Origin: a virus
Taxonomy: Duplodnaviria > Caudoviricetes
DNA length: 64,000 bases
IMG/VR virus record: IMGVR_UViG_3300036798_000249
Coordinates: 3,165 to 67,164 of that record
Reading direction: 5' to 3' (one strand)
The notes under the pieces are model-generated. The model did not search any database and was not told where the DNA came from. It was given only the letters and a program-made list of their open reading frames with translations. Shown piece by piece: positions 1 to 64,000 of the stretch. The number at the start of each line of letters is the position of its first letter. The stretch's first letter is position 1. The position numbers were made by a program, and so were the translations under genes.

Positions 1-1136
1 GCTTCGATCCGATCCTTCTGTGCCGAGCGCAGCAGCGCCGCGGTGTCCAGCTCGCAATACTCGTCGGGCTCGCCCTTGAGATCGAACAGGACGCCGAAGG
101 CCTCTTCGATGTGATTCAGAGCAAAGCCGAGCCCGGTCGAAATCCAGAACTGCATCAGCGCTTCGGTCGAGCCCATGCCGCCCTGCGTGGGAAGGCCGAG
201 AATTTGCATCGGGATGCGGAACGCGAGCGCAATATGCTCCTCGGAAATTTTCAGGACCTCGGCGATCTGCGCGTCCTTGCCGCTGATCGACCACGGCTGA
301 ACCTTCAGCCCGTCGGTCAGGATCGGCACGCCGCCGGCCGCGCCGCCCTTGGTGTGCTCGTAGAAGCGATCGCGCAGAGCCTCGACCTGCTCCTTGCTCA
401 ATCGCAGATCGGTCTGCAGGACCGCGCTCGGCCGCGCCTGATTGAGATAGAACGCCTGTTGTTGCTGGCTGATCGCCTCGCTGACGCCGACGTCGTCGAG
501 CGCCGCCAGCAACGGCGTCTGGCCCCACAACGGAAACGGAAAGCGCCGGCTGCGATCAGCGTGCAGCCGAATATGCAGAACGTCGCGGCGCGGGATGACG
601 AATGGAACCAGATCGGGACGCCGCCGCTCGATGATCTGATTGCCGTGCAGCCGATAGAAAATCTCGCCGTTGGGGGCCAGCTGCGGCCGCGACAGATAAC
701 TGTCCATCAGATGGAGTTCATTGATCTCGTAGCGGCTGTTGCGCAGCGCGAGCGCGTAGGCGTTTCCTTCAAGATACAATTGCCGCGTCGCGTTGAGAAA
801 GAAGTCGGAGGGCGATTGATAGTCGTTCGGGTGCTGCAGAATGCGCGACAGCGCAGAAGTATCTACGCGATCGCGCCCGCCTTTGTCATTGAGCCGCCAG
901 TGGCTCCCGGGACACATGGCGATTGTTTGACTGTACGCCGAAATGCAGGCCTCGACGACAGCCGAGCTAGTCGACCACGGCTGGACGTTCTGACCGAGTT
1001 GCCACCAGTTCGTTGGGCTGCCGGGCGGCAGCCAGCCGCCGGACAGCGGCAGATAGTACGGCCCCGGTCGAACGGCGCCCTCGACCGCGCGCGCAACGGT
1101 GCGCAACGCGCCGGCAACGAGAGCGAGAGCGCCCAT
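1..1136 (-). CDS. Phage portal protein, HK97 type (3' end runs off the window; absent from the ORF track)
   Basis: Manual translation from ATG 1136: MGALALVAGALRTV...VVEACISAYSQTIAMCP...RILQHPNDYQSPSDFFLNATRQLYLEGNAYA..., still open at base 1 (...NHIEEAF...LDTAALLRSAQKDRIE). Confidence 0.85.
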   Translation of the reverse strand, partial: MGALALVAGALRTVARAVEGAVRPGPYYLPLSGGWLPPGSPTNWWQLGQNVQPWSTSSAVVEACISAYSQTIAMCPGSHWRLNDKGGRDRVDTSALSRILQHPNDYQSPSDFFLNATRQLYLEGNAYALALRNSRYEINELHLMDSYLSRPQLAPNGEIFYRLHGNQIIERRRPDLVPFVIPRRDVLHIRLHADRSRRFPFPLWGQTPLLAALDDVGVSEAISQQQQAFYLNQARPSAVLQTDLRLSKEQVEALRDRFYEHTKGGAAGGVPILTDGLKVQPWSISGKDAQIAEVLKISEEHIALAFRIPMQILGLPTQGGMGSTEALMQFWISTGLGFALNHIEEAFGVLFDLKGEPDEYCELDTAALLRSAQKDRIE

Positions 1137-1146
1137 TCACTTCGAC

Positions 1147-1455
1147 TCAACTCGACTGGGTTGACGACGGCGAATGTCGGGCCGGCGTTGCCGGCGTTGC
1201 CTGCCGTGTTTGGTACCCGGCGCCGCTAGCTGGCTTCTTGGGCTCCATTTGTTTGGTCGACGCCGCATGCGGATCGGGCTCGGAGCCGTCGGCTTCGTGT
1301 TCGTGGAAATGCCCGCCCAGCGCCGCGAGGTCGTTCTCTTCCTGCGTCGGCGTCGGCTTGCCCTTCGTCCGATCAACAAAATCCTGCCTGGATTTTTCGG
1401 TCGCCTTGCGGTCTTCGGCGAGTTGCTGCTTCGCAGCTTCGTTGTCGTCTGCCAT
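1147..1455 (-). CDS. Hypothetical protein (102 aa) between capsid and portal
   Basis: Fills the gap between capsid stop and portal start; GGAG upstream. Confidence 0.55.
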   Translation of the reverse strand: MADDNEAAKQQLAEDRKATEKSRQDFVDRTKGKPTPTQEENDLAALGGHFHEHEADGSEPDPHAASTKQMEPKKPASGAGYQTRQATPATPARHSPSSTQSS

Positions 1456-1523
1456 GTGTTGCTCCTGCGGTTGGGGTTGCGGTACGCTTGATGAGGCGGT
1501 CGTGCCGCCTCACCAATCAATCA

Positions 1524-3887
1524 TCAGCTCCAGGTCACGCCTTGCGTATAGGCGATCGTTCCGGCGCGTCTTTGAATCCAATTGAGAGGCATGACCATTC
1601 TTAGGGCGATGCTGTCCGTTTGGAATAGCGAACGCTGCGGAGAAGCAACAACACCTGGCGATCCTGGACCAACCAAATCAAGTGGCGCCGTATCTTCCAT
1701 ATGTAAGGTGGCCTGGTCTGAGAGCTCCAGACGTGGTGCTTCGCCACCAACAACAACAAAGTCGGCGGCGTCGACCAGGATCATTTCCTTCGACGTGACG
1801 GTCGCAGACTTGAGGATCGGAATGTTGTTGAGCGTTCCGCCCTTGATCTCGTCGCGGAAGGGGAAGATGCCGGTATTCGGCGCGCTCGCCAACGATGCGG
1901 CGAGAACGTCGCCCGGGTTCATCAACCAAACCGGCACGCGAATATTGCCGTAGGTGCCGGCCACCAGCGCTTGGATCAGAGACTTGATGTCACCAATCAA
2001 CGCCGGGAGTCCGCCACCGGCGGTCGGAGGCGTCACGGTGATGCCGTTCAACAATCCAGGCGGCCGGATGACGCTCGCCGGGTTGGCGTCGATCAGGACG
2101 GTGTCGATCGCTATCGACGTATCCATCTGCACGGCGTCGCGGATCAGTCCCTCGATCGCAGGAATCGAGTGGTCATTCATCTCCTTGGTCCAAACGCTGA
2201 TCACGGCTACCTTCTTGGGCGTCAGCGTCTGCGACGTAAACGCGCCCTGTCTCACAGGGATGGCCATTCCCTCACCAACAAACGAGCCCGCGATGGTTGG
2301 TGTCCGCGAGCGCGTCGGAATGATGATGCGACCCGCATTGCCGAAGTTGAGAGCGATACCGCGACTGGCCAGCCCGGGCAGAATGGCCGAGGGAAGTAAG
2401 AGCTGCATGAAGTCGGTATAAATCTGCTGAACCAGCTCTGCAGCCCAGCCCACCACAGTCGTCATGGCGGGCGCAGAGGCGGCGCGCAGGATGATCTCGC
2501 ACATTCCCTGCGTCACCTCGTCGTCGCCGTAGATTTTCCGTCGCAGCTCGTCCGCCGGCCGATTGTTTGTCTTGGCGAAATAACCGACCGTCGCGGCACG
2601 CACGACGTAGTCCAACGGATCAAGCTCCTTCTTCTTGGCGGTGCTGCGCGCCGGAGTGAACGACGTGCCGTCGCGAAGATCGGCGGCCGGGACCAGCGCG
2701 CGGCCGTTGCCGTTGTTGGCGCCGCCGCCGTTGTCGACGGTTTTGCCGAGCGACTTCTCCGAGTCGATCAACATAGCGCGCTGCCGGTCGAGCTGCCTGA
2801 TGGTCGCGTTGAGGTCGCTGCTCGTCTGGACGTCGGCGTCGGAGACGTTGGAGTCGTTGAGATGGTCGAGATGGGCCTGCAGGGCGTCGCGTCGTTCGAC
2901 GAGCTGCGCCTCCAGTTCAGTGATGCGTTGAGCAAGCGTCATGGCGCTGCCCCCTTTTGTCCGAGATGTTGCGGCGTGCTTGCCATTGAACCCGCGGCGC
3001 CCGGTCGCGCCTCTTTTGCCATGCTTGGCGAAGGCGAGATCGAGCATCTGCGGGGAGAGATTCAGCGATTTGGCGATCGCCAAAGCGTTGGGATTAGCCG
3101 GGACCGAGACCAATGATGTCTCGATCAGCTCCTGCTTGATGAAGCGATAGCCGGCCCATGGGTCTTTGCGGTCCATCGGCTCGCTTTCGAGATCGCGGAA
3201 GCCGACGCTGACGGCGCGCAGAATGCCGGCGTCGATCAGCTTGCGGATTTCATCGATGCGATCGGAGGTGCCTTTGGGCGCCAGCTGCAGCGTGCCGCGC
3301 AGCGACTTGTTTTCGACGCGTAGATTGGACCATTTTCCTATAGGAAATCCTGGATTGTGGTTGAACAGGGCAATGGGGTTCTTGGCGAACGCCTCGGTCT
3401 GCCAGCCGTCGGACGCGATCGTGTCGCCCATCCTGTCGACGCTCTCGTCCGACATGACGAAGTCCATGCCCTGGACGTCTTCGGCATGCGTCTTGCGCCG
3501 CAGCTTGCCCGCGCTGCGCGAGTCCCAGGCCATCTGGCAGAGATTCTCGGCGGTGTCATCGTCGACGTCGTTGTCGCTCAGCTCGTCGGTGCACCGATCC
3601 ATGAAATCATCTTGGCTCTCGTCATCATCGGGCTCGGGCACGTCGACGTCGTCATCGTCATCGCCATCACCATTGTCGCGACGCAGCCTGCCGCCTTTGC
3701 CTTTGGCTGGCGCCGGGTGCGCGTCGTTCCACATTTGCTGACATGCTTGCTCGGCCTGGTCACGCGGGCGCGCGCCGCCGCCGCTTTCGCCCATCGCGGC
3801 CGGCACGCAGCGGTCCATCCAATCCGATTGCGATTCGTCCTTGCCGGGACTGATAGGTCCGGTCGCCCTGGCCGATATGCGTGCCAT
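1524..3887 (-). CDS. Prohead protease-major capsid protein fusion (HK97 fold)
   Basis: Protease motifs NPIALFNHN, LRAVSVGF, ELIETSLVSVPANPNA; coiled-coil linker; capsid domain ending RSLFQTDSIALRMVMPLNW. Confidence 0.9.
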   Translation of the reverse strand: MARISARATGPISPGKDESQSDWMDRCVPAAMGESGGGARPRDQAEQACQQMWNDAHPAPAKGKGGRLRRDNGDGDDDDDVDVPEPDDDESQDDFMDRCTDELSDNDVDDDTAENLCQMAWDSRSAGKLRRKTHAEDVQGMDFVMSDESVDRMGDTIASDGWQTEAFAKNPIALFNHNPGFPIGKWSNLRVENKSLRGTLQLAPKGTSDRIDEIRKLIDAGILRAVSVGFRDLESEPMDRKDPWAGYRFIKQELIETSLVSVPANPNALAIAKSLNLSPQMLDLAFAKHGKRGATGRRGFNGKHAATSRTKGGSAMTLAQRITELEAQLVERRDALQAHLDHLNDSNVSDADVQTSSDLNATIRQLDRQRAMLIDSEKSLGKTVDNGGGANNGNGRALVPAADLRDGTSFTPARSTAKKKELDPLDYVVRAATVGYFAKTNNRPADELRRKIYGDDEVTQGMCEIILRAASAPAMTTVVGWAAELVQQIYTDFMQLLLPSAILPGLASRGIALNFGNAGRIIIPTRSRTPTIAGSFVGEGMAIPVRQGAFTSQTLTPKKVAVISVWTKEMNDHSIPAIEGLIRDAVQMDTSIAIDTVLIDANPASVIRPPGLLNGITVTPPTAGGGLPALIGDIKSLIQALVAGTYGNIRVPVWLMNPGDVLAASLASAPNTGIFPFRDEIKGGTLNNIPILKSATVTSKEMILVDAADFVVVGGEAPRLELSDQATLHMEDTAPLDLVGPGSPGVVASPQRSLFQTDSIALRMVMPLNWIQRRAGTIAYTQGVTWS

Positions 3888-3917
3888 GGGAAAGCCTCCG
3901 ACTTGTTGCTTGGATTG

Positions 3918-5156
3918 CTACGCCAGCTGCGCGAGCGCGCTGTCCCAATGCTCGGGCATGGTCTGCCGGTGCAGTCTGACATTTTGGTACCAGGGCGCGA
4001 GCCAGCGCCAGCTCGCCCAGTGGCTCAGCAGACCGTCGACGCGCGGATGACCGATGGCGCCGGCCAGGTGCAACGCCGCCGTGTCGACCGTGACGATCCG
4101 GTCCATCGCCAGCATTAGCGCGGCGCAATCGGCGAAGTCGCCGATCTCATGAACGTGGACGCCGTGCGCGATCGCCTCGATGCCGCCCTGCTTTTGCACG
4201 CTATGCAAATTATGCAAATTTGCATCGCCGAGCGCCGCAACCAGGCGACCGAGCGGAATGCTGCGCGGGTAGTCGCCGGGGCGTTGCATGCTGCTCGACC
4301 AGGCGAGGCCGATATGCGGGCCCGGACCAAGCTTGGCGCGCCAGGCCTCGATCGCTTCCGGCTCGACGCGCAGATAGGCTTCCGCGGCGTTGACGCTTCC
4401 CGGCGCGCCCGCCAGCATCTCCACCAGATACAGCATCGGGCAGACGAAATCCGCATCCTGCAACTGGTCGGTGACGGGCGCGATCGGCGCGGCGAGGCGG
4501 TGGAGCTCGGGCGGCAACTTCAGCGTGACGTCGGCGCCGATCGCCCTAAGCAGCGGGACATAACGCAGCGTCATGATCGTGTCGCCGAAGCCGTGCGCTT
4601 GCAGCAGCAACAATCGCTTGCCGGCCAGCTCCTCGCGGTCCCAAAGCTTCAGGCCGGCGGCCAGCGCTTCAGTCACGGCCGGGCGCGTGAGCGGCGGGCT
4701 TTGCTCGCAGGCGGTGAATTCCGCGAAACCTTCCTGCCACCGGCCAAGCGCCAGCAGGATCAGCGCGCGATTGAAGCGAGCAAACAACGTCGGCGCCAGC
4801 GCCAGCGCGGCCTCATATTCGGCCAACGCCGCCTCGTTGAGGTTCCGTTGCGCAAAATCCCGCGCGCAATCGAAATGCGTCAGATACTCGTCGATGCACT
4901 GCTCGGAGCGGTTGACCGCGACGAAGACGGAATGATCGAGATCGCCGAGCTTGACGATCGGCCGCCGGCTGACCGCCTTGCCGCCCTGCATCTGCAGGAC
5001 ATCGCCGTCGGGCAGCGCGGCCTTGTGGCCATCGCGGCCGCGCACGTCGAGCACCTCGCCCTTCGCCGTCAGGCCGCGCCAGCCGTGCTCGGTCTCCTCC
5101 AGCGCGATGATCGCGTCGTCGGCCGGCAGATCATCAACGAAGGTTGCTGGCTTCAT
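3918..5156 (-). CDS. TPR-containing glycosyltransferase (GT9/heptosyltransferase-like)
   Basis: TPR-like ARFNRALILLALGRWQEGF; HGFGDTIMTLRYVPLL, HIGLAW, DFADCAALMLAMDRIVTVDTAALHLAGAIG, SWRW; ATG 5156 overlaps the upstream stop (ATGA). Confidence 0.85.
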   Translation of the reverse strand: MKPATFVDDLPADDAIIALEETEHGWRGLTAKGEVLDVRGRDGHKAALPDGDVLQMQGGKAVSRRPIVKLGDLDHSVFVAVNRSEQCIDEYLTHFDCARDFAQRNLNEAALAEYEAALALAPTLFARFNRALILLALGRWQEGFAEFTACEQSPPLTRPAVTEALAAGLKLWDREELAGKRLLLLQAHGFGDTIMTLRYVPLLRAIGADVTLKLPPELHRLAAPIAPVTDQLQDADFVCPMLYLVEMLAGAPGSVNAAEAYLRVEPEAIEAWRAKLGPGPHIGLAWSSSMQRPGDYPRSIPLGRLVAALGDANLHNLHSVQKQGGIEAIAHGVHVHEIGDFADCAALMLAMDRIVTVDTAALHLAGAIGHPRVDGLLSHWASWRWLAPWYQNVRLHRQTMPEHWDSALAQLA

Positions 5157-6244
5157 TTCCAGGTTGGCGTCAGCCAGGCGACGGCACGCGGGTCGCGCAA
5201 CGCCCAAGAGACCGGCCAGCGCAGCTTGATCGCCACGCTATCGGTCTGAAATAGGCTGCGCGCAGGCGCGGCCGGCGCCCCGCCGTTGACGATCGCCGAC
5301 GGCGCGCTGTCCATGTGCAATTCGCCCGCGGTCGCGGTCTCGACCTCCGGGGCCGGATCGATCGCCGCGACCAGCGCCATCGGGGCGACGCAGATGAGAT
5401 CATTGCCGACGGCCGTGCTCGCGAGCACCGTGACGTTGCCGGGCTGCAGGACGAACCGCATGATCATTCCAGCGATTCGGCCCGGCGAGCCGATCAGGAC
5501 AAACGGCCCATTGCCGGCGATCGGCGCCACCGCATTGATGAGCGTGGCGCAATCCTCGAGGAAAGCCTCGAAGGCGTCGGTCGCCGCGCTCGGCGTCGTC
5601 GCCGAGACGCCATTGCGCAGGCCGGCCGGCGCGGCGGCAGTGGCCGCATTGCTGCCGAACAGCGCGACATCCAATGCCGCCGCCGTCGACCGCATCAGCA
5701 CGTCGCTGACCAGGGCTTCGGCATTCGAGGACGCGATCATTTCCCGGGTTAGGACGCCGATCGAGGCCAGTTTGTACGGCTGCAGAAGCGTCGCCGTCGC
5801 CGCGAACTGGCGCACCGGAATCGGCGCGCCCTCGGCGACGAAGCCCGCGTTGCCGGCGCCGGCGACGAAGCCAGGCGCGCTGATCTGACCGTTGCCGTCG
5901 AACATCAGGACCAACGACTGCAGCAGCAGCTGCGCGCCAGCGGCGGCCGGGCCCATCCCTGCAAGCGAATCGTCGACGAGCTTGTGCGCCAGCTCTTCCG
6001 CCCAGCCGACCACGGTCGTCATCGCGGGCGCGGAGGGGGCCTTCAGCAGCAGCAGCTGGGCGAGCGCCTTGTCGCTTGGCCATTGACGTTCGACGACCTC
6101 GGCCAGCGGGCGCCGCGTAGCGCTCGCCACCGTCAGCGCCGCAATGCGGCGCCAGAATAGATTGCCGCTCGACGAGAGCGGCGCCTCGCGGCTCTCGCGC
6201 AGCGCGGCCGCGCGGGCGCGCAACGGTTCGACCATCGCGTTCAT
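5153..6244 (-). CDS. Second capsid-fold protein (paralogue of the capsid domain of 1524..3887)
   Basis: SAPAMTTVVGWA shared with the main capsid; ARSLFQTDSVAIKLRWPVSW vs QRSLFQTDSIALRMVMPLNW; ATG 6244 has GGAG upstream. Confidence 0.8.
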   Translation of the reverse strand: MNAMVEPLRARAAALRESREAPLSSSGNLFWRRIAALTVASATRRPLAEVVERQWPSDKALAQLLLLKAPSAPAMTTVVGWAEELAHKLVDDSLAGMGPAAAGAQLLLQSLVLMFDGNGQISAPGFVAGAGNAGFVAEGAPIPVRQFAATATLLQPYKLASIGVLTREMIASSNAEALVSDVLMRSTAAALDVALFGSNAATAAAPAGLRNGVSATTPSAATDAFEAFLEDCATLINAVAPIAGNGPFVLIGSPGRIAGMIMRFVLQPGNVTVLASTAVGNDLICVAPMALVAAIDPAPEVETATAGELHMDSAPSAIVNGGAPAAPARSLFQTDSVAIKLRWPVSWALRDPRAVAWLTPTWK

Positions 6245-6255
6245 GGGATCGGCTC

Positions 6256-6612
6256 CTACGGCAACATCGGCGGCTCGATGGCGATGGCGAATTGGCGCGC
6301 CTCTTTCTGCGCGACAGGATTTGCCCGCGTACCCGAGCGCACCTTGAGGAACGCAACGGCTTTGAGAAAATCGCCGTACTGCGCAACAACAAGCGCCGAT
6401 CCGGGCACGACCACGACCATGATGTCGTCGCCGTTCCTGTCCACCAGATCGTTGAACCCGGTGCCGTCCGACGAAATGGCAAACGTCAGATTGGCCGGCG
6501 TCCATTGTGAGGGCATCGTGATGCGGACAATGCTGCCGCTGGTGCAATCGAGTGAATCCGACAGCGATTCGCCTGCCTGGATGTACGGGCCGTTGAGAAT
6601 TTCAAGCGCCAT
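6256..6612 (-). CDS. Hypothetical protein, probably virion-associated (118 aa)
   Basis: GGAGGG RBS; beta-strand-like composition; sits in the head operon. Confidence 0.6.
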   Translation of the reverse strand: MALEILNGPYIQAGESLSDSLDCTSGSIVRITMPSQWTPANLTFAISSDGTGFNDLVDRNGDDIMVVVVPGSALVVAQYGDFLKAVAFLKVRSGTRANPVAQKEARQFAIAIEPPMLP

Positions 6613-6632
6613 GTTTCCCTCCTATTCGGATG

Positions 6633-6668
6633 ATGCCCCGGCCATTTAAGCCGGGGGCATTTTTGTTT
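6633..6668 (+). terminator. Hairpin with T-tract, oriented antisense to the surrounding genes
   Basis: ATGCCCCGGC-cattta a-GCCGGGGGCAT followed by TTTTGTTT on + strand. Confidence 0.4.
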
Positions 6669-6674
6669 GATTAC

Positions 6675-7232
6675 TCACATGGGCTTTTCTTCATCCGGCG
6701 GCGGCTTGTCCGGGTCTGTCGGCGGATGCGGACGCTCTGGCGGACTGCCAGGGTAGAACCAACCAGGCGGAACAAAACCACCAGGCCACCAAACATGCGG
6801 CGGCTGAACTGGACCGCCACTGACATGAGGCGGCTGACCCTGCTCAGGTCGATCCGGCGGCGAGCCAGGATACATCGGCGGATATGGCGGCATTGGTCCA
6901 CCGCCGGGATACGTCGGCGGATAGATCGGTCCACCTCCGACATGGCCAGGGGGTGACGGCCACACTCCAGGCGGATAGTAAATTGGCGGTGTCGGAGCGC
7001 CGGGATAGATGGGTCCGCCGCCGGGATACATCGGCGGATAGATCGGACCACCGCCAGGGTGCCCCGGGTAGATCGGTCCACCGCCAACGTGTCCAGGCGG
7101 CGGCCATACTCCCGGCGGGTAGACTGGACCACCACCAACGCCGGGCGGCGGATAGTAGATCGGCGGCATGACTGCGGGCGGCGGCGCGCCGGGCTGAATC
7201 GGTTCAACGATAACAAGATAGGTTTGAGCCAT
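6675..7232 (-). CDS. Pro/Gly/Tyr-rich low-complexity repeat protein (185 aa)
   Basis: Repeated GGGP(I/V)YP and PPIYYPP..GVWP..PGHV units; AGGAGA RBS. Confidence 0.7.
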   Translation of the reverse strand: MAQTYLVIVEPIQPGAPPPAVMPPIYYPPPGVGGGPVYPPGVWPPPGHVGGGPIYPGHPGGGPIYPPMYPGGGPIYPGAPTPPIYYPPGVWPSPPGHVGGGPIYPPTYPGGGPMPPYPPMYPGSPPDRPEQGQPPHVSGGPVQPPHVWWPGGFVPPGWFYPGSPPERPHPPTDPDKPPPDEEKPM

Positions 7233-7293
7233 GTTTTAATTCTCCTTTATGATGTTGTTTGGCGATTGCAGCTTAGTGGACTTCTGCGACACT

Positions 7294-7452
7294 TTAATGC
7301 ACCACGCGCACGATGCCGCCTATTAGCTCGCTCGCGATCCAGAGCGCCAACGCGAGCCAGCCGAGATGCCATACGCCGATGGTTTGGATTCTGGTGGCGA
7401 TGCACGCGACCACGAACGCGAAGACCAGCAAGATCAGGCCGATGTTCTGCAT
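7294..7452 (-). CDS. 52-aa two-TM membrane protein, holin candidate (not in ORF track)
   Basis: MQNIGLILLVFAFVVACIATRIQTIGVWHLGWLALALWIASELIGGIVRVVH; near endolysin. Confidence 0.55.
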   Translation of the reverse strand: MQNIGLILLVFAFVVACIATRIQTIGVWHLGWLALALWIASELIGGIVRVVH

Positions 7453-7466
7453 GGCTCAGCTCCCCA

Positions 7467-7694
7467 TCATTTGGGTTTGTCTAATTGCTTCAGCTTTTTG
7501 TCCACTTCCGAGCAGCGTTCCTGCACGCCGATGAACTTGCTGTCGGTGGTGAATACGATGCAATGTACCGACGGAGGCATGTGATCGACAGAGCGCGGCG
7601 AACGAATCGACACCACTTCCTCGGGATTGATCTCTATGATCTGGCCGCCAGGGCCGGTGAGCAGGACCAGCGTCAGAGCAATAAGCTGGCTCAT
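7467..7694 (-). CDS. Hypothetical protein with hydrophobic N-terminus (75 aa)
   Basis: MSQLIALTLVLLTG...; tightly packed in the lysis cluster. Confidence 0.55.
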   Translation of the reverse strand: MSQLIALTLVLLTGPGGQIIEINPEEVVSIRSPRSVDHMPPSVHCIVFTTDSKFIGVQERCSEVDKKLKQLDKPK

Positions 7695-7695
7695 C

Positions 7696-7785
7696 CTAAT
7701 CGTTCATCCCATTCGAGATAACAACGAACAACAACAACAAGACGACAAAGCCGACGGCGACCCAAAGCCAGCCCGTGTCCCTCAT
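7696..7785 (-). CDS. 29-aa single-TM peptide
   Basis: MRDTGWLWVAVGFVVLLLLFVVISNGMND fills the gap after the endolysin. Confidence 0.4.
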   Translation of the reverse strand: MRDTGWLWVAVGFVVLLLLFVVISNGMND

Positions 7786-7807
7786 CACGGAACGAACTAC
7801 CAGTCCA

Positions 7808-8743
7808 TCATGCCGGAAACACCACCTCGATCTCATCGTCGGTCGTGATGCCGAGATCGGCCATCAGCGACGGCGACAGATCGGCGACTCGGTCCGTCGA
7901 ATGGTGCGGGCCCCAATCGGCCGGGAAGCATTTCAGCGTGACGCCGGTCTTCGACGCGGTAACCTGCGCCAGCTTTTTCAACAACATCTCGCGCGATGTC
8001 ACCTCATAATCCCAGCGGCAGGCGATGTAATGCACGAACGGGTTGAGCCGCCGCGCCAGACCGGTAGTGCCTTGCGGCTGGTACGGCAGGAACAGATGCG
8101 GCGCATCGTCAATGCTTTGGATGAACGCGAGCCCTTCATCGGGCGCGACGCCGGTGTCATCTGGGCCGCCGAAATGCGAGCATGACCCGGTAGCCATCAA
8201 TAACGCCTCGCTGTCAACCGGCGGCGATGTTGTCTCCCCTGCCAAGGTGTCGGCGATGCTGCCGCAAATCTCATCGAAGCACGAGCCGTAAATGTCGCAA
8301 TCGGCTTCGCTATCAACAAAGCAGACTTCCAGCAGCACGGCCGGTTGCGAGGTGTTGTTAAGAAAAAATAAATCGGTGCGCTTCTTGGCGCCACGGTCGA
8401 TAAAGCCACACCGAGCAATGGCCGCCGACAATTTGGCCGCCAGCGTCTGCTGCGTCACATACAGCACCTCGCAACCCATCGGGTGCTCGACCTGCTCATA
8501 GGCGTTAAAGTGAACGCTGACATCGAGATCGCGAGTCTTGCTGTTGTGAAAATCGACAATACGGTTGAGGTTCTCGTTCTGACTGGTCGAGACATCGTCG
8601 TGATAGGTGGTCGCCTTGATGCCGTACTGCGCCAGCTCGCTGGCGACATGGTCGACCACCCGTCGCGCCTCGTCGACCTCATCAATGATGCCGCTGGCGC
8701 CGCGTACCTTCAAGCCGTGCCCAGACGAGATGACGATGTTCAT
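7808..8743 (-). CDS. Endolysin: N-acetylmuramoyl-L-alanine amidase (Amidase_3) plus C-terminal RlpA/DPBB-like domain
   Basis: ISSGHG, DE, SVHFNA, AVLLEVCFVDS zinc-amidase motifs; C-terminal PADWGP...RVADLSP..M..LG. Confidence 0.9.
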   Translation of the reverse strand: MNIVISSGHGLKVRGASGIIDEVDEARRVVDHVASELAQYGIKATTYHDDVSTSQNENLNRIVDFHNSKTRDLDVSVHFNAYEQVEHPMGCEVLYVTQQTLAAKLSAAIARCGFIDRGAKKRTDLFFLNNTSQPAVLLEVCFVDSEADCDIYGSCFDEICGSIADTLAGETTSPPVDSEALLMATGSCSHFGGPDDTGVAPDEGLAFIQSIDDAPHLFLPYQPQGTTGLARRLNPFVHYIACRWDYEVTSREMLLKKLAQVTASKTGVTLKCFPADWGPHHSTDRVADLSPSLMADLGITTDDEIEVVFPA

Positions 8744-8827
8744 GGCGTGTCCTTGCAAGGGGCCGGCCGGACGACGCGTCAACCAAATCGTCGCCCGACC
8801 GTTGACGGGAAACGCTCCCGCCGGGTT

Positions 8828-10477
8828 TCAACCAATCAAACTTTCAATATCGATCGGGCCACTGATGCGGTCGCGCGCCCGAATGCCCATGAGCATTGCG
8901 AGCGCCACCGCGCCATCGATACGGAACCTGGCCTTGCTCTTGTCGATCTTTCGGAAGCCGGCGGCGTCCATCACCGCGACCGCGTTGGCGACGTTCCAAT
9001 TCAGGCACGGATTGTTTGGATGCTCGATCTTGTGCTCGTCGAGCGCCGCCATGAGCGCGTCGACCGCGGGCCCCATGTCTTTAAATCCTTGCCCCCAGGG
9101 AACGATGCGCAGGCCGTCGCCGCGAGGCGCGCGTCTCACCAGCCGTTGTAGATCATCAGGCGCGGCGCTTGTGTCCTCGTAGGCCTGAAAGCCGATGCGA
9201 TCGAACTCCCGCAGAAGATTCTGCATTCGCCATCGATCATACGCCAGGCCGCGTATCTGGTAGCGCGTCGAAAGCTCGGCGATGAAGCGCGCGAGCGATT
9301 CATGATCGATGGTCCGACCGGGCGTCGTCAGCAAATGCCCGGCGTCGACCCATTCCTCGTATCGCCGATTGCCGCTGCCGAAGTCCCGCGCCGAATGCTC
9401 GCCCAGCCATTCGACGGGCTTCCAAAAGAACGGCTGCACGCGGCAGGGATCGGCGACCGATCCAACAATCAAAGCCGTCAGGTCGTCGACGCTCGACAGA
9501 TCGAGCGCAGCGTAAACCTCTTCGCCGTCGATCAGCTCGGCGGGTCCTATGCATTCTTGCCACATGACGCGACTGATCAGCGTCGAGACGGGTGAGACTC
9601 GTTGATTGAGGAGCAAATTGCGTGTCTTAGGCTCTTCCGCCGGCATTCTGATGGCCTTGACAATGGCCCTGACCAAATCCTCGCGGTCGCGAAACGTGCC
9701 GAGCGCCGGGTTCGCCTTCGCCCATTGTGCCTCGTCCTCGAGCGCGCAGCCTTCGTCGGCGGCATAGAGATGGCAAACGATACTCGGGTCGATGCCCGAC
9801 AGCCCGTCGTCGATCAGCTTCGATAGAATATGCTCCGGGTCATTCGACTGCGTGCTGATCACTATGAACAGCGGCTCGTCGCGGGCGCCGAAACTGGTGT
9901 CGAGGACGTCGTACAGATCGCGGCTCTTCGCCTGCGCCAGCTCGTCGTAGATCACGACACTCGGCAAATATCCGTGTTTGGTTCCGGCCTCGGCCGACAC
10001 CGCGCGATAGATCGATCCGGTGCTGCGTCCGATCATGGTCTTGGTCGAGGAGATGACGTCGATTTTTCTGCGCAACTCGGCGTCTTGCTCGACGAGCTGC
10101 TTGGCGAATTTGAAAACGATGCCGGCCTGGTCGCGGTCGTTCGCCGCGCTATAGATTTCTCCGTTGGGTATCGCCTCGGGCCCGGCCAGGTGGGCGAGCC
10201 CGATGGCGGCAATTAGCGCGGTCTTCCCGTTCTTTCTCGCCACCGAGAGGATCGCACGCCGCACGATGCGGCGCAGACCACGGTGTGGCTCGTAGACGTC
10301 GCGGATGAATCGCTTTTCCCAAGGGTCGAGCTTGAACGGCTTGCCCTGACCGTGCCCGCTCGGGATGGTCAGATGCTGGATGAAATCGATGACTCTTTTT
10401 GCACGCTCGCGCCCGCGCGCGGACCGTTTGATAGACGGTCGGCGACGGTCGGTCGCCGACCCGTCAACAATCGACAC
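8828..10477 (-). CDS. terL: Terminase large subunit
   Basis: Walker A ARKNGKT, YDELA Walker B, ALDLSSVDDLTA nuclease, RIDGAVALAM. Confidence 0.95.
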   Translation of the reverse strand: MSIVDGSATDRRRPSIKRSARGRERAKRVIDFIQHLTIPSGHGQGKPFKLDPWEKRFIRDVYEPHRGLRRIVRRAILSVARKNGKTALIAAIGLAHLAGPEAIPNGEIYSAANDRDQAGIVFKFAKQLVEQDAELRRKIDVISSTKTMIGRSTGSIYRAVSAEAGTKHGYLPSVVIYDELAQAKSRDLYDVLDTSFGARDEPLFIVISTQSNDPEHILSKLIDDGLSGIDPSIVCHLYAADEGCALEDEAQWAKANPALGTFRDREDLVRAIVKAIRMPAEEPKTRNLLLNQRVSPVSTLISRVMWQECIGPAELIDGEEVYAALDLSSVDDLTALIVGSVADPCRVQPFFWKPVEWLGEHSARDFGSGNRRYEEWVDAGHLLTTPGRTIDHESLARFIAELSTRYQIRGLAYDRWRMQNLLREFDRIGFQAYEDTSAAPDDLQRLVRRAPRGDGLRIVPWGQGFKDMGPAVDALMAALDEHKIEHPNNPCLNWNVANAVAVMDAAGFRKIDKSKARFRIDGAVALAMLMGIRARDRISGPIDIESLIG

Positions 10478-10487
10478 GACTAATTTT

Positions 10488-11039
10488 CTAGCTTTGCCGG
10501 CGACGACGACGTGCCAACCACCCCATCAGACCAAGACCACCCGCAAACAACGGCAGGGCGGCGGGCAGCGGTGTCGCCGTCAGCTGGAAGTTGGACTGTC
10601 CCACCAGATCGTTGACGCCGGACGCCTGCAGTTCGAAGAAATAGTCCACCCCGGTCAGTAGAGCCACGGTGTCGGTGTTGTTGTTGGCGGCGAAGTTGCC
10701 GGCGACCACCGTGCCGTTGACCGTGTCCCTGGTGATCCTGAATATCTCCGCGGTGAAGCTCGGCAGATCGTTCAACGGGTTGTTGATCACGTCGACGTTG
10801 ACGAGCGTATTGTTCGATGGCGCGACGCTGAACTCGACCCAGTCATTGAGGAACGTCGGCGCGGTCGTGGACTGGAGCGTGCCGGCGATTTCCGACGGGC
10901 CAACCTGGCCGACGGTCCCCTGTGCCGGCGGTACACCGGTGAACGATAGGTCCGAAGCGACTAGATTGATCGTGGCGGCATCGGCGGCCGCGCCCATCAT
11001 CATGAGCACGGCAGCGACGACAGCGAGTAGGTTCTTCAT
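10488..11039 (-). CDS. Secreted protein with VPLPA-CTERM (PEP-CTERM-like) sorting signal
   Basis: Signal peptide MKNLLAVVAAVLMMMGAAADA; C-terminus TPLPAALPLFAGGLGLMGWLARRRRRQS. Confidence 0.85.
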   Translation of the reverse strand: MKNLLAVVAAVLMMMGAAADAATINLVASDLSFTGVPPAQGTVGQVGPSEIAGTLQSTTAPTFLNDWVEFSVAPSNNTLVNVDVINNPLNDLPSFTAEIFRITRDTVNGTVVAGNFAANNNTDTVALLTGVDYFFELQASGVNDLVGQSNFQLTATPLPAALPLFAGGLGLMGWLARRRRRQS

Positions 11040-11067
11040 TTGGTGTTCCTTTCGGGTTTGAGAGAAG

Positions 11068-11559
11068 TCATGCCAGCAGATCGCCGAATTTCGAGCGGGA
11101 GTTTTCGCCAAGAATGCCGGTGGCGATGCGCGCGCGGGCAACAGGCGTCATGCCGAATTCGCCGGCGAAGCGGAGCATTTCGGTGGCCGCTCGCCGGGCG
11201 GCGTGAACCAATGGATTGCTCCCGGCTTCGCCGTTGCGGCGTCTGATGACGAAGCCGTTCATCAGCGGGTCTTTGTCGACCATGCGCTGCAGCGCTTCCT
11301 CGGCGAGGCGCCAGCGCATGTAGCTCTGGCAGTAGGCGGCGAGCACCGCTGTATCGATGACGGTCAGCACGCCGAGCCGGTGGAGCTCGCGCGCGACGAT
11401 GCGCCATTCCGCTGCAGCGTAGCCCTGCAGATAGCCGGGCGGCTCGGGCACGTCGCTGGGGATCAGCGGCGCTAGCTCGTTTTGCGGCAGGGGGCGGCGC
11501 TGCGGGTTGCCCTGCAGCAAGCGCAGATTCGTCGGGGTGGGTCGACGTCCTCGAAGCAT
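11068..11559 (-). CDS. terS: Terminase small subunit, P27 family
   Basis: GRRPTPTNLRLLQGNP, PEPPGYL, LAAYCQSY, FGMTPVAR. Confidence 0.9.
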   Translation of the reverse strand: MLRGRRPTPTNLRLLQGNPQRRPLPQNELAPLIPSDVPEPPGYLQGYAAAEWRIVARELHRLGVLTVIDTAVLAAYCQSYMRWRLAEEALQRMVDKDPLMNGFVIRRRNGEAGSNPLVHAARRAATEMLRFAGEFGMTPVARARIATGILGENSRSKFGDLLA

Positions 11560-11580
11560 GATTTTGCTCGCTTTTGGGGC

Positions 11581-11666
11581 TGCCCTAAGCCTTTGATCGG
11601 GCAGGCGTTTTTCGCTCGGTTTCGAGCCTTTTTGTGCCCTAAGTCATTGAACGGGCAGGGTTTTTT
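11581..11666. repeat. Imperfect tandem repeat of a TGCCC...GGGCA hairpin plus T-run
   Basis: tgccctaagcctttgatcgggcaggcgttttt (11581) and tgccctaagtcattgaacgggcagggtttttt (11635). Confidence 0.6.
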
Positions 11667-11681
11667 ATCCGTCGCCCACCC

Positions 11682-11710
11682 TTGCAATAGGGCATAATGC
11701 CCTATACATT
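11682..11710 (+). promoter_or_regulatory. Sigma70-like promoter with palindromic operator in the spacer (site 1)
   Basis: TTGCAA-N17-TACATT; ATAGGGCAT-A-ATGCCCTAT at 11687-11705. Confidence 0.75.
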
Positions 11711-11772
11711 AGTGGCTAGAGGAAGCGCGATTCGCTTCGCTTCAAGGGCAATCAAGCCCGGGAGAATTCACA

Positions 11773-12783
11773 GTGTCTCATCTCGACTATGGATTTGGCG
11801 TGGAGCTGGAATGCTATCTTCCGGCCGGCACGTCACACGCGCAAGCGGCTGCAGCTGTTGCCCGTCGCATCGGCGAGCCTTGCGCATTCGAAGGCTACAA
11901 TCATCACCTGCGCCCGACTTGGAAAGTCGTCACCGACGGCTCGCTTGGCGACTATGCGCGCGGGGCAGAATTCGTCAGCCCGATTTTGCGGGGCGAAGCG
12001 GGCTTGCATCAGCTAGAGCAAGTCTGCCAAGCGCTGACCGAATTCGGGTGCATCGTCAATCGCACTTGCGGCTTGCACGTCCATGTCGGCGTCGGCAATC
12101 GCCCGCTGCAGTTTTTCAAGTCGATTACGAAGCTCTACGGGATTTATGAGTCCGTCATCGACGGCATGATGCCGTCCACGCGCCGCGCCAATAACAATCT
12201 CTATTGTCGCTCTATGACAAGCGCGAGCCCGGCCGCAATCGATCGTGCGCAGACGATGCACGAATTGATCAGTGTCGCCACGGCGCGCTGCAATACGCAT
12301 GTGCAGCGCTATTTCAAAGTGAATCTTGTCGCGCATGCGCGTCACAAGACCGTCGAATTCCGCCAGCACGGCGGCACGCTAGACGCGACTAGAGCGCGCA
12401 ATTGGACCGTGCTTTGTCTGCGCATGATCGATGCCGCAGCGCGCGGGATCAGCTTTGGCGCTAGCAGCGAAGGTCAGCGCAATCGCGCGAAGCCCGGCAC
12501 CGAGACTCATCTTGTCGGCGAAATGATGCTTCGCCCCGAGGGCGTCACCCGGACCGAGCTTATTCACGCGACGGGTGGGCCGATCTCGATCCCGGGCAGG
12601 GCGCGCGCTTGTGGCATCGAATTCATCAAGCAGCGAATTGGGCGCGAGGTCCGCTACTTCGCCGTCGCTGCCCAGTCCGCGACCCTCGACGTTTCGATCG
12701 CGGGCTTCTGCGATCTGATCGGAGCGAGCACTGACGAACGAACGCACATTGAAACCCGAACCGCGACTCTCCGAGCCGCGTAA
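11773..12783 (+). CDS. Putative amidoligase (COOH-NH2 ligase) with C-terminal wHTH-like extension
   Basis: FGVELE, WKVVTDGSL, EFVSPIL, CGLHVHVG, TVEFRQHGGT; tail KPGTETHLVGEMMLRPEGVTRTELIHATG. Confidence 0.85.
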   Translation: MSHLDYGFGVELECYLPAGTSHAQAAAAVARRIGEPCAFEGYNHHLRPTWKVVTDGSLGDYARGAEFVSPILRGEAGLHQLEQVCQALTEFGCIVNRTCGLHVHVGVGNRPLQFFKSITKLYGIYESVIDGMMPSTRRANNNLYCRSMTSASPAAIDRAQTMHELISVATARCNTHVQRYFKVNLVAHARHKTVEFRQHGGTLDATRARNWTVLCLRMIDAAARGISFGASSEGQRNRAKPGTETHLVGEMMLRPEGVTRTELIHATGGPISIPGRARACGIEFIKQRIGREVRYFAVAAQSATLDVSIAGFCDLIGASTDERTHIETRTATLRAA

Positions 12784-12800
12784 CCCTGAAAGGCACGAAC

Positions 12801-13019
12801 ATGACACGACTCGACAAGAATACGCTCAAGCAGTGGCGCACAATGATGGGCTTCACCAATCAACATGCGATTGACGCTCTCGGCTGCACTGCAGCGCAAT
12901 GGCACGCGTGGGAGAGCGGGAGCGAGAAAGTCCCGCTCTATATCGGGCTCGCGACGTCGGCGCTCGCGCTCGGGATCACTCTCGACAACGGCCCGAACGG
13001 CACCAGCGAAGGCAAGTGA
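12801..13019 (+). CDS. Small XRE-like HTH protein (HTH-1)
   Basis: WRTMMGFT...ALGC...WESGSEKVP. Confidence 0.7.
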   Translation: MTRLDKNTLKQWRTMMGFTNQHAIDALGCTAAQWHAWESGSEKVPLYIGLATSALALGITLDNGPNGTSEGK

Positions 13020-13064
13020 TCACGCGACGGGGCGCGCCATGCGCGCGCTCTATCGAGCGATCAT
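13017..13064 (+). repeat. 48-nt hairpin element, copy 1
   Basis: tgatcacgcgacggggcgcgccatgcgcgcgctctatcgagcgatcat; starts at a stop codon. Confidence 0.8.
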
Positions 13065-13092
13065 CCAGACCGCTCTCGAAAGGAAACGACAA

Positions 13093-13269
13093 ATGGCACG
13101 TCTGCAACAATGCCCCTGTGGGTCAGGGGAATTTCCGAGCGCGCAATATGACGGGCACGGCATCTTCATGACCTACACGTGCGACAAGTGCGAGAAGGAA
13201 AAGCTCTCGCATTTCCGCGCCGACATCTTCGAACAATACGACTGCGACGAACCGATCGACTCTGACTGA
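13093..13269 (+). CDS. 58-aa Cys-containing protein
   Basis: AGGA RBS; CPC...CDKC. Confidence 0.55.
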   Translation: MARLQQCPCGSGEFPSAQYDGHGIFMTYTCDKCEKEKLSHFRADIFEQYDCDEPIDSD

Positions 13270-13304
13270 CCACCCCAAACCAAGGGCGAGCGAGCCCGGG
13301 AGAA

Positions 13305-13817
13305 ATGAACGTGCTTTACTTTGCTTACGGATCGAACCTGAACCGCGCCGCGATGGCGCATCGTTGCCCCGACGCGAAGCCGATTGGGGCCCTCAAGCTG
13401 ACAGACGCTCGACTCGTGTTCCGGGGCGTTGCCGATTGCATCTACGAAGAGGGCAGCGAATGCCCGGGCGCGGTGTGGAAGCTGACGCCCGGATGCGAAG
13501 CCGCGCTCGATCGATACGAGGGTGTGAGCGGCGGCTTTTATCGAAAAGAATACGTGACTGTGACCGGGTTCGAGGGCGAGGATCAGATGCTCCTCTACGT
13601 CATGAACTCGACCGGCATCTTCCCGCCGTCGCAGCACTATTACAACGTCATCAAGCAGGGCTATCGCGATTTCAAGCTGCCGCTCAAGTATCTGCGCGCT
13701 GCCGTCAAAGCAGCGTGGGACGACAAAGCACCGAGTCATCGCGAGCGCCAGCGTCATCGTCGCAACGGGCGCCCCGCGCTTGTCGCGATGCCTGCAGACC
13801 AAAAGGTGAGCATATGA
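13305..13817 (+). CDS. Gamma-glutamylcyclotransferase (AIG2-like)
   Basis: YFAYGSNLN...M..RCP.A, GAVWKL, ALDRYEG. Confidence 0.85.
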   Translation: MNVLYFAYGSNLNRAAMAHRCPDAKPIGALKLTDARLVFRGVADCIYEEGSECPGAVWKLTPGCEAALDRYEGVSGGFYRKEYVTVTGFEGEDQMLLYVMNSTGIFPPSQHYYNVIKQGYRDFKLPLKYLRAAVKAAWDDKAPSHRERQRHRRNGRPALVAMPADQKVSI

Positions 13818-14023
13818 ACGCCGCAGAACGCAAGGCGCTCGCATTGCTCGCCGATTGCAGCAGCGGCGCCACCGGCCCAGCCCTCGAAGCGCGTGGGGTG
13901 ACGACAGTCACGCTCGATCGCCTCATAGAGCAAGGGCTCGTCTGGTGTCGTCTTAGGACGTTCGCCAATCCGCGCGGTCTGACCGTGATGCACTACTGGC
14001 TCACACCAACAACCAAACAATGA
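13814..14023 (+). CDS. Small wHTH-like hypothetical protein (69 aa)
   Basis: ATGA overlap with GGCT stop; ERKALALL...TLDRLIEQGLV. Confidence 0.55.
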   Translation: MNAAERKALALLADCSSGATGPALEARGVTTVTLDRLIEQGLVWCRLRTFANPRGLTVMHYWLTPTTKQ

Positions 14024-14069
14024 TCACGCGACGGGGCGCGCCCATGCGCGCGCTCTATCGGGCGATCAT
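14021..14069 (+). repeat. 49-nt hairpin element, copy 2
   Basis: Identical to copy 1 except one loop insertion and one substitution. Confidence 0.8.
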
Positions 14070-14096
14070 GCCCCTTGAAACCAGGAGTCAACATCT

Positions 14097-14384
14097 ATGG
14101 AGCTTCTTGCCGTAATAGCAGTGTTCTACTTTATCCCCAGCATCATCGCCGCAAACCGGGGTCATCACAACACGATGGCGATTTTCGCTATCAATTTGCT
14201 CGCAGGGTGGGCGGTGTTTGGTTGGTTCTACGCGTTGATCTGGAGTCTGACCAACGACACCAGAGCGAACGACGAACGACAGTTGAGGATTTTGTCTCAA
14301 GCGATGCATCCTCAACAGTCTGATCAGCCTCCGCAGCCTGCCCCCAGACGACAATCGATGCATGATCGTCTGTGGTCACGCTAA
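14097..14384 (+). CDS. Superinfection immunity protein (T4 Imm-like)
   Basis: YFIPSIIA..RGHHN..AIFAINLLAGW..FGW..ALIWSL. Confidence 0.85.
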   Translation: MELLAVIAVFYFIPSIIAANRGHHNTMAIFAINLLAGWAVFGWFYALIWSLTNDTRANDERQLRILSQAMHPQQSDQPPQPAPRRQSMHDRLWSR

Positions 14385-14402
14385 TCAACGGAGGAATGAT
14401 CC

Positions 14403-14432
14403 TTGACCCCATAGGGCATAATGCCCTATCAT
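14403..14432 (+). promoter_or_regulatory. Sigma70-like promoter with identical operator (site 2)
   Basis: TTGACC-N18-TATCAT; ATAGGGCATAATGCCCTAT at 14411-14429. Confidence 0.75.
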
Positions 14433-14513
14433 GCGAATAGCGAAGGGATGTCCTTTCGCAAGCCCGGAGAGCAGCCAACCGGTAAATGCTGCACAACAGA
14501 AGGAACTAAAACG

Positions 14514-14855
14514 ATGTCTAGCTTTGCTTTGCTTACTCTCAGCAAGATCGCGCCCGAATCTCGGTATGACGCCGAAGAGGGCGCAGCGCACGAGCGCGTC
14601 GAGCCGACGAATATCAACGTCTTTTCGATCCGCGCTTTCTACCCGCGCAAGGGCGGCAAGCCCGGCACGCGCATCACCTTCAACGATGGAGGCGGGTTCG
14701 CAGTCGCCGAGTTGACCGACTACGTGCGCGAGGCGGCGATCGCCGTCGCGAAGGGCAAGGCGCAGCCCCCTGCGCCCCCGCTGCCCGTCGTTGCGCCCGT
14801 CACGCCTCCCGCGCTCGCTCTCGTCCCTGACGTGAGCGAAAGCGCAGGCGAGTAA
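14514..14855 (+). CDS. Hypothetical protein
   Basis: AGAAGGA RBS; first gene after site 2. Confidence 0.6.
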   Translation: MSSFALLTLSKIAPESRYDAEEGAAHERVEPTNINVFSIRAFYPRKGGKPGTRITFNDGGGFAVAELTDYVREAAIAVAKGKAQPPAPPLPVVAPVTPPALALVPDVSESAGE

Positions 14856-14936
14856 ACTGGGCCTCACAGCGTAGCGCACCCATGCGGTGCGCTATTCCGT
14901 GGCGCTACTGCCACTCAACCGAGGGAAATAACTTAA

Positions 14937-15113
14937 ATGGAAAGTATGGCAATCGAGCAGTTGTTGCTCGCCTTCGCGAAGGGCGAGCTAAACGGCGGCA
15001 AGATCGAATGGGAAGACGTCGAGATCGCTTTTGACTACGCCCGCGAGGCGATGCCGGGTCGCTATCTTGAGATCGTTCGCGAGCTGGGCGAGCAAACGGA
15101 TGATCACCCATGA
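14937..15113 (+). CDS. Hypothetical protein (58 aa, not in ORF track)
   Basis: GAGGGA RBS; MESMAIEQLLLAFAKGELNGGKIEWEDVE... Confidence 0.55.
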   Translation: MESMAIEQLLLAFAKGELNGGKIEWEDVEIAFDYAREAMPGRYLEIVRELGEQTDDHP

Positions 15114-15126
15114 GGGAGTGCGCGAC

Positions 15127-15348
15127 ATGGATCACAACGAATATCGCGACGCGCTTGCTGCGCTCGATCTGACGCAAGGCGCTGCAGCCCGTTTCTTCCA
15201 AGTCGACGAGCGAACATCGCGACGTTGGGCGACGGGCGAGCTGCCCGTTCCACACGCGGTCGCGCTATTGTTTCGCGTCATGCTCGCGAAAAACATCAGC
15301 CCGGCGCGCGTCTATGAACTCGCCGGCTTAGAGGAATTCGAACCATGA
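15127..15348 (+). CDS. Small XRE-like HTH protein (HTH-2)
   Basis: LTQGAAARFFQVDERTSRRWATGELPVP. Confidence 0.75.
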   Translation: MDHNEYRDALAALDLTQGAAARFFQVDERTSRRWATGELPVPHAVALLFRVMLAKNISPARVYELAGLEEFEP

Positions 15349-15716
15349 AGATCATCGCTATACGCCAACCGTGGGCGCATCTGATCGTGACGGGCATCAA
15401 GCCGGTCGAAAATCGCTCGTGGATGGTCAACTATCGCGGCCCGCTCGCGATCCTCGCGAGCAGACGGCGCGCCGAGCAATCCATCGAGGAGATCGAGCGC
15501 CGCTATCGCATTCGCATCCCGCGCGATCTGCCGGTGGGCGGCATCGTCGGGCTCGTCGACCTCGTCGACATCGTCGACGCGCATCCGAGCCGGTTCTTTT
15601 CGGGCCCCTTCGGGTTCGTGCTCGAAAACGCGCGCCCCGTCCCGTTGATTCCGATGTCCGGGCAGCTGAACATCTGGGAAGCACCCGCTCGCGTCAAGAA
15701 ACTGCTCGCCGCCTAA
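15345..15716 (+). CDS. ASCH domain protein
   Basis: AIRQPWAHLIVTGIKPVENRSW..NYRGPL; GGIVG.VDL. Confidence 0.9.
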   Translation: MKIIAIRQPWAHLIVTGIKPVENRSWMVNYRGPLAILASRRRAEQSIEEIERRYRIRIPRDLPVGGIVGLVDLVDIVDAHPSRFFSGPFGFVLENARPVPLIPMSGQLNIWEAPARVKKLLAA

Positions 15717-16902
15717 CTTCACCCCGCAACACCTTCCTGATCGCCGCCATTCGCCGCGTGATCTCCGGGGTTTCCCGATCGAGCAGCGCAGCGGCGGTTT
15801 CCGACTCCATCGCTTCGCCGACGTATTCGAACCCCGCCGTCAGTCGCGTGCGGGCGCGCGTCTTGCTGATGGCGTGACCGCTCTTCTCGCCTCTACTGCT
15901 GGCGCGCCCCAGCGCTGGAGCCCGGTTCATCCTCCATTTCGGGTTGCGCTGCATCGCCGCAATCAACGCCGGGTGCCCGGTCGAGATCATGCAGCGGCAG
16001 CCGACGCCTCGCCACATGGCGCCTAAAATCTCGTTCATCGCCAGACCAATCGAAGCGCCCTGAAAGTCCGGCAGCACCACCGAGCGATGCACCTTCATGC
16101 GCTGACGTCGATCAAAACCGCTGACGAGGCCGACAACCGGCAAAAAAGCCTGGAACGCCACCGGTCGCTCGTCGATGAAACCCACAAAGCAGATCGCGGC
16201 TTTGTTAAGCTTCGCGCTCAAATAGTGGTGGTGAGCGAATAGCTTCCATGCCGAATGATGGACGCGGGCAATCTCCAACTTGATTTTCGGCCGTCCTCGA
16301 AGCGACCTCCAAGCGAACGAATTCGTCGCCGGCGTGAACACCCAATCGGGGTCCAGCCATTCGAGGACATCGTCGTGACAAGTCACCGCCACGAATTTCG
16401 CCGCTCGCCTGCGGACTGTCTTGGCGACCGCCGCGGAGCCGATCTTGCCAACCGTGCGATCAACAACCGAAGTGAATTCGTCGAAGACGCACAGCTCCGG
16501 CCGTTCCGCCAGCGCCCGCGCCAGCGTGGCGCGAAACTGCTCGCCATTCGAGAGCACATGGAACGGGCGCACCCAGGACGGCGGCGACGAAAACCCGACC
16601 GACGACAGCAGCAGCGTGATGTCCTTGATCCCCATCGTGGCCGGGAAGGCATCGACGATCGACTTGTTGCTCGGCCACGTAAAGCCGGTCGTATAGGCCG
16701 GACCGAAAACCTCGCGCGCGATCGACGTCTTGCCGCAACCGCTCGGGCCCACGATCAGGCCGATGTTCCAGTTGCGTTCCTCGAGCGGAAGCATCACCTC
16801 CCAAGTCAGCGCGACCCGCTCGGCCGGCGGCACGTCAAACAAACCCTCGAGCTGCAGAACGCGCGCCGTGCGCTGAATCGCCGTCGAGCGGCTGACGATC
16901 AT
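15694..16902 (-). CDS. ABC-type ATPase fused to GNAT-like acetyltransferase
   Basis: GPSGCGKT, LSNGEQFR, FDEFTS; C-terminal WKLFAHHHYL...VVLPDFQGASIG. Confidence 0.85.
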   Translation of the reverse strand: MIVSRSTAIQRTARVLQLEGLFDVPPAERVALTWEVMLPLEERNWNIGLIVGPSGCGKTSIAREVFGPAYTTGFTWPSNKSIVDAFPATMGIKDITLLLSSVGFSSPPSWVRPFHVLSNGEQFRATLARALAERPELCVFDEFTSVVDRTVGKIGSAAVAKTVRRRAAKFVAVTCHDDVLEWLDPDWVFTPATNSFAWRSLRGRPKIKLEIARVHHSAWKLFAHHHYLSAKLNKAAICFVGFIDERPVAFQAFLPVVGLVSGFDRRQRMKVHRSVVLPDFQGASIGLAMNEILGAMWRGVGCRCMISTGHPALIAAMQRNPKWRMNRAPALGRASSRGEKSGHAISKTRARTRLTAGFEYVGEAMESETAAALLDRETPEITRRMAAIRKVLRGEVRRRAVS

Positions 16903-17486
16903 GCTACCAACGCGCGGCACGTCAGGCCTTCGCCCTGCAGCCGCTTCAACAGTTTGACTTGTTGGACCTCGCTGCCGCATTCGATGACCACATGGAATTG
17001 CGGCTGCAGATTGCCGACGTCGCCAGCCTGGTTGCTCGTCGGCAGCAGCCGTTGCAGCTGCGCCTCAGAAAACCCCGTCAGCGAAAGATATTCGCCGCCA
17101 TCCTGCTGCAGCGCGCCCAATTCGAGCGCCAGCAATTCCGAATCCCAAGTCCCGTTTTCCGACAGCTTGTTGTCGGCGAGGACGTAGGCGCGCAGCTTCG
17201 CCGCCGACCATCCGCGCGCGACGATGACCGGCACCTCGGCCATCCCCAGATGCTTCGCCGCCAGCCAGCGACCCTCGCCGGCCTGGATCACGCCGTTCTC
17301 AGCAATGACCAGCGGCATGGTCCAGCCCCAGGCCTTGATCGATTTGGCGATCTGCTCGACCTGGGCTTGCGGGTGTTTCTTGGCGTTGCGTTCATTCGCC
17401 CGCAATTTGGCGATCGGCCAGCGCTCGACCTTCTCGGCGAGAAACTGCACGCCGTCGCCGCTGCCGTTGCCTTTCCTCGCGCTCAT
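16899..17486 (-). CDS. ParB/Srx N-terminal domain protein
   Basis: NAKKHPQAQVEQIAKSIKAWGWTMPL...IQAGEGR..AA; YVLADNKL. Confidence 0.9.
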   Translation of the reverse strand: MSARKGNGSGDGVQFLAEKVERWPIAKLRANERNAKKHPQAQVEQIAKSIKAWGWTMPLVIAENGVIQAGEGRWLAAKHLGMAEVPVIVARGWSAAKLRAYVLADNKLSENGTWDSELLALELGALQQDGGEYLSLTGFSEAQLQRLLPTSNQAGDVGNLQPQFHVVIECGSEVQQVKLLKRLQGEGLTCRALVA

Positions 17487-17887
17487 GCTTTGCCCTTCGG
17501 CCACTGGAGCTTTTCGCGCATCGCCTGACCCATGCGCTCGTGCAGCTTGACCAACAATTCGGCTCGCAGAATGGGACGCGTCGACGTGGGCCGCGTCTGT
17601 TGCGCCACCAGCGTCAGCAGCTCGCCCCTCCTTCGGACACGCCGAACGATGCGGCGTTGCGACTTGCGCGAGCGATTGACCTCGAACCGCGAGTGCGGCC
17701 GCACCAACGTCGCCACTGTCTTGGCGCCACGATTGCGCTTCGTAAACGGCCGATGCCGGTGCATGTCTTCGACTTGCCAATTCGACATTTCCTCGCCGAT
17801 CCCGACCCGGCCGAAATGGTTGATCTTGCGCTGCATGTCGTTAAGCATCGCGACGGGACCGCTCACATCCAAGCTCACAGCGAACAT
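17483..17887 (-). CDS. Hypothetical protein (134 aa)
   Basis: Stop overlaps ParB start (ATGA). Confidence 0.6.
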   Translation of the reverse strand: MFAVSLDVSGPVAMLNDMQRKINHFGRVGIGEEMSNWQVEDMHRHRPFTKRNRGAKTVATLVRPHSRFEVNRSRKSQRRIVRRVRRRGELLTLVAQQTRPTSTRPILRAELLVKLHERMGQAMREKLQWPKGKA

Positions 17888-18123
17888 GATCGACGTCTTT
17901 CCGACCTGAACCCAACTCTAATCTAGCCCGAACCTAGCGTGAACCGCTCCCCTCGCAGGCGCTGGCACCGGTGCGCTTCCCGAGCAAGACGCTAGAGCTG
18001 CAGCGCTCGCCCAAACGCGCGCCAGCGAGCTTCCCAGCGGCTCCTGCCGAATTGTGACCGACGACAAACCCTCAAATCGCGCCCGGTAAAATGAGGGTGC
18101 GTGCGCGCCGCGGCTAAGGGCCA

Positions 18124-18153
18124 TCCAAAATTTTGGAGCCGCCCCCCCCACCC
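18124..18153. other. Candidate cos (packaging) site
   Basis: Perfect palindrome TCCAAAATTTTGGA next to a G-run (minus strand) in non-coding DNA just downstream of the HNH gene. Confidence 0.45.
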
Positions 18154-18215
18154 TGTCGATGTGCAAACCGCAATGTCAGCAGCGCAATGTCTCAGTTGAT
18201 CCCCTGCACAAACTC

Positions 18216-18599
18216 TCAAATCGGGAAATCGGGCTGGCGAGGCGGCGTCCGTTTTGTTTGATCGTTTCCAGCAAGTTTGCCGCCATTGGCGGGATGGCGC
18301 GCATCGAGCGGCCAACCGTCGACGCCGATGTCGGAACTGTAGCCGTGCAGATCGATGCGATGTTTCAGTCGGTTGTGGCAGTCGAAGCACAAGGACTGGA
18401 GCTCGCCAAGCCTGAACGCGTTCCAGTCGCCGCGGTGAGGGGTGACGTGATCGGCGATGGTCGCTGGAGTGACCTTGCCACGGGCGCTGCAGTATCGGCA
18501 CAGCGGTTCGAGCCGCAACTGTGCCCGGCGACAGCGACGCCAGACCTCCAGCTGGTACCACTCTCGCCATGGCCGAAGTCTCGGATTGGGTCCGCTCAT
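18216..18599 (-). CDS. Packaging-associated HNH endonuclease (HK97 gp74-like)
   Basis: EPLCRYC...ATIADHVTPH.G....LQSLCFDCHN. Confidence 0.9.
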   Translation of the reverse strand: MSGPNPRLRPWREWYQLEVWRRCRRAQLRLEPLCRYCSARGKVTPATIADHVTPHRGDWNAFRLGELQSLCFDCHNRLKHRIDLHGYSSDIGVDGWPLDARHPANGGKLAGNDQTKRTPPRQPDFPI

Positions 18600-18632
18600 G
18601 GGGTTTTCTCAATACGAAACTGGGGAAAAGTA

Positions 18633-18813
18633 CCGAGCAGGCACCAGGGCGGTGCTGCTCGGCTCTGTTTTCCAGGTGGAGACCTCGAATCTCACCTGAA
18701 AAGGGGCCGTAAAAAAACGGCGTCCCGCCGTTGGAAATGCCCTGTTTTCAGGGTATTTCCTTGCAAAACCAAGTTCTTATGGTGATTCTACATCGTGCAT
18801 CGCCTTCCTCCAA
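18633..18813 (-). promoter_or_regulatory. Late promoter, structured leader and intrinsic terminator
   Basis: TTGGAG-N17-TAGAAT (18813-18785); hairpin 18734-18759; terminator AACGGCG-GGA-CGCCGTT-TTTTT (18732-18711); further hairpins 18673-18698 and 18633-18662. Confidence 0.65.
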
Positions 18814-18845
18814 AACAGATACAGCCATGTACTGCTATGGACACT

Positions 18846-19313
18846 TCACGCCACAAATTCGAGGTCGTTGGGTGCGACGTAGACCCGGACCAGGCGGCCA
18901 AGGACGTCGAGCAGGACGCGTTCGCGGTCCTTGCCGGATGCTCCGTCGTAGAACCCCGGATGGTCCGCAAACATGCCACGAGTGATCCGAATTCTCGCAC
19001 CACGGCGATGAACCTTCTTCGGTAGACGGATCAAGCCGCGGCGATCTTCACGCCCGCGGATTTCATCCAGGACGTTGTCGCGTAGCACCGCTGGACATTC
19101 GCCGGCGAGCAGGACGCGCAGAATTCCGATCGTGTTGTTGATCGTGTGCCAATGTCTTTCGATGCGAACAAAAATATATCCTGGGAACAGCGGCTCGATC
19201 AGCTTTCGCCGCTTGATGCAAGGCAAGTAATTTTCGAACCCAGAGCGCGCGAGATATCTTGCAGCGGTGCGCTCGCGCTGGGATTCGGTCTGGGCGACGA
19301 TCCAATAGCTCAT
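18846..19313 (-). CDS. NusG/RfaH-family antiterminator
   Basis: YWIVAQT...E, PLFPGYIFV, NTIGILRVL, KOW-like GARIRITRGMF, RVLLDVLGR. Confidence 0.9.
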   Translation of the reverse strand: MSYWIVAQTESQRERTAARYLARSGFENYLPCIKRRKLIEPLFPGYIFVRIERHWHTINNTIGILRVLLAGECPAVLRDNVLDEIRGREDRRGLIRLPKKVHRRGARIRITRGMFADHPGFYDGASGKDRERVLLDVLGRLVRVYVAPNDLEFVA

Positions 19314-19576
19314 TTTTTTGTTTGCTCGCGTTGCTTCATCGACCATTCCATTTCGATCATCCACAGATCAGCCATCGCCTTGTCGAATTCCTCTTGATCG
19401 TGCGGCCTTGCCAGATTGCCACCGTCGAGCAGACGCCCGAACAGCTCAAACAATCGCTTCTCCGCTTCGGCGTAACCGGGAATGTTTTCGATTTTGTATT
19501 CATGCTCGATGTAAATTCCTTCGATCTCCTCTTCTGTGAGCGCTTCGGTTTCCTTGGCGTCTGTTTGTTCTCTCAT
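19310..19576 (-). CDS. Hypothetical acidic protein
   Basis: ATGA overlaps on both sides. Confidence 0.55.
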   Translation of the reverse strand: MREQTDAKETEALTEEEIEGIYIEHEYKIENIPGYAEAEKRLFELFGRLLDGGNLARPHDQEEFDKAMADLWMIEMEWSMKQREQTKK

Positions 19577-19776
19577 GGCGGCGACTTCTCCCGAAACTTT
19601 GCGAAATTCATTCTGACTGTTTGTTTGTTCAGGACGCGGTTGACGTCGTGGGCGGCGCGCACGATCGAGGTTCCGCAGGCGGCGGCGATGGCTTCGAGAT
19701 CGGCGCCTGCGTTCCAGAGCGCGAGGATGACGGCGTCGTGGCCAGCGAGCATTTTGGTCTCCGGTTGGAATTTCAT
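19573..19776 (-). CDS. Small HTH-like protein
   Basis: ILALWNAGADLEAIAAACG; ATGA overlaps. Confidence 0.55.
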   Translation of the reverse strand: MKFQPETKMLAGHDAVILALWNAGADLEAIAAACGTSIVRAAHDVNRVLNKQTVRMNFAKFREKSPP

Positions 19777-20183
19777 AGCACGGCCCGTGGTCGCGGTTCG
19801 AAGTCTCCACACCAATCCGATCCGGCGGTCATGGGCCACGTCTGAACTTTGTGATCTTCGCCGGCTTGGCAGCGTTGATATTCGAAGTCTTCGGAGCGGG
19901 TGATGTTAGCGATGACTTCGATTGCCCAGCGGATATGTTCAAGATTCTCGCCGATGATCGAGAGGGCGTCGTCGGTTGCCCGGGGCGAGCGGCGATGGCA
20001 GTGGCCTTCACGGTCGTCGGGCTCATCCTCACTTGGGCCATAGGGCACTTCCCAGAATCGGCAGTTGTCGCATCGTTGAGATGGACCGAGTGGGCGGGCG
20101 GCTTCCCGGGCTTCTTTGAAAAGCTCGAATTTGTCCTTGGGCTCGGCGACGGTCGTGGGCTCCGGATCGGTTACCTTTACCAT
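19773..20183 (-). CDS. Cys-rich phage protein
   Basis: CDNCRFW...GHCHRRSP...WPMTAGSDWCGDF. Confidence 0.65.
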   Translation of the reverse strand: MVKVTDPEPTTVAEPKDKFELFKEAREAARPLGPSQRCDNCRFWEVPYGPSEDEPDDREGHCHRRSPRATDDALSIIGENLEHIRWAIEVIANITRSEDFEYQRCQAGEDHKVQTWPMTAGSDWCGDFEPRPRAVL

Positions 20184-20250
20184 CGGCTCGATTTCTCCTG
20201 CAACCTGCAACCCGGTTGCGCCAGAGCGGCCGGATGCGTCTGCCGCTCCG

Positions 20251-20400
20251 CTTCGGGGAAGAGGCGGGACCGACCCGTGCGCCAGCAGGGAGGGGCGGTG
20301 GCGCTGCTTGTGCGCCACGCCTCTTCCCCGAAGGGGAGCATGCGTGGTGGCGCACTTCGGCTTGCGCCACTCGCGCGCCACGGTCTTGCGAGAGTGGCGC
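20251..20400. repeat. Inverted-repeat cluster, candidate replication origin
   Basis: 16-bp perfect inverted repeat (20251-66 / 20318-33) and six GTGGCGC/GCGCCAC heptamers. Confidence 0.55.
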
Positions 20401-20402
20401 AG

Positions 20403-22616
20403 TCATTTCGAGGCACCGGAATCGGACAACTCATAGTCGAACTCGTTCTGTTGATCGGGTTGTATTTCGGCCTGGGCCTTGACGTTTTTGGGCGCCTGCG
20501 GGTCGCATTCCGAGATGACCCGCATGCGGGCTTTGCGCTGGCGGCCGGAGCGGTATCGGACCTGCTCCAGGCGGTGATCCTGCCGCCATCCTTCGATCAA
20601 TTTGTCGGCCGCGGCCTGGCTCTCGATCTCGAAAAATTCGCGGGCAAAGTCGCCGATGAAGCGCTCGCTGTCGCGCGCGAATGTATAAAACTCGCCGGTC
20701 TCTTTGCCGTTCTGATCGAGCACGCCTTTGTCGACGCGAAGAAAGAATGCGTGAATTTGCGCTTCCAGGACGGTGGGCCCGACCGGCGCCCATTCGATCA
20801 GAACACCGACGTCATCACCGGGCAGCTCGTCGGTCTTGTTGTCGAGCGTGATGGTTTGCTTGCGAAACCATCGTGCGAATGGGCTTTTGATATTGAGGTT
20901 TGCCTTGGCGTCATCGTAGCGAAGATAAAATCCGTGCTCGTTCTCTTTGACGCCCATCGCTTCGGCCTCGCGAGCGGTCATCGGGAACAGCGTCGAGACA
21001 ATGCGGGCGATGCCGATCAGCGCGCCGGCGCCACGTGCGGCGTCGACGTCGCCGGCCATGCCGGTGGCATATTTCTTGGTGTGATGCACGAGGCAGAGCG
21101 CGGTGTTGGTGCGGCGGGCGACTTCACGCCAGAGCATGCCGGCCCATTTCAATTCGCTGTTGCTGTTCTCGTCGCCTTCGAAGGTTTCGGCGAATGGGTC
21201 GACAAAGACGATGTCGATCTGATTTTCCGTGATGATCTTGATGATTTCCTCGAGCCGCGGCGTTCGTGTGAGCGTCTTCGTCTTGGCGTCGAATTTGGCG
21301 ACCACGGCGCTGCCATTGGTGCTATCGAGAACCGCGACGTTGTTGCGGATGGCGATCTGGTCGACCTGCATGACGCGCGCGGCAGCAGCGAGGCGGCGGC
21401 GAATTTCGTCGACGTCGTCTTCGGAATTGATGACCAGGACGCGGAAGGCTTTGCGCGGGCGCCAGCCGGACCAGGGCTTGCCTTGGGCGCAGGCGATACT
21501 GAGCTGCAGCGTCAGCAGGCTTTTGCCGGAACCAGACGGCGCCACCAGTACGGTTATTTGTTTGCGCATGAGCATTCCAGGGATGGCCCAATCGCGCACC
21601 GGCAGCGACGGCTCGTCGATGGGGAATGGATGGACGATGGTGATAACGTCAGCCGCCGGCTGCTGACCAGGCCATCGCAGTGTCATGTCTTGCGACCAGT
21701 CCGGCGCGTCCTCGACCAGCGCATAGAGGACGTCAGCGGTGCCGCCGGCCGCGATCCAATCGGCAATATCGCCCTTCGGCTTGATGTTGGGCCAGACGAC
21801 CCCGAGATCGAGCACGCGCACACGCTGCGCCACCACAGAAAGCGATTTGGCGACCGCCAGGGCGTGATCCTGGCCCGGCAGGATCGGCCGCCCATCGGGA
21901 TGGAACATCGGCTCCTTGGTCTTCGGGTGGGTCTTTTGCGGGTCGTAGTCGGGCAGGATTACGATGTCGGCGCCATCGAAGACCTGGTCGAGCTCCGGTC
22001 GCCACTTGCCGGCGCCGCCCGCATTAGTGGTCGCCGGCAGGCCGAGCCGCCAGAGCGCGTCGCAAGCCTTCTCGCCTTCGGCGATAAAGATGGTGCGCTC
22101 GTTGGCGATCGCCTCGATCAGCTCGGGCAGTCGATAAGGCGCGGGCCGAATGCCGGCCACCGACCATACCCAGCCATCATGAATTTTGCTTGGATCATCG
22201 CCAGAGCGTGGTCGTCGCCGCTGGCGGAAATCCTTGGGATCGAAGCGCACGACCTCGAACAGGAATTCGCCGGCCTCGTCGACATAGGAATAAGTCGCGT
22301 CCAGGCGGCCGAGCTTGCCGGCGCCGCGATTATGCCCGTTCGGCTTCGGCTCTTCCTGATAGTTGGTATTTTGCGTCAGCCATTCGAAACGCTCGGCCTC
22401 GTGCAGGCCGGTCTGCCGCTCGATCAGATCGAGAGTGCCGCCGCCCTCGTTGGCTTCATGATCAAACCAGGTGCCCTTGCGCAGATCGACCGACATCGAT
22501 CCGTGATGACCGTAGCGCAGCTCCAGCTTGGATGATAACGCGCGGTTAGGCTCGCCGAGCAGAATGCGGGCGACCGGCTCCATCAACGTCGCAAGCTGTG
22601 ACTGCGCTTCTATCAA
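20403..22616 (-). CDS. TOPRIM primase-RepA/AAA_25 (SF4) helicase fusion
   Basis: IFIAEGEKACDAL, ILPDYD (TOPRIM); APSGSGKS, FVDPF, LVHHTKK, RGAGAL. Confidence 0.9.
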   Translation of the reverse strand: MIEAQSQLATLMEPVARILLGEPNRALSSKLELRYGHHGSMSVDLRKGTWFDHEANEGGGTLDLIERQTGLHEAERFEWLTQNTNYQEEPKPNGHNRGAGKLGRLDATYSYVDEAGEFLFEVVRFDPKDFRQRRRPRSGDDPSKIHDGWVWSVAGIRPAPYRLPELIEAIANERTIFIAEGEKACDALWRLGLPATTNAGGAGKWRPELDQVFDGADIVILPDYDPQKTHPKTKEPMFHPDGRPILPGQDHALAVAKSLSVVAQRVRVLDLGVVWPNIKPKGDIADWIAAGGTADVLYALVEDAPDWSQDMTLRWPGQQPAADVITIVHPFPIDEPSLPVRDWAIPGMLMRKQITVLVAPSGSGKSLLTLQLSIACAQGKPWSGWRPRKAFRVLVINSEDDVDEIRRRLAAAARVMQVDQIAIRNNVAVLDSTNGSAVVAKFDAKTKTLTRTPRLEEIIKIITENQIDIVFVDPFAETFEGDENSNSELKWAGMLWREVARRTNTALCLVHHTKKYATGMAGDVDAARGAGALIGIARIVSTLFPMTAREAEAMGVKENEHGFYLRYDDAKANLNIKSPFARWFRKQTITLDNKTDELPGDDVGVLIEWAPVGPTVLEAQIHAFFLRVDKGVLDQNGKETGEFYTFARDSERFIGDFAREFFEIESQAAADKLIEGWRQDHRLEQVRYRSGRQRKARMRVISECDPQAPKNVKAQAEIQPDQQNEFDYELSDSGASK

Positions 22617-22636
22617 CGCGTCTCGCCTTCTTGTTG

Positions 22637-22779
22637 GGTGAGGGCCGGTACCTCGCGGCAGCTTCGGTCACTGGCACCGGCCCTCTGCTTCCCGCCGTGC
22701 TGCCCCGGGGAGTAACCCCGGGCGGTGGGCATGCAACTTGGTGAGGGCCGATGCCGACGCCTGACAGCACCGGCCCTCT
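22637..22779 (-). repeat. Twin hairpins with a shared stem
   Basis: AGAGGGCCGGTGC...CGGCCCTCACC at 22779-22740 and 22686-22637. Confidence 0.6.
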
Positions 22780-22822
22780 TTGCTGGCTGCGAGGTTATGA
22801 GCCTGTTGCCAGCAAACTCGTT

Positions 22823-22916
22823 TGGCTCTCCCGCGAGGATTCGAACCTCGACTCCCCGACGGATGGGAACAGCGTGGGGCAGCACGCCGCGCGTCTACCA
22901 ATTTCGCCACGGGAGA
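22823..22916 (-). tRNA. tRNA-like RNA (type II body, non-canonical anticodon arm, encoded CCA)
   Basis: TCTCCCG TG GCG-AAATTGGTAGA-CGC G CGGCGTG-CTGCCC-CACGCTG TTCCCATCCGTCGGGGAGT CGAGG-TTCGAAT-CCTCG CGGGAGA G CCA. Confidence 0.8.
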
Positions 22917-22921
22917 ATTCA

Positions 22922-23977
22922 TCAAGCAGCATCGTGATGGACCTCATAGTCGTGAGTGACGAAGCCTACACTGGCATCGCCGCGTTGATGCTCATGTATC
23001 CAAAGTGACTTGTTGCCTTTCGGCAACCGCCAATCGTCGCGCCAATGTCCGCGCACCAAATGCGCCCGGCGGCGGATGATACCGATAACCTGCCGCGCGA
23101 TTTTGCGCAGTCCAGCTTGTTCAGGAATGTTGATCGTCAGCACTTTGTAATCAAGGAATCGGCGATAGCTTCCGCGCGCAACGAACCCTCGCGCTGGCAC
23201 GACCTGATGCTCACCGATGATCGGAATCTTGTTGAAAGTAGATAGAAACGCCCACATCATTCGCGCGCGATCCTGTAACGGCTTCGCCCATTCCAGCGAA
23301 GCATCTGCATGGAGCGCGCGCATGCCGACGTTGGGACGGTGATAGCCACGAACTCCGGTCACGAATGCGGACGCAGAGCGCAGCAAATTATCCTCGTCGG
23401 TGAATTGCAAACTCGGCCATGGCAATGGTGTGTCATCGGTGCACCACGTAACCGCAATCGGATAACGATGAATGACTGTCTTGCCATCCGCTTGCATGCC
23501 TATGAAATATTGCACCGAGACGGCAGTCTCGATCTGAGGATGTTGTTCCAGCAACCAACCGATTTTTGTATTCGCATATTTGACAAGGCGCTCGTCTACC
23601 TCATCGATACTGCGGTAACCATGTTCGGCGGTGGCCTCAATTTCCTTTGCGACCATCGCGGCAAGACGGTACTCGATCCATGTAACAGGATGCGGCAGCC
23701 GCGAGAAATATCGGCAATCATCCAGGCGCCCCCACAACCGATTATGCCACCGTTTTTTTTCGCTCTCGCTATCCCATTGTTCTTTGAACTTCAGAGGGCC
23801 GATGAAAAGCTCCACCATCATTGCGTACAGAAAGGCGGCCATGTCGTCCGCCAACACGCAGCGGCGAGCACGTACAAGGGATTTGCGCAATTCCGGATAG
23901 AGCGGATCAGCTTTCTTCTTGAACGTCTCGCGAAAGAGTAGATCGATCAAAAGTTCTGGTTGAGGCGTCTTCGTCAT
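22922..23977 (-). CDS. Hypothetical protein with C-terminal His/Arg motif
   Basis: RAHLVRGHWR...HEHQRGD; start overlaps RuvC-like stop. Confidence 0.7.
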   Translation of the reverse strand: MTKTPQPELLIDLLFRETFKKKADPLYPELRKSLVRARRCVLADDMAAFLYAMMVELFIGPLKFKEQWDSESEKKRWHNRLWGRLDDCRYFSRLPHPVTWIEYRLAAMVAKEIEATAEHGYRSIDEVDERLVKYANTKIGWLLEQHPQIETAVSVQYFIGMQADGKTVIHRYPIAVTWCTDDTPLPWPSLQFTDEDNLLRSASAFVTGVRGYHRPNVGMRALHADASLEWAKPLQDRARMMWAFLSTFNKIPIIGEHQVVPARGFVARGSYRRFLDYKVLTINIPEQAGLRKIARQVIGIIRRRAHLVRGHWRDDWRLPKGNKSLWIHEHQRGDASVGFVTHDYEVHHDAA

Positions 23978-24552
23978 AGCGCGATCGCCTTGTTGAACAG
24001 AGGCGTCAGCCGCAGCGCGAGCGCCGGATCGATCAGCGCGCAGGCGTAGCTCCAGACCGCCAGCGCGTCGGCGGCATTGTCGTCCTTGCAGTCCCAACCC
24101 AGGCAGGCGCAGCGGCGCATGGTCTGGCGCTTGGCGTGCTCGCGCTTGGCGCCGCGATGGCCGATGAAATGCGATCGGACGTCGCCGACGCTGCAGCTCT
24201 CGATCTTGCCGATGCCGCGCAGCTGCGCCACCGCGCGGATGACGCCGTGCAGACCGGCCAGCCGATCGCGCACGGCCCTTGAGGTGTGGTTCTTCATCGC
24301 GTCGGCCGGCAGCATGGCCTCGATCATCACGATGTCAGGTCGCGGCTGCGGCGCCAGGAATTGCGAGGCCCAATCGAGCGCCGCGGCGAAGATGACGTTC
24401 TCGTCGCTGGAGCTGTTGCCAAACCGCACCGAGCCGGCGATCGGCGTCTCGCCCAGGCGGCCAAGCGCATAGCCGCAGCGGGTCGCCACGTCGAGCGCGA
24501 GTATCAGCGGGCGCTTGCGCTCAACCTCGCGCATGCGATCGGCGTCCGTCAT
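23974..24552 (-). CDS. RuvC-like Holliday junction resolvase
   Basis: ILALDVATRCGYA, MIEAM, DDNAADALAVW. Confidence 0.8.
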   Translation of the reverse strand: MTDADRMREVERKRPLILALDVATRCGYALGRLGETPIAGSVRFGNSSSDENVIFAAALDWASQFLAPQPRPDIVMIEAMLPADAMKNHTSRAVRDRLAGLHGVIRAVAQLRGIGKIESCSVGDVRSHFIGHRGAKREHAKRQTMRRCACLGWDCKDDNAADALAVWSYACALIDPALALRLTPLFNKAIAL

Positions 24553-24863
24553 TCTTGGACTCCTAAAGCGCGCCTGCGCGGCAGCGCCAGACCGGCTTCG
24601 ATTTCCGCGATGTCGCGCGCAGCCTCCAGGCAAGCCATGATTGCCATGATGCGACGCTCCTCATCCACGTCGCGCGCATTAGCATGATCCTGAAACAGGA
24701 AGCCCATCAGCACCAACAAATCATCCGACACACGGGCGGCGATAGCTTCACGACTCTCCGGGCAGCTGCAGCAGTACCGGAAATCAAAAACAAAGTGGTT
24801 GCCTTGGCATTCGCGGCAACGATCACGATATTCGCCATGTTTGCAGTAGGTCGCCATCGTCAA
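24549..24863 (-). CDS. Hypothetical Cys-containing protein
   Basis: Coupled overlap with RuvC-like start. Confidence 0.5.
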   Translation of the reverse strand: MTMATYCKHGEYRDRCRECQGNHFVFDFRYCCSCPESREAIAARVSDDLLVLMGFLFQDHANARDVDEERRIMAIMACLEAARDIAEIEAGLALPRRRALGVQE

Positions 24864-24925
24864 TCGTCCTTGCGGGTCATCGCTTTAGTCCATGCAAGGA
24901 CGGATCGATCTGGTGCGCTTCCAGA

Positions 24926-25138
24926 TCAGCGAGCATGATGCGATAGGGCAGCATCTCTTTTATGGACCTCATCAAAGCGCTCCCTCGTGATGGCCCCTTC
25001 TTGCAACAACTCGCGCCCGATCACGTCGCAGTTGCGGATGTAGTCCCGCAGCGCATCAATCAACTTGACGTAGACTTCTGGATAGTCGGGAGGCTGCTCG
25101 TCGAGCCAGCGCTCAATGTTAGGCCAGCCATCGGTCAT
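24926..25138 (-). CDS. Hypothetical protein (70 aa)
   Basis: Packed operon gene, ATGA overlap. Confidence 0.55.
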   Translation of the reverse strand: MTDGWPNIERWLDEQPPDYPEVYVKLIDALRDYIRNCDVIGRELLQEGAITRERFDEVHKRDAALSHHAR

Positions 25139-25389
25139 GACGACACCTCATCGAGGGCTTGAGCTACATTTCGCAACCTGCGCAATTTCATTTTCGCTGC
25201 ATCAGCCGCAAGCCGCGCATCGACCGCCCCGAGCGCGTGCGCGTACTCCACGCCGCACGTAAACGCTAAGGCCAGCCGTCGATGCTGCCTCGCAACTTCG
25301 ATAAGCTCCTCGCCATGCGCCAGCGTTCCAAGCGCTTCCTGAATTCCGCGCAAAATGTGATTCACATATGGTCCGTTCTGCATGCTCAT
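25135..25389 (-). CDS. Hypothetical protein (84 aa)
   Basis: ATGA overlaps on both sides. Confidence 0.55.
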   Translation of the reverse strand: MSMQNGPYVNHILRGIQEALGTLAHGEELIEVARQHRRLALAFTCGVEYAHALGAVDARLAADAAKMKLRRLRNVAQALDEVSS

Positions 25390-26021
25390 GCTGGTCGTTC
25401 CTTCAGGAATTGGAGGATCGGCTCACCGTACAGATCAGTGACCAGACCTTGATCCTTGACACGGAAGCCAGCCACCCTCAGATCACGGCAGACATTAAGG
25501 ATGGGCGCGAGCCGGCCGACGGACCAAAGCGCGTGACCATCGATCACATTCTCGACCTCGCGTTCTGGAAGACCGTCTATGTGCCGCATGAACCATGTAC
25601 GCAGCCGGGACATCGGGAACGGATAGCAATCGAGCCAATCTTCCCGCAGCCCGCATTGGCACCAGAGCAGAATGTCAGCCTCGCACGTATGCATCCATCC
25701 TTTTGTGCCGTGGACCCTGCTGCTCCACGTTTCCAGAAAAAGGTCCTTCCAATGCGTATGGCTCGGTCGTCCATCCTTCTTATTCCGCGGCCAGCGAACG
25801 ATCTTGAACTCCAGCGTTAGCATTTTGCCGTGCGGCAATTGCGCTAGGGCATCGACGTGAGCGCGCAATTGAAGCATCTTGGCAACCGGGCCGTTGATGT
25901 CGATGAAAACGATCTTGTGCTTGTAGGAATGCTTTTCGAGAATCGGCGCGAGCAGACGATTAAATACGCCACGCTGCCAGGCATCGTCTAGTTCAAGTTC
26001 ATTCGGCCGCCGCTGTTGCAT
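25386..26021 (-). CDS. Putative PD-(D/E)xK nuclease-fold protein
   Basis: VDALAQ-x8-LEFK; FLETWS; GW..TCEADILLW. Confidence 0.55.
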   Translation of the reverse strand: MQQRRPNELELDDAWQRGVFNRLLAPILEKHSYKHKIVFIDINGPVAKMLQLRAHVDALAQLPHGKMLTLEFKIVRWPRNKKDGRPSHTHWKDLFLETWSSRVHGTKGWMHTCEADILLWCQCGLREDWLDCYPFPMSRLRTWFMRHIDGLPEREVENVIDGHALWSVGRLAPILNVCRDLRVAGFRVKDQGLVTDLYGEPILQFLKERPA

Positions 26022-26976
26022 CTGCGATGCTTTCGAACAGATTCACAAAATCGGGACGCGCTTCACGCTGGTTGCCTTCGCCATAGGGCGGATAGGAAGC
26101 AACGCGAACAATCTCATAGAACTTTTCCGGTTTCTCGCTGTGCTCGCCACGTGGCGCTTCGAGATGTGTGGGGATGCTTGCTGCGGCATGGCGCGTCGTC
26201 GTTTCCCCGAGCGTCGCAAAAAGCACATGCTCGGTCGAATTGCGGAAGTAGCTGCCGAGCCCGAACGGCGGCGGCTTGATCCAGGTGATCAGCGTGCGAT
26301 GTTGGAAACCCCAATGCGCCACCAGCTCACAAGCGCGTGCCATGAAGTTGTTGGTCGTCCACACGTAGAGATGACAACCAAGCTTTTCGTCCGCCCACTG
26401 CTTGACGTCCAGCTTGAGCAACTCCTCATGCGATTGCATCGCATAGCCGGGCTTCGCCCGTCCGGCGAGCGACAGCCAGTCGTATTCCCAGGCTGGATCG
26501 AAAACGAGCGTTCGAAAAATGCCCTCTGCCGGGACGAGGCTTAGGATGCGCTCCTCGTCGGCCTTGACCTTGGCGAGGCGCAAGACCTTGTTGACCTCGC
26601 CGCGTTCCATATCACGGCAAATGGTTCCATCGTCGAGCAGGCGATCGAAGGTCGGGTCGTCGAGCCGCGTGAGCTGATAAAGTGTTGTCCAGGACGGCGG
26701 CAAAACGTTCCCATGGGAACGCTTTGTCAGCCGCTTGTCCCGCGCGATGGACATGAACTTCCGGCCGGTCGCCGGCGAAAACTCCAGCTCCTCCTGCACC
26801 ATCTTCTGGAATTCGCCGTGCGGCAGCTTGTCGGGGCCCTCTTTCGCCTCGATCAGCTCACGACCAAGAATGAAGATCGCATCGAGCATGTTGCCGGCAG
26901 CCTGCCGCCAGATGCCATTGATGCGCTTCGCCCATTGCTTGCGAGTTTGGCCGGACGCGATGAGCGCGGTCCCCAT
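25999..26976 (-). CDS. DUF3102-like domain plus MT-A70-family N6-adenine methyltransferase
   Basis: GRELIEAKE...LPHGEF; TLVFDPAW, HLYVWTT, WGF..RTLITWIK, EHVLF, HSEKPE. Confidence 0.85.
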   Translation of the reverse strand: MGTALIASGQTRKQWAKRINGIWRQAAGNMLDAIFILGRELIEAKEGPDKLPHGEFQKMVQEELEFSPATGRKFMSIARDKRLTKRSHGNVLPPSWTTLYQLTRLDDPTFDRLLDDGTICRDMERGEVNKVLRLAKVKADEERILSLVPAEGIFRTLVFDPAWEYDWLSLAGRAKPGYAMQSHEELLKLDVKQWADEKLGCHLYVWTTNNFMARACELVAHWGFQHRTLITWIKPPPFGLGSYFRNSTEHVLFATLGETTTRHAAASIPTHLEAPRGEHSEKPEKFYEIVRVASYPPYGEGNQREARPDFVNLFESIADATAAAE

Positions 26977-26988
26977 TTGACCGCCCCG

Positions 26989-27378
26989 TTATTGCGCAAG
27001 CGTGTCGAGCGCGTTCTCTTTGCTGCGCCGGCCGCGTTTCGGCTTGGCGCCTGCGAGCGCGGCCTCCCCGAGCGGCGTGTCGGCAAAAGCGCCGAGCGCC
27101 TGCTCCATTTCCTGAAAGGCGTCGATGTCCTCGCCTTCGAGTTCCGCAATACGTCTGTCTTGCTGACGTTCTGCGCGATGACCTTTCAGGATGACGGCGA
27201 AGGCTTTCATGTTGAAACCGGCCTCGCGGGCCGAGTCTTTGATCTCGCGGATGGTCCCGCGCGGGCCCTTGCAGGAACTCATATAGCTTCCGCGCAACGA
27301 CGCGAGCTCGTCATCAGCCGCGTCAATGGAAGATAGATAGCCGCTGATGGCGGCATTCGTGATGGCGACGTCCGGCAT
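26989..27378 (-). CDS. GapR/DUF2312-like DNA-binding protein
   Basis: IREIKDSAREAGFNMKAFAVILK resembles the GapR core; GGAGGG RBS. Confidence 0.55.
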   Translation of the reverse strand: MPDVAITNAAISGYLSSIDAADDELASLRGSYMSSCKGPRGTIREIKDSAREAGFNMKAFAVILKGHRAERQQDRRIAELEGEDIDAFQEMEQALGAFADTPLGEAALAGAKPKRGRRSKENALDTLAQ

Positions 27379-27486
27379 GGTTATGAACCCTCCGGCTGCG
27401 GTTGGTAGTTGGGGAAGAGATGTCGAGGAAATGACACTGAACCACAGCATCGAGCATTCGCCAACGGCATGCCGCGACTTCGCGTC

Positions 27487-27681
27487 GCCTACTTGGACAC
27501 ATAGAGAGAATGGATACATTTAATCGAGCACGACGAAGGAATTTTAGGTGAAAGAAACCTTTGACGCCGCGATCGAATTTGCCAGCGCTTGATTGATCGT
27601 AAACTTTTTTTGCAATTCGCGGCAAAAATCTCATAAAAAAGCCTACTTGGACACATAGAGACAATGGATACAGTTAATCGA
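27487..27681. repeat. 41-bp direct repeat (2 mismatches), promoter-like
   Basis: gcctacttggacacatagaga(g/c)aatggataca(t/g)ttaatcga at 27487-27527 and 27641-27681. Confidence 0.85.
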
Positions 27682-27772
27682 CGTGCGATATCTGTAGACC
27701 TCGAAACCCTGAAATCCAATGCCTGGAATTTTGCAACCCCGATCGCGGGGATCGCGCAGGCGTGCGCGGCTT

Positions 27773-28489
27773 CTACTTGACCAGCAATCGGCGCAGCGCC
27801 TCGGCCACGGCTTGCGGGCGCGTCTTAGCGCCGAGCTTGCTCATCGCGCGGTCCACATACGTTCTGATGGTGGCCTCGGCAACGCCGAGATGACCCGCGA
27901 TGGCAGCATCGTTCTCGCCCATCGACAAGAATTGCAGCACCGCTGTCTCACGGCTGCTCAGACGAACGAACTGATCTCGTTTCATTGGTTCGGCAATCTC
28001 ATCAAGGCGCATCTTGGCATGCATGGCGATGGTGTAAAGCCGCCAGCGATCTACCAACGACAACCGCAAGACCTTGATCGAGTAGAACACAACAATCCAA
28101 TTATCGATGGGACAATAGAGCATGTCCCGTATCCCATGCGCGTTCAAAAGATTGAACACCCAGCGCTCTTTGTCATTTGGTCGCGTCAGGCGCAAGCATT
28201 CCGTCACAGTGAAAGGCGACCGGCGCACCCAGGACATAAGGGAGAGGACGTTCGGGCCAATCTTCCGCGCCTTGACCATGTGTTGGTCATAGTGCTTGCG
28301 CGCTTGCGGATGAATGAACACCGACGCGCCGACAGGATAACCGTTTTGATAGTCATTCGGCTGCGAGGGTATCCGCCAAGCGCCGTAGATGTTGAGCCCG
28401 AAATGCTCCGCATGGAGCTGCAAGCGTCGCATGATCGCGGTCGGGTTATCGAGCGTCGTAAGTTCATCAAGATCGGGAAGATCGGGCAT
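27773..28489 (-). CDS. LuxR-family regulator (ligand-binding domain plus HTH)
   Basis: LSSRETAVLQFLSMGENDAAIAGHLGVAEATIRTYVDRAMSKLGAKTRPQAVAEA; about 170-aa N-terminal domain. Confidence 0.9.
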   Translation of the reverse strand: MPDLPDLDELTTLDNPTAIMRRLQLHAEHFGLNIYGAWRIPSQPNDYQNGYPVGASVFIHPQARKHYDQHMVKARKIGPNVLSLMSWVRRSPFTVTECLRLTRPNDKERWVFNLLNAHGIRDMLYCPIDNWIVVFYSIKVLRLSLVDRWRLYTIAMHAKMRLDEIAEPMKRDQFVRLSSRETAVLQFLSMGENDAAIAGHLGVAEATIRTYVDRAMSKLGAKTRPQAVAEALRRLLVK

Positions 28490-28726
28490 TGGTGCCACCT
28501 TGCACCCGCCCCCCATCGAGGTGGCTCATCATGTCTTATGACATGCCATAAGCACAATCTTGTCCCGGCTACGTTTACACGAATGGTGACCGGTACCATT
28601 TGCCGAAACGCAACCTGTAGCGAGAGAGCGCTTATCACGATCGCCACCGGTATGGGTTCCGCGCTCAAAATACCATTCGCGTTCCGCCTGTGGATATCTT
28701 TCACGAAACCTTCGTAAGGTGGTCAC

Positions 28727-29662
28727 ATGAGGAGATGGACCACAAGACGCCTGAAGGTCCAGCGCTTCCGCATCACTTCGCGGGAGCAGTGGCTTGCACT
28801 GCGCGCGGGCGACGTCACCGCATCAGGCGTCGGCGCCTTGTTCGGGCTGCATCCCTATCAGACCCCCATGGGACTGTTTGCGGAAAAGACCGGCGTCCTG
28901 ACCGAGGACGAAGACACCGTGGCGATGCGGCGCGGGCGCCTGCTCGAGGACGCGGTCGCCAAGGCCTATCAGGAAAAGCACCCGAGCTACAAAATCGTAA
29001 AGGCGAAGCACTATTATCGCGCCACCGAGCTGCGACTCGGCGCCACGCCCGATTTCATCATGATCGACGATCAGCGCCAGCGTGTCGCGCTGCAGGCCAA
29101 GACGGTCGCGCCGGTGGCGTTCAAGCGCTCGTGGACCGACACGACGGCGCCCACTTGGATCAGTCTCCAGTGCCTGACCGAGGCCATGCTGATGAAGGCC
29201 GACTACGGCGTCATCGCCGCGCTTGTGGTCGACGGCTTCCGGTTCGAGCTGCACGAATACATCGTCCCGCGGCACGAGCCAGCCGAGCGCCGCATCCGGG
29301 AAGGCGTGGCCAAGTTCTGGGAAGACATCGCCGCCGGCCGCACGCCGGAGTTTCAGGCCGCCGATCGCGCCCTGGTCGCCGTCATGTACCCGCGCGAGAA
29401 GCCCGGCACGACCATCGACCTGCGCGGCGACAACGAGCTGCCGGGCCTGTTGCGGCGGCGCGAGCGCTACAAGAGCCTGATCGAGCAAATGACCGAGCGC
29501 CAGCGCGCGATCGAGACGCGCCTGATGGCGCAGATGGGCACGCACGAAAGCGCGCTGGTCAACGACTGGCGCATCACGTTCAAACAGCAGCACCGCAAGG
29601 AATACACGGTCAAGGCGACCGACTTTCGTGTGCTGCGAATTGCCCGGGACAAGGCCGCATGA
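28727..29662 (+). CDS. YqaJ/lambda-exonuclease-family recombination exonuclease
   Basis: EQWLALRAGDVTASG, RGRLLEDAV, GATPDF, LQAKT. Confidence 0.9.
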   Translation: MRRWTTRRLKVQRFRITSREQWLALRAGDVTASGVGALFGLHPYQTPMGLFAEKTGVLTEDEDTVAMRRGRLLEDAVAKAYQEKHPSYKIVKAKHYYRATELRLGATPDFIMIDDQRQRVALQAKTVAPVAFKRSWTDTTAPTWISLQCLTEAMLMKADYGVIAALVVDGFRFELHEYIVPRHEPAERRIREGVAKFWEDIAAGRTPEFQAADRALVAVMYPREKPGTTIDLRGDNELPGLLRRRERYKSLIEQMTERQRAIETRLMAQMGTHESALVNDWRITFKQQHRKEYTVKATDFRVLRIARDKAA

Positions 29663-31209
29663 TGTTTGATAGATTGCGCCGCCTCTTCCAAAACATTCGC
29701 GCTCTTTTTCAGCGCCGCCATCCGCCAGTGCGGCCATCGATGGGCGCGGTCTCGATTCCAATGACGCCAGCGCCACCAGCGCCTGCGCCGCCGCCTTGGG
29801 CGCCGGTCGACGCGGCGGTCGGGACTTATGTGCAAAGAGACAAGGAGCGCCGCCGACTCGAACGCAATCGCCTGCGCTATGACGTTTTCGTCAAACCAAA
29901 AGGACCGGAGCCGGAAAAGCAAACACGCGCGCCGCCAGCGCCGCGACCGAAAGTCGAAATTCTGCCGCCGGCAGTCGAGCCGTCGCCATCGCTTGACGAC
30001 CACAATGAACCGCTCATCGTGGAAGAGACCAAACGCGGCGATCTTGTTCTGATCAAAGAGCAGGAGATTTACGGCGAATTCACTTTCCGCGACACGATCC
30101 TCGATCAGCTGGATCGATATTTCGTTTATTTGAAACGGATGAAAAAGCACGATGCGGATAGCTACGTTTTTTATAAGAAAGTCGGGATCACGCTGCTGCC
30201 GCTCGCGTCGACCTTCATGACCGATGTCCAGTTTCGCGGCAAGCGCGACCCGGAAGATAGATCGCCGAGGAAAAAGCCGCCGACCTTGCCAGTATGGTTC
30301 AAGCAGGCCCGTCCGGCATTTGGTTGCTTTGCTTACGGCACCAATTCCTATCTCGAAAAGAATGAGGACGACGATACGAGCAGCAGGCTAGGGCGGCGAT
30401 GGCATCCCCGGTTCATGTACTTTGTAAAATACTCAGTCCCGCCGCCTGAGTTGCAGCCAATGAGCGGTGGCGACATCTACAAGCTGACAATTTGGTTCGA
30501 CACGCATGACCCAAAAATGGCGAAGCGGATGGGCGGCGGCCATCCTTATGAGTTCGGCGTATTTGTGAGTCGAAGCGGCGACCATCTGGTGCTGCTTAAA
30601 AGCCTGAAGACAGAAGCCCGGCGGCTGTTCGCCAAGCGCAACCGCCGCGGCGGCAAACGCGGATTGAAGCGGAACTTGGACGTGCAATCCATTCCGGTCC
30701 GCGCTTGGAGCATTCCCAAGGATTTCGTTCGCTGGGCGAAGACGCACAACGAAACACCGGATCAATTCTTCATCGGCTTGTTTTGCGACACGATCAGACG
30801 CTGGGAGATGGCCGGCTTTTCCATGATCAAAGTCCATGTGCAGCGGGACGACATGACCGCCGTGTTCGGCGTTGACGTACATCGCCTCGGCTATTTTTTC
30901 CAGGATCGCGATATCGAGCTAACGGAGAGCGGCGTTAAAAAGCGCATCTTTCACATAGTCCGGCCGCACGAACGCATGACCAAGGAAGGCAAGAAAGCGG
31001 TGCCGTTCCACTTCCGCGGCCTGCGCGAGTTTGATTGGGCCGGATATCACGTGCGGATCACGGTGCCGCACGGCGACCTCTCAATCAGGGAATTCGACGT
31101 TGGCAGTTCCGACTCATATTGGATGGACCCCAAGGACAAAGACGATTGGGTCTTTATGCCAGAGCTTGCCGAGCGTCTTGTCGCGCTGGAAGAGAAACAC
31201 GAACGGTGA
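29659..31209 (+). CDS. Hypothetical protein (about 516 aa) with C-terminal His/Arg motif
   Basis: ATG overlaps YqaJ stop; FHIVRPHER...FHFRG. Confidence 0.7.
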   Translation: MMFDRLRRLFQNIRALFQRRHPPVRPSMGAVSIPMTPAPPAPAPPPWAPVDAAVGTYVQRDKERRRLERNRLRYDVFVKPKGPEPEKQTRAPPAPRPKVEILPPAVEPSPSLDDHNEPLIVEETKRGDLVLIKEQEIYGEFTFRDTILDQLDRYFVYLKRMKKHDADSYVFYKKVGITLLPLASTFMTDVQFRGKRDPEDRSPRKKPPTLPVWFKQARPAFGCFAYGTNSYLEKNEDDDTSSRLGRRWHPRFMYFVKYSVPPPELQPMSGGDIYKLTIWFDTHDPKMAKRMGGGHPYEFGVFVSRSGDHLVLLKSLKTEARRLFAKRNRRGGKRGLKRNLDVQSIPVRAWSIPKDFVRWAKTHNETPDQFFIGLFCDTIRRWEMAGFSMIKVHVQRDDMTAVFGVDVHRLGYFFQDRDIELTESGVKKRIFHIVRPHERMTKEGKKAVPFHFRGLREFDWAGYHVRITVPHGDLSIREFDVGSSDSYWMDPKDKDDWVFMPELAERLVALEEKHER

Positions 31210-31222
31210 AGGAGAATGCCGC

Positions 31223-32356
31223 ATGAACACTCAGCAACAGCAAGTCGCAACGCGCGCGCCGAACGCCATCGCTGCGCTGCGCAACGATCTCGAGAAAATG
31301 GAATCGCAGTTCAAGTTCGCGCTGCCGGCGCACATCCCGCCCGCGCGCTTCATCAGAGTCGTCATGACGGCGGTGCAGAACAATCCGAAACTGCTCAAAT
31401 GCGATCGCGGCTCGCTGTTCAATGCGTGCATGAAGTGCGCCCAGGATGGACTGCTGCCCGATGGCCGTGAGGCGGCGCTCGTTCCGTATGCGGACAATCC
31501 CGATGGCGGCGGCGGCAAATCCGACCAGGCTCAATATCTGCCGATGATCGCCGGCATTCGCAAGAAGGTCCGCAACTCTGGTCTGCTGCGCGATTGGAAT
31601 GTGCAGGTCGTCCAAGAAGGCGACCAATTTGATTATCAGCTGGGCGACGAGCCCTTCATTGGGCATAAGCCCTCGCCTACGGGCGGCCGCGCGCGCCCGG
31701 TGCTGTTCGCCTATTCGATTGCCACGTATCCCGACGGGACGAAGTCGCGCGAGGTCATGAATATCGACCAGATCAAGGACATACAATCCAAGTCGAAGGC
31801 ACGCCGCGGGCCCTGGTCCGATCCGATCTTCTTTCCAGAGATGTGCCGCAAGACGGTGGCGAAGCTGCATGCCAAGCAGCTGCCCATGTCGACCGATCTC
31901 GACACGCTCTTCCGCCGCGACGAGGAGCTATACGACTTCAAGGGCGAGCGCGAGCGGGCCCAGCGTGCGATCGATGCCGCGCCGCCACCGTCGGTCGGCG
32001 CTGCCCTCGATATCTTCGGTGCCGGCGCCCCGGACGAGCCCGCGCCGCAGCCCCAGCCAGATCAGCAAGAGCTTGCCCGGCCCTCTAGCGGTGGCCCGCA
32101 GCCGGGCGAGAGCGGCGGCGCTCCGCAGGACGTTGCCCCTGCGGGCGCCGCCGCATCACCACCGGCCGAAGACCCGATCGCTGCTGCCCGCCGGCAAGGC
32201 TACGAGGCGCGGACCTTGAACATCGCCCGCAAGGCGATCCCTGGCGAGCTCCGCGCGCCCGAGCGCAGCCGCGAGGCGCAGGCGTGGAAGGTCGGATGGG
32301 ACAACGCAGACAACGCCGCCAGCAGCCGCGACGGCGAACCAACAGGGGAGGTTTGA
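31223..32356 (+). CDS. recT: RecT-family single-strand annealing protein
   Basis: ALPAHIPPARFIRVVMTAVQNNPKLLKCDRGSL...CAQDGLLPDG..AALVPY. Confidence 0.92.
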   Translation: MNTQQQQVATRAPNAIAALRNDLEKMESQFKFALPAHIPPARFIRVVMTAVQNNPKLLKCDRGSLFNACMKCAQDGLLPDGREAALVPYADNPDGGGGKSDQAQYLPMIAGIRKKVRNSGLLRDWNVQVVQEGDQFDYQLGDEPFIGHKPSPTGGRARPVLFAYSIATYPDGTKSREVMNIDQIKDIQSKSKARRGPWSDPIFFPEMCRKTVAKLHAKQLPMSTDLDTLFRRDEELYDFKGERERAQRAIDAAPPPSVGAALDIFGAGAPDEPAPQPQPDQQELARPSSGGPQPGESGGAPQDVAPAGAAASPPAEDPIAAARRQGYEARTLNIARKAIPGELRAPERSREAQAWKVGWDNADNAASSRDGEPTGEV

Positions 32357-32357
32357 T

Positions 32358-32702
32358 GTGACCAACATTGTTACACACTCAAGCTATGCGCCTAAGCCGG
32401 CGGCCGATCCGTTGATGATCGGCAAGATCACCATCGAGGCCGTCGATCACATCGGCTCGAAGGCGGCGGCCGAGATCGAGCAGACCGCCGGGCAGATCAG
32501 GATCGCGGCCGACGACGTCGCGCGCCGGCTGGAGCAGCTCGCCGAGGCGATTCGCGATCATTCCAGAATTGCCAGCGAGCATACGGCCGGCTTCGTCAAC
32601 AGGACGACGCAGGTTCTCGAAACCATCCGCTCACTAGAAGCGAAGCTCGCCGGCAACGGTCAGAATGGGGCATCTCATGTCGCCGACCAAAAAGAAGAAT
32701 GA
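32358..32702 (+). CDS. Hypothetical coiled-coil protein
   Basis: GGGAGG RBS, GTG start. Confidence 0.6.
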   Translation: MTNIVTHSSYAPKPAADPLMIGKITIEAVDHIGSKAAAEIEQTAGQIRIAADDVARRLEQLAEAIRDHSRIASEHTAGFVNRTTQVLETIRSLEAKLAGNGQNGASHVADQKEE

Positions 32703-32712
32703 GGAGGATGAT

Positions 32713-32901
32713 ATGGCGCTGCTGACGGTCATCGAGGCTTGCAAGATGCTCCGCTGCAGTCGCTCGACGCTCTACAATCTGCGCGACGCCGGCAAGATCA
32801 AGATGCTGCGTCTTGGCTACCGCACCTCGCGCGTTGTCAAGCAATCCGTCGAAAGACTGATCCGCGAGCATGACGGCCCGATCGGATTGGGTGGCCCATG
32901 A
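32713..32901 (+). CDS. Excisionase-like HTH protein
   Basis: LLTVIEACKMLRCSRSTLYNL...GKI. Confidence 0.8.
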   Translation: MALLTVIEACKMLRCSRSTLYNLRDAGKIKMLRLGYRTSRVVKQSVERLIREHDGPIGLGGP

Positions 32902-33197
32902 GACAGATCAGCAGCGGCGCCTACGAGCTTGACGATTGGGAGATCGCTCTCGCGATGAAGATAGGCGATCGCTTGAAACTTGAATTCGCCGTCGTCGTGC
33001 AGAGGGCCATTGACGCGGGCCAGTTAAGCGGCGTGCCCGAGCAATGCATCATGTCGGCCATCGCGACCGAAGCGCTGCTGATCGCCGCGTTCTGTCACAA
33101 CGGGACACACGCGTCGTTTCTCCAGATGGTCGAGTTAGCGGTGGTCGCCGCCGCCAGCTTCAAGGCCGATCAAAACGAGACGATGCGTATCCAATGA
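32898..33197 (+). CDS. Hypothetical protein
   Basis: ATGA overlaps. Confidence 0.55.
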   Translation: MRQISSGAYELDDWEIALAMKIGDRLKLEFAVVVQRAIDAGQLSGVPEQCIMSAIATEALLIAAFCHNGTHASFLQMVELAVVAAASFKADQNETMRIQ

Positions 33198-33502
33198 CCG
33201 AAAAATCGAAGCACCGGGAATTGTTGGAAGGCCTGTCGCGCGAATTGGTCGACAAGGGTCTGCTGATCGAGGCCGGATGGGTATCGTTCCGCGCGAGCGC
33301 GATTTCCGCGGACGCACCCGAGGTGCAGCTGCGCGAGATGCGCTTGGCGTTCTTTGCCGGTTCGCAGCATCTATTCGGCAGCATCATGACTGTCCTCGAC
33401 CCGGGGAGCGAGCCAACCGAAGCCGATCTCAAGCGCATGGAAAACATCAGCACCGAACTCAACAACTTTCTAGCCGCGATGATCAAAGAGACGAAGGGAT
33501 AA
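33194..33502 (+). CDS. Hypothetical phage protein
   Basis: LIEAGW...QLREMRLAFFAGSQHLF. Confidence 0.65.
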   Translation: MTEKSKHRELLEGLSRELVDKGLLIEAGWVSFRASAISADAPEVQLREMRLAFFAGSQHLFGSIMTVLDPGSEPTEADLKRMENISTELNNFLAAMIKETKG

Positions 33503-33531
33503 TCCGAATTGCACTGAAGAGGGCAACGGCG

Positions 33532-33921
33532 ATGCAGGGAACGATGCTGATCTTCAAGCCGAACGCACGCGAGCCAGAAGTCAGGACGTTCAAGCGCGCT
33601 CCTGATCTTGGTGATCTCAAAGCCGCGATCGGCGGCGGCTGGATCGAATTGGTGCCGGAATTCAAAACGATCGAGCACGAGGGCACACTGCACCCATGCG
33701 TCGCGTTCTGCGACGAGGAATCGAAATTGAATTATCGAACATCGGGCAAGCCCGACTGCGCGCCCGATCCCGAGAACAGGTGGGCGACCATTCTGTGGGA
33801 CCGCGCACTGCGCCGCACCGGCCATCCCGGGCTCATGACGCCGACCGGGGCGGTCGCGGATTATCTGTCCGGTCGCGTGTGCGTACTGATCGGCGATGAG
33901 CAATTTCTGCAGTCTCTATGA
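33532..33921 (+). CDS. DUF3846-like protein
   Basis: LKAAIGGGWIELVP...CDEESK...N..AT.LW...DYLSG. Confidence 0.6.
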   Translation: MQGTMLIFKPNAREPEVRTFKRAPDLGDLKAAIGGGWIELVPEFKTIEHEGTLHPCVAFCDEESKLNYRTSGKPDCAPDPENRWATILWDRALRRTGHPGLMTPTGAVADYLSGRVCVLIGDEQFLQSL

Positions 33922-33930
33922 GAGGCAACG

Positions 33931-34437
33931 ATGTCGATCGACGAGCGCATCGCCCACATAGCCGAATCCGCGCGCCGCAACCGTTGGGCGACGGCCGGAC
34001 TGGAGCTGATCGAGCTGCGAAAATGGTACGAGGCGTCGCCACCAGAAGCGTTCGCCGCTGACGAGCGCAGCTGGGCCGAATTCGTATCGAAGCGCCTGCC
34101 CTCGATCGCGCCGGCCGATGTGGAGCGGTTCATGGGCGCTGTCCTATATCGAGGCGGCGCGATGCAATGCAGCGCGTGCGGCGCCCAGGCGGTGTGCCGG
34201 TGTGGCTGCGGGGCGCCCTACTTCGTGGAGCCTCCATGGGCGACCCCGGCATCGGCGCCGGTATCGGCGCGCGACCGGGCCGTTGCCGCGATCCAGGCCG
34301 CTCCCGAGAAATCCGATCGCGCCATCGCGGGCGAAATTGGCGTGGGGCATCAAACTGTTGGCCGCGCCCGGCGGCGCATGACGGCGGCGGGAGTCGTGGA
34401 CCACCCTTTGGACCACCCAGCAGCAGGGAGACTGTAA
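33931..34437 (+). CDS. Protein with Zn-ribbon and C-terminal HTH
   Basis: CSACG..AVCRCGC; KSDRAIAGEIGVGHQTVGRAR. Confidence 0.65.
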   Translation: MSIDERIAHIAESARRNRWATAGLELIELRKWYEASPPEAFAADERSWAEFVSKRLPSIAPADVERFMGAVLYRGGAMQCSACGAQAVCRCGCGAPYFVEPPWATPASAPVSARDRAVAAIQAAPEKSDRAIAGEIGVGHQTVGRARRRMTAAGVVDHPLDHPAAGRL

Positions 34438-34941
34438 ATGCCGACGAAGACCTATCGCGGCTGGCGCATGGCGGACGGCGCGCACGTCAAGATCATCCTC
34501 GCCGACGGCGAGCTGCGCCCGTTACCGCTGCGGCTCGATCTGTTCAATCATTCGCCGACCGGGTTCGAATGGGGTTATGCCGGCTCGGGCCCGGCGCAGC
34601 TCGCGCTCGCGCTCCTGGCCGACGCGACGCGACGCGATGCGACCGCGCGAGCGCTGCATCAGAATTTCAAATTCAAGGTGATCACGCCGCTGCCGCGCGA
34701 CCCGCCATGGGAAATGACCGATGATGATGTCATCCGCCACGCTGCCGCGATCTCCGAATTGCCGTTGATGCGGATGCCCGACGGCTCGATCAGCCGCTGC
34801 TGCCTGGATTGCACCGGGTATCTGCTCGACATGGCCATGGTCGTGCGCGACGGGCTCGGCGTCTACGACACGGCGCCCGGCGTCACGCTCGAAGACACCC
34901 GCGAGGCGGTCAAGGGCCGGCATCATGGAGATCGCCAGTGA
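34438..34941 (+). CDS. DUF6166-like protein
   Basis: NHSPTGFEWGYAGSGPAQLALALL. Confidence 0.7.
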   Translation: MPTKTYRGWRMADGAHVKIILADGELRPLPLRLDLFNHSPTGFEWGYAGSGPAQLALALLADATRRDATARALHQNFKFKVITPLPRDPPWEMTDDDVIRHAAAISELPLMRMPDGSISRCCLDCTGYLLDMAMVVRDGLGVYDTAPGVTLEDTREAVKGRHHGDRQ

Positions 34942-35192
34942 AGAAACGAGCGCGGGCGAAGAAAAGCAAACGCAAATTTGTTCGTTGGATAGATCGTGTC
35001 ACGATCTCGTCGAGCCCCTTGGGTCAATTCCCAGAGATTGCGATGCAGGCAGCATCGACTGATCCTGGACGGCTCCTTGCCGTCAATCTCACAGAGCGAT
35101 TGCGGACGTTCTATCGGGCGCTCGCTGAAATCGAGTCGAAGCGTTTGGGGCGCACCGTCACGATACAGGAAATACTCGGAGAGTCGAAATGA
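34938..35192 (+). CDS. Hypothetical basic protein
   Basis: GTGA overlap; GGAG RBS. Confidence 0.5.
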   Translation: MKKRARAKKSKRKFVRWIDRVTISSSPLGQFPEIAMQAASTDPGRLLAVNLTERLRTFYRALAEIESKRLGRTVTIQEILGESK

Positions 35193-35737
35193 TGGCAAAC
35201 AAAAAGCGTCGGGCCGGTGGAAAATGGATGCCGCTTGATGAAGCTGTCCGTCACATCATGACATCGAAAAAATGCACACACGATGAAGCGATGAACATCC
35301 TGGCGATTTCCGTGCAGAGCAACAAGGTTAAGGCGCGCAAGGTGCCGATCTCGCCACCGGATCATCTCACGTTATCGGGCTCGGAAGCCGCCGAGATGTT
35401 CGCGCGCAAAAGCGAATCCGCCTACATGACGCTCGGCTATTTCATCAACATCTTCGGCTTTTCGCTCGAGGATATTCAGGGTGAGCTTGCTGCTGGGAGA
35501 TTGATCGCGAGCGCCAGCGCCGCCACAAGATTCCAGTCGCTGATCGGCGAGAAGGTACCTGCGAATGCCTTTGAGATAACGATGAAGGACTTGCGTGAGT
35601 GGATGACCCACCCAGAGACACCGCCGCATCTGATCGAGCAAATGGTTATGGCGATGCGGCAACCAAACTTCGGTGATCGCAGCGCATTCAAGCCGCTCGT
35701 CATCGAACAGCATACGCGCAAAGACAAGCTATCATGA
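35189..35737 (+). CDS. Hypothetical protein (182 aa)
   Basis: ATGA overlaps on both sides. Confidence 0.6.
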   Translation: MMANKKRRAGGKWMPLDEAVRHIMTSKKCTHDEAMNILAISVQSNKVKARKVPISPPDHLTLSGSEAAEMFARKSESAYMTLGYFINIFGFSLEDIQGELAAGRLIASASAATRFQSLIGEKVPANAFEITMKDLREWMTHPETPPHLIEQMVMAMRQPNFGDRSAFKPLVIEQHTRKDKLS

Positions 35738-36141
35738 AAGCGATCCTCATCGATCCATTCAAGCAAGAGGTCACCGAGATCGAGATCGCCGCGACCAACG
35801 ATCGCGCGCTCGGCGTCGAGATGCACCGGCTGATCGGCGCCGACACTCTCGATCACCAAAGAATCAGCGACTTGCGTGATACGATCTGGCTCGATGACAG
35901 CGGCCTGCAGCGAGGGGAGCCCGTCTACGCCTTCACGCTTCCCATCCAGCGCGACCCCTACGCCGGCACGGCGATCGTCATCGGCGCCGACGAAATCGGG
36001 CGCACTCGCGCGCCACAGATGCCGATCGAGGCGCTGCGCGACACCATCGAATGGCTCGGGAAAATCGTTCCCGAAGTGATCTGGGTGGAAACGGAGCGCG
36101 GCAATCGCGCCATCGTCACCTACCGGAGGGCGAAACTATGA
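35734..36141 (+). CDS. DUF3846-like protein (second copy)
   Basis: MKAILIDP...IWLDDSGL...PYAGTAIVIG.D. Confidence 0.6.
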   Translation: MKAILIDPFKQEVTEIEIAATNDRALGVEMHRLIGADTLDHQRISDLRDTIWLDDSGLQRGEPVYAFTLPIQRDPYAGTAIVIGADEIGRTRAPQMPIEALRDTIEWLGKIVPEVIWVETERGNRAIVTYRRAKL

Positions 36142-36485
36142 GCCTATTCGACGACGAGCCCAGCGAACCCGACGACGTCGACATGCCGAAGCTCGGACCC
36201 TGCTGCATGTGCGAGTCGATCTGGGGCGCGTGGAACATCCTCATGCTGCCGCTGCGTGGCATCGTCAAAGGGCACGGCTGGGGCTGCTTCGTATGCGATC
36301 TGCCCTGCGATGGCGCCATCGCCGTGCTCTGCGATGACTGTCTCGCGATCTATCAAGTCCACGAGAGCGCGCTGCGCTTCGTTTGTCGAGGCTACTCGGC
36401 GAGCGACGGGCGCGTGCCGATCGCCGAGCTTCCGCAGGAACCTTTCGATCATGACAACAGCAAGCACAGGGAGGACGACCGATGA
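36138..36485 (+). CDS. Cys-rich hypothetical protein
   Basis: CCMC, CFVC, CDDC. Confidence 0.6.
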   Translation: MSLFDDEPSEPDDVDMPKLGPCCMCESIWGAWNILMLPLRGIVKGHGWGCFVCDLPCDGAIAVLCDDCLAIYQVHESALRFVCRGYSASDGRVPIAELPQEPFDHDNSKHREDDR

Positions 36486-36985
36486 TGTTGACTGACCTGA
36501 AGACAGCGGCCGAAGTCCGCGAGCACGCCCGCAAGGTCCAGCGCCGGATCAACGAACGCCGCGCGAGCTGGACGCCCGAGCCGCTGCCGTTGCCGCCGGA
36601 TCATGACAAGGTGCCGCCGCCACCGCCGCCGTCCGACGCCGAGCCTGTCATAGTCGCCGGCTATCCGATCCGGACCGTGTTCGCCATTGCGGGCGATCAT
36701 TTCGGATTCAGCCTGGCCGACGTGATCGGCGGGTCGCGAATTTCGCCGCTCGTTCTGCCGAGGCAAATAGGTTGTTTCGTCGCGTGGCGTCTTGGCTTCT
36801 CGTTTCTGCGGATCGGCCGCGCGATCTTGCGCGATCATTCGACCGCGGGGCACAGCTGCAAGACTATCGAGCAGCGCATTCGCGATGACGTCGAGATCGC
36901 GAAGGCGGTCGAGGCGATCGGCCGGAAATCAGCCGCGGTCTTTCAGGTCGAGTGGCGCTCGATCCTACCGGAGATTGGCCGATGA
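36482..36985 (+). CDS. Protein with DnaA C-terminal-like HTH domain
   Basis: SR....VLPRQIG.FVAWRLGFSF.RIGR...RDHSTA.H. Confidence 0.8.
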   Translation: MMLTDLKTAAEVREHARKVQRRINERRASWTPEPLPLPPDHDKVPPPPPPSDAEPVIVAGYPIRTVFAIAGDHFGFSLADVIGGSRISPLVLPRQIGCFVAWRLGFSFLRIGRAILRDHSTAGHSCKTIEQRIRDDVEIAKAVEAIGRKSAAVFQVEWRSILPEIGR

Positions 36986-37245
36986 CGAAGTCGCAGGTAA
37001 CCGCGACCGGGGCGATCGTCAATCGCATCCGCCCGATTTTAACCGGCAACAAGCCGGAGGTCATCGGCGCTGCGCTCGCCGATGTGGTTGCCACCTGGCT
37101 CGCCGGTCATTTCGACGACCGAGGGCCCAAGGAAACCGACGAGCTGCGCGAGGCGATGATCACTCAATGGCTCGCGACCATGCGCGCCCTGATCAAGCCG
37201 AATGAGCAGATGATGCTCGAAAGGCTGCGACGCGGGAGCAATTGA
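36982..37245 (+). CDS. Hypothetical protein
   Basis: ATGA overlap, GGAG RBS. Confidence 0.55.
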   Translation: MTKSQVTATGAIVNRIRPILTGNKPEVIGAALADVVATWLAGHFDDRGPKETDELREAMITQWLATMRALIKPNEQMMLERLRRGSN

Positions 37246-37257
37246 GAAATCCGCCTA

Positions 37258-37575
37258 ATGAGTAACAATGCTCGCAATATGACGACAGAGGCTATCTATC
37301 GGTACCTGCGGCTAGAGGTAAGATTCGACACGCGTCGCACGGATCGAATTCTGGAGCCTTGGTATCAGGCGGCGCTTTTTCTTGTTGCCAAGATCAAGAG
37401 TGCTGGTTGGAAATGGCGAGATAATTTTCTGCGTGAATACGTTGCCTGCGCACTTGGAGAGGGTTTCACCAACACGATCTCGCCATACGTCACCGAGCTG
37501 ATGTTCCGGCAACATCCCGAGCTGCGAAAATACGCAGAGAATCCGCACGGGGACGGGGATTTGTTTGAGAAATAG
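37258..37575 (+). CDS. Hypothetical protein (105 aa)
   Basis: ORF in a visibly AT-richer patch. Confidence 0.5.
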   Translation: MSNNARNMTTEAIYRYLRLEVRFDTRRTDRILEPWYQAALFLVAKIKSAGWKWRDNFLREYVACALGEGFTNTISPYVTELMFRQHPELRKYAENPHGDGDLFEK

Positions 37576-37705
37576 GAGGGCTGTCAGTGACCTTCGCAGC
37601 TGGCATTTTCATCGGATTCGTCATCGGTGCTTGCTTCGGCGCCGTCATGATGGCCGTCGTGCGGGCGGGGGCTGAAGAACCGAGCGTTAAGAGGAGGAGG
37701 CCACA

Positions 37706-38146
37706 TTGAAACCGCCGGCGAAGACACCCAGCCAATTGCCCTTGATCGAATATCTGAAGACAGCACCAGGCAACCGAGATGTGGTGATCGCATTTTTCAA
37801 CCGCTTCCTGCCTGAAGACGCAAGCCAAGAGCTGATCGATGCCATCGATCTCGTAGCTGGATTCGGCGACCCATGGAGCGATGTGCCGCGGCGATCGGCG
37901 CATCATCATTCACGTCGACAAGAGGAGGCCGCGTTGAAACCGAGACCGCAGACGCACACCGATCGCCTTTGGCACGAATTGAGCCGCATCAGCGCGGCGG
38001 CGACGATCGCGAAAGCGTTCATCCAAGCATTGCCCGACGGCGACACGAAAATCAGATTGACCGCACTGAACGACGAGATCATTTCGGCCGAGCACGGCGC
38101 GATGCAATGCGCGACCGACATCAAGGCGGCGGCGGTCTCGATTTGA
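37706..38146 (+). CDS. Hypothetical protein (may be two genes)
   Basis: GGAGG upstream; second GAGGAGG before KPRPQT. Confidence 0.45.
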   Translation: MKPPAKTPSQLPLIEYLKTAPGNRDVVIAFFNRFLPEDASQELIDAIDLVAGFGDPWSDVPRRSAHHHSRRQEEAALKPRPQTHTDRLWHELSRISAAATIAKAFIQALPDGDTKIRLTALNDEIISAEHGAMQCATDIKAAAVSI

Positions 38147-38380
38147 ATGAACCGCTATCATCTCAAACCAGAAGATTGCCGACGCCCGCGCAACGCCGCC
38201 GCTTACGCGCTCGGTCGGCAGGAGCGCGGCGGCTTTCGGGTGCGCCGCGTGGTGTGGGGCCGGCTGATGGCGAGAGCCGAGCGGCGCGACGGCGAGGAGA
38301 TCAGGCGCGCGTTCATCCTGGTCGAGAGACCGCGACGAAATGCGCGACCGACATCAAAGCGGCGGCAACATCGATCTGAA
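38106..38380 (+). repeat. 42-bp direct repeat (36/42 identical)
   Basis: 38106-38147 and 38339-38380, both encoding CATDIKAAA(V/T)SI-stop. Confidence 0.75.
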
Positions 38381-38399
38381 GGTACGGGAAGGAAAAGCC

Positions 38400-38648
38400 A
38401 TGCCGTGGGACGTGCTCGATACTCTGCAAAAATTGCCGCCGATGTGCGCCGCGCGCCATCCCAGCGACAACAGCGTGATCCTAATCAAGCGCGGCGTCAT
38501 GGGTTATTGGAAGGCGCCTGCCGGCATCGACCCAGACCTTTACAACGAGCGACGTGGGATCACAGCAGCACAAGTCGAGGCTATGCAGATCGGCTCCATG
38601 TTTGGATGGGACGTGCCGGGCGTAGAAATCGCCTTGCTCCAGACTTGA
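38400..38648 (+). CDS. Hypothetical phage protein
   Basis: ILIKRG..GY...N.RRGITAAQVEAMQIGSMFGWDVP. Confidence 0.65.
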   Translation: MPWDVLDTLQKLPPMCAARHPSDNSVILIKRGVMGYWKAPAGIDPDLYNERRGITAAQVEAMQIGSMFGWDVPGVEIALLQT

Positions 38649-38674
38649 CCGTACCGGACAGAATGTCCTATCCT
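38645..38674 (+). promoter_or_regulatory. Sigma70-like promoter with operator variant (site 3)
   Basis: TTGACC-N18-TATCCT; GGACAGAATGTCCTAT. Confidence 0.6.
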
Positions 38675-38722
38675 GGGCTCGGGCCCGCGAATTCCTCGCC
38701 GCCCGAACAGGGATTGGGAACG

Positions 38723-38959
38723 ATGATCAAGATGATCCTGATGACAACCTCGCTGACACTGCAGCCGGTGCAATTCACAAACGACTTCCAACAGCGGCAA
38801 CTCCAGCAGCAGCAGCTTCGGTTGCAGCAGCAACAGGTTGAAGAAATGCGGGAACTTCGGGAGCAACAGCAGCAGCAATTTCTGCAGCAGCAGAGTATCG
38901 AGCAGCAGCGGCGGTTCAACGAAATGATGCAGCAAACCGGCAGAAGCTTGGGCCGTTAG
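38723..38959 (+). CDS. Gln-rich small protein (78 aa)
   Basis: MIKMILMTTSLTLQP then poly-Q coiled coil. Confidence 0.6.
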   Translation: MIKMILMTTSLTLQPVQFTNDFQQRQLQQQQLRLQQQQVEEMRELREQQQQQFLQQQSIEQQRRFNEMMQQTGRSLGR

Positions 38960-38964
38960 CGCGC

Positions 38965-38987
38965 TTGTAATAGGACATTATGTCTTG
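38965..38987 (+). promoter_or_regulatory. Operator variant abutting the HTH-3 start (site 4)
   Basis: TTGTAA-TAGGACATTATGTCTTG; no good -10 element. Confidence 0.55.
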
Positions 38988-38988
38988 C

Positions 38989-39204
38989 ATGACGGGCCGC
39001 GAATTCGAAAAGCTGCGGGAGTCGCTTGGCGTCACGCAAGCGGCTCTCGCCGACCTCCTCGACGTCGAGGCCCGGACGGTCCGTCGCTGGGCTTCCGGCG
39101 CATCAGATGTCCCGCTCGCCGTTGCATTGCTCATGACCTTTTGGGGGAAAAACGGCATACCCGGCGTCCCGAAGCCGCGCGCCGGGAAACGGAAGCCGCG
39201 TTAG
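38989..39204 (+). CDS. Small XRE-like HTH protein (HTH-3)
   Basis: LRESLGVTQAALADLLDVEARTVRRWASGASDVP. Confidence 0.85.
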   Translation: MTGREFEKLRESLGVTQAALADLLDVEARTVRRWASGASDVPLAVALLMTFWGKNGIPGVPKPRAGKRKPR

Positions 39205-39210
39205 GGTCAT

Positions 39211-39378
39211 CTATCCTATGTCCTCGATCAGCTGCTCGGCTTCTTTGCGGGTGAGAACGATATGGCCAAGCGGCTTTCCGCTCTGCGGCAGCCGGTAGGC
39301 GAGATCGGCGCGAATTCGGGCGAGCACGACGCTGCCGTCGATTCGATCGAGCCGCGCCTGCAGTTCAGCCTTGGTCAT
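39211..39378 (-). CDS. Hypothetical protein (55 aa, not in ORF track)
   Basis: MTKAELQARLDRIDGSVVLARIRADL...; ATGA overlap. Confidence 0.5.
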   Translation of the reverse strand: MTKAELQARLDRIDGSVVLARIRADLAYRLPQSGKPLGHIVLTRKEAEQLIEDIG

Positions 39379-39770
39379 TTGCGGGGCCCGGTCGCGCGAC
39401 CGACGACGCGTCCGCGCTCATCGTAGAACGTGGTCGTGCCGCCGATCGTGGTGGACATGCCGGTGGTGCGCCCGCGCGCATCGCGAAAGCGGGTACTGCC
39501 AGCGCTGTCGGTCGTGGCGGTGCCGATGGTGCGCCCGTCCGGCCCAAAGAAGCGCGTCTGTTCATCAGCCATCGCAGCGCCGGCCGCGAACACGGCGATC
39601 ACGACTGAGACGCTCCGCAGCAACTCGGCGAGCCTGCGTTTGGCGCGGTCGAGTTGATCGCTGGTGACGCCGAGCAAGTTGCGCTTCGGATCATCCTGTT
39701 GCGCTGCAAGCCGCGCCACGTCGGCCACCGCGTCGGCCGCCGCATCGTAAAGATCAGGCTTTGGGTTCAT
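39375..39770 (-). CDS. Protein with hydrophobic segment and beta-hairpin repeats
   Basis: Three T(R/T)F(F/R/Y)-(G/D)xxGRxxG-like units. Confidence 0.6.
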   Translation of the reverse strand: MNPKPDLYDAAADAVADVARLAAQQDDPKRNLLGVTSDQLDRAKRRLAELLRSVSVVIAVFAAGAAMADEQTRFFGPDGRTIGTATTDSAGSTRFRDARGRTTGMSTTIGGTTTFYDERGRVVGRATGPRK

Positions 39771-40561
39771 CGGAATCGCTCCATCTTAGCTTGGCGCTTG
39801 GCGTCGGGCTGCCATTCGAACAATGACCGGAATTCGGTCTTGATGGTATCAAGAGTATGTTCCGCATTGAGCGAGAGCCGCGCCTTGCGCGCTCGCAACA
39901 AACGCAGGACTTCGTTATTGCAGTAGCGGTGACTTTCCGACGCATCCAATCGTTTGCCAGCGGCGCGACGCTGGCTTTCTTTGAAAGGGTCGCGCCGCCG
40001 CGGCCAAGTCTGGACTACGAGATCGATGTCGCCAAGATCGTTGCTGTCGGTCAGATACGATCCAAACACGGTGATCTTGCGCACGTAAAACACCAGTTCA
40101 TCGCGCGCGTTGATCTCATTGGCGCGTGCAATAAGGTCGGCAATCTCTTGGTCGGCCTTTGCGCGGTCGAAGCGTTTTACGAGATTCGCAGCCGCAAGCT
40201 GTCGGCCCTTCCGACTGAGTTCGAATTCGCGCGTATCCCATTTGTACTCTGGTTTATGCGGTTCAAGATAGCCGTTGGCGATCAGCGCCGCGAGCACGCG
40301 TTCGACTTCGGTGGCTTTGATCGGCTTGAACTTGAAGCCCCAGATTTTGCACATTTGCTTGTAGCCATAGTCATTGTCTCGAACCACTTTCGGGATGCTC
40401 GGGTCGGCCTTGCAGGCGGCATCAACCGTGCTGCGCCAATGTCTCTCGTTGAGGAAATCGAGCACCGTCTTCGCATCGATGCGGTATGAGGCGAAGTGGC
40501 GCATCAGGTCGCGCGCAGTCTTGACCGGCAGCCCTGCGATATCTTTTGCGTCGAGTCTCAT
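39767..40561 (-). CDS. Nucleotidyltransferase (Pol-beta/MNT-like) with N-terminal wHTH-like region
   Basis: ITVFGSY...LGDIDLVV; LAALIANGYL...FELSRKG. Confidence 0.8.
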   Translation of the reverse strand: MRLDAKDIAGLPVKTARDLMRHFASYRIDAKTVLDFLNERHWRSTVDAACKADPSIPKVVRDNDYGYKQMCKIWGFKFKPIKATEVERVLAALIANGYLEPHKPEYKWDTREFELSRKGRQLAAANLVKRFDRAKADQEIADLIARANEINARDELVFYVRKITVFGSYLTDSNDLGDIDLVVQTWPRRRDPFKESQRRAAGKRLDASESHRYCNNEVLRLLRARKARLSLNAEHTLDTIKTEFRSLFEWQPDAKRQAKMERFR

Positions 40562-40681
40562 GTTCTTGCGCGCATGGTCAATGAAGAAAGAGCTTGAAAG
40601 CTATTGCCACGACAAACGCGAGTGTGAAGCCGAGCATCCAAGTGTGCAGCCGTTGGGTCGATCGTAAATCGGCCAACGCGC

Positions 40682-40945
40682 TCACCCGAAATACTTGATG
40701 CCGGCGAGCAGCGCGACACCGGCCGCGATGAGTCCGCCGAGGCGGATGGTTAGATCACGCACGGCGAGTTCGATCCTGGCTTCTAGTCCGCTGCGCGCAT
40801 CAGCAAGATCGCGTCGTGTTGCGACGACCTCGCGCAGCGCGTCGTCGATCGCTTCCGCGTGAGCACGGGCTTGTTCCTCAGTGATGCCGCCGCTTTTCAG
40901 CCGGTCGATATAACGCAATTTGTCGAAGAGAATTTGGTCAGACAT
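40682..40945 (-). CDS. DUF1640-like coiled-coil protein with C-terminal TM
   Basis: FDKLRYIDRLKSGGITEEQARAHAEA...LTIRLGGLIAAGVALL. Confidence 0.8.
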   Translation of the reverse strand: MSDQILFDKLRYIDRLKSGGITEEQARAHAEAIDDALREVVATRRDLADARSGLEARIELAVRDLTIRLGGLIAAGVALLAGIKYFG

Positions 40946-40959
40946 GCTTTAGGTTTCTT

Positions 40960-42183
40960 TCAGGCTTGGCGGGGGAACGGGATGACGGTGGCGGGCGCGA
41001 GATCGAGCATTGCGGCACGGACTAGGTCCTCGCTGACGTCGATCATGTACCTACCATAGTGACGCCTGATCTGCGTCACGCTCGTATCGTGCTGTGATGC
41101 GGCGAGGCTCGCCGGCACCCGGTTCAATAGCTGGCGGACGATCGACGAGTGGCGCAACGCGTAGCTCGTGATCGACGGCTCAAGGCCAGCGGCGACGGCG
41201 GCCTCGCGGAAAGGATTCTCAAGAGCTTCGTAGTTCCAAGGCGTTCCGTTCCTCCGCAGCAGCAGCGGCTCGTCATCGGGGCGGCTGCCGGCGGCGTCCT
41301 GCAGCTGCGCGATCAGGCTGGGCGGGATCGGGGTTGGGATGCTCGCAGGCTTGTTCACCGCCGCCTTGCGGCCGCCCTTGCGGGATGGCGGCATCAGCAA
41401 GCGCCCCTTGTCGGCTTGCAGATCGCTGACGCGCAGACGCGCGGCTTGGCTGATGCGCGCGCCCGTCGCCGCCAGCACTTCGACCATCAGACCGAAATGC
41501 GCGTCGATCGCATGGGCCGCCGCGACGATGCCGCGGACGGTGTCGTCGTGCAGCACCAGTCGGCGAGCCGTATCGCCTTCCGTCAGGTTGGCGAGCCCCT
41601 TCTTCCACGCGGAGAGATTGGCGATGCGATCGTCGGCCTCCGCAGCCGCGTTGAGCGCGGCGCGCAAGCCCTTCATGGTGCGGTTCACGCCGCCGGCCTT
41701 GCGCCCCTTGTCGACGAGGACCTTACGAAACGTCGCCAGATCGGCGACGGTCAGGACGGCGACGCACTTGCTCGCGAGCGCGGGTGACAGATGGCAGCGA
41801 ACGCGCTTGGCGTTCGCCGGATCGGCGCCCGAGGCCTCGAGACCATGCTGATAGGCGGTCAAGGCCTGATCGACCGTGACGGGCGCGCCCGCGCCTGCGG
41901 CGGTCTGCCCGCGAGCGATCAGCTTGGCGCGATCCTGCGCCTGGTAGAAGGTCAGGATGGTTTGCCCGTCGGCCTGGTCGTGGTCGTCGGCCTGGGCGAA
42001 TTTTCTGATCCATTCCTTGCCGTGGCCGTCGGTGGCCTCGACCGACCATGTGCCGGCGGTCTCGTTGCGCCGATAACCGAGCTTGATCGCGCGGTCGATG
42101 CGCTGCCAATAAGGCTTCTTGCGCAGCGGCAGCCGGAGACGGGCGGTGGCGGATTCGAGCTTCGTTGATCTGATCCTTGGCAT
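40960..42183 (-). CDS. int: Tyrosine recombinase (integrase)
   Basis: N-terminal arm-binding LGYRR..GTW; TGARISQ, YALRHS, HDTS..IRRHYG. Confidence 0.92.
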   Translation of the reverse strand: MPRIRSTKLESATARLRLPLRKKPYWQRIDRAIKLGYRRNETAGTWSVEATDGHGKEWIRKFAQADDHDQADGQTILTFYQAQDRAKLIARGQTAAGAGAPVTVDQALTAYQHGLEASGADPANAKRVRCHLSPALASKCVAVLTVADLATFRKVLVDKGRKAGGVNRTMKGLRAALNAAAEADDRIANLSAWKKGLANLTEGDTARRLVLHDDTVRGIVAAAHAIDAHFGLMVEVLAATGARISQAARLRVSDLQADKGRLLMPPSRKGGRKAAVNKPASIPTPIPPSLIAQLQDAAGSRPDDEPLLLRRNGTPWNYEALENPFREAAVAAGLEPSITSYALRHSSIVRQLLNRVPASLAASQHDTSVTQIRRHYGRYMIDVSEDLVRAAMLDLAPATVIPFPRQA

Positions 42184-42597
42184 TCGAGTGTCCCTTGTTG
42201 TGTCCGTATGGACGGTTAGAAAGTCGGTAGACAGCCAGTTACAGTATGGACAGAGATATCGGGCATTTCTCGCGCAAATTCAATACCATGAACCTGTTAA
42301 AAGTGCTATCCATTCTCACCATTCGGAGCCATGTGTCTACGCAAAATTGCCCCGATAGGGCGTCGGTCCCACCACGGGACAAAAGTCAAGCCTTTGAAAT
42401 GTGGGGTGTTTTCAGCCACGGCTCGGGCCGGTGTCGCGTTGGTGTCCCCAAAACCCTGCAATGAAGGGACATCCGCAAATCGGACGGGCTTACCAGCGAC
42501 GGGGAAGTACCGCTATGGACACATTTAGCAGATGACAAGAGCGCGGGGCGTTGCATAAAGTCGAGCGCATGGAGGCGGGCCACCAGAAAGGCCTCCC
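42184..42597. other. Candidate intact attP region
   Basis: Non-coding gap between divergent int and xis-like genes with many TGTCC/GGACA-type motifs. Confidence 0.5.
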
Positions 42598-42822
42598 ATG
42601 TCTTCGCGCCCTCGCGGACGCCCCCGGACCAAGGCTCCCGGGGACTGCCTTACCATCGTCGAGTTCTGCCAACGCAACCGTATCTCGCGCCAGTTCTATT
42701 ACAAGCTGCGACGCCGAGGTGAGGGCCCGAGCGAAATCCGGCTGGGCAACAAGGTACTGATCGCCAAAGAGGCGGCCGAAAATTGGCGCCGCGACATGAT
42801 GCAACCGGAGACCAAGGCATGA
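42598..42822 (+). CDS. AlpA/excisionase-like DNA-binding protein
   Basis: LTIVEFCQRNRISRQFYYKL...GEGP. Confidence 0.8.
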   Translation: MSSRPRGRPRTKAPGDCLTIVEFCQRNRISRQFYYKLRRRGEGPSEIRLGNKVLIAKEAAENWRRDMMQPETKA

Positions 42823-43046
42823 GCGCCGGCCGGCTCGTGCTGCTCAAGGAAGGGGAATGCCTCAACGCGTATTTCACGCCGGGCACGACGATGGCCGATG
42901 CCCTTTTCCTCGGCGCGATCCGACTGTCGATCATCACCAACCACCCGCGATTGCGGACTGTCTTCATGACCATGATGCGCCAGGGCGTTGCCGACATGAA
43001 GCGCCCGACGCAGTTTGATGACGACGAGGGGGACCATGACGAGTGA
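42819..43046 (+). CDS. Hypothetical protein
   Basis: ATGA overlap; GRL...EG..LNAYF. Confidence 0.55.
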   Translation: MSAGRLVLLKEGECLNAYFTPGTTMADALFLGAIRLSIITNHPRLRTVFMTMMRQGVADMKRPTQFDDDEGDHDE

Positions 43047-43524
43047 CGACATGCGCAAGCTAATCGAGATCGCATCTGGTGCAGCCGAGAAGCTGTTTCA
43101 TTCGCAGGGGTTCGTCCGGCCCATGTGGCACATGGTGACGGCCGACGGCGAGCATCTGGTCACCGGTGCGATATTTGGCGACAAGGACACTGACGTCGCG
43201 ATGATCAAAGCGCTGATGGTCCTTCGCCATGTCGTCCGCTTCGTCTTCGTCGACGAGGCTTGGATCATTGAGCGTTCCGGCAACATCGACAGGGCCGAGC
43301 TGACTCGGATCGGGCGACACGGGCTGAAAGATCATCCAGAGCGGAAAGAAATTCTTTTGTTCTCCGCTGAAGACCAAGGCGTCGGCATGCTCACCGCCCG
43401 CCGCGACATCATCCGCGACCGAGGGCGCAAGGCGCGGCTCAGTCCGTTGGTCATCGAGAAGCAGTGGTTACAGTCCGAGGGCAGAATGGTCGGCCTGCTG
43501 CCGCCGCTGGGGACGCGGCAATGA
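43036..43524 (+). CDS. Hypothetical protein
   Basis: GAGGGG RBS; FVDEAW...HPERKE. Confidence 0.6.
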   Translation: MTSDDMRKLIEIASGAAEKLFHSQGFVRPMWHMVTADGEHLVTGAIFGDKDTDVAMIKALMVLRHVVRFVFVDEAWIIERSGNIDRAELTRIGRHGLKDHPERKEILLFSAEDQGVGMLTARRDIIRDRGRKARLSPLVIEKQWLQSEGRMVGLLPPLGTRQ

Positions 43525-43733
43525 TGCCGGAGATGGGGTGGCAACCGCGCAAAGGATTTGATTGGTCGCATGTCGTGTGGGGCAAGCCAGAGTCGCCGCA
43601 GTCGGCGCTCTGTTCGTATTGCTCCGCTGGTATCGGCGAAGATGAGGTGCCGCTGATCATGTGGAGAAGCGACGGTCACGCCGCGCAGTTCTGCGATGAC
43701 TGCGTGCGCAAGTGGTGGGGAATGGTCTGCTAG
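43521..43733 (+). CDS. Small Zn-finger-like protein
   Basis: CSYC...CDDC. Confidence 0.55.
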   Translation: MMPEMGWQPRKGFDWSHVVWGKPESPQSALCSYCSAGIGEDEVPLIMWRSDGHAAQFCDDCVRKWWGMVC

Positions 43734-43754
43734 ACGGAGGGCGAGGAGCGAGCA

Positions 43755-44015
43755 ATGACCGCCTTAAAAATTAAGTGGATCGACCGCGGCTTCGATCCGC
43801 GGAATCCGCCGAACTCGAACTTTCCGAACGGGGTCGACGCCGATCTCCGATCGAATCGCGACGCGCCATCCTGCAAGGCCGATCTGCCCTATCCCGCGCG
43901 GCGATGCGGCCAATATTTGATCAAGTGCGGGAAATGCGGGCTGCGGGTCATGGTCACCACAGCCGGCCGTCGCGACGATCCGCGCTCTGTTCTGATGACG
44001 TGCAAGATGAGTTGA
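43755..44015 (+). CDS. Small Cys-rich protein
   Basis: GAGGAG RBS; C...RRCG...CGKC. Confidence 0.55.
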   Translation: MTALKIKWIDRGFDPRNPPNSNFPNGVDADLRSNRDAPSCKADLPYPARRCGQYLIKCGKCGLRVMVTTAGRRDDPRSVLMTCKMS

Positions 44016-44019
44016 TTTC

Positions 44020-44667
44020 ATGATGCTTGGCGATCTCTACGTCATCGAGCCATATCCGCCGGCAAAGATGCTCAAGGCGCTGGCGGTGATCGCCGACACG
44101 TTGCATCCGGCGTTCGACATGCGCCCGGATATCAAGCCGTTCTACTCTCGGCGCGGCTGCGTCATCTCTTCGCTGACGGTGCGCGATTTCCTGCTGCGCA
44201 TCGGCTTCGATGCGATCGCGCGGCCGGTCGCGACTGTGATCTGGGCCGAGCGCGAGGGCAAGCTTATGCACTCGCTGGCGATCGGCGCACCGCACGACAA
44301 GCGCGGCATTGAGGGCAATTGGAAGGGACACATGGTGGTCACGGTCGAGACCGATGTCGGCGAATTCCTGATCGACACCACGCTCTATCCGGTTCGACGT
44401 CCGCAATGGCGAGACTTGCCCGGCATGATAGCACTCCCGCTTTCGTCCGAGCGGGTGCGCTCGCTCATATGGTGGCGCCTCGAAATGATCGCGAGCGCCA
44501 GCTACGGCGATGACGTCCTGATCGGATGGTTCGACAACCCGCGCAACAAGAGCTGGGCATACGGCCCCGACGGTCGTGATCCGTTCCGACGCGCGCCGGT
44601 GACGGCAGCGCTGGTCGAGAAATTCGGGGTCTGGAAAGACACGCCAGAGGAAAAGGCTGCATCATGA
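44020..44667 (+). CDS. Hypothetical protein (215 aa), possibly transglutaminase-like
   Basis: RGCVISS...GHMVV...IDTT gives a possible Cys-His-Asp order (weak). Confidence 0.55.
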   Translation: MMLGDLYVIEPYPPAKMLKALAVIADTLHPAFDMRPDIKPFYSRRGCVISSLTVRDFLLRIGFDAIARPVATVIWAEREGKLMHSLAIGAPHDKRGIEGNWKGHMVVTVETDVGEFLIDTTLYPVRRPQWRDLPGMIALPLSSERVRSLIWWRLEMIASASYGDDVLIGWFDNPRNKSWAYGPDGRDPFRRAPVTAALVEKFGVWKDTPEEKAAS

Positions 44668-44933
44668 CGAAAAAACTAGGCGACGCGCCGATCGACGAGA
44701 AATATCGCGACATGATGAATGGCGTGGCGAAAGCTCTCGACAGCACTTTCAACGGTGGCATGCATGGCGCCGACCGCAAGGTGGGCTTTGTCCTGCTGGT
44801 CTTCGAATTTGGCGAGAAGGAAGGCCGTTGCAATTACATCAGCAACGGCGCCGACCGGAGCGACATCGTCACGCTGTTCAAGGAGCAGATCAAACGCTTC
44901 GAAGGCCAGCCGGACGTGAAGGGGAATGCGTGA
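44664..44933 (+). CDS. Hypothetical phage protein
   Basis: GFVLLVFEFG...CNYISNGADR. Confidence 0.65.
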   Translation: MTKKLGDAPIDEKYRDMMNGVAKALDSTFNGGMHGADRKVGFVLLVFEFGEKEGRCNYISNGADRSDIVTLFKEQIKRFEGQPDVKGNA

Positions 44934-45121
44934 TGACCGAGTCGGACGACATCTTTCAATGCACAGAGACAACGCCATGGGATCGCAAGGCGCACGGCTC
45001 CGTGCGTCACCATGGTGCTGCCGAAGTTGGCGAGCAGCGAGACGGTTATCCTGGCGGCGACATTGTGACGATGCGCTGCCGGTTTTGCGGACATAGTTGG
45101 GAAGAAGAATTACCGCAGTGA
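44933..45121 (+). CDS. Small Zn-ribbon-like protein
   Basis: MRCRFCGHSWEEELPQ. Confidence 0.55.
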   Translation: MTESDDIFQCTETTPWDRKAHGSVRHHGAAEVGEQRDGYPGGDIVTMRCRFCGHSWEEELPQ

Positions 45122-45197
45122 GCGCCGCGCGAGCCGGTGATGGCAGCGCTTCGAAGGCCAGTCGGACTTGAAGGGCCACGCATGACGGAGTTTGCCT

Positions 45198-45419
45198 ATG
45201 GGCTTTGCGTATTGCACGGGGCCGTGCCTGACCTGCGGCGGTCTTTTCATCTTCAATCCGATGCGGGTGCCGAGCTTTCGCGTCAATGGAATTCGCGAGC
45301 CGGTTTGCGAGGACTGCCTTACCGGGGTCATCAACCCGCGACGCGTTGAGGCTGGCCTGCCGCCTTTCGAGATCATGCGAGGCGCCTATGAGGCCTGCGA
45401 CGAATCGGAGCTGGGATGA
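45198..45419 (+). CDS. Small Zn-finger-like protein
   Basis: CLTC...CEDC; GGAG RBS. Confidence 0.55.
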   Translation: MGFAYCTGPCLTCGGLFIFNPMRVPSFRVNGIREPVCEDCLTGVINPRRVEAGLPPFEIMRGAYEACDESELG

Positions 45420-45979
45420 GGAAATGCGGCGACTGCCAGTTGTGCTGCAAGCTTCTGCCGGTGCGCGAGCTCCAGAAGCCGGCGAATACGAAGTGCCAGC
45501 ATCAGACTTTCGCCAAGGGCTGCGGCGTCTATCACAAGCCGGGCATGCCGCCATCGTGCGCGCTTTGGAATTGTCGATGGCTCGTCAACAACGACACGAC
45601 GCACATGAGCCGCCCGGATCGCTCGCACTACGTCATCGACATCATGCCGGATTATCTCAAGATAGTGCGCGAGCCCGGCGCCGAGCCGGTCATCGTCGAG
45701 GCCGTGCAGATTTGGTGCGATCCGAAATTTCCAGACGCGCACCGCGATCCAGACTTGCGCGCGTATCTGGCGCGGCGCGGCGAGGAGAGCATCGCCGGCC
45801 TGGTGCGCTACTCCTCGGCCGATGGGTTTGTGATCATCCCGCCCGCGATGATGGACAACGGGCAATGGTACGAGTCGCGCGGTGAAGTTCTTAAGTTGAT
45901 AGAACGCGCGACCGACGCCGGCTATGCGAGAGACGTCTTCGCCAATCTCGCCAAGGCCCGAAAGGTGAGGCTGGGATGA
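45416..45979 (+). CDS. Cys-cluster protein (YkgJ-like)
   Basis: RKCGDCQLCC...CQH...GCGVY...P.SC..WNC.WL. Confidence 0.7.
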   Translation: MRKCGDCQLCCKLLPVRELQKPANTKCQHQTFAKGCGVYHKPGMPPSCALWNCRWLVNNDTTHMSRPDRSHYVIDIMPDYLKIVREPGAEPVIVEAVQIWCDPKFPDAHRDPDLRAYLARRGEESIAGLVRYSSADGFVIIPPAMMDNGQWYESRGEVLKLIERATDAGYARDVFANLAKARKVRLG

Positions 45980-46554
45980 GCCCGTTCCGCGCCAAGCTGC
46001 AGGCCGTTCTCGAGGCGCCGACGCCGCCGCGCTTTGCTTTCGGCGATCTGCCGCTGCTGATGGAGGTCGGCATGATCCTCGAATTCGGCGTCGCCTACGG
46101 CATCACGTTCAACGAGCTGTGCCGCGCGGTGGCGCCGCACCCGGTCTACGGCTTCGATTGGTTTCACGGACTGCCCGAGGATTGGAAGCCGCAAGTCGGT
46201 CGCGGCGCGTTCTCGACCAAGGGCGTGCCGCCGGCCGTCGAGACAAACGGCAAGCTGGTGATCGGCCTGGTGCAGCATACGCTGGCCGGCTTCCTGCAGG
46301 CGCATCCCGAGCCGCTGGCATTCGCCCATTTTGACATGGACCTTTATTCTGCGACTAGCGTGGCGCTGATGATGCTCGCCGATGCCGGTCGCTGCCGCCC
46401 CGGCGTGATCATGCTGTTCGATGAAATCACGATCGCGGACGGCGGCGTTGATCATGAGCAGAAGGCCTTCGCCGAGTTCCTCGAAGCCGCCGGTTTTGAT
46501 TTCGAATTGGTCGGGCGGCGCAGCGCGACCGCCTACGCCTTCCGCCTGGTCTGA
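45976..46554 (+). CDS. TylF/MycF-like class I SAM methyltransferase
   Basis: LEFGVAYG, YGFDWF.GLPEDW, AHFDMDLYSAT, PG..MLFDE. Confidence 0.85.
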   Translation: MSPFRAKLQAVLEAPTPPRFAFGDLPLLMEVGMILEFGVAYGITFNELCRAVAPHPVYGFDWFHGLPEDWKPQVGRGAFSTKGVPPAVETNGKLVIGLVQHTLAGFLQAHPEPLAFAHFDMDLYSATSVALMMLADAGRCRPGVIMLFDEITIADGGVDHEQKAFAEFLEAAGFDFELVGRRSATAYAFRLV

Positions 46555-46597
46555 AACCCCGAATGCCCGGCTACACGACGACGAAAGGATCACCGCC

Positions 46598-46741
46598 ATG
46601 AAAGAAGCCGCTCGCGATCTGTTCATAGTGACCATCGTTCTGCCGGTCACCTGCGCTGTCATTATGATCGTCGGCTTTGGCGTCATAGTCCGCGATGGAT
46701 ACAGATCAATTCGGCGCAGATTCGTCCGGCGCGCTCATTGA
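46598..46741 (+). CDS. Small single-TM protein
   Basis: LFIVTIVLPVTCAVIMIVGFGVIV followed by basic tail. Confidence 0.5.
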   Translation: MKEAARDLFIVTIVLPVTCAVIMIVGFGVIVRDGYRSIRRRFVRRAH

Positions 46742-46772
46742 TCCCGGCGGTTCTTCGGTCAATTGCGGACAT

Positions 46773-46798
46773 AAAAAAAGGGCCGGCGAAGCCGACCC
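46773..46798 (-). terminator. Intrinsic terminator of the tail operon
   Basis: GGGTCGGC-TTC-GCCGGCCC followed by T7 on minus strand, at the convergence point. Confidence 0.6.
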
Positions 46799-46841
46799 AG
46801 ATCGGGGGAGGTGTCCAACCTTTACCCAGGGAGCGCGACGC

Positions 46842-46991
46842 CTACCGAACGCCGCGCCGATTGATCCTTATCACGCTCCTGATCAGCCGCGCAACGACGG
46901 GAGCTGCCTGCGGTTTACTTCGCTGACCAAGGCGAAGCGTGCCGATCCTCGCGGCCAGCTGGCGCGTCTTCTCGCAGAATCGGCAGGCCAT
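46842..46991 (-). CDS. 49-aa basic peptide with N-terminal CxxC
   Basis: [17 protein letters not shown]...; TGATG overlap with the fibre stop. Confidence 0.4.
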   Translation of the reverse strand: MACRFCEKTRQLAARIGTLRLGQRSKPQAAPVVARLIRSVIRINRRGVR

Positions 46992-48055
46992 CAGTAATAC
47001 TCGTCGATGATGATGAGACCCGAGCCGCCATTGCCGCCTTTTTGCCCGTTTCCAGACGCAGGCGCCCCAGCGCCACCAGCGCCGAGCGAGTAAGCATAGC
47101 TAGGTGCTGGAGATACGATCAGCTTCTCGCAATAGCCACCGCCGCCGCCGCCGCCGCCCGAGTTGGCGGGACCGCCCGTGCCACCGATGCCGCCGCCGCC
47201 ACCACCACCACCAGTGAATGACGGCGCATCGGCTCCGGGACTATTGTAGGTGCCTATGGCACCGCCGCCAAAAAAGCTGTTGCCGCCAGCGGGGCCGCTT
47301 GCCCCTCCACCAGAAGGTGCGGTCGCACAGGCGCCACCGCCGCCGCCTTGGATGCCGTAGTCCCCGCCAGCGCCGCCACCGCCACCGCCGCCGGTCTGTT
47401 GGCCAGCACTGCCGCCACCGCCGCTCATTGAACCGAATGTCGTGGTGCCACCATCTTGGCCGCGCGTCGGTGTAACTCCCTGACCGCCGCCGCCACCGCC
47501 GCCGACCAAGCGGACGTTGATGGCCTTGCAATTAGCGGGCGTGGTATAGGTGCCGCTGCCACTCGTTAGGACGGTGCGCGTGCGCGGCGAGAATGAATTG
47601 ATGTTGGCGCGCGCTTGAACCTGTTGTGGCGCCGTCAGCGTTTGCGCGACGTCCCAGCGGATAGCGCCGTCGGCATATTGCTTGGTTGCGGCCTGCAACG
47701 CCAAGGTTGGATTTGCATTGAGCGTCAGCGGCCCGGTGAGCGTGCCGCCAGCGATCGACAAGACGCCGGACCAAGTGGCATTCAATCGGCCATAGCTCGC
47801 GCCATCGGTCGGCGCTTCGCCAAGCCCGCCCGGTGGTCCAGGCGTGCCTTGCGGCCCTGGTAAACCTTGCGGCCCCGTCTGTCCTTGCGGCCCCTGCGGC
47901 CCCGCGATGCCCTGCGGCCCTTGCGCTCCCGTTGGACCAGCTGGCCCAATTGGCGCCACCGTGAGCGTTTGATTTTCCGCCGTCGCGCTCTTGATGAGCG
48001 TGATGCGCGGTGTGCCGCCAGCAAGATTGAAGCGCTCGCCGCCGTTCATGATCAA
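46991..48055 (-). CDS. Collagen-repeat, glycine-rich fibre protein
   Basis: GXY repeats; [21 protein letters not shown]....AATKQYAD; SGTYTTP....V.LVGGGGGG. Confidence 0.8.
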
Positions 48056-48789
48056 CCCACGCGCATCACGCTGAGAACAGGCCTATAAGGCACACCAGAG
48101 TTCGTAGAGACGTTGCCATTTATAGAAGAACTCGCGGCTATCTGCGCCACGTCGCCGGCGGCCGCGTACCAGAGCAGTGAGGCTTCCACCATGCCGTCTC
48201 CATTAACTGCCGCGGCGGTGCGACACATTCCACGTTGCACGCCATTGACGTAAATCCAGACATCGATGGCCGTCCCTGCTGCGCCGGTGGACAGATAAGT
48301 ACGGGCTTGGATGAGATAGAACCCGGCGCTCGGCATCTTGATGTGATTGTTCGCGACGTCGCCCATCGACGAACCAGAGCTGTCGTTATCCACTGTATCG
48401 AGCGGAATCATGATCACGCCGCCATTATAAATTGTCGTGAAAACAGCTGCGCGTGACATCTTGCACACGGCTGGCGCGATACCTGGACCAGCGGGTCCAG
48501 TCGCGCCGATCGGTCCCTGCGCGCCGGTCGGCCCAGGCGGACCCGTATTGCCGATCGGTCCCTGCGATCCGGTCGCGCCGGTCGGCCCCTGCGGACCCGT
48601 ATTGCCGGTCGATCCTTGCGGTCCGGTTGCGCCGATCGGTCCGATTGGCCCCTGCGGTCCGGGCTCGCCTTGTTGACCAGTGCCGCCCGGTCCCTGCGGC
48701 CCCGGCGGCCCGGCAACGCCTTGCGGACCAGTCGGCCCAACCGGTCCTGCCGGGCCGGTCGGCGGCATCGTGAGAACTTGCAAGCTCAT
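48052..48789 (-). CDS. Collagen-repeat protein with C1q-like C-terminal domain
   Basis: About 30 GXY triplets; IP.DTV..D...[11 protein letters not shown]...IYVNG...AGD..QI. Confidence 0.8.
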
Positions 48790-49163
48790 CGCGTCGTGCC
48801 CTCGACGACCGCGGCCGTGCCTTCCCAGAGTCTCTCCTGCCACCCGTTCGGCATCAGTCGCACGATGTCGCTGACGTAGCTGCCAGGAATCAATTGGCTC
48901 AAGCGATTGCGATCCATCAGGATGGTGAACTCACCCCCAACCGCGTCAGTGATTTGAATTCCATTGCTCGGAGAGAAGATCGAGACGACGACATTGCGAT
49001 CGCTCTCACTTCTCCTGACTTCCATTTTCAAGACCGAGCCCGTCAGATCGATCGGCGTCAAGGTAACGCCATCAGTACCGAGTGTCTGATACAGGAACGG
49101 CACGATCCAATCATCGTTCATCGCGATGTTCATCGTACCGGTGTAATATGCAGGACCGGACAT
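48786..49163 (-). CDS. Tail/baseplate beta-sandwich protein
   Basis: [13 protein letters not shown]...GIQITDA..GEFTI...G.YVSDI...LWEG. Confidence 0.65.
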
Positions 49164-49177
49164 TTGTTGTTGATCCC

Positions 49178-50500
49178 TTAGCCGTACTGTCCGCCAGTGG
49201 CGACGCTTCCAGCAGTGCTTCCAGGATAATAGTTTATGTTGCCTGTGCCGCCGGCAATGGTGGAGTTCAGCGTGGCCGAGTATTTTTGCCCGGTCACAAA
49301 CGCGGCTCCAGTTATCGAGCTATAGGGAACCCACGACGCAGAAAGCTGGTCCGCTGATACGAATGCACCTATAGAGACAGCGCCCAGAATTGTCAGCGGC
49401 GGTTGATTTGCAGAGTCTGATCGTATCGATCCAATAGACTCGCAGCGCATATGGGCGTTTGCGTTAGCACCGCCCTCTATGACTATCCCAGCGCCACCCG
49501 CTCCAAGACCCAATGCAGCAAACATGCAACTCATATGATATCTGGCGCACGCTCCAAATCTCAATGCAGTCACATGACATGTTGCCGCACTGCCGACGAT
49601 TATTCCATCAAGCTGTCCAGAACCAGGAGCCGACAACCTAAACCCGTCAACTGTGTAATAGCTATTAGAAACTGAAACTGCGTGCGACGAACCGTTACCT
49701 GCAATCGCGCAGTTTTGCGGCTGCGCCACATTGCCCACGAGATGAACGGTACCGGCTCCGTTCTGCTGACCTAGAATTACCTGTCCGGTGTACGCTCCAT
49801 CGGCGACGTTAATGAACTGATCGTAGCCATTCATGTTGTATTTGTACGTCTCCGTCACGGCCCGCTGAATCGTCCTGAACGGCCCGATTGCTCCCGCCCC
49901 GACGGTCGGCGACGTTCCGTCGTGATTGACATCGTCTCCTGATCCGCTGTTGACATACCAATTGGCATTGGCTTTCAGCATCGGCAACACGCCAGACACA
50001 CGCGCTGACTGCCCGGCAACTATCATCCATTCTGTGCCATCAAAGAACAACAGCAACCAGCCGGTTGCAAGTACGTCACCGATCCCTATCGGCGTGAGAT
50101 CGGCGTTGGTCACCGGAGCAAACGCGCTGCCGTTGACGGAAAAAACCGTGCCACCGTTCACGCTGGCAAACTTTGGTTCAAACCAGATCGCGCAGCCAAG
50201 CGGCGGCGGCATGATCGGAAGCGTTGGGATTGTGCAACTCCATTGCGAGGCATTGCCTTGATTTATGCCCACTTTGAAATGGTTGAACACGTCCGTGATC
50301 TTGAGCATTTGCAGCAGCTGCGTGAGATCGGCATTGGTGCCGACCAGCCCTGCCGCCTGCAACGCGTTCATGATTTCGCGCTGCGGATATTCAATCGACG
50401 CCGCAGGCACGATCGAGCCCTGGATGCCGGCCGCCGGATTGCCGTCGATATAAGGCGCGTTCGGGTTGGACGGCTGATCGAAAGGTTGATTGTATTGCAC
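49178..50500 (-). CDS. Tail fibre with possible beta-helix domain
   Basis: GSIVPA..IEYPQREI.N...AAG...DLTQL; YVNSGSGDD...PFRTIQRAV. Confidence 0.8.
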   Translation of the reverse strand: MQYNQPFDQPSNPNAPYIDGNPAAGIQGSIVPAASIEYPQREIMNALQAAGLVGTNADLTQLLQMLKITDVFNHFKVGINQGNASQWSCTIPTLPIMPPPLGCAIWFEPKFASVNGGTVFSVNGSAFAPVTNADLTPIGIGDVLATGWLLLFFDGTEWMIVAGQSARVSGVLPMLKANANWYVNSGSGDDVNHDGTSPTVGAGAIGPFRTIQRAVTETYKYNMNGYDQFINVADGAYTGQVILGQQNGAGTVHLVGNVAQPQNCAIAGNGSSHAVSVSNSYYTVDGFRLSAPGSGQLDGIIVGSAATCHVTALRFGACARYHMSCMFAALGLGAGGAGIVIEGGANANAHMRCESIGSIRSDSANQPPLTILGAVSIGAFVSADQLSASWVPYSSITGAAFVTGQKYSATLNSTIAGGTGNINYYPGSTAGSVATGGQYG

Positions 50501-50515
50501 AGCAAAGCCCCTTTT

Positions 50516-51196
50516 TTAGAAAGTTGTCACTTCGTCCCATTCGGTCGTCACTGCGAACGACCACAGACCGGTCGCCGGCACGGTGGCGCGAATCACGAAG
50601 CCCTCGTTGGTGACCAGCATCAATGGATGCTCGCCCTGTTGCTTTTCGAACAGCGTCATGATGCTTGCGCTAAACGTCGTGTTGATAGCGACTGGCGCGT
50701 TCAACGTGCGCGAGTCGAGCGGAGCGGGATCGAGCACGCGCGTTCCTGGGACCAGCGCCGCCGTGGTGGCGACCATGATGTCCGCCAGCGACGTCCCCAT
50801 ACTGGTGCGCAGTTTTGCGTGATTGCCGCTGAGATCGGCCGCCGAGCCGCCGCCATCCGGCGAGGTGAAGTTGCGGGCCGCGAACAAGTCGAACGTCACG
50901 AGCCCGGCCGCGAACGCGGTGCCGAGCGTCCAGGCGTTGATGCGCACGCGACGCAGGAGGCCGGTCAATGACGCGGGCCAGTAGAACGAATAGATCGGCG
51001 CATTGGCGGCGAGGCCGGCGGCCATGATGCCGCTCTTGGCGCAGTGCTGGAACATGCCGCCGGTTTCGTAATCGATCGGATATCCGGTCGCAAAGATCAT
51101 CGACCGTTGCAGCGACCCGTCGCCGCCCGACGAGAGATCACGCATCCGCAGCATGAAGACGTCGCCGACGCCGTCTTTTATTTGTTTGTTGTCCAT
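50516..51196 (-). CDS. Hypothetical tail-associated protein
   Basis: Packed between gp48-like and fibre genes. Confidence 0.6.
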   Translation of the reverse strand: MDNKQIKDGVGDVFMLRMRDLSSGGDGSLQRSMIFATGYPIDYETGGMFQHCAKSGIMAAGLAANAPIYSFYWPASLTGLLRRVRINAWTLGTAFAAGLVTFDLFAARNFTSPDGGGSAADLSGNHAKLRTSMGTSLADIMVATTAALVPGTRVLDPAPLDSRTLNAPVAINTTFSASIMTLFEKQQGEHPLMLVTNEGFVIRATVPATGLWSFAVTTEWDEVTTF

Positions 51197-51919
51197 CTAC
51201 ATTATCCCCAAGCCGAGATAGGACGTATTGAACGTCTGGGAGAAGTCGAGCGCGACGACCGACGAGAAGTCGTAGACGATGACGGTATGCGCCGGCTTCC
51301 AGCGAGCGAGAACGCATTCGAGGTCTTGGGGGACGCCGATCGCCAGCAGTCTGTCGACGCCGCATTCGCTGATGCCGGTGCGAAAGTAGGTCAGCGCCAG
51401 CGCGTTGACGTGGACGGTCCAGTAATATCGAATTTCAGGTGGCCCGAGCTGCCACATGAAATGCGCCGGGTCTTCTGGATTATCCAATTTCGAGCGCGTG
51501 TCGCCGACGCGGGAGATGCCGCACTGATACGGCAGATACTCGGTGATGGTGATGGTGTAGCCGAGGCGAGTGGCGACATCGATGTAGAATTGTCTGCTCT
51601 GCCCCCCCAGCATCGTCATCTTCATGAGCAGCGCCTGCCGGCGCGCGACGATGCCTTGCGGTGCTGTCACGCAGGGATCAGGCAAGCCCCATGCGCGCTC
51701 CCAATCGGGCAGCAATTCGACGGTCAATCGAGGATCGGACTCGATTTCCAACAAGTCGGCGGCGCGGCTGTCGACGAAGCCCCAATAATCGGCCAAGCCC
51801 ATGCAGGTCTGGACCAGAGTCGACCAAGCATGCCTCGGCCAAGCCGGTCCTTGCGGCAACAGCGCAAGGAAAGCCTGGGCGTAATCCGCGCCGCTGCGTC
51901 GAGCATGAACATCAGCCAT
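51197..51919 (-). CDS. Mu gp48-like baseplate protein (YmfQ/DUF2313)
   Basis: LALLPQGPAWP, LLPDWERAWGLPD, LECVL.RWKPAHT. Confidence 0.85.
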   Translation of the reverse strand: MADVHARRSGADYAQAFLALLPQGPAWPRHAWSTLVQTCMGLADYWGFVDSRAADLLEIESDPRLTVELLPDWERAWGLPDPCVTAPQGIVARRQALLMKMTMLGGQSRQFYIDVATRLGYTITITEYLPYQCGISRVGDTRSKLDNPEDPAHFMWQLGPPEIRYYWTVHVNALALTYFRTGISECGVDRLLAIGVPQDLECVLARWKPAHTVIVYDFSSVVALDFSQTFNTSYLGLGIM

Positions 51920-53057
51920 GGCTCGAATAAGCAATGCTTTGCTGAGTAACCGGCGGGGGCACCGGCGCGGTGCTGTAGTAGAGATCGCCCAAAGTCGCCA
52001 TGTGGCCGTTGTCCGGCATGATGTCGTCCTCGACCGTCGTCATGTCGAAGGAGACGACGCCGGCCGCACTCATCACGGCGGCAAATTTCCATGCCGCGTA
52101 GATCGTTTGCCCAGGCGCGGCATACAGATAGAGCATGTCGAGGATTGATTGCTCGATGGCGGCGCGCACGGCCGTCGTATCTGGATTGAGATTGGCGATA
52201 TCGAAATCGATCAGCTGCTTGAGCGGCGCGAGCACCCAGCATTCCTTCACGGTCACCGGACGCACGGTATTGAGATAGGCGGAAACCGTGTCGACGTCTT
52301 GTGGCAACGGAAAGCCGGCATTGTCGGCGCGAAGGTCGTCCATCATGAAGCGCACCGAAACGGTGCCTATGCCCATCTCCATCGGCGAGCACCAGGCGCG
52401 TGTGACGCCGGGCACGGCGAGCGCCCATGCCTCGTAGTCCGTCGCATCGCCGCCCATCGGCGGCTGCCGGATGCGAAAGAGCACGCGGGCGCGGAGCTCG
52501 TCGTCGGTCTCGTCATCGGTGCCGCCGTCGAGCGTGTCGACCGTGATCGAGTCAACGATGCCGGCGAGCGGCGTCTGCAGCGCGAGCTCGGTGCCTGGAA
52601 GAAGATTGCCGATCGTGCCGGTATCGATGGCGAAGATCGGCGCCGGGGTCGGCAGACCGGTGGCGTCGGTCTGGATGTCGGCGGTGGTCTGATAGGTGAC
52701 GCCGGTGGTGTAGGAAAGCAGGGTGCCGTTTGGCACCAGCACGGTGCCGGTCGAGGTGACGAAATCGGCCGTGCCCTTGGCCTGGGTCGCGAGCTTGCGC
52801 CCGGTCGATCCGTCGGCATTCGTGAGCCAGATATGCCCGTGCCGGTCCAACCAAACAGTCTCGGCCGTGTCCGGCAAGAGCTGCAGCGCCAGCCAATCGA
52901 TGTATTGGAGCGTGAGATGGCAGAGCGCGCCCATCGCGTCGGAAAGAACGCGCAGCACGCTGTTGGGCACGTTCGCGTCGGACCCGGGCAGCTTGGCGTG
53001 GATGCTGTCGCGCACCAGGCCGCGAACGATGCTGAGTGTCGGCGTCGACCAGGGCAT
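51912..53057 (-). CDS. Baseplate J-like protein (Mu gp47)
   Basis: LPDTAE..WLDRH, GGTDDETDDELRARVL, GG.A.DYEAWALAVPGVTRAW. Confidence 0.92.
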   Translation of the reverse strand: MPWSTPTLSIVRGLVRDSIHAKLPGSDANVPNSVLRVLSDAMGALCHLTLQYIDWLALQLLPDTAETVWLDRHGHIWLTNADGSTGRKLATQAKGTADFVTSTGTVLVPNGTLLSYTTGVTYQTTADIQTDATGLPTPAPIFAIDTGTIGNLLPGTELALQTPLAGIVDSITVDTLDGGTDDETDDELRARVLFRIRQPPMGGDATDYEAWALAVPGVTRAWCSPMEMGIGTVSVRFMMDDLRADNAGFPLPQDVDTVSAYLNTVRPVTVKECWVLAPLKQLIDFDIANLNPDTTAVRAAIEQSILDMLYLYAAPGQTIYAAWKFAAVMSAAGVVSFDMTTVEDDIMPDNGHMATLGDLYYSTAPVPPPVTQQSIAYSSHG

Positions 53058-53064
53058 GTTTGTT

Positions 53065-53595
53065 TCACCCTCGCGACGCGTCGACGAGTTCGTTCCAAAG
53101 AATTTGATATCGCAGCTGGATCGCCGTAACCGGCCCCCGATAAACCGTGATCAAGGCATCGATGCGCTGCTTGTCGACGCGTTCCGCAGCCGCATCGAAT
53201 CGGGAGCAGACTTTGCTGTCGACGAATGGCTGGATCGCCAGCGAGATATAGGCCAGCACGCGCGCCACGGTCGAACCTTGACGCGAGGCGACCGATTCGA
53301 TGGCCGTGCGGCGCAACAGCCAGAGCTTTGATCCGATATCCCAGCCATTCCAAATCGTGTCCGCGTCGAGGTCGCCCCACCATCCGCCGCGATCGGTCGA
53401 ATCGGGATCGGGCAACGGCTCGTCGATATCGGCGAGCATATTGGTTCCGAGCGCCACAACGATGGCAGTCGCCAGCGCCTGCGTATCGTCGAGCGTGCCG
53501 TCGCCGAGCAGCATCCAGTCGATCGCAACCTCGAAATACGGCGCGTCGAAGACTTGCGCGGTTCGGATATCTGGAACGGGGCTCGCTATGCCCAT
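53065..53595 (-). CDS. Mu gp46-like baseplate protein
   Basis: LATAIVVAL.T...DRGGWWGD...GSKLWLLRR. Confidence 0.88.
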   Translation of the reverse strand: MGIASPVPDIRTAQVFDAPYFEVAIDWMLLGDGTLDDTQALATAIVVALGTNMLADIDEPLPDPDSTDRGGWWGDLDADTIWNGWDIGSKLWLLRRTAIESVASRQGSTVARVLAYISLAIQPFVDSKVCSRFDAAAERVDKQRIDALITVYRGPVTAIQLRYQILWNELVDASRG

Positions 53596-53596
53596 G

Positions 53597-54577
53597 TCAT
53601 CCCATCCTCGTTTCGAGCGAGGCCAGTCTCGCCTCGATAGCATCCAACCTGCGGAAGAGTGCATCGACCCATGTAGTCGAATCCGGTTCCCGTGGTGCTG
53701 ATTGCACCGTTTCCGTTGGCAAGGTCACTCCCGGCGGCAAGGTCACTCCCGGCGGCAACGGCGGCATCGGCAGCGTGGGAATTGATGGGAGATTGAAGCC
53801 AAGCCCCTGGATGATGCTATCGACATAACCCTTGGTCGTTAGATGCATCGACGATGTCGGCGGTGCAGCGGTCACCTGTTTCATGAAGTAACCGAGACCA
53901 CCAGTAAACTTGTCGCCGAAAATCTGAACCAGCGGGCCACCGGCTCTGGTGGAGCCACCGCTCTCGGGCGGCTGAAAACTGTGCAAGCCGCTCTTGTGAT
54001 TGATCGTTTGGTCGTGAACTAGATTGGTGCTGTCATTGGTCGTCTCAAAATATTTCTTGGAACTATTTTTGTACTGCGCCTTCTGCCCTTTCTGCTGACT
54101 GCCGCTACTTCCGCCGCTGCTTCCGCCGCTACTCTGCTGGTCGGGGTCGACAAGCTGCATGCGCAGCTTCTTGTTGGTTGGCCCCGTCCAGAACCCGCCA
54201 GTCTGCGTGAGATGGAATTGCAGTTGATCCTTGTTGGTTCTGAACATGGCGACATCGCCTTTGTCGAGGTCCTTGAGGCGATGCCGGCGGTCATCCATCG
54301 GCCCGGCGACCGGAAACGAACGATTGCCGCCCATGAACGAGACTATGCACTCGGCGCTGCCGGTGACGGCGCCGTTCGAGTCTTTGTCGGCGTCCATGAC
54401 GACGCTGGTGAAGCCGTAGTTCTGCGGCGACTCGACCCCCTTGCGCGTCTCGCCGTGCATGAAGTTGCCGCCCATTTCCTGCATGAGCTTGCTGTCGTCG
54501 GCCTGATGCACGGCCGAGCGCGCGCCGCCGCCCGTGTAGCTGCGAAACGAGGAATTCATCGGCGTCGATCGATGCAT
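53597..54577 (-). CDS. Mu gp45-like baseplate spike with C-terminal extension
   Basis: VESPQNYGFTS...GGNRS...DDRRHRLKDL..GDVAM. Confidence 0.85.
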   Translation of the reverse strand: MHRSTPMNSSFRSYTGGGARSAVHQADDSKLMQEMGGNFMHGETRKGVESPQNYGFTSVVMDADKDSNGAVTGSAECIVSFMGGNRSFPVAGPMDDRRHRLKDLDKGDVAMFRTNKDQLQFHLTQTGGFWTGPTNKKLRMQLVDPDQQSSGGSSGGSSGSQQKGQKAQYKNSSKKYFETTNDSTNLVHDQTINHKSGLHSFQPPESGGSTRAGGPLVQIFGDKFTGGLGYFMKQVTAAPPTSSMHLTTKGYVDSIIQGLGFNLPSIPTLPMPPLPPGVTLPPGVTLPTETVQSAPREPDSTTWVDALFRRLDAIEARLASLETRMG

Positions 54578-54580
54578 GAT

Positions 54581-55777
54581 TTACTCTTCCATTGGCGGCG
54601 ACGGCGTGCCTTGCGGGTTTGGAGTCGGCGCGACCGGGATGTCCGGGCCTTCATCGAAAACCCTGCGATCGTTCAGTAGCCACGGCGCGACGAGCTCGAG
54701 CGTGGTTTGCGTGCCAACGCCGTTGCTCTGCTCGAACGTCACGGTGCGGATTTTCAGCGTCATGTTCAACATCGCCATCGGCGAGTCGACGAACACATTC
54801 TGACCGGGCGCCCACAGATGGACGCCGTCATAGAGCCAGCCATAGACAACGATGGTTGCCGTTATCAGGGTGCCTTCGTGCCACTTCGCTATGTTGTGGG
54901 CATGATCGCAAACCTCAGCCTGCGACTTGACCGGATGGTCCAGCGGTGTGATGAGCTTGCTGGTAAGCTCCGCTGATCCGCCGACGGTGCATTTCAACTC
55001 ATTAGCTGCCGCACCGGATTGCTCGTCGTCGCCGGCAGTCTGTCCGCGCGACTCGTAGATGAGATGCATATAGTCCTTGCTGATGACGCACTCGCAAGCC
55101 TTGATGTTCAAGCCCTCTTTCAACACGGCGCTGACGCGAAATGTATGATCGCCAATCAACAAATAATTGCCGAATTGATCCGAGCCGAGAACGGCGCCGC
55201 GCGGGCGCGAAATCCGTTCCAGAAAATCCCATGTCAATTCGCCGGGCTCGTTCTGCAATTTCGTGAACGGAATCGGATTGACCTGTCCGATGATCTTCGC
55301 TTCGCCTGGATAGACGCCCATCACTTCGGTGTAGACCTGAGACAGCGTCATGCCGTCAAAACTGCCGGTCGGCGTGTCGACGCTCGACTTGTAGCCCCAG
55401 CGCGACCACGTCTTGCCGATCAGCTGCACCTGATGGCGATTGGCGTCATAGCTGACTTGACGATCGGTGATGATGCCGGTCAGCGCCCGTTGACCAGCCA
55501 GCCAAACCGTACAGCTGTCGCCGGGCTTGAATTGCAAGAGCGTCCAATCCGACGGCGGCATGCGCTCGGCCGCGATGAACCTGAAATAGGCGAAAGCCTC
55601 GTTCCAGCGAAATTGCAGCCAAATTTGCTCCCAATCCGTGAACAGTAAACCGTTGACTTCGAGAATCGCGATTTCCTGCGGCGGGAACCGGCTGTCGACC
55701 CACGGCGCCGGCGTGTCCGGCGGCGGGTCTGGAACCTGCCCTGGTTTGGGCGGCGGCGACGGTACGCTGTCAGCCAT
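54581..55777 (-). CDS. Mu gp44-like baseplate hub
   Basis: LEVNG..FTDW, PGD.C.V.L.G...LTG.I, PGE..WDFLERI, W.PG..V.V.SP. Confidence 0.88.
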   Translation of the reverse strand: MADSVPSPPPKPGQVPDPPPDTPAPWVDSRFPPQEIAILEVNGLLFTDWEQIWLQFRWNEAFAYFRFIAAERMPPSDWTLLQFKPGDSCTVWLAGQRALTGIITDRQVSYDANRHQVQLIGKTWSRWGYKSSVDTPTGSFDGMTLSQVYTEVMGVYPGEAKIIGQVNPIPFTKLQNEPGELTWDFLERISRPRGAVLGSDQFGNYLLIGDHTFRVSAVLKEGLNIKACECVISKDYMHLIYESRGQTAGDDEQSGAAANELKCTVGGSAELTSKLITPLDHPVKSQAEVCDHAHNIAKWHEGTLITATIVVYGWLYDGVHLWAPGQNVFVDSPMAMLNMTLKIRTVTFEQSNGVGTQTTLELVAPWLLNDRRVFDEGPDIPVAPTPNPQGTPSPPMEE

Positions 55778-55778
55778 G

Positions 55779-56447
55779 TTACGCCGACAACGCCAGCCCG
55801 GCCGTTGGGCAAAACGCCGGATGCACGATCTTGTTTTCCTGCACGATCTGATCGCACCGGCTCGCGTCCTGATACAGCCGATAGGCGATGACCAGGCTGG
55901 GCAGTATGGCGGCGAATTGGTAGGCGACCATGCGCGGGAGCGGCGATGCCGACGTAATGAGGAAATTCATCACGGCGGCATCGAGTTGGATCAGCGCCAT
56001 GAAGCTTGCTTGCGCCATGCCATCGGCGGCGATCTCTTCAGCAGCGCTGAATGGCGGCACCAGCGCGGCGCGTAGCGCATCGACATCCTGCCGACTCGTG
56101 AACGTCATGCTTGCGATGATCTGCGTCTGCGTTGCAAGGCAGAAGTAGATCGCCGACGTCTGCACCAGCGTGGCGCCGAGCGTGACGGGCGTCTCGGCCT
56201 CGGTCAGGCTTCGCACATTGGCGATCTGCGCCTGGGTTGCTCCGGCCTGGCGCACGAGGTCGAAGCAATTCTGCATTGGAGCGCCGAGCGTGTCGGCGGC
56301 GATATAGCTAAACCTATTCGCCCTGAGATCGCCGATCGCGGCACGCGCCATCGCGCCGCTCTGGTCGACCGCCGATATGCAAACCGCCAACCGCTGGCCC
56401 AGGCGATCAACCAATTTCGCCGCCTCGGTCGAGTCCGGCTTCTTCAT
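55779..56447 (-). CDS. C-terminal half of Mu gpN-like DNA circularisation protein
   Basis: LPSLVIAYRLYQDASR..QIV.EN.I.HPAF. Confidence 0.75.
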   Translation of the reverse strand: MKKPDSTEAAKLVDRLGQRLAVCISAVDQSGAMARAAIGDLRANRFSYIAADTLGAPMQNCFDLVRQAGATQAQIANVRSLTEAETPVTLGATLVQTSAIYFCLATQTQIIASMTFTSRQDVDALRAALVPPFSAAEEIAADGMAQASFMALIQLDAAVMNFLITSASPLPRMVAYQFAAILPSLVIAYRLYQDASRCDQIVQENKIVHPAFCPTAGLALSA

Positions 56448-56968
56448 ACAGCTATCCCTTCATCAAGGATCGTCTGCGCGATTTGCTTGACGGTCAGCAC
56501 ACTCGCGAGGAGCTGCGCGGTCACGTCTGGCGCTGGATTCAGAGTCTTGCCGTATTCGACGAAGGTCATGTCGAAGACGCAATAGCCGCCGAACCGATCT
56601 TCCTCAGTCATTCGATATTGATTGCATGCGACCCACATCGGCGCCTGCGTCGGCAGTTGCAGGACGGCGGGCTGCCCCGCGTCCAGCACCTTGATCAGGT
56701 TGTCGCGCGCGATCCGGTAGTCGCGACGATAAAGCGGCAGTGACGTGTCGAATGGATAGACGATGCAATAGCCGCGGACCGTGAACGTCATGGCGTGACG
56801 GCCCATCGCCTCGGCATAGGGCAGATCGCGTTTTGGAAACTCATGCACGACGAGGCGCTGCCCGCCCTCGCGACTGTTGACCTGACAATGAAATTGCTGC
56901 GCGGCGAACGTCGCCGGCAACAGCTGGTCGCGCCAAAGCGTATTTGGAAGATCGAGGATGGTCGACAT
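56444..56968 (-). CDS. N-terminal half of Mu gpN-like DNA circularisation protein
   Basis: WRDQLLPATF...GGQRLVVHEFPKRD.PY.E.MG. Confidence 0.85.
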   Translation of the reverse strand: MSTILDLPNTLWRDQLLPATFAAQQFHCQVNSREGGQRLVVHEFPKRDLPYAEAMGRHAMTFTVRGYCIVYPFDTSLPLYRRDYRIARDNLIKVLDAGQPAVLQLPTQAPMWVACNQYRMTEEDRFGGYCVFDMTFVEYGKTLNPAPDVTAQLLASVLTVKQIAQTILDEGIAV

Positions 56969-56969
56969 T

Positions 56970-59900
56970 TCAGTTGCCGACGCCGCCAGCGTGCGGGGCG
57001 TCTACCTGACCGCCGCGCGCGACTTCCATCTGATGCTGTCTGTTGACCGCGACCTTGCGGAAAATGCCGCCACCTTCCATCGTCACGTCCGTTCCCTTCG
57101 GAGCATTGATGTTTGCGGTCAACGTGCCGGTGCCATTCACGTTGACGGTGTGGACCGGATGCGAGTCGATGGCTTTTCGATCGGCATCTAAGTCGGCTGA
57201 CGCACCGCCGCGCATCTTATTGATAGCGGCGGTGTGTTCCTCGGCAGCGCCCCGGCGCTGCTCCGCACCCTGCAATGATTTACTCAATGATGTCGACCAA
57301 GCCGGCTGGTTTGGGCCGATGTAAGCGCCGGGCGATGCGGCGGCACCGGTCGATGCGGCGGCACCGGAACCCTTGGCATCGGCACGGGCCTGAGCTTCTT
57401 CTTTGGTAGGCGTAATACTGGCACCACCCGGACCTATGTGAACATACGCGTGGCCCTTTTCCTTGATCATGGCAAGCACACGCGCCTTAGCTTCCGGCCA
57501 ACGATTGCCTGCAATTGCGATGCAACCCTGCGTGATCGCGTCATCACTTGATCCGGCGTGCAATTCGATACCCTCGCGATTGCGTCCGATGCTTGGGTCC
57601 CAAATCGTTTGGTTCGCAATGCCAAGCGCACCGTGCGCCTGACCCCAAGTGCCTACTGTCCCTGGCGTAATTTCATGCGTGCCCCATGGAATATGTGGGT
57701 CTGGACCGCGAACCTCTCCCGATCCAAACGGAAAATTCTTACCGCCGATATTAATCTGCCCACCAACATGACCACCACGCGCTGACAATGCGCCGGCACC
57801 GCCAGCGCCGCTTGCGCCGTCTGCGCCGGCTGGCGTATCGCCAGCACCTTTGCCGGTGCCGGGGCCGACATCGCTGCCGTTGGGCGCGCCGCCGCCGCCG
57901 GCCGCAGCAGCGATACGGTTCGCAATGCCCATATTTTCGGCGACGCTTTGCGGATGTGCTCCGATCGTCGAAAATCGTGCGCCGAGTAGCCCGCCTCGCA
58001 GGCCGCGCCCCTGCTTTACCGACGTGACCGAATCTCTCACAAACGCTTGGACTGAAGCATCTACGTCGCGAGGATTATGGCCCGGCACTTGATGCGGGTT
58101 ATATTGGAAGACACCAAATGAACCGCCTTCATCTTTGAGATTGGTAGAAGCTGGACTGAAGCCCGACTCGGCGCTGGCGACAGACGTACCGAATCGCGCC
58201 CATTCTTCGGCGGAACCTGTTTTGATCCCATACCTCGCGCCGTCGGGAGGGACAACACCGACAAGACCTGATCCCTTGTACGCCGTGAGCAATTTTTGGT
58301 AGATGGCCACGCCGCGCGGATCAACTTTGCCGCGCCCGCCACCGCTGCCCACAGCGCCACCGATCACGGCACCGCCACCGCCGCCGCCCGACGACTCGCC
58401 TGCGCCTGCGCCGGTGCCCGGCCCGACGTCGCTGCCGTAAGGCGCGCCGACACCGCCACCACCACCACCGCCACCACCACCGCCGCCGCCGCGCCTACGC
58501 AGGATGCCGCCCAGCATGCCGCCCAGGCCGCCGCCGAAACCGCCGCCGCCACCACCGCCCATCATGCCGCTGAGCATGCCGCCGATGCCACCAGCGCCGC
58601 CACCGCCGCCGCCGCCACCCATGATGCCGCCGAGCATGCCACCCAGGCCGCCAGCGCCACCACCGCCGCCGCCCATGATGCTGCCCAGCATGCCGCCTAG
58701 GCCGCCGCCACCGCCACCGCCGCCCATGCCGCCCAGAAGCCCGCCGAGCATGCCGCCGATGCCGCCGCCACCACCCGGCGTCTGGCCTGCGCCTGCGCCG
58801 GTGCCCGGCCCGACGTCGCTGCCGTAAGGCGCGCCGCCACCGCCACCGCCGCCACCGCCACCGCCACCGCCGCCGAACCCGGGCAGACCGCCGAGCCCGC
58901 GCATCGAAATGCCGCTACGCGTGCCGCCCATCAAAATCATCAGCTTGTCATTCAACCGCTTAAGCTGCTCGGTGTTCTCTTTCATTTCCTTCGCGAGTTC
59001 CGTGCCGGGCCCGCCGCCGCCGTGCAGCGGAACGACCGCCTCGGGCCCAGCCTCGCCGATCATCGCGAGCGTCGCGCGAGAGACGATACCGCCATGCTGC
59101 ATTTTCGGTACGTCGGTCGCCGTGCTGCTAAAGAAACCTTTCAAAGCATTCCACTTATCTGAGAAACTCGTTTGAGCCCCTTGATGCGCCTGGGCCGCCG
59201 CCGGGCTCCCAGATACAGCGCTCTCTTTCAAAGCCTTCAACTTATCTGCGACACCAGTTTGGGCCTCTTGATGCGCCTGAATTCTGCCCGCGACTTCAGC
59301 CGGGGTGGCTCCCGCCCATTGACCTTTGCCCAGCCTATCCAACACTCCAGCGATCTTATTTGCTTCCTCCATCACTGGGCCGATGGCTTTGACGATGTCG
59401 TCGATGTAGCCGGGCACTGCACCCAAGGCTTTCGCCAGATCAGGTCCGAATGCGGTGACCATGGCGCCGCCAGCCTTGGCGGCGGCAGCCTCGATGTCTT
59501 CCCAGGCTTTGTTGACCTTCTCCGCGTTGTCCAGAGTCACTTGCATCTGTGCTTTTTCGGCTTCGGTCAGGTTTTTGAATTTGCCTGTATGTCGCTCCAT
59601 GGCTTCCGCACTCAAGCCGAGCGCGTCGTACCATTGCGCCTCTGCTTTTGCCGCATCAGCCTTCGCCTGGGCTTCGTTGTGCGTTCGTTTTATCTCTTCG
59701 TCATAACGCGCCGCGCGAATCTTCTCTCCTTCCCGTTGGGCTATGGATAGCTTGTCCTCTGCCGTCTTCGCTGATTCTAATGCGTCGATTGTTTTCTGCA
59801 TTTTGGCCGGGTCGACGGCCATGCTGAGAATTTTTTCACGTTGCTCGCTGCCGACGCGCCCGATTTCGACCAGCCTCGTGGTGAAGTTCGCCATCATCTT

Positions 59901-60293
59901 CTGGGTCTCGTCGGCCGAGACACCTACTTTTCGAAATTGATCGACGATGTTTTGCAAATTCGTTGCGCCGACGCCAATCAGCTTCGCCTCTCGGCCGACG
60001 CTGGCCAGCTGGCCGGAAAAAGTCTTCAGCACACCTATGCCCGCAGAGGCGGCAAGGCCGAGAGCCCCAAAGCTCCCGATGTAGCCGAGCATCGCTTTTT
60101 CGCCGCCGATCGCGACCGCCGTCAGTTCCTTCATCTGGGCGCCGAGCTCGCCCTGCTTGCGTTTGAAGGTTTCGAGATTTGCCGCCGTGCTGCCAGTACC
60201 CAATTGCGAAATCTGGCCGCGCAACGAGGCAATCCCGGCCGACGCGTTGTCGACCAGACTGACGGTTAAGCGGAGTTCGTCCTGTTCGGCCAT
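56970..60293 (-). CDS. Tape measure protein with Gly-rich linkers and two putative peptidoglycan-acting domains
   Basis: Follows the chaperone; helical N-terminus; GGIV..ATLAMIGEAGPEAVVPL; SAESGF..FGVFQ; IELHAG...TQGCIAI. Confidence 0.9.
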   Translation of the reverse strand: MAEQDELRLTVSLVDNASAGIASLRGQISQLGTGSTAANLETFKRKQGELGAQMKELTAVAIGGEKAMLGYIGSFGALGLAASAGIGVLKTFSGQLASVGREAKLIGVGATNLQNIVDQFRKVGVSADETQKMMANFTTRLVEIGRVGSEQREKILSMAVDPAKMQKTIDALESAKTAEDKLSIAQREGEKIRAARYDEEIKRTHNEAQAKADAAKAEAQWYDALGLSAEAMERHTGKFKNLTEAEKAQMQVTLDNAEKVNKAWEDIEAAAAKAGGAMVTAFGPDLAKALGAVPGYIDDIVKAIGPVMEEANKIAGVLDRLGKGQWAGATPAEVAGRIQAHQEAQTGVADKLKALKESAVSGSPAAAQAHQGAQTSFSDKWNALKGFFSSTATDVPKMQHGGIVSRATLAMIGEAGPEAVVPLHGGGGPGTELAKEMKENTEQLKRLNDKLMILMGGTRSGISMRGLGGLPGFGGGGGGGGGGGGGGAPYGSDVGPGTGAGAGQTPGGGGGIGGMLGGLLGGMGGGGGGGGLGGMLGSIMGGGGGGAGGLGGMLGGIMGGGGGGGGAGGIGGMLSGMMGGGGGGGFGGGLGGMLGGILRRRGGGGGGGGGGGGGVGAPYGSDVGPGTGAGAGESSGGGGGGAVIGGAVGSGGGRGKVDPRGVAIYQKLLTAYKGSGLVGVVPPDGARYGIKTGSAEEWARFGTSVASAESGFSPASTNLKDEGGSFGVFQYNPHQVPGHNPRDVDASVQAFVRDSVTSVKQGRGLRGGLLGARFSTIGAHPQSVAENMGIANRIAAAAGGGGAPNGSDVGPGTGKGAGDTPAGADGASGAGGAGALSARGGHVGGQINIGGKNFPFGSGEVRGPDPHIPWGTHEITPGTVGTWGQAHGALGIANQTIWDPSIGRNREGIELHAGSSDDAITQGCIAIAGNRWPEAKARVLAMIKEKGHAYVHIGPGGASITPTKEEAQARADAKGSGAAASTGAAASPGAYIGPNQPAWSTSLSKSLQGAEQRRGAAEEHTAAINKMRGGASADLDADRKAIDSHPVHTVNVNGTGTLTANINAPKGTDVTMEGGGIFRKVAVNRQHQMEVARGGQVDAPHAGGVGN

Positions 60294-60482
60294 TTATTCG
60301 TCGGTTTCCCGTGCGCGACGCTCACGCAACAGCTGCGCGGTGCGCCGCAGATGCAGACCCACTTCGGTGATCGACATTTCGAGGAAGATGCGGGGATCGA
60401 CGTGATAGTGCTCGGCGAGGCGATAGCAATCGAGGATCATGCTGTCGTCGATAGTCGTGATCACCACGCTCGCAGATCGGGT
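60294..60482 (-). CDS. Tail assembly chaperone 'T' extension reached by -1 frameshift
   Basis: -1 frame open across the T8 run; no convincing own start. Confidence 0.7.
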   Translation of the reverse strand, partial: TRSASVVITTIDDSMILDCYRLAEHYHVDPRIFLEMSITEVGLHLRRTAQLLRERRARETDE

Positions 60483-60943
60483 AAAAAAAATTTGCGCAGT
60501 CTCAGTGCGCAACTATTCCAATCGCGAGGGTCCATTTCATCAAGGAACGGCGGGAGGATTCCGCAAAGCGCCGCCATGATGTAGGTCATTTTTCGTTCTT
60601 CGATGATGACCTCACTATCCCACAGCATGCGCGTCGGATTGCCGATCCGGTTGATGTCGGCGGCCTTCGGCTCGCGGAACGTCAGTTTGTCGACCAGCTC
60701 GCCCTTATCGTTGCGGATCGACTTGTAGAGCAGATGAACCGTGATGGGCCACGGGTCGGACGCCTCGGCAATGTCCCTGCGAACGAGATCGATTTCGCCA
60801 AGTGGCGGCTCGGGCGTCGGCTGCTCGGACTTCATTTGCGATGGTAGCGGCGGCGCTGGCGGCATGTCGCGCGGCAATGGCGCCGCCGGAGGATCGAGCG
60901 CTACGAACCCCTCGCGGATCGGCTTGACGTTTTCTGGGCTCAT
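60461..60943 (-). CDS. Tail assembly chaperone (G)
   Basis: V.KLTFREPKAADI...LDEMDPRDW; ends AAA TTT TTT TTA. Confidence 0.8.
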   Translation of the reverse strand: MSPENVKPIREGFVALDPPAAPLPRDMPPAPPLPSQMKSEQPTPEPPLGEIDLVRRDIAEASDPWPITVHLLYKSIRNDKGELVDKLTFREPKAADINRIGNPTRMLWDSEVIIEERKMTYIMAALCGILPPFLDEMDPRDWNSCALRLRKFFLPDLRAW

Positions 60944-61308
60944 GCGATCGACATCTCCTGACAGGCAAGGCCTTCCCAACGAACGCGCACTTGGCCGTCC
61001 CTGGTGTTGTTGTCAAAGCCAGCTTTGCATGTTCCGCCCGTCAGCGTGTACTGCATCGCGTTGGCGAGTTGCGCCACAACGGTCACATCCGTTTGCGCTT
61101 CGAGGTCTTCAAGCAACAGACCCCGCACCGTTGATAGATCGCCCTCGATGTAGGGCACGCGCGGCAGTTCCTGATACCCATGGACGCCGTCTTGCCCGGC
61201 GAGCATGGTGCGCTCGACCGCGCTTGGGCTGACCGTGAAATTGCCGCGCAACGCCAGTTGCGTGCCGTCGACGGTCAGAAAAGCTATACCGGCTATCCGC
61301 TGCGCCAT
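60940..61308 (-). CDS. Tail tube protein (Mu gpM-like)
   Basis: RIAGIAFLTVDG.QL...G.DGVHGYQE.P..PYIE. Confidence 0.9.
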   Translation of the reverse strand: MAQRIAGIAFLTVDGTQLALRGNFTVSPSAVERTMLAGQDGVHGYQELPRVPYIEGDLSTVRGLLLEDLEAQTDVTVVAQLANAMQYTLTGGTCKAGFDNNTRDGQVRVRWEGLACQEMSIA

Positions 61309-61341
61309 AGTTGCTTCCTCCTATTGCGATGATGTATTGGA

Positions 61342-62931
61342 TTACTGCGGCGCTCCCGACGACGCCTGGAACGGGCCCGACGCTGGGCCGATGATCTGCA
61401 GGTCGATGCCGCGATCGTACTGCAGACGGAATTGCGCCAGCACGGCAAAGACGCGTAGTTGATTGATGAGATCGGGAGGATACAGCACGTTAACCCGATT
61501 GGGGTCATTAGGGTCTCGCTCGACAATCAGGTTGGCTTTGAATGCCCTCAAATTCTCTACGAGGCCATTCCACATATCCATTTGATACTCGTTGACCAAC
61601 TCGGCCTTGATGATGCCGGGCGTCACGATTGCTTGGCCCGGTCCGAACTTGGTGCCGTCATCGGCGAGCTTGTGGCGCGGGAACTTCGAGGTGATCGAGC
61701 CCTTTTGATTGCGCAGCAGCTTGGCGAGCGTGGCGAGCGTGGTCACCAGCTCATAGGCGTCATCAGGCGAACCGTAGAGGTTCAGTTGATACGAAGTTTG
61801 CTCCCGCAGGATCATCGGTTGGCCGTCGCTGCCGACTTCTTGGATCGCCAAGCCGTTGGTCGCGAGCGAATTCAACTCGCCCCAATTGAAGCGGTCCTGC
61901 AGCGGGCACGCCTTGATGTTGTTGAGCGCCAGCGTCTGCAATGGGCGGGCCGGATCGTTGGTCAGGGCGCGCTGCGCTTTGGCCGCATAGGCGGCCGCGC
62001 ACTCGAACATCGGCGACGGCGTCGTCTCCTCGAATGCCATGAACGATTCAACGGCGCTGTTGTTGCCATCGCCCCAAAGGACGTGATTGTCGTAGGTGTC
62101 ACGCCTGGCGCAGAAAATGTGGCCGAATTGCTGCCGGTTCCATCCCCAGCGACCGTTGTCCGTGAAGCCATATTCTTGATCCCACGCGAACAGCGAATTG
62201 CTGTCGGTGTACGGCAGCGCCACATATTCAAAATTCTCTTTTTGGATGCCGCTGATCGCATTGGCAAACACCGGCACTGCGGTTCCGCCGGTCAGCAATC
62301 CAGTCGCTGGCAACGTGATACCGAGCCCGATCGGCAGAAACTCGCCGCCTCGGGTGCCGTAGTAATTCAAGCTCACCGTTATGTCGTTTGCGTTCACGCT
62401 CTTGAATGTCGACGTCAACGTGACGACGCCGGCCGCGGCGGCCGCAGTGACGGGAAGCGCCGGCAGGCCCAGGCTCGACTGCGCGGTGTTGATCGCGTCG
62501 GCAATGGCTGTCGCGATATCCGCAACGGTGTCGGTCGTCATGATGTTGATCGGGATGTGAGTCCCGGCGATATAGAGATGGATGGTGCCGGCATTCGTCG
62601 GCGCTGCGGTGATGGTGATATCGCCGGTGCCGGCGGTGGCGCCGACCGGTTCGGACACGGGCAATCCCCATACCTCATTGGCGAAATTGTTGGAGTAGTA
62701 CGCCTGAAATATCCGGCTAAGCTCGCTTCCCGCACCAAAGAACGAGTCGGCCATCGCCTGACTGCCGATCGGCACTGCGACATCGGGCGTCGCCGTGCCC
62801 TTGCTCGTCATGACGCCGACCATCAATGCACGCAGATTGATGGAGGGCAGGCCGGCCATGCTGGGGTCGACCTCGACGTAGTAGAGCGGGACTTTGATAT
62901 TTGCGGGAATGTTGGCGAACGAAATTGGCAA
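61342..62931 (-). CDS. Tail sheath protein (Mu gpL-like)
   Basis: ISFANIP...VPL.YVE; FGAGSEL; AKAQRAL.NDPARPLQ; DPNRVNVL.PPDLINQLRVFA. Confidence 0.95.
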   Translation of the reverse strand: MPISFANIPANIKVPLYYVEVDPSMAGLPSINLRALMVGVMTSKGTATPDVAVPIGSQAMADSFFGAGSELSRIFQAYYSNNFANEVWGLPVSEPVGATAGTGDITITAAPTNAGTIHLYIAGTHIPINIMTTDTVADIATAIADAINTAQSSLGLPALPVTAAAAAGVVTLTSTFKSVNANDITVSLNYYGTRGGEFLPIGLGITLPATGLLTGGTAVPVFANAISGIQKENFEYVALPYTDSNSLFAWDQEYGFTDNGRWGWNRQQFGHIFCARRDTYDNHVLWGDGNNSAVESFMAFEETTPSPMFECAAAYAAKAQRALTNDPARPLQTLALNNIKACPLQDRFNWGELNSLATNGLAIQEVGSDGQPMILREQTSYQLNLYGSPDDAYELVTTLATLAKLLRNQKGSITSKFPRHKLADDGTKFGPGQAIVTPGIIKAELVNEYQMDMWNGLVENLRAFKANLIVERDPNDPNRVNVLYPPDLINQLRVFAVLAQFRLQYDRGIDLQIIGPASGPFQASSGAPQ

Positions 62932-62995
62932 GGGAGCCTCCTATGTTTGAAGCCACGCGAGCCGACGCGCAGCCGACCATGATTTATCGTGAGAG

Positions 62996-63262
62996 CTAGG
63001 CGTCCTCGGCGCGCGCCGCGCTTGCGCGCTTTGCCGATTCGGCGTCCGACTTTTCTGGTTCGACGAGACGGATCGTGCCGGCGCGCAGACGGCGGTGCGT
63101 GAAATCGTCGTTGGGCCATTCGGCGCTGCCGCTCGATCGGAATCGAGCGCCCGACGGGTGCTTGAGGACGCGCCATTTTTCCTCGGTCGGCTCGACGCGC
63201 AGACCAGGCCGCTGGCGTGGCTGAGCGTCTGGCCTATTTGGCAGTTTTGTTGTTACTTGCAT
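62996..63262 (-). CDS. Mu gp38/DUF2635-like small protein
   Basis: HP.G..F..SG...WP.D.FTHRRL..G.I; immediately upstream of sheath. Confidence 0.65.
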   Translation of the reverse strand: MQVTTKLPNRPDAQPRQRPGLRVEPTEEKWRVLKHPSGARFRSSGSAEWPNDDFTHRRLRAGTIRLVEPEKSDAESAKRASAARAEDA

Positions 63263-64000
63263 CGGAATCTCCTTCTTTTGCAGGGGTCCGGCGAACCGGA
63301 TAGGTGGTGAACTCATAATTACTAATGATGCGCTGGACTTCGGTGGCCGGCGGCACGGTGCCGTCATCGGCGAGCGGAACGGTCTGGACGTTGATTTGCG
63401 TCAAAGGTGGGAAGCCGGTCGGGAACCATTCGGTGCGGTAGCGAATCGACGCGACGTATTCCAACTCGCCGATCGGCGTCTCGCCCTTGCCGATGACGCC
63501 CCACACATGCCGGCGCGTGCCGCGCTCGATGCATTCGATCCGGGTATTGTCCGGCATTGTCGTTTCGATCAGGTTGGTCAGGTTGTTGTTGTTCCAGAGC
63601 CCGTTCATGATCGCCCAGAACGCGGCGTCGAGCTTGAGCTCGGATGTCACCGGGTCGTTGTTCTCGATGATGACCTGAAAGCCGATGCGCAAGCTGTGGA
63701 GGAAGCGAATGTCGCCGGCATTCGGATCGCCGTCGGGCGGCATCTCCTCGCCGACGATGTAGACCCCGAGATAAGGCAGCAGCGGCTGTTGGATCGGCAG
63801 TTGTTTCGATCGCCGCGCGATGAAGCCGTTGAAGAACGGCACTTGCACGATCGTGGCGAACATCGCGTCGCGGATGACTTGCGAATAGCTCTGCGTATCC
63901 GTGATGCCTTGCACCCGGAACGAGATCATTCCCGCAATGGCGCCGTCGCTGCTGTTGGCGCCGGCAATCCACATCGGGTTGAGATCGGCGGGCGCCGGCA
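63234..64000 (-). CDS. Probable tail completion/terminator protein (5' end may lie beyond the window)
   Basis: Frame open to the window edge; LPYLGVYI..E...; position upstream of sheath. Confidence 0.5.
   Translation of the reverse strand, partial: PAPADLNPMWIAGANSSDGAIAGMISFRVQGITDTQSYSQVIRDAMFATIVQVPFFNGFIARRSKQLPIQQPLLPYLGVYIVGEEMPPDGDPNAGDIRFLHSLRIGFQVIIENNDPVTSELKLDAAFWAIMNGLWNNNNLTNLIETTMPDNTRIECIERGTRRHVWGVIGKGETPIGELEYVASIRYRTEWFPTGFPPLTQINVQTVPLADDGTVPPATEVQRIISNYEFTTYPVRRTPAKEGDSDASNNKTAK

What the first reader, a model, noticed from the sequence alone, without database searches (positions are those of the whole stretch)
1524..6244. TPR-glycosyltransferase between two capsid genes: candidate capsid glycosylation system
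Seen: the GT9-like gene starts on the stop of the capsid paralogue (ATGA) and ends 30 bp before the protease-capsid gene, so all three are co-translated late. Established: TPRs bind proteins, and some mycobacteriophages glycosylate capsid/tail proteins using GTs encoded among structural genes. Inference: this phage glycosylates a capsid protein (perhaps the paralogue), or alternatively host LPS. This is the best candidate for an undescribed system in the window.
Basis: partly seen in the sequence, partly recalled or inferred. Interest (0 to 1): 0.8.

Follow-up and report, generated by a model that had tools for sequence, protein, structure and literature searches.

The report
Phage head-operon capsid-paralogue glycosyltransferase cassette
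A complete soil phage encodes, between a spare copy of its capsid gene and the main capsid gene, a sugar-transferring enzyme with a protein-gripping arm; well over 100 related phage contigs keep the same pairing, so the enzyme probably sugar-coats the phage head, but no glycan has been shown.

Summary
On the minus strand lie a 363-aa HK97-fold capsid paralogue (6244-5153), a 412-aa TPR/GT9-like glycosyltransferase (5156-3918, ATGA overlap) and, 30 nt later behind a GGAGG, a 787-aa protease-capsid fusion (3887-1524).

For it:
- The paralogue->GT pairing holds in nearly every related IMG/VR contig with enough sequence. GT-based retrieval gave 80 loci. Paralogue-based retrieval gave 64 new loci, 57 with the GT.
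- The GT never occurs without a paralogue. Two lineages keep the paralogue without the GT.
- The catalytic GT9 motifs (G-D192, D358-T-A-A-x-H-x-A-G-A) are at least 98% conserved in 96 orthologues. The model matches GT9 enzymes at Z 15-16.6.
- In 75 of 123 related loci a SAM methyltransferase abuts the GT. Some relatives add a Maf-type (PF01973) gene and a GDSL gene.

Not shown: any glycan, the acceptor or the donor. GT divergence tracks the main capsid at least as well as the paralogue. Homology to FlmG was not demonstrated.

This is a new variant of a known kind. Virion glycosylation is proven only in mycobacteriophages. The scan noted the same kind of cassette before on other DNA (e1-5361560, e1-5347545, e1-3408638).

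The parts
5153..6244 (-). Free-standing capsid paralogue, 363 aa, HK97 fold, with no protease or scaffold part
   Evidence: 35% identity to the capsid part of the fusion. phrog_617 major head protein 1.4e-13. Model pLDDT 75 with best Foldseek hits to HK97-fold phage capsids and encapsulins. Orthologues are 47-78% identical in related contigs.
3918..5156 (-). TPR/GT9-like glycosyltransferase, 412 aa (the stop codon is 3920-3918)
   Evidence: ORF and ATGA overlap. Model pLDDT 88. More than 459 homologues and 160 viral-contig matches.
4896..5156 (-). GT residues 1-87: phage-specific N-terminal five-stranded beta domain (about residues 10-65) plus a linker, with a conserved G25-W26-R27
   Evidence: DSSP of the model. 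Absent from the cellular relatives, whose matches begin at about residue 95 or later. No usable Atlas look-alike. G25, W26 and R27 are at least 98% conserved.
4653..4895 (-). GT residues 88-168: short TPR arm of four helices, about two repeats
   Evidence: Helices 88-103, 107-120, 124-136 and 140-151. TPR_16 and TPR_9 hits. TPR structures match at Z 11-12.7 over residues 83-168. TPR proteins are the only sequence-level PDB hits.
3921..4637 (-). GT residues 174-412: compact GT-B catalytic domain of GT9 type
   Evidence: VIA-align: 3tov Z 16.6, WaaF Z 16.3, WaaC Z 15.6, TibC Z 14.9 over residues 174-412. Foldseek: 3tov 2.3e-7, WaaC, WaaF, OGT, SPY, TibC.
4581..4595 (-). H188-G-F-G-D192 motif after the first strand of the GT-B domain; proposed counterpart of WaaC S-S-M-G-D13
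   Evidence: G189, G191 and D192 are at least 98% conserved in 96 orthologues. WaaC sequence. The equivalence is inferred from position and pattern.
4044..4085 (-). D358-T-A-A-L-H-L-A-G-A-I-G-H-P371, the GT9 hallmark motif
   Evidence: The Pfam Glyco_transf_9 match covers residues 358-390. hhalign pairs it with WaaC V-S-V-D-T-G-L-S-H-L-T-A-A-L. D358, T359, A360, A361, H363, A365, G366 and A367 are at least 98% conserved.
5153..5156 (-). ATGA start/stop overlap between the paralogue and the GT (translational coupling)
   Evidence: Read directly from the sequence. The paralogue end lies within 40 nt of the GT start in most related loci.
3888..3917 (-). 30-nt spacer with GGAGG (3899-3895) before the fusion gene
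   Evidence: Read directly from the sequence. In relatives this spacer is the insertion slot for a methyltransferase and other genes.
1524..3887 (-). Prohead protease - scaffold-like linker - major capsid protein fusion, 787 aa
   Evidence: Peptidase_S78 at 145-271 and Phage_capsid at 492-714. phrog_617 1.9e-84. TIGR01543, TIGR01554 and NF045541 hits.
3..1136 (-). Portal gene (5' part; it continues outside the window), directly downstream of the capsid fusion
   Evidence: Phage_portal 1.1e-55. The full 480-aa ORF lies in L219. The fusion->portal order is conserved in relatives.

Best explanation
The gene encodes a soluble, late-expressed phage protein glycosyltransferase dedicated to the head. 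Shown: it sits in the head-morphogenesis operon of a complete 67-kb myovirus-type temperate phage, translationally coupled to a second HK97-fold capsid protein. It has a phage-specific beta domain, a short TPR arm and a compact GT9-type GT-B domain whose catalytic motifs are invariant. Inferred: the beta domain and TPR arm recognise a capsid-fold acceptor (the paralogue and/or the main capsid protein), as the TPR domain of FlmG binds flagellin. The GT-B domain then transfers a host-made nucleotide sugar onto Ser/Thr of that protein in the cytoplasm, before or during procapsid assembly, giving a glycan-decorated head. In most relatives an adjacent SAM methyltransferase would then methylate the sugar. 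This phage and its nearest relatives lack that gene, so they would leave it unmethylated. Likely pay-offs are particle stability, adhesion, or shielding of the head from host or environmental recognition.
For: Layout and coupling. The phage record is complete, with direct terminal repeats, and head and contractile-tail genes share one strand. In the 80 GT-retrieved viral loci, every locus with enough flanking sequence has a paralogue, usually less than 300 nt upstream. Of 64 new loci retrieved through the paralogue alone, 57 carry the GT just downstream, 2 have no room and 5 lack it. So the GT depends on the paralogue and not the reverse, as expected of an accessory modifying enzyme. Fold: GT9 enzymes at Z 15-16.6, including the protein heptosyltransferase TibC at Z 14.9; the TPR-plus-GT-B architecture is that of OGT and SPY. 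Catalytic motifs are at least 98% conserved over 96 orthologues whose mean pairwise identity is about 55%. The DTAALH motif aligns with the WaaC VSVDTG segment. A Methyltransf_24 gene abuts the GT in 75 of 123 related loci (median gap 15 nt); in L097 it moves to the other side of the paralogue and stays with the cassette; L127 and L133 add a PF01973 (Maf-type) gene and a GDSL gene. The precedent for TPR as acceptor binder and GT-B as donor binder is FlmG (PMC7591256). Virion glycosylation by phage-encoded GTs is known in mycobacteriophages (PMC11256854 citing Freeman 2023).
Against: There is no direct evidence of a glycan, an acceptor or a donor. Pfam GT9 and TPR hits are below gathering score and there is no sequence-level hit to a solved GT. 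GT pairwise divergence tracks the main capsid fusion (rho 0.69) more than the paralogue (0.55; partial 0.23), so there is no specific GT-paralogue co-evolution signal. No conserved paralogue-specific Ser/Thr patch stands out. The stretch between terminase and capsid is also a hot spot for non-structural genes such as an endolysin, toxin-domain proteins and an oxidoreductase, so position alone does not prove a structural role. Two lineages do without the GT. The cellular relatives have no informative gene context.
Confidence: 0.5

Rival explanations
1. The enzyme is active but glycosylates some other protein: another virion part such as the collagen-like fibre encoded after the portal, or a host protein late in infection. 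Its linkage to the paralogue would then reflect co-inheritance in a mobile head cassette and not an enzyme-substrate pair.
For: Intact catalytic motifs and a TPR arm. No specific GT-paralogue co-evolution signal. A collagen-like fibre gene lies just after the portal. The slot is rich in accessory genes.
Against: The GT is never found away from a capsid paralogue, although the order and the neighbours of the cassette vary (paralogue upstream, downstream or duplicated; methyltransferase on either side). Translational coupling to the paralogue.
Confidence: 0.2
2. The enzyme is a host-envelope modifier, acting like a GT9 LPS-core heptosyltransferase to alter LPS for lysogenic conversion or superinfection exclusion.
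For: The closest solved folds are LPS heptosyltransferases WaaC and WaaF and the GT9 protein 3tov. The GT9 hallmark motif is present.
Against: The gene is embedded in and coupled to the late head operon, with no promoter-like site of its own. The TPR arm and extra beta domain are features of protein-directed GTs. The obligate paralogue linkage is unexplained by an LPS role. Conversion genes normally lie near attachment or immunity regions (established knowledge).
Confidence: 0.1
3. The protein is not an enzyme. It would be a TPR-containing assembly chaperone or minor head component that uses an ex-GT fold as a scaffold to place the paralogue, for example at vertices.
For: Sub-threshold Pfam GT9 score and a compact GT-B domain of about 240 aa. 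Tight coupling to a structural gene.
Against: Canonical catalytic and donor-binding positions are nearly invariant across 96 orthologues while the rest diverges to about 55% identity. Glycan-tailoring partner genes join the cassette. Phages keeping the paralogue can lose the GT, which is unlike an essential assembly factor.
Confidence: 0.07
4. The enzyme is a DNA glycosyltransferase that modifies phage DNA around packaging, as the GT-B enzymes of T4 do.
For: GT-B fold; position in the packaging and head module.
Against: No thymidylate-synthase-type hydroxymethylase was found in the complete genome. The TET/JBP search had no positive control and is uninformative. TPR arms bind proteins. The fold is GT9-like, with no T4 AGT or BGT among the listed matches.
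Confidence: 0.03

Closest known systems
GT9 ADP-heptose:LPS heptosyltransferases (E. coli WaaC and WaaF; Veillonella GT9 protein 3tov)
   Same: Same GT-B topology (Z 15.6-16.6 over residues 174-412). A G-D motif follows the first strand. The D-T-x-x-x-H-L-A-x-A motif aligns with the WaaC VSVDTG segment.
   Different: The Pfam score is below the family threshold. The catalytic domain is about 240 aa against about 320-350. An added TPR arm and beta domain. A phage head-operon context in place of an LPS core locus. Acceptor and donor unknown.
BAHT protein O-heptosyltransferases (TibC, AAH)
   Same: GT9-type fold acting on a protein acceptor; TibC matches at Z 14.9 and Foldseek 4.3e-4.
   Different: From my own knowledge, TibC is an iron-containing dodecamer without TPRs that modifies autotransporter adhesins. 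No sequence-level similarity was detected.
TPR-GT-B protein glycosyltransferases: FlmG (Caulobacter flagellin), OGT (GT41), SPY
   Same: The same division of labour is predicted: a TPR arm for the acceptor and a GT-B domain for the donor (PMC7591256 and bioRxiv 10.1101/2022.03.25.485807). OGT and SPY appear among the fold hits.
   Different: Only about two TPRs, plus an extra beta domain. The GT-B domain is GT9-like, not GT41-like (rmsd 12-13 A for whole-chain OGT and SPY alignments). Homology to FlmG was not demonstrated: the strong Caulobacter homologues are not near flagellin genes, and a flagellin-linked TPR protein matches over its TPRs only.
Mycobacteriophage virion glycosylation (Che8, Rita; Freeman et al. 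2023, PMID 37329881)
   Same: Phage-encoded glycosyltransferases that put glycans on major capsid proteins (as summarised in PMC11256854).
   Different: The hosts are Actinobacteria. In the related phage Maravista the GT genes lie near the 3' end of the genome, away from the head genes. No TPR-GT9 enzyme and no dedicated capsid paralogue are reported there. The primary paper could not be read here.
T4 gp23/gp24 major-capsid and vertex paralogue pair
   Same: Two HK97-fold paralogues in one head module, one of them a shorter duplicate (own knowledge; paralogy here).
   Different: No modifying enzyme is coupled to gp24. Whether the paralogue here forms vertices is untested.

Membership tests
Glycosyltransferase family 9 (Pfam PF01075 / CAZy GT9) | GT-B fold with GT9 topology | tested here: met
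   Model pLDDT 88. 3tov Z 16.6, WaaF Z 16.3, WaaC Z 15.6 (rmsd 3.0-3.4 A, 217-227 residues aligned). Foldseek 2.3e-7.
Glycosyltransferase family 9 (Pfam PF01075 / CAZy GT9) | Sequence score above the curated Pfam gathering threshold | tested here: not met
   16.8 bits against a cut-off of 22, covering only residues 358-390. No NCBIfam hit. Some orthologue and relative clusters do carry PF01075.
Glycosyltransferase family 9 (Pfam PF01075 / CAZy GT9) | C-terminal D-(T/S)-G/A-x-x-H-L-A motif (the segment holding WaaC Asp261) | tested here: met
   hhalign pairs VSVDTAALHLAGAIGHP with WaaC VSVDTGLSHLTAALDRP (overall probability only 58%). The motif is at least 98% conserved.
Glycosyltransferase family 9 (Pfam PF01075 / CAZy GT9) | N-terminal G-D catalytic base after strand 1 (WaaC Asp13) | tested here: inconclusive
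   HGFGD192 follows strand 181-185 and is invariant. WaaC has SSMGD13 after strand 1. The equivalence is by pattern, since no residue-level structural alignment was available.
Glycosyltransferase family 9 (Pfam PF01075 / CAZy GT9) | ADP-heptose as the donor | not testable with these tools
   Needs biochemistry. The phage encodes no sugar-nucleotide genes of the families searched.
FlmG-type flagellin O-glycosyltransferases | N-terminal TPR acceptor-binding domain followed by a C-terminal GT-B domain | tested here: met
   TPR helices at 88-151 and GT-B at 174-412. The architecture is as described for FlmG.
FlmG-type flagellin O-glycosyltransferases | Detectable homology of the GT-B domain to FlmG, or linkage to flagellin or nonulosonic-acid genes | tested here: inconclusive
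   No FlmG sequence could be fetched. In Caulobacter sp. S45 the strong homologues are on contigs without flagellin genes. A 542-aa TPR protein about 5 kb from a flagellin gene aligns over its TPRs only (hhalign probability 14%); its identity as FlmG is unverified. No flagellin context around 13 cellular relatives.
Phage virion glycosylation systems (mycobacteriophage type) | Phage-encoded GT together with glycan covalently attached to capsid or tail proteins | not testable with these tools
   The GT is present and linked to capsid genes. Glycan on virions needs MS or staining.
HK97-fold major capsid protein family (for the paralogue) | HK97 fold and homology to a bona fide major capsid protein | tested here: met
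   35% identity to the fusion's capsid domain, phrog_617 and Foldseek hits to phage capsids and encapsulins at 4e-10 to 1e-6. No Pfam hit at E 0.01 or better.

The most novel reading that the evidence does not exclude
A widespread, uncultivated family of soil myoviruses (probable hosts Bradyrhizobium and other Xanthobacteraceae) carries a dedicated head-glycosylation cassette. It consists of a stripped-down capsid paralogue that serves as the glycan-bearing head subunit and a GT9-fold protein glycosyltransferase aimed at it by a novel beta domain and a TPR arm. A methyltransferase or Maf-type enzymes extend the cassette in many members. This would be the first virion glycosylation system in phages of Gram-negative bacteria and a new acceptor class for GT9-fold enzymes.
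Probability: 0.35. Interest if true: 0.75.

Novelty: new variant of a known kind. Interest (0 to 1): 0.6.

Why it matters
Glycosylated phage particles have been proven only in mycobacteriophages, where the glycans shield the capsid from antibodies (PMC11256854). A second system, built from a GT9-fold enzyme with a TPR arm and paired with a dedicated capsid paralogue, would show that head glycosylation arose more than once and is common in soil phages of Proteobacteria. It would give the many uncharacterised TPR-GT9 proteins of Proteobacteria a first tractable substrate. It would also offer a compact two-gene module for putting sugars on HK97-type nanocages. Last, it bears on how phages persist, adhere and avoid recognition in soil. 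The cassette lies in two places in the genome of a named strain, Bradyrhizobium sp. CCGUVB1N3, so tests may be feasible there.

Tried and rejected
- A sequence search of PDB with the family profile found only TPR proteins.
- The neighbourhoods of 13 cellular TPR-GT relatives, and then of two Caulobacter loci, showed no flagellin, LPS or other recurrent context, so the cellular relatives give no functional lead.
- The FlmG link proposed in earlier scan notes could not be confirmed. A 586-aa TPR-GT protein on Caulobacter contig C10 is a true relative (hhalign 97%, E 1e-11), but it lies beside metabolic genes and a canonical GT9 gene, not flagellar genes.
- A Mantel-like comparison of pairwise identities gave no GT-paralogue co-evolution beyond shared ancestry.
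- A scan for conserved Ser/Thr positions specific to the paralogue found only S172 and T359, with no patch or sequon.
- The GT's N-terminal domain has no similarity to the variable proteins that occupy the neighbouring slot in relatives, so a shared packaging-signal idea was dropped.
- The Atlas search gave nothing usable for the N-terminal domain.
- No cultured-phage relative was found, and only 1 of 301 host-family genomes holds an orthologue.
- The TET/JBP search had no positive control.
- Freeman et al. 2023 is not held.
- No multimer prediction tool was available.
Full report
**What is there**

The window is bases 3165-67164 of a complete 67,164-bp virus record with direct terminal repeats. 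All morphogenesis genes lie on the minus strand. In order they are:
- small terminase (11559-11068)
- a PEP-CTERM-tailed protein
- large terminase (10477-8828)
- an Amidase_3 endolysin (8782-7808)
- a proline-rich protein (7232-6675)
- a 118-aa ORF (6612-6256)
- the capsid paralogue (6244-5153)
- the glycosyltransferase (5156-3918)
- the protease-capsid fusion (3887-1524)
- the portal (1136 onward)

Beyond the window edge come a collagen-like fibre protein and a head-tail adaptor. After the wrap-around come a tail sheath, a tape-measure protein and baseplate hub proteins, so this is a contractile-tailed phage.

- The ATGA overlap at 5156-5153, the 30-nt spacer and the GGAGG at 3899-3895 are exactly as described.
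- No promoter-like site on the minus strand and no convincing intergenic terminator interrupts the three genes.
- The paralogue is 35% identical to residues 438-780 of the fusion. It models as an HK97 fold.
- It has no protease or scaffold segment.

**The enzyme**

Pfam alone is weak: TPR_16 at 1.4e-3 and Glyco_transf_9 at 4.5e-3, both below threshold. An AlphaFold model built on 25 orthologues is confident (pLDDT 88, pTM 0.87) and shows three parts:
- a five-stranded beta domain at about residues 10-65
- four TPR helices at 88-151
- a compact GT-B domain at 174-412

The GT-B domain matches GT9 structures: 3tov at Z 16.6, WaaF at Z 16.3, WaaC at Z 15.6 and the protein heptosyltransferase TibC at Z 14.9. 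The whole chain also recalls the TPR-plus-GT-B enzymes OGT and SPY.

The motif VSVD358-T-A-A-L-H-L-A-G-A aligns with the WaaC segment VSVDTGLSHL that holds Asp261. H-G-F-G-D192 sits after the first strand, as S-S-M-G-D13 does in WaaC; I infer this equivalence from pattern. The catalytic roles of WaaC Asp13 and Asp261 come from my own knowledge of that enzyme.

Across 96 distinct orthologues, the following are at least 98% conserved: G189, G191, D192, R198, W286, R298, S319, Q321, D358, T359, A360, A361, H363, A365, G366, A367, S382-W385 and Y390. Overall pairwise identity is only about 55%. The active site is therefore not degenerate.

The complete phage carries no other GT1 or GT2 gene, no epimerase and no nucleotidyltransferase gene. 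The donor must come from the host.

- The GT family has more than 459 homologues, mostly from soil metagenomes. They include two copies in Bradyrhizobium sp. CCGUVB1N3 and a Xanthobacteraceae MAG.
- A scan of IMG/VR found 160 matching stretches. The best 80 are full-length orthologues at 45-70% identity.
- In these loci the order terminase - (variable) - paralogue - GT - (variable) - fusion - portal is nearly universal.
- Every locus with enough flanking sequence has a capsid paralogue, usually ending within 40 nt of the GT start. The GT-to-fusion distance, in contrast, varies from 8 nt to 7.6 kb.
- In the exceptions the paralogue is still present. It lies 1-3 kb upstream (L092, L095, L096, L106, L115, L136-L139) or downstream and duplicated (L141).
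- Retrieval through the paralogue alone gave more than 560 matching stretches; these include main capsid genes that share the search motifs. Of the 64 new loci among the best 80, 57 have the GT just downstream, 2 have no room and 5 lack it.
- The 5 loci without a GT represent two lineages, L199 and L212-L215. Their paralogues are only 48% identical to each other.

So the GT never occurs without a paralogue, while the paralogue can exist without the GT. That asymmetry fits an accessory enzyme acting on or with the paralogue. It argues against an essential assembly factor. Both GT-less paralogues carry D223N at a position that is invariant in the 31 aligned paralogues from GT-bearing phages. This is anecdotal.

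**The cassette grows in relatives**

- In 75 of 123 related loci with room, a roughly 200-aa SAM methyltransferase (Methyltransf_24, with a weak O-methyltransferase hit) follows the GT at a median gap of 15 nt.
- In L097 it sits before the paralogue instead, and so stays with the cassette.
- L127 and L133 add another methyltransferase and a PF01973 MptE-like gene. L127 also has a GDSL hydrolase gene. From my own knowledge, PF01973 is the domain of the Maf flagellin glycosyltransferases.
- This window and its closest relatives (L073-L079) have no methyltransferase.

A GT joined by glycan-tailoring enzymes argues for real glycan synthesis. The lead to look for a methyltransferase came from earlier scan notes on other genomes, and I verified it here.

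**Limits**

- Nothing shows a glycan.
- Pairwise divergence of the GT correlates with that of the main capsid fusion (rho 0.69) at least as well as with the paralogue (rho 0.55; partial 0.23 after removing the fusion). The acceptor could therefore equally be the main capsid protein, or the signal may be only shared ancestry.
- Conserved Ser/Thr positions are many in both capsid proteins, and no sequon stands out.
- The slot next to the GT also holds unrelated genes in relatives. These include large proteins with ADP-ribosyltransferase or ATLF-like C-terminal domains, an oxidoreductase and a GH25 lysozyme. Location in the head operon is therefore suggestive, not proof.

**Relatives outside phages**

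The cellular relatives are 500-800-aa TPR-GT proteins of Alpha- and Betaproteobacteria and other phyla, often in tandem arrays.
- They lack the N-terminal beta domain, and they have longer TPR arrays.
- Their gene neighbourhoods are uninformative.

Homology to FlmG, which earlier notes named as the closest known, could not be shown.
- In Caulobacter sp. S45 the strong homologues lie on contigs without flagellin genes.
- A flagellin-linked TPR protein in that genome matches only in its TPRs.

FlmG remains the best functional analogy: its TPR domain binds the acceptor and its GT-B domain sets the donor (PMC7591256; bioRxiv 10.1101/2022.03.25.485807). I do not claim family membership.

**Rivals**

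- LPS modification fits the fold. It does not fit the late, coupled position, the TPR arm or the paralogue linkage.
- A non-catalytic role conflicts with the invariant motifs and the partner enzymes.
- DNA glycosylation lacks a hydroxymethylase.
- Another protein target, such as the collagen-like fibre or a host protein, remains open.

**Novelty**

- Literature searches found virion glycosylation only for mycobacteriophages and giant viruses, and nothing on this cassette.
- No cultured phage carries it.
- Only 1 of 301 host-family reference genomes has an orthologue.
- The scan has met the same kind of cassette before on other DNA (e1-5361560, e1-5347545, e1-3408638).

I class it as a new variant of a known kind. 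My confidence is 0.5 that a head protein is glycosylated and 0.35 for the fuller reading, in which the paralogue is the dedicated glycan-bearing subunit.

Noticed in passing
L091:6650-12759; L115:4306-7449; L078:4864-6654; L079:3863-6433; L088:9767-12004 (the slot between the GT and the capsid fusion in related phages): Relatives insert large variable genes here. Some carry C-terminal ADPrib_exo_Tox (8e-13) or ATLF-like (1e-8) domains or a pyridine-nucleotide oxidoreductase. Several share a short module of about 45-60 aa near the N-terminus. This looks like a polymorphic cargo or effector slot in the head operon. It is absent from this window.
   Followed up: partly
window 3887-3500 (-), fusion residues about 17-125: The N-terminus of the protease-capsid fusion holds two copies of a Cys-containing motif (ESQ-x-D-[WF]-MDRC ... 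C-Q-[QM]-[MA]-W) separated by an acidic run. A free-standing 99-aa ORF with the same motif precedes the fusion in L115. Function unknown.
   Followed up: no
window 6256-6612 (-): The 118-aa ORF recurs in relatives at shifting places in the head module: before the small terminase, before the paralogue, or after the GT. It has no family match. It may be a small mobile head accessory or decoration gene.
   Followed up: partly
window 1-11559 (-) and L219: The head-module order is unusual. The portal gene lies downstream of the capsid gene, and an endolysin sits between the large terminase and the head genes. The fusion->portal order is conserved in relatives.
   Followed up: partly
L219:1654-2925 (-) (just outside the window, after the portal): A 423-aa collagen-like repeat protein (phrog tail fibre and collagen-like minor tail families) lies between the portal and the head-tail adaptor. 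It may be a head or neck fibre and an alternative glycosylation target.
   Followed up: no
window 6675-7232 (-): A 185-aa Pro/Gly/Tyr-rich repeat protein (G-G-G-P-I-Y-P units) with no family match. Among related loci it was found only in L076/L155.
   Followed up: no
L212:1485-2576; L199:80-1159: Two independent phage lineages keep the capsid paralogue but have no GT. Both carry D223N at a position that is invariant in the 31 aligned paralogues from GT-bearing phages, and L199 also changes A207 and G212 in the same loop.
   Followed up: partly
L127:6978-9549 (also L133, L216, L217): Here the GT is followed by a methyltransferase, a PF01973 MptE-like (Maf-type) gene, a GDSL hydrolase gene and further unknown ORFs. 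This is an expanded glycan-tailoring cluster inside the head operon.
   Followed up: partly

What the first reader, a model, noticed from the sequence alone, without database searches (positions are those of the whole stretch)
22823..22916. tRNA-like RNA with a re-engineered anticodon arm
Seen: perfect 7-bp acceptor, canonical T arm (TTCGAAT), Leu-type D loop, long variable arm, G discriminator and encoded CCA, but a 20-nt anticodon arm (7-bp stem, 6-nt loop CTGCCC) instead of 5 bp plus 7 nt. Established: SerRS and LeuRS do not read the anticodon; G73 plus a long variable arm is a Ser identity set; host anticodon nucleases target phage infection. Inference: an aminoacylatable non-decoding RNA (decoy, synthetase sponge, amino-acid donor, frameshift suppressor) or a processing signal; intact stems argue against random decay.
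Basis: partly seen in the sequence, partly recalled or inferred. Interest (0 to 1): 0.75.

Follow-up and report, generated by a model that had tools for sequence, protein, structure and literature searches.

The report
Phage tRNA look-alike that cannot decode
A soil phage carries a conserved RNA gene that copies the body of its host's leucine tRNA but has a remodelled anticodon arm and tip, so it almost certainly cannot read codons; it is probably a tRNA mimic, a kind of phage RNA known since phage T5 whose function is still unknown.

Summary
On the minus strand at 22823-22916 lies a 94-nt cloverleaf with a perfect 7-bp acceptor stem, a Leu-type D arm, a long variable arm, a canonical T arm and a G-CCA end. 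Its anticodon arm has a 7-bp stem and a 6-nt loop, CUGCCC. It is not a one-off indel. Three other phage contigs carry the same arm with an invariant loop and compensatory changes in stem pairs 5, 6 and 7. Three further relatives keep the acceptor, D and T parts but carry other long hairpins in place of the anticodon arm. Each phage record searched has one copy. The gene sits in different places, nearly always a few bases after a stop codon on the same strand. The nearest cellular relatives are alphaproteobacterial tRNA-Leu(CAA) genes. The phage RNA differs from them at U1-A72, C2-G71, G73 and the anticodon arm. The best reading is a processed, stable, non-decoding tRNA mimic that acts in trans, perhaps as a decoy for a tRNA-binding factor. 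Its function is untested. The closest known kind is the T5 RNA1-3 "tRNA-like stable RNAs". An earlier look in this scan noted similar non-decoding look-alikes in a T5-like phage.

The parts
22823..22916 (-). tRNA-like RNA gene, 94 nt, full cloverleaf with an encoded G-CCA end
   Evidence: Sequence; ARAGORN forced call; covariance model R1 scores 110.8 bits and is the only strong hit in the window; covariation.
22870..22889 (-). Remodelled anticodon arm: 7-bp stem CGGCGUG/CACGCUG with the 6-nt loop CUGCCC at 22877-22882
   Evidence: The loop is invariant in window, L160, L228 and L231. Stem pairs 5, 6 and 7 changed on both sides and pair 2 changed G.U to G-C.
22891..22907 (-). Leu-type D arm: 3-bp stem and an 11-nt loop with A14, A15, G18G19
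   Evidence: With A13 read as G (the form the other family members carry), the string is the same as in Bradyrhizobium and other alphaproteobacterial tRNA-Leu genes and in 97 IMG/VR loci.
22853..22869 (-). Long variable arm: 5-bp stem UUCCC/GGGGA with a 7-nt loop
   Evidence: The stem is invariant in four homologues while the loop varies in length and sequence. The L243 version, UUCCUUCGGGAGU, is identical to the arm of alphaproteobacterial tRNA-Leu(CAA).
22834..22850 (-). T arm CGAGG-UUCGAAU-CCUCG
   Evidence: Two stem pairs changed on both sides in L231, CGAGG to CCUGG.
22823..22833 (-). 3' acceptor strand CGGGAGA, discriminator G73 at 22826, CCA at 22823-22825
   Evidence: G-CCA is invariant in all 7 family members. 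Acceptor pair 5 changed C-G to U-A in L231.
22922..24097 (-). Upstream co-directional ORF of unknown function (start uncertain). Its stop, a tandem UGAUGA, ends 2 nt before the tRNA-like RNA
   Evidence: In 6 of 7 family members the RNA gene starts 3-15 nt after the stop of a same-strand gene.
22640..22815 (-). Four GC-rich hairpins between the tRNA-like RNA and the primase gene: H1 22780-22815, H2 22743-22778, H3 22691-22729, H4 22640-22685. H2 and H4 share the arm GAGGGCCGGUGC
   Evidence: The region is 92% identical to L160 against 76% for the primase gene. Changes keep the pairing. H3 and H4 are kept in L228; the hairpins were not seen in the first 90 nt downstream in L231, L235, L243 or L274. 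They are therefore probably a separate element.
20403..22616 (-). Downstream primase/helicase gene (AAA_25). The source calls a 726-aa product, so the true start is probably near 22583

Best explanation
This is a functional phage gene for a tRNA mimic that does not decode.

Origin (shown by comparison). The RNA keeps the body of an alphaproteobacterial tRNA-Leu: the same D arm and hinge nucleotides, a long variable arm, a T arm and an encoded CCA. Three things differ: the first acceptor pairs (U1-A72, C2-G71, U3-A70), the discriminator (G73 instead of A73), and the anticodon arm, which is a 7-bp stem with an invariant 6-nt loop CUGCCC instead of 5 bp plus 7 nt.

Maturation (inferred). It is co-transcribed with the flanking genes and cut out by RNase P at the 5' end and by the usual tRNA 3' processing. 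The product would be a stable L-shaped RNA with a CCA end.

Why it does not decode or charge (inferred). A stem 2 bp too long and a loop 1 nt too short should keep it out of the decoding centre. By published E. coli identity rules G73 blocks LeuRS and TyrRS, C2-G71 and the lack of G1-C72 block SerRS, and there is no Asn anticodon. It is therefore probably not charged.

Action (inferred, the weakest step). It most likely works in trans by occupying a protein that recognises tRNA-Leu-shaped RNA. A tRNA-targeting defence nuclease is the leading candidate and a synthetase is an alternative. The anticodon arm would be an exchangeable specificity module, since close relatives carry other hairpins on the same scaffold.
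For: Structure and selection:
- The cloverleaf with a 7-bp arm is kept in window, L160, L228 and L231, with 6 pairs changed on both sides, 99.1% of cells paired and 0 of 500 shuffles as good.
- The loop CUGCCC is invariant while 5 of 7 stem pairs vary.
- L235, L274 and L243 keep the acceptor, D and T parts (92-96% core identity) but carry other long hairpins.

Distribution:
- There is one copy per phage record searched.
- Its location differs between phages: after RuvC, RecT, TerL, the capsid gene or an unknown gene. That argues for a free-standing gene and against a cis element of the primase gene.

Origin and identity:
- The nearest cellular sequences are canonical tRNA-Leu(CAA) genes with the same D arm and variable arm but G1-C72 and A73.
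- The identity rules come from PMC9976931.

Context and precedent:
- In relatives the slot upstream of the primase gene holds anti-defence genes: an Acb2/Tad1-like gene next to the RNA in L228, and Lar in L227.
- T5 RNA1-3 are annotated tRNA-like stable RNAs.
Against: - There are no expression, processing or charging data.
- The family has only 7 members, and the four with traced metagenome origins have neighbouring sample numbers, so the covariation rests on few independent events.
- The decoy role rests on architecture and loose neighbourhood only. In L231, L235, L243 and L274 the neighbours are structural or recombination genes, not anti-defence genes.
- No candidate binding partner was identified.
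- The identity rules come from E. coli, while the host is probably a member of the Rhizobiales.
- The RNA always lies inside an operon, just after a stop codon, which would also fit a processing role.
Confidence: 0.5

Rival explanations
1. It is a processing punctuation mark. The tRNA shape only recruits RNase P and 3' tRNA-processing enzymes, which cut the polycistronic mRNA between the upstream and downstream genes and so uncouple their stability or translation. The released RNA has no function of its own.
For: In 6 of 7 members the element starts 3-15 nt after a same-strand stop codon, and a same-strand gene follows. L235 and L243 have an unstructured AC-rich leader right after the CCA. The acceptor stem, T arm and RCCA make a good RNase P substrate by established knowledge.
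Against: By established knowledge RNase P and RNase Z need little more than the acceptor/T minihelix. Here the D arm, hinge, variable-arm stem, 7-bp anticodon stem and the 6-nt loop sequence are all conserved or covary. Phage genomes are compact, so tight spacing is expected for any small gene.
Confidence: 0.2
2. It is an aminoacylated but non-decoding tRNA. It would be charged (Ser, Leu or another amino acid) and used as an amino-acid donor outside the ribosome or as a synthetase sponge.
For: The acceptor stem is intact, CCA is encoded, and the LeuRS hinge elements are kept because the D-arm string matches host tRNA-Leu. LeuRS and SerRS do not read the anticodon (PMC9976931).
Against: [quoted passage not shown] C2-G71 is an antideterminant for SerRS, and G1-C72 and G2-C71, conserved in bacterial tRNA-Ser, are missing. 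Asn identity needs the GUU anticodon. No aminoacyl-tRNA transferase gene was found nearby.
Confidence: 0.1
3. It is a decoding tRNA with an unusual loop, for example a frameshift suppressor or a reader of GGC or GGGC through G-C-C(-C) in the loop CUGCCC.
For: The loop begins C-U-G, as a C32-U33-N34 loop does. Marine phage relatives of similar build have a normal 7-nt loop, CUGUUUA.
Against: Stem pairs 6 and 7 are kept by compensatory change, so the loop really is 6 nt on a 7-bp stem. There is no purine at position 37 and no compensating change elsewhere in the cloverleaf. Sister copies carry 10- to 16-bp hairpins with tetraloops that cannot decode.
Confidence: 0.04
4. It is a decaying tRNA-Leu pseudogene, or a DNA-level element such as an attP site or a replication origin beside the primase gene.
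For: It derives from tRNA-Leu. It lies upstream of the primase gene in three phages. The phage has a tyrosine integrase.
Against: Compensatory changes occur in three stems and the loop is invariant. The location differs in L231, L235, L243 and L274. The integrase gene is about 18 kb away. The RNA is full length rather than a 3' tRNA fragment.
Confidence: 0.06

Closest known systems
Phage T5 RNA1, RNA2 and RNA3 (GenBank AY543070: 'tRNA-like stable RNA with unknown functions' and 'putative tRNA-like RNA'); from my own memory also T4 species 1 and 2 RNAs
   Same: These are phage-encoded, tRNA-shaped stable RNAs with no usable anticodon. T5 RNA1 also has a Leu-type D arm (GGAAUUGGUAGAC), a long variable arm, a T arm and an enlarged region in place of the anticodon arm. 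Their function is unknown.
   Different: There is no significant sequence or model similarity: R1 against T5 RNA1 gives E 0.12 for a partial hit. The T5 RNAs lie inside a large tRNA cluster, whereas this is the only tRNA-like gene of its phage. The arm here is a short, regular 7-bp/6-nt hairpin. The host clade differs.
Alphaproteobacterial tRNA-Leu, especially tRNA-Leu(CAA) (L298-L303; Bradyrhizobium genome G006)
   Same: They share the D arm, G26, the CGG start of the anticodon stem, the variable arm UUCC-UUCG-GGAGU (identical in L243), the T-loop type and an encoded CCA.
   Different: Canonical tRNA-Leu has G1-C72, A73 and a 5-bp/7-nt anticodon arm. The phage RNA has U1-A72, C2-G71, G73 and a 7-bp/6-nt or longer arm.
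Phage tRNAs that escape tRNA-targeting defences (van den Berg et al. 2023, PMC10264068; T5 tRNA-Lys against PARIS, PMC11464382; phage tRNAs against retrons, PMC11555353)
   Same: These are phage-borne tRNA genes with altered anticodon arms, linked to host tRNA nucleases.
   Different: They are working, decoding tRNAs that replace cleaved host tRNAs. This RNA cannot decode, so at most it could act as a decoy. No decoy of this kind turned up in the library searches.
Engineered 'tRNA scaffold' for expressing recombinant RNA in E. coli (for example PMC3753655)
   Same: A hairpin of choice replaces the anticodon arm, while the acceptor, D and T parts ensure processing and stability. The family here shows that same pattern, with at least three different inserts on one scaffold.
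   Different: This one is natural, not engineered. The analogy concerns how it works and is not a claim of family membership.
Class II-bodied tRNA-Asn(GUU)-like genes of marine phages
   Same: They have U1-A72, G73, CCA, a Leu-type D arm and a long variable arm.
   Different: They have a canonical 5-bp/7-nt arm with the loop CUGUUUA. Core identity is only 73-79%, similar to the 69-81% with ordinary tRNA-Leu, so common descent is not shown.

Membership tests
Canonical elongator tRNA (Rfam RF00005) | A match to the tRNA covariance model at or above its gathering score | tested here: not met
   No RF00005 match in the window at the gathering score or at E<=10. Among relatives only L243 passes, at 41.8 bits.
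Canonical elongator tRNA (Rfam RF00005) | A 5-bp anticodon stem and a 7-nt loop with U33 and a purine at 37 | tested here: not met
   The stem is 7 bp, with pairs 6 and 7 kept by compensatory changes. The loop is the 6-nt CUGCCC.
Canonical elongator tRNA (Rfam RF00005) | A 7-bp acceptor stem, a 5-bp T stem with a UUCRANY loop, a D loop with G18G19, U8 and A14 | tested here: met
   Read directly from the sequence; the stems covary.
Bacterial tRNA-Leu | Discriminator A73, crucial for E. coli LeuRS (PMC9976931) | tested here: not met
   G73 in all 7 family members. G73 is a listed antideterminant for LeuRS.
Bacterial tRNA-Leu | Leu-type D loop and hinge (A15-U48, G18G19, A20a) and a long variable arm | tested here: met
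   Apart from A13 (G in the other members and in host tRNA-Leu), the D-arm string is identical to host-clade tRNA-Leu, and U48 is present.
Bacterial tRNA-Ser | G1-C72 and G2-C71 with G73, a long variable arm and a Ser-type D arm | tested here: not met
   The RNA has U1-A72 and C2-G71, and C2-G71 is an antideterminant against E. coli SerRS. The D arm is Leu-type. Only G73 and the long arm fit.
Bacterial tRNA-Asn | Anticodon GUU plus G73 | tested here: not met
   G73 is present, and U1-A72 as well, but the loop CUGCCC holds no GUU anticodon (rule).
tRNA-Sec or allo-tRNA | An 8/5, 8/4 or 9/3 acceptor/T-stem arrangement | tested here: not met
   The arrangement is the standard 7/5.
tmRNA | A tRNA-like domain with G3.U70 plus a tag reading frame | tested here: not met
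   ARAGORN finds no tmRNA. Pair 3:70 is U-A.
Phage tRNA-like stable RNAs (T5 RNA1-3 type) | Phage-encoded, with tRNA-like acceptor, D and T parts and no usable anticodon arm | tested here: met
Phage tRNA-like stable RNAs (T5 RNA1-3 type) | Accumulates as a stable, processed RNA in infected cells | not testable with these tools
   No transcript data are available for this uncultured phage.
Phage tRNA-like stable RNAs (T5 RNA1-3 type) | Sequence homology to the T5 RNAs | tested here: not met
   Model R1 gives only E 0.12 and 0.2 partial hits on RNA1 and RNA2.

The most novel reading that the evidence does not exclude
Phages of soil Alphaproteobacteria use a captured tRNA-Leu body, made unchargeable and non-decoding, as a natural 'tRNA scaffold'. 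It displays exchangeable hairpins (CUGCCC type, L235/L274 type, L243 type). These would act as RNA decoys against host factors that bind tRNA-Leu-shaped or class II tRNAs, such as tRNA-cleaving defence nucleases. That would be an RNA-based counter-defence distinct from the known strategy of supplying cleavage-resistant decoding tRNAs.
Probability: 0.2. Interest if true: 0.85.

Novelty: new variant of a known kind. Interest (0 to 1): 0.55.

Why it matters
Phage tRNA-like RNAs that cannot decode have been annotated since the T5 and T4 era without any known function. This family is small and clean. It has one copy per phage and clear covariation. It has an identifiable cellular ancestor, host-type tRNA-Leu, and a short list of changes: the first acceptor pairs, the discriminator and the anticodon arm. 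Together these changes look like deliberate disarming of both charging and decoding. Sister phages swap only the anticodon-arm hairpin. That makes a direct test of the idea that phages deploy tRNA mimics as decoys or sponges, which matters now that many bacterial defences are known to cleave tRNAs. If instead it is only a processing signal, it would be a bacterial counterpart of tRNA punctuation.

Tried and rejected
- Rfam at the gathering score and at E<=10 gave no tRNA or other credible family for the window copy. The weak mascRNA, HgcF and CRISPR-DR20 hits are noise.
- A nucleotide search of GenBank phages with the 400-nt region found nothing.
- Exact and degenerate pattern scans:
  - The first three viral scans for the arm found only L160.
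  - The first metagenome scan found nothing.
  - The second gave 59 hits, of which 58 were chance matches in GC-rich coding DNA. One was a canonical tRNA-Leu(GAG) with the same 5-bp stem.
  - The genome-contig scan found only canonical tRNA-Leu genes with G1 and, where the 3' end was in view, A73 (L162 ends ACC C), mostly from Bacilli MAGs.
- Model R1 found no further copy in the window, in 69 primase-related loci (446 kb), or in 453 sampled Alphaproteobacteria genomes at a family-level score. This means 'not found in those searched'; only 28 candidates per genome were scored.
- No neighbouring gene is conserved across all seven loci.
- The neighbouring 391-aa ORF and the L160 inserts have no informative domains.
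- The ATPase at 15694-16980 is not a TmcA-like tRNA acetyltransferase by Pfam.
- A long-range pairing was considered. The anticodon arm (CGUGCUGCCCC) is complementary to a downstream GGGGCAGCACG in the window and L160. I rejected it as a conserved feature because the arm changes in L228 without compensation and L231 lacks the partner.
- Literature searches found no paper on phage tRNA-like decoys or on T5 tRNA-like RNA function.

Full report
**What is there.** The window is most of a 67,164-bp IMG/VR virus record with direct terminal repeats. On the minus strand at 22823-22916 lies a 94-nt sequence that folds as a cloverleaf:
- acceptor UCUCCCG/CGGGAGA;
- U8 and G9;
- D arm GCG-AAAUUGGUAGA-CGC, then G26;
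- a 20-nt anticodon arm CGGCGUG-CUGCCC-CACGCUG;
- variable arm UUCCC-AUCCGUC-GGGGA followed by GU;
- T arm CGAGG-UUCGAAU-CCUCG;
- discriminator G and an encoded CCA.

ARAGORN calls it tRNA-Ser(gct). It does so only by drawing a 5-bp anticodon stem with two mismatches, and it calls a homologue tRNA-Gln(ctg). Both names are forced fits. Rfam's tRNA model does not match at all.

**Setting.** The RNA gene lies in a minus-strand operon of replication and recombination genes:
- an MT-A70 methylase;
- a RuvC-like resolvase;
- an unknown ORF whose tandem stop UGAUGA ends 2 nt before the RNA;
- the RNA itself;
- four GC-rich hairpins;
- a primase/helicase;
- further on, a NusG-like gene.

The phage is temperate. 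Its tyrosine integrase lies about 18 kb away, so the RNA is not beside an attP site. The closest named cellular homologue of the primase is in a Bradyrhizobium prophage, at 48% identity. This points to a Rhizobiales host.

**It is not a one-off.** I found six relatives:
- L160 and L231, through DNA pattern scans of IMG/VR;
- L235, L243 and L274, through scans for the conserved 3' and 5' parts;
- L228, through a primase homologue.

Window, L160, L228 and L231 share the 7-bp/6-nt arm. The loop CUGCCC is invariant while the stem varies: CGGCGUG/CACGCUG in the window, CGGCGUC/GGCGCCG in L228, and CGACACC/GGUGCCG in L231. Pairs 5, 6 and 7 changed on both sides. Pair 2 switches between G.U and G-C. 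One A.C mismatch occurs in L231. Acceptor pair 5 and two T-stem pairs also changed on both sides.

On the four-sequence alignment 99.1% of cells are paired, and 6 of 27 pairs have compensatory changes. None of 500 shuffles and none of the slid controls come close. RNAalifold predicts the same structure independently.

**A scaffold with exchangeable arms.** L235, L274 and L243 keep the acceptor, D arm, T arm and G-CCA, with 92-96% identity over those parts. In place of the anticodon arm they carry other hairpins:
- an irregular stem of about 16 bp in L235;
- a related one in L274, which also lacks the variable arm;
- a 10-bp stem with four G.U pairs and a UCCA loop in L243.

Each of the five further phage records searched has exactly one high-scoring copy, and the window has none besides this one.

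**Location varies.** The gene lies:
- upstream of the primase gene in window, L160 and L228;
- after a RecT-like gene in L235;
- 3 nt after the stop of the large terminase gene in L231;
- 15 nt after the stop of the capsid gene in L274;
- upstream of a probable terminase small-subunit (terS-like) ORF (my guess from position only) and the large terminase gene (TerL) in L243.

It is therefore a free-standing accessory gene, not a cis element of the primase gene or a replication origin. It is absent from 69 other loci of primase-related phages. It was also not found in 453 sampled alphaproteobacterial genomes.

**Where it came from.** The best cellular matches of the family model are canonical alphaproteobacterial tRNA-Leu(CAA) genes, at 72-77 bits against 84-111 bits for family members. 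They have the same D arm, G26, a CGG start of the anticodon stem, and a variable arm UUCCUUCGGGAGU that is identical to that of L243. All five Bradyrhizobium tRNA-Leu genes share the D-arm string.

The phage RNA differs from these tRNAs at the first acceptor pairs (U1-A72, C2-G71, U3-A70), the discriminator (G73 instead of A73) and the anticodon arm.

**Can it be charged or decode?** According to the identity review PMC9976931:
- E. coli LeuRS depends on A73 and on hinge elements, not on the anticodon or variable arm.
- C2-G71 is an antideterminant for SerRS.
- G1-C72 and G2-C71 are conserved in bacterial tRNA-Ser.
- Asn identity needs the GUU anticodon plus G73.

The RNA keeps the whole LeuRS hinge but has G73 and C2-G71, so no class II identity set is complete. 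This is an inference from E. coli rules, not a test.

Decoding is unlikely as well. The two extra stem pairs are real, because they covary. The loop lacks a position 38 and a purine at 37, nothing elsewhere in the cloverleaf compensates, and sister copies carry hairpins that cannot decode.

**Most likely mechanism.**
- Shown: a conserved, structured, tRNA-Leu-derived gene with a selected non-canonical arm, in single copy and mobile among intergenic sites.
- Inferred: it is co-transcribed and excised by RNase P and 3' processing, which gives a stable uncharged L-shaped RNA. That RNA acts in trans by binding something that recognises tRNA-Leu-shaped RNA, and the arm supplies specificity.

Weak support for a counter-defence role comes from neighbours. 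In L228 the RNA sits 140 nt from an Acb2/Tad1-like gene (E 2.8e-14). In L227 the same slot upstream of the primase gene holds Lar (E 7.7e-8). Many bacterial defences are now known to cleave tRNAs (papers listed). I found no paper that describes a decoy of this kind.

The main rival is a pure RNase P punctuation signal. It explains the position right after stop codons. It does not explain the conservation of the D arm, variable stem, anticodon stem and loop.

**Closest known.** GenBank AY543070 annotates T5 RNA1 and RNA2 as 'tRNA-like stable RNA with unknown functions' and RNA3 as 'putative tRNA-like RNA'. RNA1 has a Leu-type D arm, a long variable arm, a T arm and an enlarged region in place of the anticodon arm. 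The likeness is architectural only, since the family model does not match RNA1 significantly.

**Verdict.** This is a new variant of a known but unexplained kind of phage RNA, and its function is untested.

Noticed in passing
window 22640-22815 (minus strand): Four GC-rich hairpins fill the gap between the tRNA-like RNA and the primase gene. H2 and H4 share the arm GAGGGCCGGUGC, seen as four copies in two inverted pairs. The region is 92% identical to L160 against 76% for the primase gene, and the differences keep the pairing (G.U to G-C). L228 keeps H3, with a compensated stem, and H4 but lacks H1 and H2. None has a U tract. A phage NusG-like gene at 18846-19364 suggests regulated read-through.
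   Followed up: partly
window 22695-22706 against 22878-22888: Read on the minus strand, an 11-nt stretch (GGGGCAGCACG) between H3 and H4 is perfectly complementary to the 5' strand plus loop of the anticodon arm (CGUGCUGCCCC). The same holds in L160. In L228 only the 6-nt loop stays complementary, and L231 has no partner.
   Followed up: partly
L236, L242, L244, L248, L251, L262, L263, L266, L272, L275, L278 (also L258, L259, L264, L237, L252 with very long variable arms): Low-GC phage contigs, probably marine (environment not checked), carry class II-bodied tRNAs with U1-A72, G73, CCA, a Leu-type D arm, a long variable arm and a canonical arm. The loop is CUGUUUA or UUGUUUC, that is anticodon GUU with a pyrimidine at position 37. 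ARAGORN calls them tRNA-Asn(gtt). L255 has the normal Asn loop CUGUUAA on the same body.
   Followed up: partly
L257:4763-4851, L261:5177-5250, L268:772-845: Other phage tRNA-like genes (acceptor UGUCCUG, Leu-type D arm, T arm) have a stub in place of the anticodon arm, for example a 4-bp stem with a GACA loop. They have no variable arm and no encoded CCA.
   Followed up: no
L228:2763-2990 and L227:2765-3004: In relatives the slot immediately upstream of the primase gene holds small anti-defence genes: an Acb2/Tad1 hairpin-domain protein (E 2.8e-14) and a Lar restriction-alleviation protein (E 7.7e-8). L160 has an unannotated small ORF of roughly 80 aa there.
   Followed up: partly
L160:4610-6100: Compared with the window, L160 has about 1.5 kb extra between the tRNA-like RNA and the homologue of the upstream ORF. 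It includes a 330-aa protein with a C-terminal HTH_17 (excisionase-like) domain. Similarity to the window resumes almost exactly at the first base of the RNA.
   Followed up: partly
window about 41134-41553: A tyrosine integrase domain (PF00589, E 9.6e-15) lies in a 439-aa frame, so the phage is probably temperate.
   Followed up: no
L036 (about 9651-9750, plus strand): A high-GC phage contig has a Leu-type 5' half (GCUGAUG UG GCGAAAUUGGUAGACGCG) followed by a long GC-rich insert before a TGGTTCG T-arm-like motif. It may be another non-canonical tRNA-like gene.
   Followed up: no
L235 and L243, first 30 nt after the CCA: Both have an AC-rich, unstructured leader (caaacaaacaaaggag... and aacaaacaaacgaacagg...) that runs into the next gene's start.
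   Followed up: no
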